DNA from: a virus
Direction: 5' to 3' (one strand)
Length of the DNA: 30,750 nt
Virus record (IMG/VR): IMGVR_UViG_3300045988_021200
Location: 1 to 30,750 of that record
Translations under genes and position numbers: made by a program
The notes under the pieces: model-generated
Databases searched by the model: none
Told to the model about the DNA's origin: nothing
The model's input: the letters and a program-made list of their open reading frames with translations, nothing else
Shown here: positions 1 through 30,750 of the stretch, one piece after another
How positions within the stretch are numbered: the first letter of the stretch is position 1
How the letters are laid out: each line of letters starts with the position of its first letter

Positions 1-6808: not shown

Positions 6809-7090
6809 GTGATTAAAATACTGACAGATGAAGACTTGAAGAAGTTGAGTCCGGAAGATAAGGCATTCTTGGCAGGCTTTTGCGCTGCTACCGATAGCGC
6901 CGCAAGCTTGCTGTACAACTTGGATGTATACCAGGGCAATTTTGACGTTGACGGCGTGGATATCAATCTTGTGAGATTCTTGGAGAATCACGAAGAGGTG
7001 AGAGAAGCGCTGGAGGTAAGTTTGATGCACTGGATGGAAACCGAAAAGATGGAATACTTTACACAAATGATTGAATCGGAGCAGGAATAG
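6809..7090 (+). CDS. Acidic hypothetical protein
   Basis: A GTG start follows AAGGAGGAAG. 93 aa and rich in D/E. A 7-bp GC hairpin (6776..6794) lies just upstream. Confidence 0.65.
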   Translation: MIKILTDEDLKKLSPEDKAFLAGFCAATDSAASLLYNLDVYQGNFDVDGVDINLVRFLENHEEVREALEVSLMHWMETEKMEYFTQMIESEQE

Positions 7091-7184
7091 CCTCAGAACG
7101 GATTTTAAGACACCCAGAACGGCTCAAAAGTACAGAGTCGATAAATTATACCAAAGACAAAAAGCAAACGAAATAGGAGCAATT

Positions 7185-7508
7185 ATGAACGATAGAGAAA
7201 AGTGCCTGAGAGAGGCATGTGAGATTGTGAACGGAGCACGAAATCAGACCTATGGAAACGTGGAGGATAACTTCCAGAAGATAGCGAACTTGTGGAGCTG
7301 CTATCTCGGGTTCGGAGTAGGACCTATCGACGTAGCAATGATGATGGTGCTTCTAAAGGCGGCAAGAGTAAGCACCGGAACAACCCACTTGGACAACTTT
7401 GTCGATGTGGCAGGATATGCCGCATGTGCTTATGAGATGGGAAATGATAGAGACTGGGAAGGAGAAAGCAATGAAAGCAACAGCGACGACATTGGCAAAG
7501 TTGGTTAA
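7185..7508 (+). CDS. Conserved phage protein (DUF6378-like, tentative)
   Basis: ATG 7185 follows AGGAG. The sequence GARNQTYGNVEDNFQKIANLWSCYLG...IDVAMMMVLLKAARV...HLDNFVDVAGYAAC matches my memory of that family. Confidence 0.5.
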   Translation: MNDREKCLREACEIVNGARNQTYGNVEDNFQKIANLWSCYLGFGVGPIDVAMMMVLLKAARVSTGTTHLDNFVDVAGYAACAYEMGNDRDWEGESNESNSDDIGKVG

Positions 7509-7686
7509 GACCATGCGGAAGGCGGAAGGCGTAACGCAACCAGAGCTTGCTGAGATGGTGTATTCGGACGTTAGTTCGATTTGCCGCTGGGAGCACGGCG
7601 AAAGCATCACGTGGCACAAATTCATTGAGATTGCTGGGGTACTTGGCTACACGGTAGACATTGAAGTGAAGGGAGGTGCAGAGTAA
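7471..7686 (+). CDS. Small XRE-type HTH protein
   Basis: ATG 7471 follows GGAAGGAG. MRKAEGVTQPELAEMVYSDVSSICRWEHGES is an HTH. 71 aa. Confidence 0.65.
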   Translation: MKATATTLAKLVKTMRKAEGVTQPELAEMVYSDVSSICRWEHGESITWHKFIEIAGVLGYTVDIEVKGGAE

Positions 7687-7847
7687 TGTTTCGAGATTAC
7701 GGGCTGATGTGGTGTGAACTGAGAGCGCAAATGAAAGAACTGCAGGAGAAGAAGGATTCTATCGAACTTGTGGTTCTGATTGCGGTCATGGACCTAATCG
7801 AATACCTCGAAGAAGAGGGTGATTTGGAGGCGAAGGATGAGCTATAA
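7686..7847 (+). CDS. 53-aa hypothetical protein (below the ORF-track cutoff), paralog of 9201..9359
   Basis: The junction is TAATG with GGAGG at 7672..7676. It translates to MFRDYGLMWCELRAQMKELQEKKDSIELVVLIAVMDLIEYLEEEGDLEAKDEL. Confidence 0.55.
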   Translation: MFRDYGLMWCELRAQMKELQEKKDSIELVVLIAVMDLIEYLEEEGDLEAKDEL

Positions 7848-8181
7848 CTGGACGAAGTACAACAACCAAAAAATCACCGTGAACGGTCAGGTGTTCGATT
7901 CGAAGAAAGAGGCGAACCGGTACAAAGAGCTCCTACTGCTGGAAAAGGCAGGGGGGATTAAGGACTTGCGGACACAGGTTAAATTCAAACTCATTCCGGC
8001 ACAACGTGACGAGGCGACCGGGAAGGTGATTGAACGAGAGTGTTCCTATAAGGCGGATTTTGTCTACGAGGAGGACGGAAAGACCGTCGTGGAGGATGTG
8101 AAAGGCTTCCGGACGAAAGAGTATGTAATCAAGCGGAAGCTGATGTTATGGCGGTATGGAATTAGAATCAGGGAGGTATAG
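7837..8181 (+). CDS. DUF1064-like protein (PD-(D/E)xK-type nuclease fold family of Firmicutes phages)
   Basis: ATG 7837 follows GGAGG. The sequence FDSKKEANRYKELLLLEKAGGIKDL...YKADFVY...EDVKG...KRKL matches the DUF1064 pattern as I remember it. Confidence 0.6.
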   Translation: MSYNWTKYNNQKITVNGQVFDSKKEANRYKELLLLEKAGGIKDLRTQVKFKLIPAQRDEATGKVIERECSYKADFVYEEDGKTVVEDVKGFRTKEYVIKRKLMLWRYGIRIREV

Positions 8182-8182
8182 T

Positions 8183-8368
8183 ATGTGGCGACGATTAAAG
8201 GAGATTTTTCTTTGTTATCTGTTACCAATAATTGCAGTATTAACAATTGACATATTAGTAATGGCTAGATTGGCTTCACTTATGCCAATGAAATATTGTG
8301 TACTGGTTGTATTAACTGGAACATCTTTGGGACTCTTAATTGGGGCTTTTAGCGACAGAGAGGTATAG
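8183..8368 (+). CDS. Small membrane protein (2 predicted TM), hypothetical
   Basis: ATG 8183 follows GGGAGG. The hydrophobic stretches are IFLCYLLPIIAVLTIDILVMA and YCVLVVLTGTSLGLLIGAF. The segment is AT-rich. Confidence 0.6.
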   Translation: MWRRLKEIFLCYLLPIIAVLTIDILVMARLASLMPMKYCVLVVLTGTSLGLLIGAFSDREV

Positions 8369-8370
8369 GA

Positions 8371-8541
8371 GTGAGAATATTAATCGGTTTCAATATGATA
8401 GCATTTGCGATAAACTTGCTAATCACATTGGTTATGGGATGGGATTTAGACACAAAAGACAAGCTACTTCTTATCACGGGAGAACCTATAATTCTTGGAA
8501 TTATATCTGTAGGAACCTATTTGTTAGTCGGGGAGGTTTAG
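8371..8541 (+). CDS. Small membrane protein (2 predicted TM), hypothetical, not in the ORF track
   Basis: A GTG start follows GAGAGG. It translates to VRILIGFNMIAFAINLLITLVMGWDLDTKDKLLLITGEPIILGIISVGTYLLVGEV. It exactly fills the gap before 8545. Confidence 0.5.
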   Translation: MRILIGFNMIAFAINLLITLVMGWDLDTKDKLLLITGEPIILGIISVGTYLLVGEV

Positions 8542-8544
8542 AAA

Positions 8545-8898
8545 ATGGAATGGAATCCAATTGTCGGTGGAGACCTTGGTGATGTACCAATATTCGAAGA
8601 TGTTCTATTCACAATAATTGATGAAGTTACAGGTGAAGCGTATGTGATATACGATACAATTGACCCAAGCCTTGCGAAGGACGGGATTGTGGCTTTTAGT
8701 GAGTGGACTCTCAACAGAACGGAAAAAGTTATAGCGTGGGCTGACCTTCCCGAACCGTTCAAGCCGAAAGATTGCAACATCTGCGCATACCGGAGGGAGT
8801 GGACAGACGAATTCGGTGACAATTGGTTTGAGTGTGAATTGCTCCAATGTGATGTTCCCCCAAACGGCAAGCTGAACGATTGCCCACTGAATAGATAG
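8545..8898 (+). CDS. Hypothetical protein
   Basis: A GGGAGG RBS is present. 117 aa with a Cys-containing C-terminus. Confidence 0.65.
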   Translation: MEWNPIVGGDLGDVPIFEDVLFTIIDEVTGEAYVIYDTIDPSLAKDGIVAFSEWTLNRTEKVIAWADLPEPFKPKDCNICAYRREWTDEFGDNWFECELLQCDVPPNGKLNDCPLNR

Positions 8899-9160
8899 TT
8901 ACAAGTCGAGTAATTACCATTTTCGTGAGGTAACGAAAGTGGTTCGTGATGAGTTACAAGTTGAGTTGTTCGTTGCGTAATTACACAAGATTACACAACA
9001 ATTACACAAGAATTACACAAGACTATTGATGTATTAGTTGATGTATTAGTTGATGTATTAAGTCAAGAAAAGTCAAGGAATTAGTCAAGGAAATGCGTTC
9101 AAACCTTGAAATATAAGCGTTTGAAGCGTGCTAGGAAGTTATAAGTTAGTCAAAGGTTAA
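8897..9160. repeat. Noncoding iteron hub with at least four direct-repeat families
   Basis: AGTTACAAGT(C/T)GAGT occurs at 8897 and 8952. ATTACACAA occurs at 8980, 8990, 9001 and 9012. TTGATGTATTAG occurs three times in tandem (9026..9061). AGTCAAG occurs at 9061, 9071 and 9083, plus AGTCAAAG at 9149. No ORF spans the region. Confidence 0.9.
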
Positions 9161-9200
9161 GTTTTAAAAAGTGTTAAATTAGCGTTAGGAGGTGTGAATA

Positions 9201-9359
9201 ATGCTCAGAGATTATGAGTCGATGTGGGGCGAACTGAGAAGTCAACTTAAAGAGCGAGTACGAATGGAAAATATAAGCGAGAAGGAAGAGGACCCAGAAT
9301 CATACTATTTATGGGTAGTGATAAAGATGATGGATAACATGGAATATTTCGATGTGTAA
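9201..9359 (+). CDS. 52-aa hypothetical protein (below the ORF-track cutoff), paralog of 7686..7847
   Basis: GGAGGTG lies 7 nt upstream. It translates to MLRDYESMWGELRSQLKERVRMENISEKEEDPESYYLWVVIKMMDNMEYFDV. Confidence 0.6.
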   Translation: MLRDYESMWGELRSQLKERVRMENISEKEEDPESYYLWVVIKMMDNMEYFDV

Positions 9360-9371
9360 GGAGGATAGCAT

Positions 9372-9593
9372 ATGTGGGTCGATATTGATGATGTGATAGC
9401 AGAATTAGAACGATTGAGAAGAAAAACCGAAGAAGAATTTGACGGAGAAGAGGATTCGACCATTAAGACAATGCTCTACGGAACGTTAGTGGGGTACAGC
9501 AAAGTTGAAATAATGCTGTGCAAGCTGGAAACAGAAGAGTATCGGAAGCAAGGATTGGAACATATCAGAAGTTTGAGGGAGGAACAAAAGTGA
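9372..9593 (+). CDS. Hypothetical protein (coiled-coil-like, acidic)
   Basis: An AAGGAGG RBS is present. 73 aa. Confidence 0.65.
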   Translation: MWVDIDDVIAELERLRRKTEEEFDGEEDSTIKTMLYGTLVGYSKVEIMLCKLETEEYRKQGLEHIRSLREEQK

Positions 9594-10006
9594 AGAACAG
9601 AGAAAAATATAAAAACGAGTTGATAAAGGTTATCAAGAAGGACGGTAAGCTGTGTGAATTCGTGAAAAAGCACGAGGTATTCCGGATGTTCGGAAAGGAC
9701 TCAAAAAGTTACTGCAAAATGACTTGTGTTACTTGTGGCACGGCACTACAGCTTTGGCTGGACGAAGAATACGAAGAGCCCGAAGTCGATTGGGCCAAAG
9801 TCCCCGTTGACACGCTTGTACGGGTTCGTGACAGAGAGGAACAAGAGTGGACTTTGATGTATTTCAAAGGAATCAGCGATTATGACCGTGTACACAGATT
9901 TATGACGTGGTGTGATGGAGCGACAAGCAAAACAGCCTCCGGCGGGGACTACGTGAGGTGGAAGTACTGCGAATTAGTGGAGGATGAAGACGATGGTTGT
10001 AATTAA
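9590..10006 (+). CDS. Hypothetical protein
   Basis: The GTG start is coupled to the preceding stop (GTGA), with GAGGGAGG upstream. The ORF-track start at 9518 overlaps the previous gene and has no RBS. Confidence 0.55.
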   Translation: MKNREKYKNELIKVIKKDGKLCEFVKKHEVFRMFGKDSKSYCKMTCVTCGTALQLWLDEEYEEPEVDWAKVPVDTLVRVRDREEQEWTLMYFKGISDYDRVHRFMTWCDGATSKTASGGDYVRWKYCELVEDEDDGCN

Positions 10007-10199
10007 GACTGGAATGAGCGAACTTCCACAGGTGTGTGAGGAGTGCCGATATTATGGAGTTCGCCCGCATCCATATGACGGATGGATGGATATGTGCGAG
10101 CTGTGCGGAGAAAAACTCGATTGTAGAGGGGGCGGATGGGATTACGACGGCAACAAGAGAGCCGATAACTGCCCGCTGATGGAGGTTGAAGATGAATAG
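9993..10199 (+). CDS. Small Cys-rich (zinc-ribbon-like) protein
   Basis: CEEC...CELCG motifs are present. ATG 9993 lies about 10 nt after GGAGG. ATG 9984 is too close to the RBS. Confidence 0.55.
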   Translation: MVVIKTGMSELPQVCEECRYYGVRPHPYDGWMDMCELCGEKLDCRGGGWDYDGNKRADNCPLMEVEDE

Positions 10200-10353
10200 G
10201 AAAGAATGTATTGACGACTTGAATTATACCAAAAAGGCGCTCACAGAAGGCACTCTAACACGGGATGATGCAATCATTCTCCTTATCGACACGCTGACTG
10301 AATACTTGAAAGGAGGCAAACCACAGGTAGTTGAGATTGGGGAGAAGGTATAG
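10192..10353 (+). CDS. 53-aa hypothetical protein, not in the ORF track
   Basis: GGAGG (10181..10185) lies 6 nt before the ATG. It translates to MNRKECIDDLNYTKKALTEGTLTRDDAIILLIDTLTEYLKGGKPQVVEIGEKV. Confidence 0.55.
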   Translation: MNRKECIDDLNYTKKALTEGTLTRDDAIILLIDTLTEYLKGGKPQVVEIGEKV

Positions 10354-10543
10354 CGAGCTTCCAAACGAGTTTTTCGAAGCCTGCTATTGGATGCAGAGCA
10401 GGGAAATTCCAATGAGGGTTGCGGCGGAGTTGGCAGGGATACCCACTTCAACATTCCACCGCAACTACCCATACTGGGAAGGCTACATTTACGATTCCGA
10501 CGGAAGGATTATAGGAGAGAAATGTTCAAAAAGAAAACGATAA
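10331..10543 (+). CDS. Small putative HTH protein
   Basis: IPMRVAAELAGIPTSTFHRNY is HTH-like. The TTG start has distant RBS spacing, so the start is uncertain. Confidence 0.45.
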   Translation: MRLGRRYSELPNEFFEACYWMQSREIPMRVAAELAGIPTSTFHRNYPYWEGYIYDSDGRIIGEKCSKRKR

Positions 10544-10974
10544 GAAGGACACTTGAACAGCATGTGTTTAAAAACCAGCCTATTAAGACCGTGAAGGAGC
10601 TTGCAGAGCTCACCATGTCAATTGCGCAGGACTACAACAGGATGTTAATGAGCGAAGACGAACTGATTGCGTACAAGTTAGAACGAGAGTGTAATCAAAT
10701 TGAAGGGGATGTTATGGATAGAAAACTTATTGAGCAGTGGCAAAAAGATTTCCATGAAGTAGTCGAGAGCTTGGATGTTGAAAAATACAAGGCGTTCTAC
10801 CGGATGTATCAGGATAACGTTTACGGAGGCAGACCAATGCCGAAAAGCGATAAGGTAATCATGGCTGCTATGTGCAAGGTGGCGCTTACGCTTACGACAA
10901 TCTCGGAACCAACAAAAAAGAAGGCTGCCGAATGGCTTGAAGCAAACAATTTCACGAAAGGAATATGGATATGA
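10522..10974 (+). CDS. Hypothetical protein
   Basis: ATG 10522 follows AGGAGAG. 150 aa. The upstream part of ORF 10387..10974 overlaps the previous gene in another frame. Confidence 0.6.
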   Translation: MFKKKTIRRTLEQHVFKNQPIKTVKELAELTMSIAQDYNRMLMSEDELIAYKLERECNQIEGDVMDRKLIEQWQKDFHEVVESLDVEKYKAFYRMYQDNVYGGRPMPKSDKVIMAAMCKVALTLTTISEPTKKKAAEWLEANNFTKGIWI

Positions 10975-11231
10975 GAAGGTATAGAATCAGCACCGACAAG
11001 GTGAGGAAGCGATTAGATGGCTCGTTCATCTATTCGTTAGACGATGGCGATGTTACGATTGCCTGCCGTGACAAGGAGGTGGCAATATTCCAAAAAGGAA
11101 ATGCGGTCCGGATGCCGCTCGGTCAGCTAAAGTGGCTGCTGGAAATGTGCGATGAGCATTACGACAATATAAAGTTTGCGGTAGAGATGTACATGCGGGC
11201 GAATCGAGATGAGATAGGAACGATAGAATAG
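10965..11231 (+). CDS. Hypothetical protein
   Basis: 88 aa, with a start overlapping the previous gene and AAAGGAA upstream. Confidence 0.6.
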   Translation: MDMRRYRISTDKVRKRLDGSFIYSLDDGDVTIACRDKEVAIFQKGNAVRMPLGQLKWLLEMCDEHYDNIKFAVEMYMRANRDEIGTIE

Positions 11232-11241
11232 GAGGTATCGG

Positions 11242-11679
11242 ATGACAGAATATGCACAAATTGCGGATGCGAGGCTCCGGAAGTTGGGCGAGGCGGAATG
11301 GGAAATTAAATCTTGTATGCAGCGGATAGAAGAACTGGAGAATGTAGCTCAATGTTGTGGGTCTTTGAACATCACCGACAAGGTGCAGAATTCTGTCACC
11401 GGTAACAAGATGGAGGATGCTGTCGTGGAACTGCTGGAAGAACAGGAGCGATTAAGAACGGTTGCTTCTAACTGGGTGCAGCTCAAAAGAGCTATAATAT
11501 CGGAGCTTGAATCAATCAATCCAACTTATAGAGACGTCTTGACACGAAGATACATTCTTAAGCAAAGCACGGAAGAGGCGGCGAAAGAGTTAAACTACTC
11601 GGAATCGCACACCAAACGTCTCAAAAGGCAAGCGTTGGAATGCCTCGGAAGAGAAATTGCAAATCATGATACCAGATGA
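11242..11679 (+). CDS. ArpU/RinA-like late transcriptional activator (sigma-70 region-4-like HTH)
   Basis: The C-terminus YRDVLTRRYILKQSTEEAAKELNYSESHTKRLKRQALECL is a sigma region-4-type HTH. It sits upstream of the packaging module. A GGAGG RBS is present. Confidence 0.7.
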   Translation: MTEYAQIADARLRKLGEAEWEIKSCMQRIEELENVAQCCGSLNITDKVQNSVTGNKMEDAVVELLEEQERLRTVASNWVQLKRAIISELESINPTYRDVLTRRYILKQSTEEAAKELNYSESHTKRLKRQALECLGREIANHDTR

Positions 11680-11756
11680 TACTTTCCTTTATGCTATTAT
11701 GTATGTGGAACATAAGCAGTCCTTTCTCCAAGAATAAAATGAGGAATAGTCGGGAG

Positions 11757-11783
11757 CGACCGCCGAAAGGCGGTTGTTTTCTT
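11757..11783 (+). terminator. Rho-independent terminator after the late activator
   Basis: Stem ACCGCC (11759..11764), loop GAAA, stem GGCGGT (11769..11774), then TGTTTTCTT. Confidence 0.7.
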
Positions 11784-11804
11784 GCAGGAATTCTCAAAAG
11801 TATA

Positions 11805-11833
11805 TGGCAATCCACAGCAATCATTGGTATAAT
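11805..11833 (+). promoter_or_regulatory. Candidate extended -10 promoter for the lipoprotein gene
   Basis: TGGTATAAT spans 11825..11833 and fits TGnTATAAT. A weak -35, TGGCAA, lies 17 nt upstream. Confidence 0.5.
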
Positions 11834-11872
11834 CACATTGAATATTTCTTTTATAATCGAAAGGGGAAAACA

Positions 11873-12286
11873 ATGAGAAAGAAAATTATTGCGCTGCTTA
11901 TGGTTGCCATGGTTGCAACGTTAGCCGGATGCGGTTCTTCCGGAACGAAGGAAACAAAGAAGGCGGAAGAAAAAAAGCCAACCTATGAATCTGTGTACAA
12001 GGAGTACAGCCAGAAGATGAAGGATGCTACACCGGGTCTGATTGAAGAGTACAAGAAAGATGCTGAGGGTGTATCTGACATAAACAAACTGGCAAACATC
12101 AGCGCAAAGAAAACAGAAAAGCTTGCAAACATCTGTGCAAAGGGCGGAAAGAGACTCGCCGCAATCCACACAAAAGAAAACGACGATGAAGATAAGTACA
12201 ATGAGTGGATGAACAAGCTGACTGATGTATATCAGGATGAAGCACAAAAAATAACCGATGCATACCAAGACAGTGTGCTTGGATAG
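11873..12286 (+). CDS. Secreted lipoprotein, function unknown
   Basis: MRKKIIALLMVAMVATLAGC carries a signal peptide and the lipobox L-A-G-C. AAAGGGGAAAA lies upstream. There is an internal KLANISAKK/KLANICAKG repeat. Confidence 0.85.
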   Translation: MRKKIIALLMVAMVATLAGCGSSGTKETKKAEEKKPTYESVYKEYSQKMKDATPGLIEEYKKDAEGVSDINKLANISAKKTEKLANICAKGGKRLAAIHTKENDDEDKYNEWMNKLTDVYQDEAQKITDAYQDSVLG

Positions 12287-12294
12287 AACAAAAA

Positions 12295-12330
12295 ATAGCC
12301 GGGGCGTTAAATCGTTCCGGCTATTTTATT
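12295..12330 (+). terminator. Rho-independent terminator 1 after the lipoprotein gene
   Basis: Stem ATAGCCGG (12295..12302) pairs with CCGGCTAT (12317..12324), followed by TTTATT. Confidence 0.7.
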
Positions 12331-12334
12331 AGAT

Positions 12335-12357
12335 GCCGCCGAGAGGCGGTTTTTTTA
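12335..12357 (+). terminator. Rho-independent terminator 2
   Basis: GCCGCC, loop GAGA, GGCGGT, followed by TTTTTTT. Confidence 0.8.
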
Positions 12358-12372
12358 TTGCAGAAGGAGAAG

Positions 12373-13548
12373 ATGATGAACGTTCAGCAGGTCAAAATTG
12401 AAAAGGTAAAACCATACGACAAGAACCCGAGAAAGAACAAAGCGGCGGTAGACTACGTGGCAAATTCGATTAAAGAATTCGGATTCCAGCAGCCAATCGT
12501 AGTTGATAAGGACATGGTCGTGATTGCAGGGCACACCCGGCTGAAAGCTGCGAAAAAGCTCAAATTAAAGGAAGTTCCTGTAGTTATTGCTGACAATCTT
12601 ACAGAAGAGCAGGTGAAAGCGTATCGCCTAGCAGACAACAAGACTGCGGAAAAGGCGGAATGGGACTTCGATTTGTTAACCGATGAACTTCTCAGCCTTC
12701 AGGAATTGGATTTCGACATGGAGCAGTTCGGGTTCGACTTCGATTTCAGCGAGGATGGAGAGGTCGTCGAAGATGAAAGCTGGGAAGCAGAAGTGCCGGA
12801 GGAGCCAATATCCCAGAGAGGTGACATATGGGTGCTTGGTCGGCACAGGCTTATGTGCGGGGACAGCACGGATGCGGCTGATGTTGCGTTGCTGATGGAT
12901 GGCAACAAAGCGGACATGCTTCTCACAGACCCGCCTTACAACGTTGATTACACCGGAAAGGCGAGCGAACTTGAAACAAAGAAAATCGAAAACGACAAGA
13001 TGGAGGATTCTGCATTTTAAGACTTTCTGACAAGTGCATTCTCGAATGCAGAAGAGAACATGAAGGCTGGAGGGGTTTTCTATATTTGGCACGCAGGACT
13101 CGAAGGTCCAAACTTTATGACCGCCTGCAAAAGGGTGGGTTTCCAAGTGCGCCAGATTCTTATATGGAACAAGGACTCCTTGGCAATGGGAAGACAAGAT
13201 TACCAATGGAAACATGAACCCTGCCTGTATGGGTGGAAAGACGGAGCAAGCCACCTCTGGGCATCAGATAGAAAGCAGACCACAGTATTGGACTTTGAGA
13301 AGCCGCAGAAAAACAGCCTGCACCCTACGATGAAGCCAATAAAACTGTTCGACTACCAAATCAAGAACAACACCAAGGGTGACGATATTGTCCTTGACCT
13401 ATTTGGAGGAAGCGGAACCACCATCATGGCTGCTGAGCAGAACGGCAGGAGAGGGTTTGTCATGGAATACGACCCGAAGTTCGTAGACGTAATTGTAGAC
13501 CGATGGGAGCAGTTCACCGGCATGAAGGCAAAGAAAATTAAAGAGTAA
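12373..13548 (+). pseudogene. ParB-like nuclease domain fused to an N6/N4 DNA methyltransferase, interrupted by an in-frame TAA at 13018..13020
   Basis: The N-terminal part has a ParB-N pattern (YDKNPRKN...IAGHTRLKAAKKL) and motif IV, DPPYN. The downstream ORF 13060..13548 is in the same frame and carries motif I, LDLFGGSGTT. Translation across the gap reads ...EDSAF*DFLTSAFSNAEENMKAGGVFYIWH, which is continuous with the family. Confidence 0.8.
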
Positions 13549-13561
13549 AGGGGGGTTGAAA

Positions 13562-13951
13562 ATGGCTATCGGACAGAGAAAGCAAGCTCAGGACAAGATA
13601 GACCGGCGACAATTCGAGACATTGTGCGGAATACAATGCACAGAGGAAGAAATCTGTGCGGTTTTTGATGTGTCTAAAGATACATTGCTTCGTTGGTGCA
13701 AGAGGATATACAAAAAGAGCTTTGCGGATGTTTTCAAGGAAAAAAGAGCGTGCGGAAAGATGGCGCTAAGAAGGAGCCAATGGAAGATGGCAGAAAGAAA
13801 TGCGACGATGGCAATTTGGCTCGGGAAACAATATTTAGGGCAAAAGGATGTTGTTGAGCAGAAATCCGATGTGAAACTGAATAACGGATTCATTGAGGCA
13901 CTGAACGCAGCAGTTGAGGAAGTGGAGAAATGTTCAGATGGCAGCCATTAA
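13562..13951 (+). CDS. terS: Terminase small subunit (HTH type)
   Basis: It lies immediately upstream of and overlaps TerL. FETLCGIQCTEEEICAVFDVSKDTLLRWCK and MAIWLGKQYLGQKD resemble small terminases of Firmicutes phages. ATG 13562 follows AAAGGGGGG. Confidence 0.6.
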   Translation: MAIGQRKQAQDKIDRRQFETLCGIQCTEEEICAVFDVSKDTLLRWCKRIYKKSFADVFKEKRACGKMALRRSQWKMAERNATMAIWLGKQYLGQKDVVEQKSDVKLNNGFIEALNAAVEEVEKCSDGSH

Positions 13952-15189
13952 GCCCGAAACAGTTCAGCATCTTTTCATGGTGGAATAGCGAAAGCAAGTA
14001 TTCCGATATGGACGGAATCATTGCAGATGGCTCCATCCGTTCCGGAAAGACCGTAGCGATGGGGACAAGCTTCATCATGTGGGCGATGGAATCATTCGAG
14101 GGGGAGCAGTTCGCCATATGTGGTAAGACATTAGGAGCGCTAAGAAGAAACGTGCTCTCACCGATGCAGAATGTTTTACCAGATATGGGTTATGAAATAT
14201 CAGAGAGCCGCATCGAAAACAAGTGGACGGTTAGGCACGGAGACAACGTGAACACCTTCTACTTGTTCGGAGGTAAAGACGAAAGCTCACAGAACCTTAT
14301 TCAGGGCGTCACGCTTGCGGGGGTCCTATTCGACGAAGTGGCACTGATGCCGGAATCATTCGTGAATCAGGCAACAGCACGTTGTTCCGTAGAAGGTTCG
14401 AAATGGTGGTTCAACTGCAACCCGTCAACGCCGTTCCACTGGTTCAAGGTGAACTGGATAGACCGGAGAGAAGAAAAGAATCTTTTGTACCTGCATTTTG
14501 AATTGGACGACAACCGGAGCCTATCGGAGCACATCAAAGACCGATACCGGAGCATGTATCAAGGCGTGTTCTACAGGCGCTATATCCTCGGAGAGTGGGT
14601 AGCAGCGGAGGGCATTATCTATGATATGTTCAACGAGAATCGGCACGTCACAAAGGAGAAATTCAAGCCCGTGGGCGATGTTTACGTGTCGTGCGATTAC
14701 GGAATACAGAATGCAACTGTTTTCCTTATGTGGGCGAAAATAAAAGGCATATGGACATGCATTCGGGAGTATTGCTATTCCGGAAGGGCAAACCTAAAGC
14801 AGAAAACGGATGCGGAATTTGTTCAGGATATGAAGATGTGGCTAGACGGCACGATACCGAAAAGGATTATCGTTGACCCGTCAGCCACTTCTTTTATTGC
14901 AGAACTCAGGAAGAATGGTTACACGGTCAAGCGGGGCATGAACGACGTACTGGACGGCATACGGTACACGTCAACGGCGCTCGGGAGAGGAGAACTGATG
15001 TTCGTTTCTGATTGCGTGAATACCATTCGAGAGTTCCACTCCTATATGTGGGATTTGAAGTCAGCGGATGCCGGAGAGGATAGACCGCTGAAAGAGCATG
15101 ACCACTGCATGGATGCGATGCGATATTTCACGTACACAATCATGAGACAAGAAAAAGTTAAAGTTAAGGGATTCAAAGAGGGAATCTAA
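13930..15189 (+). CDS. terL: Terminase large subunit (PBSX-type)
   Basis: Walker A-like ADGSIRSGKT, Walker B-like VLFDEVA, a C-terminal nuclease region with acidic residues, 419 aa. It precedes the portal. Confidence 0.9.
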   Translation: MFRWQPLSPKQFSIFSWWNSESKYSDMDGIIADGSIRSGKTVAMGTSFIMWAMESFEGEQFAICGKTLGALRRNVLSPMQNVLPDMGYEISESRIENKWTVRHGDNVNTFYLFGGKDESSQNLIQGVTLAGVLFDEVALMPESFVNQATARCSVEGSKWWFNCNPSTPFHWFKVNWIDRREEKNLLYLHFELDDNRSLSEHIKDRYRSMYQGVFYRRYILGEWVAAEGIIYDMFNENRHVTKEKFKPVGDVYVSCDYGIQNATVFLMWAKIKGIWTCIREYCYSGRANLKQKTDAEFVQDMKMWLDGTIPKRIIVDPSATSFIAELRKNGYTVKRGMNDVLDGIRYTSTALGRGELMFVSDCVNTIREFHSYMWDLKSADAGEDRPLKEHDHCMDAMRYFTYTIMRQEKVKVKGFKEGI

Positions 15190-16607
15190 TGCACACCAAA
15201 AGACCATACGAATTACCAAAGCCAATCACGGCGGACCCGTCAATACTGGAGCATATCACGCCTCAGTTGATAGAGGGGTACATCAATAAGCACGAGAGCA
15301 AATTCAAGCGCTATGAATACCTTGAAAACCTATACAAGGGGTTTCACGACGTATATAGACAACCGGAAAAGGAAAACTGGAAGCCCGACAACAGACTGGC
15401 GGTTAATTTCCCCCGGTACATCACAGACACCTTCCTAGGCTATGCCTACGGCGTACCGATTAAGTGCACAGCACCGGAAGACTCAGAGAATGAGCGGCTG
15501 AAAGAATTCTATCGGGACAACGAAATGAACGACCACGATTCAGAGATGGCGAAAATGTGCTGCATCTATGGACACGCATGGGAGTTCTTCTATCAGGACG
15601 AAGAGACCAATACCAAAGTAGTCGCCTATAATCCGAAAGACCTATTCTGTATTGTCGATGATACAGTACAGCGCCGGGCACTGATGATGATTCAGTACGG
15701 GCGGCACACGGTGGACGGCGTGAACAACGGTGTGCTTTACGGCATGGCAGCGACGGCAGACACGATTTATTACTTTGATAACGGAAAGTTAACCGGCGAC
15801 AAAGAGAACCCATACGGCTTAATCCCTTGCGTTGAGTGGCGACTGAACGAGGAGCGCATCGGACTTTTTGAGGGCGTGGCAGGACTTGTGGAGACGTACA
15901 ACAGGACACTGGGAGAGAAGGCAAATGATGTTGATGCGTTTGCGGAGGCTTATTTGGCAGTTATCGGGTCCGAGCTTGACGATGAGGACGTGTACCGCAT
16001 CCGGGACAACCGAATCATTAACCTTTACGGTACAGATAACGCAAGGGATATCTTGGTGCAGTTCATGACCAAACCAACGGCAGACGGCACACAAGAAAAT
16101 CTGCTGAACCGCCTTGAAAATCTGATATATCAGATTTCGATGGTGGCGAATATCTCAGACGAACAGTTCGGAAACGCAAGCTCCGGTGTAGCTTTGGCTT
16201 ACAAGCTGCAGGCAATGAGCAATCTCGCCGTGACTTTTGACCGGAAGATTGAAAAGTCACTCAGGAAGCGTTTCAAGATTTGGTCAAGCCTATCAACCAA
16301 CGTGGCGGATAGGGAAGTGTGGCGGGATATTGATATCAAGTTTACCCGGAATCTTCCAAAGAACCTGCAAGAGGAAGCACAGACCGCTTCACAGCTTGAA
16401 GGTATCGTGTCCAAGGAAACACAGCTTTCTGTTCTGTCCATCGTGCCGGATGTGAAGAAGGAAATTGAAAAGATGGAAGAGGAAGAAGAGGAGCAGATGC
16501 AGCAGTTGAGCATGTATCAGCAGACCATGGGGGCAGTAAATGGCGAAAACAACGCAGGAAATATTTCTGGCGAAAACGAAGGAGAACCGGGATTACTGGA
16601 GAAGTAG
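15189..16607 (+). CDS. Portal protein (SPP1 gp6-like)
   Basis: 472 aa, TAATG-coupled to terL. The size, position and acidic EEEEEQ C-terminus are typical of SPP1-type portals. Confidence 0.85.
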   Translation: MHTKRPYELPKPITADPSILEHITPQLIEGYINKHESKFKRYEYLENLYKGFHDVYRQPEKENWKPDNRLAVNFPRYITDTFLGYAYGVPIKCTAPEDSENERLKEFYRDNEMNDHDSEMAKMCCIYGHAWEFFYQDEETNTKVVAYNPKDLFCIVDDTVQRRALMMIQYGRHTVDGVNNGVLYGMAATADTIYYFDNGKLTGDKENPYGLIPCVEWRLNEERIGLFEGVAGLVETYNRTLGEKANDVDAFAEAYLAVIGSELDDEDVYRIRDNRIINLYGTDNARDILVQFMTKPTADGTQENLLNRLENLIYQISMVANISDEQFGNASSGVALAYKLQAMSNLAVTFDRKIEKSLRKRFKIWSSLSTNVADREVWRDIDIKFTRNLPKNLQEEAQTASQLEGIVSKETQLSVLSIVPDVKKEIEKMEEEEEEQMQQLSMYQQTMGAVNGENNAGNISGENEGEPGLLEK

Positions 16608-17994
16608 AGAAGACCGACAGGCGGTTGTAAACGAGCATACGATGAAAAACATCGATGCCGAAATTCAGCAGATTTACGAGCGGATGGTCCCGGAAATTCA
16701 AAAGGAAATTGAATCGTTCTATCAGAGGTACGCCGATAAAGAGGGAATCAGCCTAGCGGAAGCCAAAAAGAGAGTGTCGAAGTTCGATGTAAAGGCGTTC
16801 GAGGCAAGGGCTGCAAAACTGGTTAAAGACCGTGATTTCAGCGATGAGGCAAACGAGCTGATGAGGCTCTACAATGCAACTATGCGGATTAATCGGCTGG
16901 AGCTTTTAAAAGCGGATATCGGCTTGCATATGATAGACGGATTCGACGACCTAGAGAAGCTGACCGGAGAAAAGCTGACCGAGGAAGCCGTGAAGGAGTT
17001 CGAACGGCAAGCGGGAATCTTAGGGAATGGCGTTAAAGGTGCATCCGAAAGAGCTAAAAGCCTAGTGGGGCAGTCTTTCATGAATGCCACATTCAGCGAA
17101 CGCATATGGAGCAATCAGGAAGCCTTAAGAAATAAGCTATCCACGATACTCACAAAGGGCTTGATTGGTGGTAAGAGCTATCAAAGCCTTGCGGCGGAGA
17201 TTCGGAAGGATTTCAACGTATCGGCAAGGGAAGCAATGAGACTGGTTCGAACTGAAATGGTCCGGGTGCAGACACAGGCTCAGATTGATTCGTACAAGGC
17301 GAACGGATGGGAAGAGTTCGAATTCTTAGCATACGGCACGGCATCATGTGAGATATGCAACGCCCTAAATAAAAAGCATTTCAAGATATCGGATTTTCAA
17401 CCGGCAGAGAATGCGCCGCCAATGCATCCGAATTGCAGATGTAGGACGGCGCCGTATGAGGATGAAGAAGAGTATCAGAAATGGTTAGATTCGTTCGGAA
17501 ATTCAGGGAAAACCATTGATTCTACCGAGGAAAACAATATAATAAAAGCAAGAGATTTATTAATACCAATGCTTATAACTGGTGCTAGAAATCTTTACAG
17601 CAAGGAAGCAGATGAACATGCTACAAGATATTATGGATTAGTAAGAAGCATGACAACGGATGTTGAAAGGATTTCAAAGACAACAGGCTTCAAGCAAGAA
17701 GACATTCAAGCAGTTAAAGATTTTCTTTTCTATGAAGAGCATGACTTGGGAGATGGAAGGGTTTCAAGGTTTGATTCCGACTACAAAATAGCGGAATCAT
17801 GGCAAAGACTAATCAACGGAACGCCGGAGCCGCACGATATAACGCTCTTAAGGCATGAGATGCTAGAAAGAAAATTGATGAAAGAGGGAATGTCGCAAGA
17901 AAAAGCCCACATAGAAGCATCACGAAAATATAACTATACGAAAGAGGCGGTAGAGTATCATGTTGCGATTGAAAGAAATAAAAAGAGAGGGTAA
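16540..17994 (+). CDS. MuF / SPP1 gp7-family minor head protein with ~175-aa uncharacterised C-terminal extension
   Basis: The gp7/MuF core VRTEMVRVQTQAQIDSYKANGWEEFEFLAYGTASCEICNALNKKHF...PPMHPNCRCRTAPY ends near 17460. The remainder, to 17994, is an extra AT-richer domain. Confidence 0.85.
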   Translation: MAKTTQEIFLAKTKENRDYWRSREDRQAVVNEHTMKNIDAEIQQIYERMVPEIQKEIESFYQRYADKEGISLAEAKKRVSKFDVKAFEARAAKLVKDRDFSDEANELMRLYNATMRINRLELLKADIGLHMIDGFDDLEKLTGEKLTEEAVKEFERQAGILGNGVKGASERAKSLVGQSFMNATFSERIWSNQEALRNKLSTILTKGLIGGKSYQSLAAEIRKDFNVSAREAMRLVRTEMVRVQTQAQIDSYKANGWEEFEFLAYGTASCEICNALNKKHFKISDFQPAENAPPMHPNCRCRTAPYEDEEEYQKWLDSFGNSGKTIDSTEENNIIKARDLLIPMLITGARNLYSKEADEHATRYYGLVRSMTTDVERISKTTGFKQEDIQAVKDFLFYEEHDLGDGRVSRFDSDYKIAESWQRLINGTPEPHDITLLRHEMLERKLMKEGMSQEKAHIEASRKYNYTKEAVEYHVAIERNKKRG

Positions 17995-18202
17995 TTTACT
18001 ATCAGCAATTTATGACCCAGAGGCAACTGGTATTTTGGGTCGTGTGTGTATCAACATTCACACGAAGAGCCCGGAAGACGGTGTAATATCAAAATATGAA
18101 AATGCGGAATACCCAGATTATTATTATCATGCGCTCAAGGCATTGAGAAATATTGTAAACGAAGATGATATACCAGCAGAACGGCTTGTAATGTGGTATT
18201 AA
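17960..18202 (+). CDS. 80-aa hypothetical protein overlapping the MuF 3' end (candidate partner/immunity protein)
   Basis: Its ATG overlaps the MuF stop region by 35 nt, consistent with translational coupling. It is AT-rich like the MuF extension. A strong terminator follows. Confidence 0.55.
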   Translation: MLRLKEIKREGNLLSAIYDPEATGILGRVCINIHTKSPEDGVISKYENAEYPDYYYHALKALRNIVNEDDIPAERLVMWY

Positions 18203-18263
18203 CACGTACCCATAAAGCCCTATAACCGCTTTTAAATGTAAACTCAAATTATATCTATGAAGA

Positions 18264-18291
18264 AAAATCGCTCATTACAGGGCGATTTTTT
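18264..18291 (+). terminator. Rho-independent terminator
   Basis: AAAAATCGC (18264..18272) pairs with GCGATTTTT (18282..18290), and a T-run follows. Confidence 0.8.
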
Positions 18292-18381
18292 GTATACCAT
18301 TTTTCTGGGGTGTCCAAGCATTTATGACACTAAACTGTATGGAATATCAAGCATTGCGATGTAAAACACATGGAGGAAATT

Positions 18382-18930
18382 ATGGCAGAAGAAATGAACA
18401 ATCAGAACACAAACGCAAACACTGACCCGAAAACCGAGCCGAATACTCAGACCGAGCCGAAAGGCGGAGCGGAGCCGGAAAAGAAGTATTCGGATGAAGA
18501 CCTTGATAAAATCATCGGTCAGAAATACGCAAAATGGAGTGAAAAGACCGATAAAGCTATCGAGGATGCCAAAGCGGAGGCGGTCAAGCTGGCGAAAATG
18601 AACGCAGAGCAAAAAGCCGCCTATGAATCAGAGCAGAAGGACCTTAGAATTGCGGAAATGGAAGCACAGCTGCAGAAAATCGCACTGGGCAAGGTTGCCG
18701 GGGAGATTCTCAAGGAGCAGGGCATGGATGCTACACAGGACATTCTGGACATGGTCGTAGGCACCACCGCAGAGGACACAAAAGCACAGGTGGAAGCGTT
18801 CGTGAAGCTGGTCAATGCACAGGTTGAAATCCGGGAAAGACAGCGGGCGACAGGTACCACGCCGAAATCTTACACCGGAGCGGAACCACTGAGCGAAATT
18901 GAACAGCGGATTGCAAAGTACAGGAAGTAA
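18382..18930 (+). CDS. Capsid scaffolding protein
   Basis: It is acidic, helical and coiled-coil-like (AKAEAVKLAKMNAEQKAAYESEQKDLRIAEMEAQLQK) and lies directly upstream of the major capsid gene. ATG 18382 lies 5 nt after GGAGG. Confidence 0.75.
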   Translation: MAEEMNNQNTNANTDPKTEPNTQTEPKGGAEPEKKYSDEDLDKIIGQKYAKWSEKTDKAIEDAKAEAVKLAKMNAEQKAAYESEQKDLRIAEMEAQLQKIALGKVAGEILKEQGMDATQDILDMVVGTTAEDTKAQVEAFVKLVNAQVEIRERQRATGTTPKSYTGAEPLSEIEQRIAKYRK

Positions 18931-18942
18931 AAGGAGTAAATC

Positions 18943-19827
18943 ATGGCAGGTGAAAACAATAATCAGGCAGTAAGACGTTATACCAAGGAGTTTAAGGACC
19001 TTATGCAGGCGGTATTCCAGAGCAGAGCGTTCTTTGGAGACTTTTTCGGCGGCGGTATCGAGGCACTGGACGGAATTCAGGAAAATCAGACCGCATTCAG
19101 CGTTAAGACTTCCGACATTCCGGTAGCGGTAGGCACTTACAGCACCGAGGAGAACACTGCATTCGGAACCGGAACGGGAAAGTCCAACAGATTCGGCAAC
19201 AGAACCGAGATTATCTATACCAATGCGGATGTTCCTTACAGCTGGGGCTGGAGCTTCCACGAAGGAATCGACCGGAACACGGTTAACAACGACTTCAACA
19301 CGGCGGTGGCTGACCGTCTTGAGCTGCAGGCACAGGCAAAGACGAACCAGTTCAATACCCATCACGGAAAGTTCATTTCCGATAGCGCCGCTGAGACAAT
19401 CGAGGCGGCAGCACTCACCGAGGAAGAGGTTGTAAAGGCATTCAACGCCCTTGCAAAGTACTTTGTGAACATTGGGGCGGTTGGTACCAAGGTAGCAAAG
19501 GTTACACCGGATGTATGGAACATCATTGTTGACTCCAAGCTCATGACTACCTCAAAGGGTAGTTCTGTTAACGTGGACAACAACACAGTGAACACCTTCA
19601 AGGGTTTTCAGCTTGAGGTGATTCCGGATGCAATGTTCCAGAAGAACGAGTGCATTTACGCTTACATCACCGGAATCGGTAAGGCGTTCACCGGCATTCA
19701 GACTGCTAGAACCATCGAATCCGAGGATTTCGACGGCTTGGCACTGCAGGGAGCCGGTAAAGCGGGTGAGTACATTCTCCCGGCTAACAAGAAGGCGGTT
19801 GCAAAGGTTACAGCTACGGTAGCATAG
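18943..19827 (+). CDS. Major capsid protein
   Basis: 294 aa with a strong AAAGGAG RBS. Its position after the scaffold and its composition are typical of SPP1 gp13-type capsid proteins. Confidence 0.8.
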   Translation: MAGENNNQAVRRYTKEFKDLMQAVFQSRAFFGDFFGGGIEALDGIQENQTAFSVKTSDIPVAVGTYSTEENTAFGTGTGKSNRFGNRTEIIYTNADVPYSWGWSFHEGIDRNTVNNDFNTAVADRLELQAQAKTNQFNTHHGKFISDSAAETIEAAALTEEEVVKAFNALAKYFVNIGAVGTKVAKVTPDVWNIIVDSKLMTTSKGSSVNVDNNTVNTFKGFQLEVIPDAMFQKNECIYAYITGIGKAFTGIQTARTIESEDFDGLALQGAGKAGEYILPANKKAVAKVTATVA

Positions 19828-19837
19828 GAGGTAAGTA

Positions 19838-20071
19838 ATGGGTTATGTGGTTATTCATCGGTTCGCAGACACGCAGGATGTGACCGAAACGAAAAACGGT
19901 TCAATTCCGTACATTTATGAAATCGGTGATGAGTTCCCACGAGCTGGAAAGCGTGTAAATAAGGGCAGAATTGAAGAGCTGGCGGGTTCAAAAAACAAGC
20001 CGGGCTTTCCACTGATTGAGTACACCGAGGAGTGCAACACAAAGACCGTGAAAGGCAAAAGGACGAAGTAG
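19838..20071 (+). CDS. Hypothetical head-module protein
   Basis: A TAGGAGG RBS is present. 77 aa. Confidence 0.6.
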   Translation: MGYVVIHRFADTQDVTETKNGSIPYIYEIGDEFPRAGKRVNKGRIEELAGSKNKPGFPLIEYTEECNTKTVKGKRTK

Positions 20072-20086
20072 TCAGAAAGGCACGAC

Positions 20087-20413
20087 ATGGAAGACTTGTT
20101 AGAATTGCTCGACATGCAAGATGCCGAAGACGAACAGAGGAAGAAGCTGCAAACCATTATGGATATCACAAGCGACAGATTGAAAGTAAAGCTGGGCACC
20201 GATGAGGTGCCCAGTCAGCTGTCCTACATCGTGACGGAGGTATCCATCATTCGATTCAACCGGATTGGTTCAGAGGGGCTTTCTTCCCATACCGTCGAGG
20301 GCGAATCACTCAATTTCAGCGGAGACGACTTCACGCCGTACGAAAGCGACATTCAAGCGTGGATTGATGAAAACAAAGGCACGTCAAGAAGGGGGCGGAT
20401 TCGGTTTATATGA
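20087..20413 (+). CDS. Head-tail connector/adaptor (gp6/gp15-like)
   Basis: ITSDRLKVKLGTDEVPSQLSYIVTEVSIIRFNRIGSEGLSSHTVEGES matches the head-tail connector pattern. The position fits. Confidence 0.65.
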   Translation: MEDLLELLDMQDAEDEQRKKLQTIMDITSDRLKVKLGTDEVPSQLSYIVTEVSIIRFNRIGSEGLSSHTVEGESLNFSGDDFTPYESDIQAWIDENKGTSRRGRIRFI

Positions 20414-20718
20414 GATTTGATAAAGAAGTGTACTTCTATACCGAAAAGTCGGATTACAACGCTCAGACGGGCGATTATGACCGTCGAGAGGTGTCTGAGG
20501 TGCCTAGAAGAGCTTCCGTCAACCAAACCGAAACCGCAATGATTCGGATGGTATACGACAGCATACCGCAGGAATCCTTGACAGTCCGGCTGCAAAACAA
20601 ATATGAAAAGCCGTTTGATTATATCCGAATCGGCGAAAAGCTCTACAAGGTGGACAAGCGAATCGACTTATACACCAAACAAGCGTTCATTGTTTCGGAG
20701 GTACAGCATGGGCGTTGA
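20410..20718 (+). CDS. Head closure / head-tail joining protein
   Basis: ATGA-coupled, 102 aa, in the position of SPP1 gp16. Confidence 0.5.
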   Translation: MRFDKEVYFYTEKSDYNAQTGDYDRREVSEVPRRASVNQTETAMIRMVYDSIPQESLTVRLQNKYEKPFDYIRIGEKLYKVDKRIDLYTKQAFIVSEVQHGR

Positions 20719-21094
20719 TATTAAATGGGAAGGTCTCGACAAGCTGCAGGACAACTTAGAAAAAGCCGCCACACTGGACGACATTAAAAGAGTTGTACGG
20801 CACCAAGAAAAAACCTTGCTGGAGACGGCGCAAGAGCACGCCGTCAAAAAGTCAGCTGGCGGTGAATTTTACGGCGGTTATAGCGGAATTGAGCGGTCGC
20901 AGGGCGGAATTTATGACGACCTAAAGACGGACCTTTACCTAGAAGGTCTAGCGGTTGGCATTCAGTCGCTTAAGGACTATTCGGCTTGTGTCGAGTACGG
21001 AACAAGGCGGCAGCCACCGGAGCCGTTCATGGAGCCAACAGCACGAGAAGCGGGAGAGAAGTTTGTGAGAGATTTGAGGAAGTTGTTTAAATGA
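20708..21094 (+). CDS. HK97 gp10-family tail component
   Basis: ATG 20708 follows GGAGG. The ACVEYGTRRQPPEPFMEPT motif is present. Confidence 0.65.
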   Translation: MGVDIKWEGLDKLQDNLEKAATLDDIKRVVRHQEKTLLETAQEHAVKKSAGGEFYGGYSGIERSQGGIYDDLKTDLYLEGLAVGIQSLKDYSACVEYGTRRQPPEPFMEPTAREAGEKFVRDLRKLFK

Positions 21095-21477
21095 TGGATG
21101 CACAGCAAAGCCTTTTTACAGGGTTGAAAATGAAGATTGAAGCACTCGGATTAAGCGTGTATGACGGTGGTATGCCTTCTGAGGATGCGCCATACCCTTT
21201 TGTGTATCTCGCAGATAACACGATGCGGGATATGATGGTTAAGGGAAGCGGAATCGGCACGGTATCGCAAAACATCCACGTATGGCAGAACGATTCGAAA
21301 AAGAGAGGCACGCTCTCACGGATTGCTGCAGAAGTGATGGAGGTTTGCCGGGAGTTCGAGGAGTACGGCGGCAATGGCTACACATTGCGGAGCTTGAGTC
21401 AGAAAATTATATCAGACAACAGCACGGCGGAACCATTAATGCACGCAATTATCGAGGCAGAATATTACTACAGCTAA
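21091..21477 (+). CDS. Tail completion / tail terminator protein (DUF3168-like)
   Basis: The start is coupled. 128 aa, immediately upstream of the major tail gene. Confidence 0.5.
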   Translation: MMDAQQSLFTGLKMKIEALGLSVYDGGMPSEDAPYPFVYLADNTMRDMMVKGSGIGTVSQNIHVWQNDSKKRGTLSRIAAEVMEVCREFEEYGGNGYTLRSLSQKIISDNSTAEPLMHAIIEAEYYYS

Positions 21478-21492
21478 AGAAGGAGAAGAATT

Positions 21493-21993
21493 ATGGCAAC
21501 AGCGATTGCAGGAAAGAAAATCATTTATCTTTACCGACTTCTTGAGGATGCATCGAAGGAAGCAGCAAAGCAGATTGCATTTGTAACCGAGAACGGCAGA
21601 ACGAAGTCGAAGGATGCGGATTCTACAGCAACGAAGGACGGCACTATTCGAACCCCGGCAACAGCGGAGGTGGAAATCACGTGCACTTCCATTTTGGCAA
21701 AGGGTGACACCATGCTGGACAAGCTGGAATCTGCATTAGATAATGACAAACTGATTGAAGTATGGGAGGCGAACATGGATGAGCCGGTTGAAAGTAAGAC
21801 AAACCAGTACAAGGGCACTTATTTTCAGGGGTATCTGACCGAGATTGAGAGAACAGCCAACGCCGAGGACATGGTCGAGGTATCTCTCACCTTTGGTATC
21901 AACGGAGCGGGCGCAAAGGGCAACGTAACCGTAACAGACACGCAGGCAGACATGGCTTCCTATGTATTCAAAGACACTACAGTAGGAGCATAA
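21493..21993 (+). CDS. Major tail protein (TP901-1/phi13-like)
   Basis: An AAGGAG RBS is present. 166 aa. The sequence GKKIIYLYRLLEDASKEAAKQIAFVTENGRTKSKDADSTATKDG fits the family pattern. A terminator and the chaperone pair follow. Confidence 0.8.
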   Translation: MATAIAGKKIIYLYRLLEDASKEAAKQIAFVTENGRTKSKDADSTATKDGTIRTPATAEVEITCTSILAKGDTMLDKLESALDNDKLIEVWEANMDEPVESKTNQYKGTYFQGYLTEIERTANAEDMVEVSLTFGINGAGAKGNVTVTDTQADMASYVFKDTTVGA

Positions 21994-22004
21994 GTTTTAA
22001 GCGG

Positions 22005-22030
22005 GCGGGGGACGATTGTTCCCCGCTTTT
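22005..22030 (+). terminator. Terminator/attenuator after the major tail gene
   Basis: GCGGGG (22005..22010) pairs with CCCCGC (22021..22026), then TTTT. Confidence 0.65.
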
Positions 22031-22049
22031 GGTATATGGAGGATTAAAT

Positions 22050-22421
22050 ATGTACGATATCGAAATCAACGGCACATCATACCCTGTTAAGTTTGGAATG
22101 AATTTCATTAGAGAGATTAATCAGAGAGTCACTGTTCCAATGGATGCATGGGGCGGAAAAGAAGAGAATGTTGGACTAAATTATTACATTGCAAAGCTCA
22201 TGGATGGGGACCTTGAAGCGCTGCAGCAGATTATTTTTGTTGCAAACAAAACGGAGACTCCAAAGCTGAACATCTCCATTCTTAATGATTGGTTTGAGGA
22301 TGAGAACACCGATATTGATGAAGTGTTTAAGCGGGTGACCGATTTTTTGTCGAAAGCGAACTGTACGAAGAAGGCGTACAGGACCATCAAGAAAGCGGTG
22401 GAAGAGCAGAACCAGAACTAA
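22050..22421 (+). CDS. Tail assembly chaperone (gpG-like)
   Basis: ATG 22050 follows GGAGG. 123 aa, positioned between the major tail and tape measure genes. Confidence 0.75.
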   Translation: MYDIEINGTSYPVKFGMNFIREINQRVTVPMDAWGGKEENVGLNYYIAKLMDGDLEALQQIIFVANKTETPKLNISILNDWFEDENTDIDEVFKRVTDFLSKANCTKKAYRTIKKAVEEQNQN

Positions 22422-22789
22422 AGTCGTCCATGACCTTTGAGAAGCTGATAGAAAAAATCACGGAAGACTGCTTCCGGTTTTTTGGTTTCCGGAGTTTCGA
22501 TGAAGTGGACCGGCTAACGTTCCCGGAATATGAGCTATTGTGTAAGGCTCACAAGCTGAGCACAGTGGATAAAGACATGTGGGTTCACAAGCTCGCCTAT
22601 CTGAACTTCATGGCTAAGGCAAGCCGGAAAGCAGGAAAGACACGAACCAAACCGGTATATGAAACGTTCGACAAGTTCTACGACTATCAGAAGGCACTGG
22701 AAAAGGTAGAGCGGGAATACGACACGGAGCGGAACGAAAGATTCCTTGCTATCAGCAGAAAAATGAAAGAAGAAAGGAGGGAAGAATGA
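22050..22789 (+). CDS. Tail assembly chaperone G-T fusion via -1 frameshift (the distal part is ORF 22430..22789)
   Basis: The distal ORF is in the -1 frame relative to gpG. No RBS precedes its ATG at 22430. The frame is continuous back to the slippery site. It ends by overlapping the tape-measure start. Confidence 0.6.
22343..22381 (+). promoter_or_regulatory. Programmed -1 frameshift signal
   Basis: The slippery heptamer T_TTT_TTG (22343..22349) is in the zero frame. A 7-bp stem CTGTACG/CGTACAG (22361..22381) lies 11 nt downstream. The -1 frame is open from 22331. Confidence 0.65.
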
Positions 22790-25371
22790 GCAGTAGCGAC
22801 TATATTGTAACCGCCGTCCTAATGGCAAAGGATAGAAATTTTCAAAGCACTTTCGAAGCGGCAAACAAGACAACGCAAACTCTCGGGGGCAAGATTAAAA
22901 GCGGTCTCGGATTCGGAGCGTTAGCCGGAATCGGCGCAAAGGCGGTTGGCGTTGTTGGTGGAGGGCTTAAAAGTCTTGTGTCAGAGCTGGATAATACCAA
23001 CAGTGCGTGGACGTCTTTTGCATCTAACATGAGAATGTCCAATATGGGCGACACGAAAATCAAGGAAACACAAAAGGACTTACAGGATTACGCAAAAAAG
23101 ACCGTTTACACATCAAAAGATATGGCGGCGACATACGCACAGCTCTATGCAGTTAACAGAAAAACATCACCGAGCCTTGTTAAAGGTTTCGGAAACGTTG
23201 CGGCGGCGGCACAGAACCCGGCGCAGGCAATGAAAACCTTGTCAATGCAGGCGACTCAGATGGCGGCTAAACCTAAAGTTCAATGGGAAGATTTCAAACT
23301 GATTCTCGAACAAACACCAGCCGGAATGTCAAAGGTTGCGAAAGCAATGGGTATGACCACCACAGAGCTTGTCAAAAATGTACAAGACGGCAAAGTTAAG
23401 ACAGAAGACTTCTTCAAGGCGATGGAAAAGTTGTCGGAGGATAGCGACCTATCTAAGATGGCAGAAAGCTATAAGACAATAGGGCAAGCGGCAGACGGCT
23501 TGACGGCTACACTATCAACCGGGTTGGCTCCGGCGTGGCAGGTAGTTTCCGATGTTGCAATTGGCGGAATAACCAAAATGATGGGAGTTGTTGGCAAAGG
23601 AATAAACGGACTGGCGAAAATCTTCAAAGGGACAGGAAAACAGCTTGAAAAAACAGCAAATTCCTTTGAACGGTTCGCCGGTACCCTTAGCCGGAACAAA
23701 GGCGTGATGGATGTGCTTAAATTGACGGCTAAAGCCACGTCAGCGGCTCTTAACGCCCTTCTTAAGGTCATTGAGAAGGTGTCCAACGGTCTAAACAAGA
23801 TGATTAAGATAGAGCCTAGACTTCCGGAGCTTGCTATGGGATTCGGCGCAATAAGCGCCATCATGAAAAAGACAACCGGAAAGGGGCTTTTAAGGTCCAT
23901 GGGTGAGCCACTTGTTAAGAAGCTGACCACAACGGTTAAAGGGTTGAACATCTTCAAGCGGAGCGCCAAAAAAGCCACTGAGGAAGTGGGCGAAACACTG
24001 GCAGAAGGTGCAGCCGGAATGTCCAATGCAGGAAAGGCGGCATCCTCGACAGGTGAGACGGTCGCAAAGACCGGAAACAAGCTTATGCAGGCTGCAACAA
24101 CTTTCCTTGTATTCGGTGCTGCAATCCTTGTAGTAGCCGCTGGTTTTTGGGTACTCGCACAGGCGGCAACGACGGTAGCAAACGGAGGACCGGCATCAAT
24201 CGCCGTGTTCGTTGGCATGACAGCAGCCATTGCAGCCTTAGCGTTTGTTTTCTCCACACTCGGAGAAGGTTTAAACCTTGCTATTCCGGGAATGGTCGCT
24301 TTTGGAGCAACAATAGCACTTGTCGGAATCGGCGTAGCACTTATCGGTGCCGGCGTATACCTATTATGTGCCGGAATCGTAAAGCTGGCGGGCGCACTTC
24401 CGGCGATTGCATCAACGGGAGTTGCGGCGGCTGGAGGATTGCTTGCTTTAGCCGGCGGATTGCTCGCAGTTGTGGCAGTTGCGGCGGTTGCTGGTGCCGT
24501 GCTAGTGGTTCTCGGGTCCGTTGCGGGCGTTGCGGGTGCCGGAATCCTTGTTTTATTGGCGGCTGGAGTTGCCGTAGCGGCTGTTATGCTCATGTTTGCG
24601 GCGGCTTTGAAGCTTGTCAAAACGCAGGTATCGGGCATCGCCTCACAGTCAAAAAAAGCGGCATCCAGTTTGAAACAGATGGTTACAAGTGTGAGTGTCG
24701 TTAAGTCCGGATTAGGCGCACTTAAGAGCCTTGCATCTGGCGCAATGTCCGCCTTAAAGAGTGCTTTCAGTTCGGGAGCATCCGGGGCAAAATCGGCGGC
24801 GGCTTCCATCGGTAAGAATTTCCGTTCTGGCATATCAAGCGGAATGAGAGGCGGAGTAAGCGCCGCAAGAAGCGGAATGCACGCAATCAATAGCGCAATG
24901 TCGGGAGAAGCCGGGAAGGCTCATACCGTAGGCGTTAACATCGGCAGGGGATTGGCTAATGGTATTCGTGCCGAAATTCCGGCAATCAGAGCGGCGGCGG
25001 CAGCAGCTTCAAGCGCTGCAACCGTGAAAATGCGGAAGACGACGAAGGAACATTCGCCTTCAAGAATAACCCATAAGATTGGTGCATTCCTATCAATGGG
25101 TTTAGTTAACGGTATGGAATCCAAGAAGCGTGACATTAGCCGAATGGCTGCAAAGCTGGCGAACATGGCTACACTGAGTCCTAGCAGAATGGCATTTGCC
25201 GGAGATTATAGCTTGAATGATACATGGGACTATACAAGTACCGCCAACTACGAAATCACGGTAGTGTCCGAGCTTGACGGAAAGGTGGTGTCAAAGCAAC
25301 TTGCGCCTACTATGCAGCAGGAACAGAACCGATTGACCACCAGAGCAAACAGAAGGAGAGGTATCAGATAG
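22786..25371 (+). CDS. Tail tape measure protein
   Basis: 861 aa, with a helical N-terminal part and an extended Ala/Gly/Val-rich multi-TM central region. It follows the chaperones. Confidence 0.9.
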   Translation: MSSSDYIVTAVLMAKDRNFQSTFEAANKTTQTLGGKIKSGLGFGALAGIGAKAVGVVGGGLKSLVSELDNTNSAWTSFASNMRMSNMGDTKIKETQKDLQDYAKKTVYTSKDMAATYAQLYAVNRKTSPSLVKGFGNVAAAAQNPAQAMKTLSMQATQMAAKPKVQWEDFKLILEQTPAGMSKVAKAMGMTTTELVKNVQDGKVKTEDFFKAMEKLSEDSDLSKMAESYKTIGQAADGLTATLSTGLAPAWQVVSDVAIGGITKMMGVVGKGINGLAKIFKGTGKQLEKTANSFERFAGTLSRNKGVMDVLKLTAKATSAALNALLKVIEKVSNGLNKMIKIEPRLPELAMGFGAISAIMKKTTGKGLLRSMGEPLVKKLTTTVKGLNIFKRSAKKATEEVGETLAEGAAGMSNAGKAASSTGETVAKTGNKLMQAATTFLVFGAAILVVAAGFWVLAQAATTVANGGPASIAVFVGMTAAIAALAFVFSTLGEGLNLAIPGMVAFGATIALVGIGVALIGAGVYLLCAGIVKLAGALPAIASTGVAAAGGLLALAGGLLAVVAVAAVAGAVLVVLGSVAGVAGAGILVLLAAGVAVAAVMLMFAAALKLVKTQVSGIASQSKKAASSLKQMVTSVSVVKSGLGALKSLASGAMSALKSAFSSGASGAKSAAASIGKNFRSGISSGMRGGVSAARSGMHAINSAMSGEAGKAHTVGVNIGRGLANGIRAEIPAIRAAAAAASSAATVKMRKTTKEHSPSRITHKIGAFLSMGLVNGMESKKRDISRMAAKLANMATLSPSRMAFAGDYSLNDTWDYTSTANYEITVVSELDGKVVSKQLAPTMQQEQNRLTTRANRRRGIR

Positions 25372-27827
25372 TGTACGTATTCCGAGACACAACGGAGGTA
25401 GGGACTTTATTGTCTCTACCTTCCGAGGCGGTAATGATTAACGGCGAATACATCGAAGATGAGAATTCATCGCTGTATATCGAAGGTTACCGCACATTGT
25501 ATACAAAAGGCAGGGAGAGCCTTAAAAAGGACCTTAAAACAGAAGAAATCGGAAGCCGGAACGGAACGAAAATCAAAACGACACGATACCCGGAGAGAGA
25601 AATTATTGTCGGGTTTCAACTTGTCGCAGAAGATAACGAATCGTTCCGGAGCGCCTTCAACAAGCTGAATGGGATTCTCGATAGAGAAGAGAGTCAGTTC
25701 ATCTTTCATGATGAAGAGGATATGTTCTTTGTTGGAACGCCGTATTTTGAGGGCGATATCGAGGAAGGACGGAACGCCGTAAAGGGAGAGTGGACAATCT
25801 ACTGTCAGGACCCGTTCAAGTATTCGGTTGATGAATATGAAGCGGAATCATTTACGGATATAGACGGAAATACAACCATGATGGTTGAATACGGCGGAAC
25901 GGTCCCGGCGCATCCGACATTCAAAGCAAGTTTTTACACAACAAAGCCGGAAGTTGACGAAACCAACGCCGATGATACCAGCTACCAAGGAAACGAAGAC
26001 GAAAAGCTGGGCGAACTGGGTAATTGCGGATACGTTGCGTTTTTTGATAGCAATGAGCACATTTTGCAGTTTGGCGACCCGGATATTTCCATCGAGAAGC
26101 CGGCAGAAGTGCAGCCTATCAGGGTGTCGCAGGAGTTCACGCAAGCGGGCAACTTTGGAAGCGCTATTCAGCAGCTGTGGAAGCCGAATCAGAGCGGCAC
26201 AGGGTATTCCGGCGCACCTATCGAGGGCGGTTTTTATGAAGCATATGGCGCCAATTCCACGCCTTCCGGAACTACCAGCGGGGCGATTATCGGCTATAAG
26301 TGGGATGCCAAAAAGAAAACATGGGTTTCAAGTCCGGTGTCTGACAGTTCAGGAAGTGCACCGAGCGTTAAATACAAGATGTACTACAAAGCGACCGGAA
26401 GAACAGCTAGTTCGGTAAAGCTCACGGTGGATATTACCGCCGTCGTTGGTTCGGTCAGCGGAAAGGTAAAAAAGAACTGGAAGAAAGCAAAGCTGCAAGC
26501 GGTTCTTACGGTGGCGGGCAAGAGCTACACAAAAACAATCAAGGCTGGCGGCAAATCGTGGGGCAAAGGCTCGCACAAGGTGCCGTACACGTTCACGGTG
26601 TCGGACATTCAAGCCGGGACCATTGACCTATCCTGCAAGGTGGAGGTGAAGGAATCCGGAGCGAAAGGGTCAGCCGGAAAGCTGAGTTCTCGGAGCGGAA
26701 ACACAATCACAATCCCGACTTATACCGACAAAACACCGACCAACTACTTCTTGAAATCAAGCTATGGAAGCGTAACACAAAGCGGATGGCACGGGGCAAC
26801 AATCACAAGGGAGTTGCCGCCGGATGAGAACGGAACCAGCGGCGCAGAATTCTACAGCATTGATGCATCGGTCAAGTTTTCCATCGGGTCTAGTGCCAAC
26901 GATGTTACACAATGCGGAATGCTTGAAGTTATGGCGCTGAATAAAAGCAATGACATAGTAGCCGGTATCCGAGCGTATAAGTCAAGTCGGGGCAAGAATG
27001 CGACTATTCAGTATGTATGGCAGAATGAAGTTGTCGACAAGACGACCACCTTCAACGCAGATAACAAGAATAGCAACCTTACAGTTAAGATTGAGGGCGG
27101 ATGGTACATGATATCCTACAAATTCGGGAGCGCCACGAGCGAATTTTACCCGTTCCCGGCAATTTACAATTTCGAGGACACCAACGTCACAAAGGTTGTA
27201 ATTGCCGCTTACCAGTGGAAGGCACAACCGCCGATGGATTGGCTAGGCGTTAGAAATCTATCGTTTTATGGTCGACCAAAGACTAGCGAAAATTCGACAG
27301 AAATTCCATTTCAAAACGGAGATATCTTGACGGCAGACGGAAAGACCGCCACTGTAACCATGGTGAGGCACGGAAGCGACGAAGGCGTAAAGCGCCCGGA
27401 CCTTGGAGCGCTGGGGAACGACTGGGAAACGCTAGTTTTAACGCCCGGAACGAATTCAGTTCACACGTCCTATTCGGCGTGGGCGGGGCAGCAGCCATAC
27501 ATTAGGCGGTGCCGGTCCGATGAAGCTTACGGCAGGGATTATTACCAACAGCTTGATTCAGACACTCCATACGATAGCGGGATTGAATATTACAATTCGG
27601 CGAAAGAGCGGGTATATCCGACTGAGGAAGAGTATAACGCAAACCCGACAAGCTATTATCAGTTCAGCGATGCGGGCACGAATCCGACCGTCTACTGCAA
27701 TTCAAGCGGCACGGTGTACAGCACGCAGCCTACATACGAACAGTGGGCGGCGAATCCGTCGGAGTATTACGTGAGCGAATCAACAGCGCCAAAGTTCTCA
27801 ATGACCTATAGAGAGGTATTCATATGA
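25371..27827 (+). CDS. Distal tail protein (Dit), enlarged form
   Basis: It comes directly after the tape measure gene. Siphovirus tail-component-like N-terminus. At 818 aa it is far longer than a minimal Dit, implying inserted or C-terminal accessory domains. Confidence 0.6.
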   Translation: MYVFRDTTEVGTLLSLPSEAVMINGEYIEDENSSLYIEGYRTLYTKGRESLKKDLKTEEIGSRNGTKIKTTRYPEREIIVGFQLVAEDNESFRSAFNKLNGILDREESQFIFHDEEDMFFVGTPYFEGDIEEGRNAVKGEWTIYCQDPFKYSVDEYEAESFTDIDGNTTMMVEYGGTVPAHPTFKASFYTTKPEVDETNADDTSYQGNEDEKLGELGNCGYVAFFDSNEHILQFGDPDISIEKPAEVQPIRVSQEFTQAGNFGSAIQQLWKPNQSGTGYSGAPIEGGFYEAYGANSTPSGTTSGAIIGYKWDAKKKTWVSSPVSDSSGSAPSVKYKMYYKATGRTASSVKLTVDITAVVGSVSGKVKKNWKKAKLQAVLTVAGKSYTKTIKAGGKSWGKGSHKVPYTFTVSDIQAGTIDLSCKVEVKESGAKGSAGKLSSRSGNTITIPTYTDKTPTNYFLKSSYGSVTQSGWHGATITRELPPDENGTSGAEFYSIDASVKFSIGSSANDVTQCGMLEVMALNKSNDIVAGIRAYKSSRGKNATIQYVWQNEVVDKTTTFNADNKNSNLTVKIEGGWYMISYKFGSATSEFYPFPAIYNFEDTNVTKVVIAAYQWKAQPPMDWLGVRNLSFYGRPKTSENSTEIPFQNGDILTADGKTATVTMVRHGSDEGVKRPDLGALGNDWETLVLTPGTNSVHTSYSAWAGQQPYIRRCRSDEAYGRDYYQQLDSDTPYDSGIEYYNSAKERVYPTEEEYNANPTSYYQFSDAGTNPTVYCNSSGTVYSTQPTYEQWAANPSEYYVSESTAPKFSMTYREVFI

Positions 27828-30610
27828 TTTTATATTTTGCAGATAAAAACTTTAAAATTCTCGGAACAGCTTCAACCAGTTTGTCGGGCGGCTATGTTAT
27901 CACCGACGACACGAAAAAGGAAGAAGTGGAAACAGGAATTGCAACGCTCGATTGCACAGTCGCCTATACCGACGATACAAGGTCAGACATTGAAGGTTGG
28001 TGCAGGGCGGGGAACTACGTATTAGCCTACTACGGCAAAGAAACTGCAGCCGATATGGATATTGTGAATCTCTTCATGATTACAACCACGGAGCTGTCCG
28101 TATTGGACCACACAATCAAATTTGAATCGGAGGATTCCGGGCTAGACCTGCTGAACAATCTTGCTAAGGAGTACACCGGAACGGAACAGATGAGTGCAGC
28201 GGATTACATCAATAAATTTCTTGAAAAAACAGGTTTTCGGCTCAGAAACAACAACGTTTCGAAGAATCCGAAAAAGCTTGAATGGACTAGCACCGATACG
28301 GTAACAAAGAGGCTTGCGGATATTGCGGAGAAGTTCGATGCAGAGCTTACATATGGATTCAGCGTTAAAGGCTTGACCGTGTCGGATAGGTGGGTTGATA
28401 TCGCAGATGAAACAGGGAGAGACACAAAAATCAATCTGTACATCAACAAAGAGGTGAACAATATCACCGTAAAGAATACCATCGAGAACCTAGCGACAGC
28501 GCTTTATGCAACCGGAAAGGACAACTTAACGCTTATCGGCTTCACAATTCCGGAGGCAGATAAAGACAAGTATCAGATTGACCCGGACGGAAACCTTGTA
28601 TCCCTCGAAGCGCTGACAAAATGGGCAAGAGTGGACTATTCGAGCAAAGATTCTTTCAGTGGTAATTTGTATCAGAAATTCGAATCCTCGGACACGGCTT
28701 CACAGGCTGACCTTTACAAGCTGGCAAAAGAAAAGCTGGATTCCATTTCGGATATTGAAACAAATTATGAAATTGACATTGCGGACCTGCCGCCGGGGGT
28801 AGGGATTGGTGACCGTGTAAACATTGTGGACGATGCCGGGAACACTTACATTTCCGGAAGAATCCTTGAGCTTGAAACATCTGTCACCGACGGAACGAAG
28901 AAGGCTACACTTGGTGAGTATGTAATCAAGGATAGCGGCATTTCGGAGTTGGTGGAAAGCCTAGCAAGCAGTTTTGCGAATTTGTCAAAAGTCCGGGAGC
29001 TGTACACATGGATTGCTTACGCCGATACCATCGACGGTGACGGATTCTCATTTTCCCCGGAAGGGAAAGAGTACCTTGGTACTGCAGTAAATCAGCTGAC
29101 GGAGGAAGCAGGAACGGACCCGGCAGTGTATAAGTGGGTCAAAACAAAAGGCGAACAGGGAGAGAAGGGACCAACCGGAGCGCCGGGCGAAAAAGGAGAC
29201 CCCGGAGAAGATGGATACAGCCCAACGGTAGACCTTAGCACTGGAACTTCCGGAAGTACTGTTTTAACCGTAACCAATAAAACCGGACCGTCAAGCACGG
29301 AGCTTAAGGACCAAACAGCACGGAACGATGCTAGCGATGCACGGAATTATGCAGATAACTATATCAACACGGATGATACCGGAACGATGGTATCACCGGA
29401 AGCCGTAAAACCAATAGCAGCCACGAAAAACAACGTTCTACTCACCGATAAGGATGTACAGATTCGAGACGGTCAAAAAGTGCTTGCCTCTTACGGGGAG
29501 ACCATTGACATTGGCGGGGAAAGCGAACAGCATGTAACAATCGCAAAAGACAAAATGGCGGTAAACGCCGGACCAGAAAGCTTATTCAGCGTTGACAGCT
29601 TCAAAAGCGGCACGGAAATAATCAGCACTTGGATTAATACAGATAAGCTTACGCCGACCGAAGATATCTACCCGGAAATATCAGACAGCATCGCTTTTTC
29701 GGTAGAAGATATAAATAGAACGATAGACCTAGACGGAAGCTATAGCTATTCGTATAATTACAGCTTCTATAATAAAGGAGCTAAGCGAGTATGGTTTGAG
29801 CTTGAAGGCGGAGGAACCATAACAATCAATGAGGCTGTTGGTGGTAATAGCCTCCATTACGAAGAATTTAGCAATAGCGGTAATGAGTACTATAACGGCT
29901 TCGAACTTGCTACAAGCGAAAAAATTACGAGAAAGGATATCATAGCGCTACGAGCCGCATACGATATAGAATTTAATCCGGCTATCGTGGACATTGGACA
30001 ATATCGAACAAAAGACGTAATCAACTATATGGGAATGAATCTATACGATTTCAAAGCGCTGAAAATTGGCTCAGGAATTGCATCCGAAAACAATAGGAGA
30101 GATGCATTTACAGTTGACTTTCTTGGAAATGGCTATTTCGGGAACACGCTGAATGTTGAGCAAGATATCCGTGCTATGTATGTAGGCACAGCGCAAGTTG
30201 ATGCTAATAAGATAGCAGCCGAAAACATATCAGCCGAAAACATATCAGCGAACAATATTACGATGAATATACAACGTGGTACTGGAAAAATAACCCTAAC
30301 AACCGGAGCAGTTGGTTTTCAGCCACGTTGGTATCGGTGCGGAAACATTGTTCAGATGGAAGTTTCGACAAAATGTGCCGGAGAAGTAGCAAGCGGAGCA
30401 AATATCGCCGCCGGAAAGATTAGGGGAGTTCCAAAGCCTATAACAGAATCGGGTGTTCGTGCCGTGTCGTATTACGGTAACAATGCCAATATATCCTATA
30501 TGGGTTCAGACGGTACGTTTTACGCCCGTAACGCTGGGTCGGATGCGCTTAAAAAGAACAATGACTGCATTGGCGGATTTACGTACATTACCGACGGAAC
30601 CATGCTATAG
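27824..30610 (+). CDS. Tail-associated (Tal-like) minor structural protein / tail fibre with collagen-like hinge
   Basis: The N-terminus MILYFADKNFKILGTAS...GIATLDCTV is typical of the N-terminal region of siphovirus minor structural (prophage tail) proteins. It has Gly-X-Y repeats and a distal AT-rich module. Confidence 0.75.
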   Translation: MILYFADKNFKILGTASTSLSGGYVITDDTKKEEVETGIATLDCTVAYTDDTRSDIEGWCRAGNYVLAYYGKETAADMDIVNLFMITTTELSVLDHTIKFESEDSGLDLLNNLAKEYTGTEQMSAADYINKFLEKTGFRLRNNNVSKNPKKLEWTSTDTVTKRLADIAEKFDAELTYGFSVKGLTVSDRWVDIADETGRDTKINLYINKEVNNITVKNTIENLATALYATGKDNLTLIGFTIPEADKDKYQIDPDGNLVSLEALTKWARVDYSSKDSFSGNLYQKFESSDTASQADLYKLAKEKLDSISDIETNYEIDIADLPPGVGIGDRVNIVDDAGNTYISGRILELETSVTDGTKKATLGEYVIKDSGISELVESLASSFANLSKVRELYTWIAYADTIDGDGFSFSPEGKEYLGTAVNQLTEEAGTDPAVYKWVKTKGEQGEKGPTGAPGEKGDPGEDGYSPTVDLSTGTSGSTVLTVTNKTGPSSTELKDQTARNDASDARNYADNYINTDDTGTMVSPEAVKPIAATKNNVLLTDKDVQIRDGQKVLASYGETIDIGGESEQHVTIAKDKMAVNAGPESLFSVDSFKSGTEIISTWINTDKLTPTEDIYPEISDSIAFSVEDINRTIDLDGSYSYSYNYSFYNKGAKRVWFELEGGGTITINEAVGGNSLHYEEFSNSGNEYYNGFELATSEKITRKDIIALRAAYDIEFNPAIVDIGQYRTKDVINYMGMNLYDFKALKIGSGIASENNRRDAFTVDFLGNGYFGNTLNVEQDIRAMYVGTAQVDANKIAAENISAENISANNITMNIQRGTGKITLTTGAVGFQPRWYRCGNIVQMEVSTKCAGEVASGANIAAGKIRGVPKPITESGVRAVSYYGNNANISYMGSDGTFYARNAGSDALKKNNDCIGGFTYITDGTML
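29150..29215 (+). repeat. Collagen-like Gly-X-Y repeat coding segment
   Basis: It encodes GEQ GEK GPT GAP GEK GDP GED G, seven uninterrupted triplets. Confidence 0.9.
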
Positions 30611-30750
30611 AAAGCCTACTAATAAAAAGTCAAGTACTTTTTGAAGAAATTTGCGAAGAAATTTAAGAATTGAAAATAGGCACAAGAAATAGGCTACCCA
30701 AAACGGCTAGCTTAACGGAGGTGATAATCGTTTGATATTTAAGACTCTTC
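30610..30750. repeat. Right copy of the 141-bp terminal inverted repeat
   Basis: It is the exact reverse complement of 1..141. It begins at the last base of the Tal stop codon (TAG 30608..30610). It contains an outward-facing GGAGG (30717..30721) followed by TTG (30732..30734). Confidence 0.95.

What the first reader, a model, noticed from the sequence alone, without database searches (positions are those of the whole stretch)
8897..9160. A 260-bp noncoding hub packed with at least four distinct direct-repeat families
No ORF spans the gap between gene 8545..8898 and the next RBS at 9190. Instead there are:
- A 15-mer, AGTTACAAGT(C/T)GAGT, at 8897 and 8952.
- ATTACACAA four times at 10-11-bp spacing (8980..9020).
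- TTGATGTATTAG three times in perfect tandem (9026..9061).
- AGTCAAG(G/A)AA three times at 10-12-bp spacing (9061..9090), plus a diverged copy at 9149.
- A 7-bp-stem hairpin, TTCAAAC...GTTTGAA (9097..9127).

Several different repeat families side by side, each phased near one helical turn, suggests a nucleoprotein assembly site for more than one DNA-binding protein. Possibilities are the true or a second replication origin, a partition or centromere-like site, or a middle-gene regulatory switch. The phage encodes a ParB-N-domain protein at 12373 and at least six small HTH proteins. None of these standard features accounts for the region on its own.
Basis: seen in the sequence. Interest (0 to 1): 0.65.

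Follow-up and report, generated by a model that had tools for sequence, protein, structure and literature searches.

The report
Repeat-rich noncoding cassette in gut phages
The gap is a real, conserved but dispensable noncoding cassette shared by a group of uncultured gut phages; it is most likely a control region for a few small early genes, not a replication origin or partition site, and its function is still untested.

Summary
Observation confirmed. Window 8899-9200 has no conserved ORF and holds the densest short tandem repeats in the 30.7-kb window (29 near-helical 8-mer self-matches vs 0.07 +/- 0.37 in shuffles). Interpretation mostly not supported. The same element occurs in about 40 metagenomic or viral contigs at one syntenic position, always co-directional and ending in an RBS. 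It follows at least three unrelated replication-initiator modules. Two of those initiator genes carry their own internal iterons, and the window's are absent from the gap. The ParB_N protein is a DNA methyltransferase. Array copy numbers vary from 0 to 4, even between phages with identical flanks. Collinear relatives lack the arrays, the core or the whole element. The constrained part is a 3' core (9101-9152; 93.5% identity vs 62.5% at neighbouring third-codon positions) plus a leader with RBS. The core co-occurs with the small genes downstream (11/13 vs 1/10 loci). Best reading (about 0.4): an accessory, factor-dependent internal promoter and leader with upstream tandem operator arrays. It has no sigma-A consensus and the binding factor is unknown. 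Rivals are a recombination-prone spacer, an RNA-level element and a secondary origin. No transcript or binding data exist, so function remains inferred.

The parts
8897..8914 (+). 5' motif, copy 1 (AGTTACAAGTCGAGTAAT). It overlaps the last two bases of the stop codon of the upstream 117-aa gene. Relatives mostly have AGTTGCATGTTGMGTAAT.
   Evidence: The motif is present directly after the upstream stop codon in most element-bearing loci, including those where an HNH gene replaces the 117-aa gene.
8916..8943 (+). Optional 11-bp-stem hairpin, part of a 26-bp palindrome (ACCATTTTCGT-GAGGTA-ACGAAAGTGGT). It lies in the insert bracketed by the two 5' motif copies.
   Evidence: It is present in about 15 loci (10 share the identical version) and absent from most others. 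In L110 and L150 the arms extend to 12 bp. It has no T-run, so it is not an intrinsic terminator.
8952..8988 (+). 5' motif, copy 2, then a 7-bp-period run (AGTTACA AGTTGAG TTGTTC GTTGCGT). The run ends in the near-palindrome TTGCGTAATTACACAA (8973-8988).
   Evidence: (D4, D5, I2).
8979..9022 (+). Array 1: (A)ATTACACAAS, 4 copies, 10-11 bp period.
   Evidence: Relatives have 0-4 copies, with variants ATTACGCAAC and ATTACTCAAG.
9026..9061 (+). Array 2: TTGATGTATTAR, 3 copies, exact 12-bp period.
   Evidence: Relatives have 0-4 copies. The unit sequence is nearly invariant across lineages. L010 and L039 differ by exactly one unit despite 100% identical flanks.
9061..9092 (+). Array 3: AGTCAAGRAA, 3 copies, 10-12 bp period.
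   Evidence: Relatives have 0 to about 3 copies. In L043, L110 and L119 it is replaced by AAGCGAAAGCGAAAAA repeats.
9101..9130 (+). Core block A: AAACCTTGAAATATAAGCGTTTGAAGCGTG. It contains direct repeats TTGAA (twice) and AAGCGT (twice).
   Evidence: Blocks A and B are 93.5% identical (median) in the unbiased set. In L153 both AAGCG copies changed together to AAGTG.
9131..9135 (+). Five-base variable segment between the two conserved blocks (CTAGG here). It behaves like a spacer.
   Evidence: Substitutions cluster here (6 in 5 columns, P about 0.04).
9136..9152 (+). Core block B: AAGTTATAAGTTAGTCA. It contains TATAAG (9140-9145), which is TATAAT in L022 and L140. This is the candidate -10 region of a promoter without sigma-A consensus.
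   Evidence: No sigma-A consensus geometry was found.
9153..9200 (+). Leader: a variable spacer plus GYGTTARATKA repeats (9171-9192) ending in the RBS GGAGG (9188-9192). The ATG of the 52-aa gene is at 9201.
   Evidence: Relatives have 1-3 leader units, so the core-to-RBS distance steps through 71, 81 and 91-93 nt. The leader is joined to at least 6 different first-gene families.
9201..9593 (+). Small genes p52 (9201-9359) and p73 (9372-9593), which come and go together with the core in relatives.
   Evidence: 11/13 vs 1/10 loci; Fisher P = 6e-4; adjacency is a confound.

Best explanation
The gap is the 5' control region of a small accessory gene cassette inserted into the long early operon of a temperate Firmicutes-type phage.

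Inferred layout: blocks A and B (9101-9152) form an internal promoter that host sigma-A RNA polymerase cannot use unaided. Block A would be the factor or -35 site, the five variable bases the spacer, and block B with TATAAG the -10 region. A conserved untranslated leader with a strong RBS follows. The tandem arrays and palindromes upstream (8897-9092) are head-to-tail and dyad operator sites, each about one helical turn long. They would modulate that promoter, and slippage changes their number quickly without changing their helical phase.

Shown here: the repeats, their conservation and modularity, the fixed orientation and position, the strong constraint on the core, the dispensability, the co-occurrence with the downstream small genes, and the independence from the replication module.

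Inferred only: that the core is a promoter, that the arrays bind proteins, and which proteins. Because the sites stay invariant while phage proteins diverge, a shared factor, possibly a host one, is the better guess.
For: (1) In all element-bearing loci (about 27 non-redundant, plus the IMG/VR set) the element has one orientation. It ends in a conserved leader with GGAGG directly before a start codon, whatever the downstream gene is (at least 6 families).

(2) The conservation pattern is a 30-nt block, 5 variable bases, then a 17-nt block containing TATAAG/TATAAT. In the unbiased DUF1064-anchored set, blocks A and B are 93.5% identical. The adjacent conserved gene is 62.5% identical at third-codon positions and 90% at positions 1 and 2.

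(3) The core persists without any arrays in L066, L083 and L017/L151, so the arrays are modulators and the core is the basic unit.

(4) The phage's early promoter P_R is a perfect TTGACA-17-TATAAT, but the gap has no sigma-A consensus. That is what a temporally controlled, factor-dependent promoter would look like.

(5) There is documented precedent. Gram-positive temperate phage Ltr activators bind 2-4 short direct repeats upstream of the terS promoter, which gave no reporter expression without the phage activator (PMC3753634).

(6) Blocks A and B co-occur with the small genes p52, p84, p73, F12 or F47 directly downstream: 11 of 13 loci against 1 of 10 without.

(7) No conserved ORF, no Rfam family and no covarying RNA structure.

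(8) Array units are 10-12 bp, so copy-number change keeps the helical face.
Against: - There are no transcript, TSS or binding data.
- The best -35/-10-like pair (TTGAAG 9121, TATAAG 9140) has a 13-nt spacer, and the -10 lacks the final T in 21 of 23 sequences.
- No match to a known alternative-sigma consensus could be established.
- No cognate binding protein was identified. HTH71 (7471-7686) always co-occurs, but its predicted recognition helix varies while the sites do not. CI/Cro operators share no words with the element.
- There is no terminator upstream, so downstream genes can be read from P_R anyway. Relatives do without the element.
- Co-loss of the element and the adjacent small genes may only reflect adjacency.
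- High conservation could partly come from homogenisation by recombination between co-infecting phages.
Confidence: 0.4

Rival explanations
1. The gap is a slippage- and recombination-prone spacer at a module junction with no dedicated function of its own. Tandem units expand and contract by slippage. The shared sequence serves only as the homology at which related phages exchange flanking genes, and that exchange keeps it homogeneous.
For: - Copy number differs between phages with identical flanks.
- Every part can be lost: arrays (L066), core (L145, L150), block B (L143), or everything (L141, L146, L152, L154).
- Deletion junctions fall at internal direct repeats (L145: AGTCAAGGA|TTAAG).
- Flanking gene families switch exactly at the element's edges.
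- An HNH homing-endonuclease-like gene sits next to it in L016, L056 and L095.
Against: - Blocks A and B are far more conserved than neighbouring third-codon positions (93.5% vs 62.5%).
- Variation is concentrated in a 5-nt segment instead of being spread evenly.
- Unit sequences, above all TTGATGTATTA, are the same across lineages whose flanking genes are only 45-60% identical.
- Homogenisation alone does not explain the fixed orientation and the fixed link to an RBS.
Confidence: 0.22
2. The element works at the RNA level. It would be an untranslated, C-poor leader or spacer within the early transcript whose repeated motifs bind an RNA-binding protein (a sponge or translational control), or which protects the untranslated stretch from premature termination or decay.
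For: - All repeat families are on one strand, and the + strand is strongly C-poor (A108 T94 G68 C32).
- The + strand RNA folds somewhat better than shuffles (z = -2.5).
- The AGUCAAGGAAU units contain CAAGGA, which resembles a CsrA-type GGA motif. This resemblance is recalled from my own knowledge and was not tested.
- The element is transcribed in any case if P_R transcription reads through, because no terminator lies upstream.
Against: - No Rfam match.
- The consensus fold is -2.99 kcal/mol with zero compensatory pairs.
- The GGA-containing array is replaced by GGA-free repeats in L043, L110 and L119.
- Copy number from 0 to 4 argues against a defined RNA architecture.
Confidence: 0.12
3. 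The gap is a secondary or auxiliary replication origin, or a replication-related cis site such as a fork-arrest site. It would resemble the noncoding, repeat-rich ori/PER elements of dairy streptococcal and lactococcal phages or SPP1 oriR.
For: - Several direct-repeat families at about one helical turn sit next to an A+T-rich stretch.
- The location is just downstream of the replication and recombination genes.
- There is precedent in the 302-bp noncoding ori of phage Sfi21 (PMC6356513) and in the intergenic SPP1 oriR (PMC6316719).
- A secondary origin need not be essential, which would fit the element's dispensability.
Against: - The same element follows three unrelated initiator modules.
- Two of those initiator genes carry internal iterons in the classical position. 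The window's iterons are absent from the gap, unlike SPP1 oriL/oriR.
- The constrained part is the RBS-proximal core, not the arrays.
- The arrays can be absent altogether.
- The region is not the most A+T-rich part of the window.
Confidence: 0.1
4. The gap is a partition or centromere-like site bound by the ParB_N-domain protein.
For: Tandem 10-12 bp direct repeats resemble ParR- or omega-type centromeres (own knowledge). A ParB_N domain is encoded at 12358.
Against: - The ParB_N domain is the N-terminal part of a DNA methyltransferase. PF01555 lies in the next ORF, and the two are fused into one ORF in L016.
- The phage has an integrase and a CI/Cro switch, and no ParA/ParM-type gene was seen among the ORFs annotated.
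- Relatives that keep the element lack the methyltransferase region (L010, L039), and others show the reverse.
Confidence: 0.02

Closest known systems
Ltr/RinA/ArpU/Alt-type activator-dependent promoters of Gram-positive temperate phages (PMC3753634)
   Same: Short direct repeats (2-4 copies) lie just upstream of a promoter that host RNA polymerase does not use alone. The region is a portable block whose downstream sequence differs between phages. The genome type is the same, and this window encodes a DUF1492/sigma70_r4 Ltr-type protein at 11242-11679.
   Different: - The Ltr sites lie immediately distal to the activator gene and in front of terS. This element lies 2-3 kb upstream of the Ltr gene, in front of small early genes.
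- It has three or more different arrays instead of one.
- It is dispensable.
- Relatives lacking the element keep the Ltr gene, and L010/L039 keep the element without it.
Noncoding repeat-rich origins of dairy phages (Sfi21 302-bp ori/PER element; DT1 cro-ori region) (PMC6356513)
   Same: A noncoding stretch of about 300 bp in the early region, after the replication genes, containing several direct and inverted repeats and conserved among related phages.
   Different: - The element is not tied to one replication module.
- The initiator genes here have their own internal iterons.
- The arrays are optional.
- The most constrained part is an RBS-proximal core.
- Origin or PER activity was not tested.
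SPP1 oriL/oriR (PMC6316719)
   Same: The window's organizer gene carries internal iterons like oriL inside gene 38. An intergenic second site with direct repeats exists in SPP1 (oriR).
   Different: oriR carries the same gp38-binding repeats as oriL. The gap shares no motif with the organizer's iterons.
Morons: independent accessory transcription units inserted between phage genes
   Same: Presence or absence as a unit (element plus 1-3 small genes) between conserved neighbours in otherwise collinear phages. The unit has its own putative control region.
   Different: There is no terminator at the cassette's end, no sigma-A promoter, and the control region is unusually long and repeat-laden. 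A textbook moron is present elsewhere in the window (11804-12350).
Tandem head-to-tail operator arrays (ParR/parC, omega heptads, OmpR/PhoB-family boxes). Own knowledge, used as a lead only.
   Same: Contiguous direct repeats of 10-12 bp without spacers, in one orientation, upstream of a promoter-like block.
   Different: No RHH or winged-helix protein has been assigned. The sequences match none of the consensus sites I could recall (DnaA, LexA, cre, WalR, PhoP), and these comparisons were made by eye only.

Membership tests
Iteron-type phage replication origin bound by the phage initiator | The iterons are specific to, and co-vary with, the cognate initiator or replication module. | tested here: not met
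   The same element follows three unrelated initiator modules. Array presence and copy number show no relation to initiator type.
Iteron-type phage replication origin bound by the phage initiator | A second origin shares the initiator-binding repeats of the first, as SPP1 oriL and oriR do. | tested here: not met
   The organizer's internal iterons (GGACGTCC three times; ATAGGTTAGGTGAGG three times; 6157-6248) have no copy in the gap.
Iteron-type phage replication origin bound by the phage initiator | Retained in all replication-competent relatives (for a sole origin). | tested here: not met
   Collinear relatives lack the arrays, the core or the whole element. Their viability is not known.
Iteron-type phage replication origin bound by the phage initiator | Supports replication or amplification in cis, or gives a PER phenotype when cloned. 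| not testable with these tools
   Needs a plasmid replication or interference assay in the unknown host.
Partition (centromere) site with ParB/ParR-type binder | A cognate partition NTPase and centromere-binding protein are encoded, and the element lives as a plasmid. | tested here: not met
   ParB_N belongs to an N6/N4 methyltransferase. An integrase and a CI/Cro switch are present. No ParA/ParM-type gene was seen among the ORFs annotated.
Structured noncoding RNA / riboswitch / known RNA family | Match to a curated covariance model, or a conserved secondary structure with compensatory changes. | tested here: not met
No Rfam hit at gathering score or at E<=10 beyond noise. RNAalifold gives -2.99 kcal/mol with 0 compensatory pairs.
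Sigma-A (sigma-70-type) promoter | -35 and -10 hexamers at 16-18 nt spacing, with A at position 2 and T at position 6 of the -10. | tested here: not met
   Searches found nothing above 8/12 in the gap on either strand, while P_R scores 12/12.
Activator-dependent phage promoter with upstream direct repeats (Ltr/Alt-like) | Direct repeats lie upstream of a weak or non-consensus promoter, at a fixed position and orientation before the regulated genes. | tested here: met
   Orientation and RBS linkage are invariant, and the arrays lie within about 200 nt upstream of the conserved core.
Activator-dependent phage promoter with upstream direct repeats (Ltr/Alt-like) | A cognate activator is identified, and transcription depends on it and on the repeats. 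| not testable with these tools
   No activator was assigned. The HTH71 recognition helix varies while the sites are invariant. The Ltr gene and the element occur independently. Reporter and EMSA assays are needed.
Protein-coding gene or small ORF | A conserved reading frame. | tested here: not met
   Only chance ORFs of 21-31 aa. The 10- and 11-bp units shift the frame. The 12-codon ORF inside the core loses its start or gains stops in L008, L052 and L062 (read directly).

The most novel reading that the evidence does not exclude
The element is a previously undescribed kind of phage noncoding cassette. Several different tandem binding-site arrays sit in a compact landing pad whose copy numbers evolve by slippage within closely related phages. 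The arrays would recruit or titrate one or more host DNA-binding (or RNA-binding) factors. That could tune an internal promoter in an enhancer-like way, or sequester a host regulator or defence factor during early infection.
Probability: 0.12. Interest if true: 0.7.

Novelty: new variant of a known kind. Interest (0 to 1): 0.35.

Why it matters
What remains is a well-delimited, strongly constrained yet dispensable noncoding cassette specific to a lineage of uncultured human-gut phages. The samples are ENA human-gut cohort assemblies and contigs labelled human gut metagenome. Control of temporal gene expression in such phages is essentially unstudied. A portable module with a non-sigma-A promoter-like core and rapidly variable operator arrays would be a simple entry point to it. 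It also provides a 46-nt DNA signature for recognising this phage group. The practical lesson for annotation is that in this phage type the origin should be sought inside the DnaD-like organizer gene, not in the largest repeat-rich gap.

Tried and rejected
- GenBank phage searches with the DNA (near and distant modes) and with the p117 and HTH71 proteins found no relatives. TerL reaches only about 57% identity to Streptococcus and Clostridium phages.
- The genome-contig scan with two TTGATGTATTA units gave only chance hits in unrelated phyla. The host therefore stays unidentified, and integrase contigs and a tRNA scan gave nothing either.
- CI/Cro operator sharing was tested. A 14-mer is shared between the window's immunity region and the L012/L095 elements, seen by eye. 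But no phage shares more than chance 8-10-mers between its own immunity region and its own element. Rejected.
- HTH71 as the binder: it always co-occurs, but its recognition helix varies while the sites are invariant. Only L012 and L095 pair a variant helix with a variant 5' motif, which is one event. Not supported.
- p117 as the binder: it looks very acidic by eye (no pI was computed), it is replaced by an HNH gene or absent in some element-bearing loci, and it has no Pfam or PHROG hit. Rejected.
- A small peptide in the core (TTG..TAA, 12 codons) is not conserved. Rejected.
- Comparisons with sigma-H, sigma-54, ECF, Bacteroidetes-type promoters, DnaA box, LexA box, cre, WalR/PhoP boxes, CsrA and Chi were made by eye against consensus sequences from memory.
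- My first conservation estimate used loci found through an exact 17-mer inside the core, so it was biased. I redid it on the DUF1064-anchored set.
- One script timed out, one failed on a missing file and one returned nothing because of an over-strict filter.
- I did not use the heavy protein-database, structure-prediction or fold-search tools, because no protein near the gap emerged as a credible binder.
Full report
**1. The observation.**

Window 8899-9200 lies between a 117-aa gene (8545-8898, "p117") and a 52-aa gene (ATG at 9201, GGAGG at 9188-9192). It has no ORF of 40 aa or more.
- the 15-mer at 8897 and 8952;
- ATTACACAAS, four copies (8980-9021);
- TTGATGTATTAR, three copies (9026-9061);
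- AGTCAAGRAA, three copies (9061-9092), plus a diverged copy at 9148;
- a 7-bp inverted repeat at 9098-9104 / 9119-9125.

Repeat density is far beyond chance. There are 29 tandem 8-mer self-matches at 9-13 bp spacing, against 0.07 +/- 0.37 (maximum 4) in 2000 dinucleotide-preserving shuffles. It is the highest value in the window. Outside the gap the motifs occur at no more than the chance rate.

- an 11-bp-stem hairpin, part of a 26-bp palindrome, at 8916-8943;
- the near-palindrome TTGCGTAATTACACAA at 8973-8988;
- direct repeats within the 3' part;
- a leader repeat, GYGTTARATKA, that runs into the RBS.

**2. Genomic context.**

The window is a temperate, Firmicutes-type siphophage. In order it carries:
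- an integrase (1074-2195, minus strand) and a CI-like repressor;
- a perfect sigma-A early promoter, TTGACA-17-TATAAT, at 2691-2719, facing a divergent one, then a Cro-like gene;
- Rad52-like, NinB-like and SSB genes, and a DnaD-like replisome organizer (5787-6530; phrog_8489);
- DUF6378, a 71-aa XRE-type HTH protein ("HTH71", 7471-7686), DUF1064, small genes and p117;
- the gap;
- small genes, then a DUF1492/sigma70_r4 (Ltr-type) gene (11242-11679) and a lipoprotein moron with its own promoter and terminators;
- a ParB_N plus N6/N4 DNA methyltransferase, the terminase subunits, the portal gene and the other structural genes.

These assignments rest. All genes from 2751 onward are on the + strand, and no terminator-like site precedes the gap. 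The gap therefore sits inside a roughly 9-kb early transcription unit. GenBank phages hold no relative at the DNA level, and none for p117 or HTH71. The same proteins occur in ENA assemblies of human-gut cohorts.

**3. The element is a family.**

Pattern scans recovered about 27 non-redundant loci with a homologous element. A separate search anchored on DUF1064, and therefore blind to the element, gave 24 close collinear IMG/VR loci plus 40 distant ones.

The layout is always the same and always co-directional with the genes:
- the stop codon of the upstream gene, then the 5' motif AGTTRCAWGTYGMGTAAT (1-3 copies);
- sometimes an insert of about 55-60 bp carrying the 26-bp palindrome;
- ATTACNCAAS, 0-4 copies;
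- TTGATGTATTAR, 0-4 copies;
- AGTCAAGGAA, 0 to about 3 copies, replaced by AAGCGAAAGCGAAAAA repeats in three loci;
- block A, AAACCTTGAAATATAAGCGTTTGAAGCGTG;
- five variable bases;
- block B, AAGTTATAAGTTAGTYA;
- a variable spacer, then GYGTTARATGA (1-3 copies) ending in GTTAGGAGG, then the start codon.

The first downstream gene belongs to at least six families and the upstream gene to four.

**4. What is constrained and what is not.**

Array copy number changes fast. L010 and L039 are 100% identical over 400 nt upstream and 600 nt downstream, yet differ by one 12-bp unit. L009 has 2/2 copies against 4/4 in L010, with 99.5% identical upstream sequence.

All upstream arrays are missing in L066, L083 and L017/L151, where the core directly follows a coding region.

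In the unbiased set, blocks A and B are 93.5% identical (median). The adjacent, well-conserved DUF1064 gene is 62.5% identical at third-codon positions and 90% at positions 1 and 2. Variation is concentrated in the 5-nt segment between the blocks.

My earlier estimate was inflated, because those loci were found through an exact 17-mer inside block A. The whole 68-nt core is about as conserved as the DUF1064 gene (85% vs 86%).

The TTGATGTATTA unit is essentially invariant across lineages whose flanking genes are only 45-60% identical. In L153 both AAGCG copies in block A changed together to AAGTG.

**5. Dispensability.**

Element status among the 23 distinct close collinear IMG/VR contigs (organizer 80-100% and DUF1064 73-98% identical to the window):

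| Status | Contigs | Loci |
|---|---|---|
| Full element | 12 | |
| Core only | 1 | L151 |
| Part of the core lost | 3 | L145 and L150 (arrays kept, blocks A and B lost); L143 (block B lost) |
| Only the 5' motif or palindrome left | 2 | L144, L149 |
| Nothing left | 5 | L141, L146 (L147 is its duplicate), L152, L154, L163 |

The distant DUF1064 phages (39-57% identity) have no comparable gap. Whether those relatives are viable is unknown.

Blocks A and B co-occur with the small genes p52, p84, p73, F12 or F47 directly downstream. These genes are present in 11 of 13 loci with both blocks, against 1 of 10 without (Fisher P = 6e-4). Adjacency alone could cause this.

**6.

*Origin.* The element follows three unrelated initiator modules. 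The window's organizer gene contains its own iterons: GGACGTCC three times at an 11-bp period, and ATAGGTTAGGTGAGG three times (6157-6248). L013's different DnaD-like gene contains five iterons of about 21 bp. An origin inside the initiator gene is the arrangement of SPP1 oriL in gene 38. SPP1's second, intergenic origin carries the same gp38-binding repeats (PMC6316719). Here the organizer's iterons have no copy in the gap.

*Partition.* The ParB_N domain belongs to a methyltransferase, and the phage integrates.

*Structured RNA.* There is no Rfam match. The consensus fold is -2.99 kcal/mol with no compensatory pair. The whole-gap fold is only modestly better than shuffles (z = -2.5 on the + strand and -1.8 on the - strand), and most of that comes from the optional palindrome.

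*Coding.* No conserved frame exists.

**7. Most likely mechanism.**

The fixed orientation, the invariable junction to a leader with a strong RBS and the block / variable-spacer / block pattern containing TATAAG all point one way. So do the persistence of the core without arrays and the co-occurrence with the small downstream genes. Together they fit an internal promoter plus leader that heads an accessory gene cassette, with upstream arrays acting as operator sites.

The host clearly reads canonical sigma-A promoters, because P_R scores 12/12. The gap has nothing better than 8/12 on either strand. The best pair is TTGAAG, 13 nt, TATAAG. If the core is a promoter, it must depend on an activator or on another sigma factor.

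A precedent of this kind is documented for Gram-positive temperate phages. Ltr-family activators bind 2-4 direct repeats upstream of promoters that are otherwise silent (PMC3753634). This element differs from that precedent in four ways:
- It is not next to the Ltr gene.
- It occurs independently of the Ltr gene.
- It has several array types.
- It is dispensable.

I could not assign the trans-acting factor. HTH71 is present in all 22 loci that have enough upstream sequence, but its predicted recognition helix varies while the sites do not. CI/Cro operators are unrelated to the element. p117 looks acidic by eye and is dispensable for the element. Invariant sites across phages whose proteins have diverged suggest a shared factor, possibly a host one. 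This last step is inference only.

**8. Rivals and verdict.**

| Reading | Confidence |
|---|---|
| Internal promoter and leader with operator arrays | about 0.4 |
| Functionless slippage- and recombination-prone junction kept similar by exchange | about 0.22 |
| RNA-level role of the C-poor untranslated stretch | about 0.12 |
| Auxiliary origin or replication-related site | about 0.1 |
| Partition site | about 0.02 |
| Something not considered | remainder |

The finding is real and well delimited. I class it as a new variant of a known kind and score its interest as moderate to low.

Noticed in passing
window 6157-6248 (inside gene 5787-6530): The DnaD-like replisome-organizer gene contains two iteron arrays: GGACGTCC three times at an 11-bp period, and ATAGGTTAGGTGAGG three times (a TAGGT 5-mer period). 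This is the most likely phage replication origin, by analogy with SPP1 oriL inside gene 38. L013's unrelated DnaD-like gene has five iterons of about 21 bp at L013:6400-6506.
   Followed up: partly
window 867-956: Tandem 10-mers (TAGTATGCAC about four times; ACCAGTGCAT about twice) lie between a 198-aa HTH gene and the integrase gene, followed by a strong terminator-like hairpin at 997-1024. They may be integrase arm-type sites or the attP region.
   Followed up: no
window 7686-7847 and 9201-9359: The 53-aa and 52-aa proteins are paralogs (about 41-45% identity between the two families in relatives). One lies after HTH71 and the other directly after the element. Function unknown; both are acidic and look helical.
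   Followed up: partly
window 12358-13548: The ParB_N domain (12358-13020) and the N6_N4 methyltransferase domain (13060-13548) are in two separate ORFs here and in L001, but appear as one ORF of about 346 aa in L016. The window's gene may be split by a frameshift or nonsense mutation.
   Followed up: no
window 11756-12350: A textbook moron follows the Ltr-type gene: a terminator-like hairpin (about 11756-11780), a sigma-A-like promoter with an extended -10 (11804-11833), a lipoprotein-like gene (11873-12286) and two terminator-like hairpins (about 12290-12350).
   Followed up: no
L016:about 5880-6298, and also L056 and L095: In three relatives an HNH/AP2-type homing-endonuclease-like gene replaces p117 directly upstream of the element.
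   Followed up: no
L010 and L039 (24-kb contigs): These are deletion derivatives. The element and one small gene are followed after about 590 bp by a terS that is 100% identical to the window's. The whole middle region, including the Ltr-type gene and the methyltransferase, is missing. They may be defective prophages, or evidence that late genes can be expressed without the Ltr gene.
   Followed up: partly
window 2659-2673 and 2685-2700: The immunity region holds operator-like palindromes: GCAACAAAAAGTTGC, and TAATGTTGACATTA overlapping the -35 of P_R. The 14-mer ACAAAAAGTTGCAA recurs in the 5' motif of the L012 and L095 elements but not in the window's own element. This is unexplained and probably coincidental.
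   Followed up: partly
L153:about 4470-4500: Both AAGCG direct-repeat copies in block A are changed to AAGTG in the same locus. This suggests two equivalent half-sites or gene conversion between them.
   Followed up: no

Follow-up and report, generated by a model that had tools for sequence, protein, structure and literature searches.

We believe that the segment at nt ~17527-18291 of the window (the whole 30,750-nt stretch of viral DNA analysed here) is probably a mobile cassette, a gene pair of polymorphic-toxin type, that has been grafted onto the 3' end of a MuF gene. Modular swapping, obligate pairing of the two genes, one-sided decay, orphan partner genes, cassette arrays and a conserved terminator were all observed in this analysis. 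A preliminary description of this DNA had proposed the architecture of MuF polymorphic toxins or polyvalent proteins, with a swappable effector and an immunity gene, and this proposal is supported by the swap, the pairing and the conservation of the small ORF. The features are as follows:

16540..17994, plus strand: MuF (SPP1 gp7-type) minor head protein gene of 484 aa, the carrier of the cassette (ORF list)
17134..17454, plus strand: conserved MuF core (aa 199-305), with the motif PPMHPNCRCRT at its end (PF04233, TIGR01641)
17497..17583, plus strand: predicted disordered linker (MuF aa ~320-348), which holds the recombination junction (AlphaFold pLDDT)
17584..17991, plus strand: candidate effector domain (MuF aa 349-484) of an undescribed family (AlphaFold pLDDT >90, conservation)
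17960..18202, plus strand: 80-aa partner gene, a candidate immunity protein or inhibitor (ORF list)
18262..18291, plus strand: intrinsic-terminator-like hairpin closing the cassette (12-bp stem, 6-nt loop, U-tract)

MuF proteins of the SPP1 gp7 type are associated with the portal, packaged in the capsid and exit with the DNA. In the window, the protein with the MuF-superfamily N-terminal domain is encoded in the head module just 3' of the portal gene (15189..16607), with TerL further upstream (13930..15189), and the cassette is followed by the scaffold and major head genes, the scaffold gene starting at 18370. PF04233 matched MuF aa 199-303 (E 8.6e-18, Pfam), TIGR01641 matched aa 202-305 (E 1.8e-24, NCBIfam), and the PHROGs profile phrog_115 'minor head protein' matched the protein at 1.5e-109 with an alignment reaching aa 428. 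The profile matches place the end of the core near nt 17455, close to the earlier estimate of 17460, and 177 codons were counted past the core where about 175 had been proposed. This whole stretch had been taken as a C-terminal domain; the folded part is only aa ~349-484, and aa ~320-348 are a predicted linker. In deposited phage genomes, these proteins are labelled 'minor head protein' or 'head maturation protease'.

The minus strand encodes an integrase (phrog_1, 5.5e-58) together with a repressor at 1074-2736, which indicates a temperate phage. Relatives were found in Lachnospiraceae, Ruminococcaceae, Oscillospiraceae, Selenomonadales, Peptoniphilus, Streptococcus and the C. difficile phage CDMH1, as well as in Clostridia, Negativicutes and Tissierellia. 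The phage of this window is a temperate phage of gut Clostridia; among deposited phages, the nucleotide search gave Dorea phage DO134P1 (10%) as the sole match. This context and these taxa agree with the definition of the MuF toxin family, whose members are encoded by temperate phages or prophages, mostly of Firmicutes (PMC5576092, PMC11699363).

The junction was located at 17527-17546, beyond which an alternative MuF allele is no longer homologous. This allele (protein P0066, locus L177) departs from the window MuF after ...GKTIDST (aa 329) at the protein level; its DNA is 96.2% identical to the window over 17125-17546, where the alignment ends, and beyond nt 17546 it encodes another AT-rich C-terminus, overlapped by a small ORF of its own. 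The junction lies within the linker, for which AlphaFold gave a pLDDT <50 (residues 13-41 of the 177-aa query). The same core is found with another C-terminus and the same domain on differing cores, so that the C-terminus is polymorphic and, as had been suggested, separate from the conserved MuF fold. An ordinary structural extension, in which the C-terminus serves head assembly and the 80-aa ORF encodes a small head-assembly or decoration protein, would suit the position of the genes between portal and scaffold, the reach of the phrog_115 alignment and the deposited annotations. However, besides the swap at a constant core, the pair also occurs far from head modules beside housekeeping genes, behind PBECR3 and LPD3 polyvalent-type proteins and in cassette arrays bearing Ntox50, and its base composition is unlike that of the head module. 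We regard this explanation as highly improbable.

The GC content dropped from 0.47-0.49 to 0.36-0.41 between ~17300 and 18350. It was 0.474 in the MuF core, 0.375 in the cassette (17527-18291), and 0.485 and 0.49 in the flanking head genes, so the AT-rich character noticed earlier in the C-terminal stretch and the small ORF was borne out (37.5% GC versus ~48% in the flanks). Among related loci, the cassette had a lower GC content than the upstream flank in 154/157 and than the downstream flank in 155/165. AT-richness was rejected as a sign of recent transfer, because the GC deficit is general to cassettes (154/157 loci) whatever the GC content of the host. The terminator recognised beforehand ahead of the scaffold gene was confirmed at 18262..18291 by fold energy and shuffling (-14.9 kcal/mol, z = -4.96, with none of 200 shuffles folding as well). 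A consensus terminator scanner gave no call at this hairpin, probably owing to pairing between its A-tract and the U-tract. Of 173 related loci, 107 (62%) had a similar hairpin and T-run 3' of their small ORF, compared with 5.4% of control windows. A promoter-like sequence, TTGATT-16-TATAAT, lies on the junction at 17516-17543, and the AT-rich stretch has nine promoter-like sites against 4.7 expected, an enrichment of about 2-fold.

The carriers of the domain were diverse. Among 90 long representatives, PF04233 was found in 39, PF06152 in 31 and VG15 in 4, so that 74/90 had a MuF-type core, and none of these 90 bore the domain on LXG, WXG, RHS or CDI-type delivery domains. The same domain forms the C-terminus of a PBECR3 protein of 1080 aa and of an LPD3 protein of 1306 aa; downstream of each is an ORF of 78-81 aa that ends in MWY. 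In 187 of 203 proteins, fewer than 25 aa or so separate the end of the domain from the C-terminus.

Besides single fusions, cassettes were found in arrays. One locus (L089) has an array of at least five cassettes bounded by direct repeats of ~300 nt that encode the MuF 3' junction; besides two variants of the window domain, the cassettes encode Ntox50 (E 2e-18), an HExxH protein and a protein resembling glutamine deamidases, and each carries its own small ORF. At another locus (L176), two tandem cassettes have a common junction.

Stand-alone copies were also common: in species genomes, 33 of the 78 intact copies had almost no N-terminal extension, and several of them adjoin RNase J, PheS, EAL, SLH or M50 genes. 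Such copies beside housekeeping genes could be explained if the pair were a prophage toxin-antitoxin or abortive-infection moron, working inside the lysogen from its own promoter in addiction or anti-phage defence, with the MuF fusion as a by-product of insertion. The AT-rich layout, the conserved terminator, the promoter-like site at the junction and the remnants that outlast prophage decay at two loci (L015 and L011) also agree with this explanation. Against it, 59 of the 71 assessable copies on viral contigs are joined in frame to a carrier of 250 aa or more, and most long representatives have a MuF-type core. Three or more carrier families keep the fusion in frame, so delivery by the carrier appears to matter. 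In addition, PADLOC gave no defence-system match, and the promoter-like sites are just about 2-fold enriched. We therefore consider a moron of this kind to be quite improbable.

The AlphaFold model of the C-terminal domain comprises 136 residues and is all-alpha, with seven helices and a beta-hairpin and a pLDDT >90. The family is large, with at least 2342 clusters at 50% identity; it was found on 389 IMG/VR contigs and is abundant in gut and rumen Clostridia, with further members in the C. difficile phage CDMH1 (gp4/gp5) and in Streptococcus suis and S. mitis prophages. Conservation was assessed in 196 representatives and in the 90 long proteins, and about 19 polar residues were near-invariant across domain clusters (set at 50% identity): H360, Y364, Y365, R369, D374, K393, H401, S420, W421, R423, H432, D433, H439, E440, E443, Q453, H457, N465 and Y466. 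These residues look like a candidate active site more than a binding surface. They include H439-E440-x-x-E443 ... H457 within a His/Asp/Glu/Arg/Lys cluster, and a metal-dependent hydrolase is our low-confidence guess for the domain. The identity of an 'HExxE...H zincin-like or HD-like hydrolase' stays at the level of a guess; the HExxH zincin and canonical HD patterns were not convincing. Neither were the HEPN (Rx4-6H) and HNH-type HH motifs convincingly present, and none of Ntox28, Ntox32, Ntox44, Tox-HET-C, Tox-HTH, Tox-Doc and Tox-PLA2 (motifs as in PMC3482391) fits the domain.

Searches for known relatives covered the C-terminal domain, the small protein and five divergent relatives, with profile searches at E up to 10. 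The C-terminal domain and the 80-aa protein had no match in Pfam, the PHROGs function labels, NCBIfam, PADLOC or PDB sequences, which accords with the earlier remark that the domain has no nameable signature. The source names of the cluster members likewise carried no annotation. Profile matches to an SSO1393-like winged helix (E 0.01), a Dicer-related helicase (E 0.33) and SarR (E 0.16) were discarded as noise. When both AlphaFold models were compared with the PDB, and the domain model with BFVD, Foldseek gave nothing at E 0.001 or better; all matches were at E 0.5 or worse, those of the domain with TM-scores <0.25. Several of the domain matches suggested sigma-factor region 2, which was rejected at TM-scores of ~0.16. 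For the partner, the top match was Tni2 (6b12_B), an immunity protein, at E 0.96 across 39 columns, and was attributed to chance. No recognised toxin domain was thus found for the C-terminal region in Pfam, NCBIfam or PADLOC, divergent members included, or by Foldseek against PDB and BFVD; an indirect link to a recognised toxin comes from L089, where the domain takes up the same array slot as Ntox50. Neither protein matched a type II toxin-antitoxin family in Pfam, NCBIfam or PADLOC. Both families are undescribed, and their confident models are without known fold relatives.

The ORF list confirmed the 80-aa ORF and the 35-nt overlap with the 3' end of the MuF ORF that had been read from the sequence, and a Shine-Dalgarno-like AAGAGG is located 5' of the partner ORF at 17942-17947. 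The partner family consists of 253 clusters, all of 77-85 aa. The AlphaFold model of the partner has a pLDDT of 93.3 and a beta-beta-beta-alpha-beta order, and the dN/dS of the small ORF was 0.10-0.24; together with the size of the family, these values settled in the affirmative whether the small ORF is conserved as a coding sequence. The more divergent domains come with a second type of small ORF. Homology between the two types was unsupported by hhalign, which gave a probability of 0.3%. The intermediate small proteins CDMH1 gp5 and Javan330_0028 hint at a continuum between them.

Across 177 loci, a recognised ORF of ~80 aa overlapped or abutted the stop codon of the domain in 166 of 170 intact copies. 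The other four are accounted for: one is cut off by the end of its contig, one is an in-frame fusion, and two have divergent small ORFs with AWY or AWH as their last residues. In about 169/169 assessable loci, an intact domain has a partner ORF of ~80 aa directly 3' of it; candidate immunity genes of the MuF toxin family are small ORFs (<150 aa) in this position. The pairing of a partner ORF with an intact domain is obligate, and the expectation that the domain and the downstream ORF travel as a unit was met at these loci. In all nine degraded loci, the domain was truncated or frameshifted and the small ORF was kept at full length; the converse state, with the small ORF broken and the domain intact, was not seen in any of the 177 loci. 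Orphan small ORFs also occur, and their dN/dS of 0.10-0.13 indicates purifying selection. An actinobacterial protein of 5865 aa (P0274) has four internal copies of the domain and no small ORF downstream; because of these copies, the domain fold is not always partner-dependent nor always terminal.

Strict co-occurrence would suit any obligate heteromer equally. The pair could accordingly be an obligate two-subunit unit, that is, a non-lethal factor delivered by the virion, such as a regulator or nucleic-acid binder with an HTH-like alpha2-alpha3, together with a cofactor, a folding or packaging chaperone or a specificity subunit. The restriction of the domain to MuF-type and polyvalent carriers rather than other toxin-delivery domains, the weak winged-helix/HTH matches in Pfam (PF22165, E 0.01; HTH_29, E 0.04), the protein with four copies of the domain and no partner gene, and the lack of similarity to known toxins all fit such a unit. 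However, a cofactor model does not predict one-sided decay (9 versus 0 loci), purifying selection on orphan partner genes, or a slot in a repeat-bounded array of toxin cassettes with Ntox50, and the ~19 invariant polar residues resemble an active site more than a binding surface. We consider a two-subunit unit unlikely. The toxin/immunity reading gains weight because only the domain decays, the orphan partners are under selection, and the array mixes the domain with Ntox50. The points counted against the toxin/immunity reading are that neither protein resembles a known toxin, enzyme or immunity protein, that the domain was not found on other delivery domains in the 90 long representatives, that the actinobacterial copies stand without a partner, and that the two small-ORF types are not significantly similar by hhalign.

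According to the cassette reading that we prefer, the MuF core would be enclosed in the capsid and exit together with the DNA, as in SPP1 gp7, and the flexible linker of ~30 residues would tether the all-alpha effector domain to it. The overlap of 35 nt may couple translation of the 80-aa ORF to that of MuF. In the producing cell, the 80-aa protein would most likely bind and neutralise the domain, and the same protein expressed alone would shield recipient cells from the domain. In a newly infected cell, the MuF-effector fusion would arrive without its partner and act there, as an interbacterial toxin or as an effector of host takeover or anti-defence, with a presumed toxicity, enzymatic activity and target.

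MuF polymorphic toxins have been described by Zhang et al. 2012 (PMC3482391) and Jamet et al. 2017 (PMC5576092). The window resembles them in having the MuF domain after the portal gene, a temperate Firmicutes phage as its setting, a variable C-terminus and a small ORF 3' of it, and the family resembles them in cassettes swapped between MuF families and in orphan cassettes. Most MuF C-terminal extensions have no known domain, and homologs in other polymorphic-toxin families are reported for 75% of the MuF toxin domains (Jamet et al., PMC5576092). In contrast, the C-terminal domain and partner of the window belong to no catalogued toxin or immunity family and have no fold match, and none of the 90 long representatives showed the domain on a toxin-delivery system other than MuF. 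MuF toxins are still described as having no known biological role (PMC11699363), and only two have had their activities characterised by experiment, namely Apk2, a (p)ppApp synthetase, and Bxa, an ADP-ribosyltransferase (PMC11699363, PMC12226406). Apk2 and Bxa have Aph1 or ARH-type hydrolases as a second immunity protein, whereas the window cassette has no second, enzymatic one.

Polyvalent proteins join 2-15 effector-type domains in one polypeptide, and their genes lie close to those for virion or transfer functions (Iyer et al. 2017, PMC5512222). They are virion-associated multidomain proteins that combine MuF, PBECR or LPD with effector modules; our domain ends PBECR3 and LPD3 proteins and occurs four times in the 5865-aa protein. 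However, the window protein has two domains only (MuF and one other), its tight coupling to a dedicated small 3' gene resembles toxin-immunity systems more, and its domain lies outside the Pfam LPD, PBECR and MPTase families. Similarly, the tandem cassettes at the two array loci, each with a junction from the carrier 3' end and a small ORF, resemble the CDI (cdiA-CT/cdiI) and Rhs orphan arrays; unlike in those systems, the carrier is a phage head protein and not a secreted filament or Rhs shell, and the window holds a single cassette. SPP1 gp7 and phage Mu gpF have the same core domain (PF04233, TIGR01641) and the same place after the portal gene, but they are essentially single-domain proteins (PMC5576092), whereas in the window protein the core is extended by a linker and a foreign domain of 136 aa. 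Type II toxin-antitoxin systems and morons share the coupled two-gene pair, the stand-alone occurrence in chromosomes, the AT-richness and an own terminator. In the present family, unlike in those systems, the toxin-like gene is the first of the two and mostly an in-frame extension of a virion protein. The partner differs from type II antitoxins in having no recognisable DNA-binding domain, and neither protein matched a known toxin-antitoxin or defence model.

A more specific speculation is that the C-terminal domain represents a new-fold family of metal-dependent enzymes, essentially limited to MuF and polyvalent carriers and among the commonest cargoes of temperate phages of gut Clostridia. 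Such a domain might be an injected early effector that reprograms the cell or disarms its defences, instead of a bactericidal toxin for competition, and lysogens and decayed prophages might keep the 80-aa inhibitor to blunt incoming phages. We put this forward only tentatively, as a rather doubtful possibility.

One of the MuF extensions without a known domain is now defined as a large, coherent family with a dedicated partner family. Its presence in CDMH1 gp4/gp5 and in the Streptococcus suis and S. mitis prophages provides tractable systems for the study of capsid-delivered effectors. The partner gene may mark immunity to incoming phages in lysogens and in genomes with decayed prophages.

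The window carries the genome of a temperate, siphovirus-like phage. An Erf-like protein, a DnaD-like loader and a ParB/methyltransferase belong to its lysogeny and replication gene set, and TerS to its packaging genes. The other genes and elements are as follows:

1074..2249, minus strand, integrase
2200..2736, minus strand, repressor
13930..15189, TerL
15189..16607, portal
16540..17994, MuF (SPP1 gp7-type minor head protein), 484 aa
17960..18202, small ORF, 80 codons
18262..18291, terminator hairpin
18370..18930, scaffold
18943..19827, major head protein

The MuF core ends at about nt 17455, because the PF04233 match (aa 199-303) and the TIGR01641 match (aa 202-305) stop there; this is close to the nt 17460 of the preliminary description, and the long extension reported past the core is real, with 177 extra codons. 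As listed, the first 68 nt of the MuF ORF lie within the portal ORF (window:16540-16607). In the near-identical locus L001 the start was called 34 codons further downstream (450 aa), and in locus L002 the 484-aa start was called. Which start is true is uncertain, and the C-terminal analysis is unaffected.

The small ORF overlaps the MuF stop by 35 nt, with an AAGAGG motif 12 nt upstream of its ATG. The hairpin at 18262..18291 has a 12-bp stem and a U-tract (-14.9 kcal/mol, z = -4.96), and its stability was not matched by any of 200 shuffled sequences; the consensus terminator scanner made no call at this hairpin. With a GC content of 0.375, the stretch 17527..18291 is poorer in G and C than the MuF core (0.474) and the head genes on either side (0.485 and 0.49). 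The coordinates, the overlap, the strong terminator closing the gene pair and the AT-richer stretch of the preliminary description are thus confirmed in full. Across the compared loci, the GC of the cassette (C-terminal domain, small ORF and terminator) was below the upstream flank in 154/157 (mean 8.9 points) and below the downstream flank in 155/165 (mean 7.6 points). The deficit is so general that it belongs to the cassette itself, and low GC was rejected as a sign of recent arrival in the window phage. A T-run hairpin followed the small ORF in 62% of loci, compared with 5.4% of 591 control windows.

The C-terminal region (177-aa query) was modelled with AlphaFold2 on a 59-sequence alignment. 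Query residues 13-41 (MuF aa 320-348) had a pLDDT below 50 and form a linker in this model, while MuF residues from about aa 352 to 484 had a pLDDT above 90 and folded into seven helices and one beta-hairpin. The model of the 80-aa protein (115 sequences, pLDDT 93.3) starts with three or four strands, continues into a helix and closes with another strand. As the preliminary description had said of the C-domain (MuF aa 349-484), there is no signature to name: neither protein matched Pfam-A, NCBIfam, PADLOC or PDB sequences, with profiles searched to E 10 and divergent members included. Foldseek against PDB and BFVD gave nothing better than E ~0.5, with TM-scores below 0.25 for the C-domain. Both families are previously undescribed. 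Profile search of 1.84 billion representative proteins found 2342 C-domain clusters at E <=1e-3 (524 at <=1e-30), and in 187 of the 203 proteins examined no more than 25 aa lay between the end of the domain and the C-terminus. Residues conserved at 90-100% in 196 representatives (MuF numbering) were H360, Y364, Y365, R369, D374, K393, H401, S420, W421, R423, H432, D433, H439, E440, E443, Q453, H457, N465 and Y466, which include an HExxE...H pattern and an HD doublet. These dense invariant polar residues look like a candidate active site, and that the domain is a metal-dependent hydrolase is no more than our guess. The small-protein family has 253 clusters, nearly all of 77-85 aa; its conserved sequences begin with MLxLK and end with VMWY, and a PE and an HA motif are conserved as well.

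Pairing was assessed in 177 loci. Of the 389 IMG/VR contigs that encode the C-domain, 80 were included, together with 80 species-representative genomes, 16 context loci obtained by gene look-up and the window itself. A recognised ~80-aa ORF overlapped or abutted the stop codon in 166 of 170 intact C-domain copies. The four apparent exceptions are a contig end (L039), an in-frame fusion (L045) and divergent small ORFs ending in AWY or AWH (L176, 6400..6627; L089, 2392..2643), so the expectation that domain and downstream ORF move as a unit holds. The fusion, in a Faecalibacterium MAG (L045:3935-4657), is one 240-aa ORF joining the C-domain to the small protein minus its first ~12 residues; it may hint, in the manner of a Rosetta-stone fusion, that the two proteins interact physically, or it may be an artefact of assembly or deletion. 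More divergent C-domains, mostly from Selenomonadales, had a second ~80-aa ORF type (M.W.VKL..IAYS.E..CDG...IG), without significant similarity to the first by hhalign. The pair also occurs in deposited C. difficile phage CDMH1 (gp4 and gp5), Streptococcus prophages Javan330 and Javan583, S. suis phi20c and phi5218, and a Staphylococcus pseudintermedius phage. In CDMH1 (L178:2412-4113, NC_024144.1), gp4 is MuF with the C-domain and gp5 is the 83-aa partner, labelled 'hypothetical'. RefSeq calls gp4 'head maturation protease' and GenBank 'putative minor head protein'; the protease label was apparently carried over from another annotation, much as for phrog_595. A small winged-helix gene of the YjcQ family (PF09639) lay within 700 nt of the small ORF, usually just downstream, in 15/176 loci (L011:4794-5114, L013:5044-5427, L008:4663-4899 and 12 others), with none in the window; it could be a second immunity-like or regulatory gene.

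The proposed swapping of the C-terminus was observed. Protein P0066 (contig L177) has a MuF core with 96.2% nucleotide identity to the window over 17125-17546, and the two proteins are identical up to ...GKTIDST (aa 329). Beyond this point the C-terminus of P0066 is unrelated to that of the window protein and just as AT-rich (GC 0.40), and it too has an overlapping small ORF of its own downstream. Because the identity stops there, the recombination junction is placed in the disordered linker, at nt 17527-17546. In this short contig, L177:1-159 resembles window:3095-3253 (92.5% identity) and is joined to mid-MuF (window 17125 onward), which is either a chimeric assembly or a prophage remnant that has lost much of its sequence and kept the cassette. 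Of 90 representatives 300 aa or longer, 39 had PF04233, 31 had PF06152 and 4 had VG15. The C-domain was also C-terminal on a 1080-aa PBECR3 protein and a 1306-aa LPD3 protein, and the pair was maintained behind both carriers. At a prophage lysis end (L181:4001-11921), past Amidase_2 and XhlA-like genes, two very large LPD3 proteins (1306 aa and >1163 aa) are adjacent, the first ending in the C-domain with an 81-aa partner after it; the cassette is therefore not restricted to head modules. A purely structural role of the C-terminal region is contradicted by the allele swap and by the occurrences outside head modules, and we consider it highly improbable.

In nine loci (L003, L005, L006, L008, L009, L010, L024, L043 and L052) the C-domain was truncated or frameshifted, and the small ORF was full-length in all nine; no intact C-domain beside a damaged small ORF was found among the loci collected. 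The small ORF is conserved as a coding sequence and is under purifying selection, with dN/dS of 0.10-0.24 (0.10-0.13 for the orphan copy in L008). Locus L176 holds two tandem C-domain and small-ORF cassettes with the common junction MAGVEGRRYVP. A Selenomonadales MAG (L089:500-6100, CALFJC010000116.1) holds a tandem array of at least five toxin-CT/small-ORF cassettes, separated by ~300-nt direct repeats coding the MuF 3' end and junction (NAPPLHPRCRCT...YKEWR). Its cargo comprises Ntox50 (PF15542, E 2e-18), an HExxH protein, a protein resembling glutamine deamidase (below threshold) and two variants of the C-domain; both variants have a small ORF of their own. The repeats also hold a DNA methyltransferase N-terminus fragment (MIYNDDCLEGMKKI...). 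An obligate non-toxic heteromer, with the small protein as cofactor or chaperone, would account for the co-occurrence of the two genes, but it leaves the one-sided decay, the orphan genes and the Ntox50 array unexplained, and we regard it as unlikely.

In the species genomes, 33 of 78 intact copies had fewer than 100 aa ahead of the C-domain. Among the upstream neighbours checked for such stand-alone copies are genes for RNase J, PheS, an M50 peptidase and proteins of the EAL and S-layer types, and L015 is a 1.5-kb remnant between SpoIID and PEPCK. In the window, a sigma-70-like promoter match (TTGATT-16-TATAAT, 10/12) lies exactly on the cassette junction (17516-17543), such sites being only ~2-fold enriched within the AT-rich stretch; bounded by this site and the terminator at 18262-18291, the cassette is organised like a moron and could express the small ORF in lysogens. 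Stand-alone copies, terminator and promoter-like site would fit a TA/Abi-like moron expressed in the lysogen. We find this reading quite doubtful, because in viral contigs the in-frame fusion is overwhelmingly kept, with a carrier of at least 250 aa in 59/71.

We believe that the C-domain and the small ORF are probably an effector and its cognate neutraliser, as the preliminary description proposed; swap, pairing, decay and array support this as far as sequence analysis reaches. Against it stand the lack of similarity to any toxin or immunity family and the absence of LXG, RHS or other non-phage toxin-delivery domains from the 90 representatives, given that 75% of MuF toxin domains are reported to be common to other systems (PMC5576092). 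A further point against it is P0274, a 5865-aa protein on a high-GC actinobacterial contig (L182:5001-22598), with four internal C-domain copies (aa ~1985-2074, 2125-2216, 4379-4472 and 5566-5685) and no small ORF downstream on the same strand. These copies retain the HE..E, AH and N motifs.

The genes themselves display pairing, swapping, one-sided decay and arrays, and from here we infer the molecular steps. MuF cores of the SPP1 gp7 type enter the procapsid at the portal and exit with the DNA. By analogy, the fusion protein would be taken in and released along this route by virtue of its MuF core, and the linker would give the 136-aa C-domain freedom to act. The 80-aa protein, whose translation would be coupled to that of MuF on a shared late transcript, would bind and block the C-domain in the producing cell. 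A newly infected cell would receive the C-domain without the blocker, and lysogens and genomes retaining the small ORF alone would be protected.

The locus architecture itself is expected within the MuF polymorphic-toxin framework: the MuF domain is encoded after the portal gene of a temperate Firmicutes phage, the C-terminus is polymorphic, and a small ORF lies downstream. The difference is that the C-domain is not a recognised toxin domain. At the level of domains the locus is truly linked to polyvalent proteins (PMC5512222), through the PBECR3 and LPD3 carriers of the C-domain. According to Jamet et al. (PMC5576092), no known domain is present in the majority of MuF C-terminal extensions. 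Apk2 and Bxa are the only characterised MuF toxins, and the biological role of MuF toxins has been described as unknown (PMC11699363, PMC12226406). The locus gives a name and boundaries to one large group of these domain-less MuF extensions, and the family makes a good experimental target: it is large, has no fold relative, shows a clear candidate for the active site, and is present in phages that can be cultured, CDMH1 among them.
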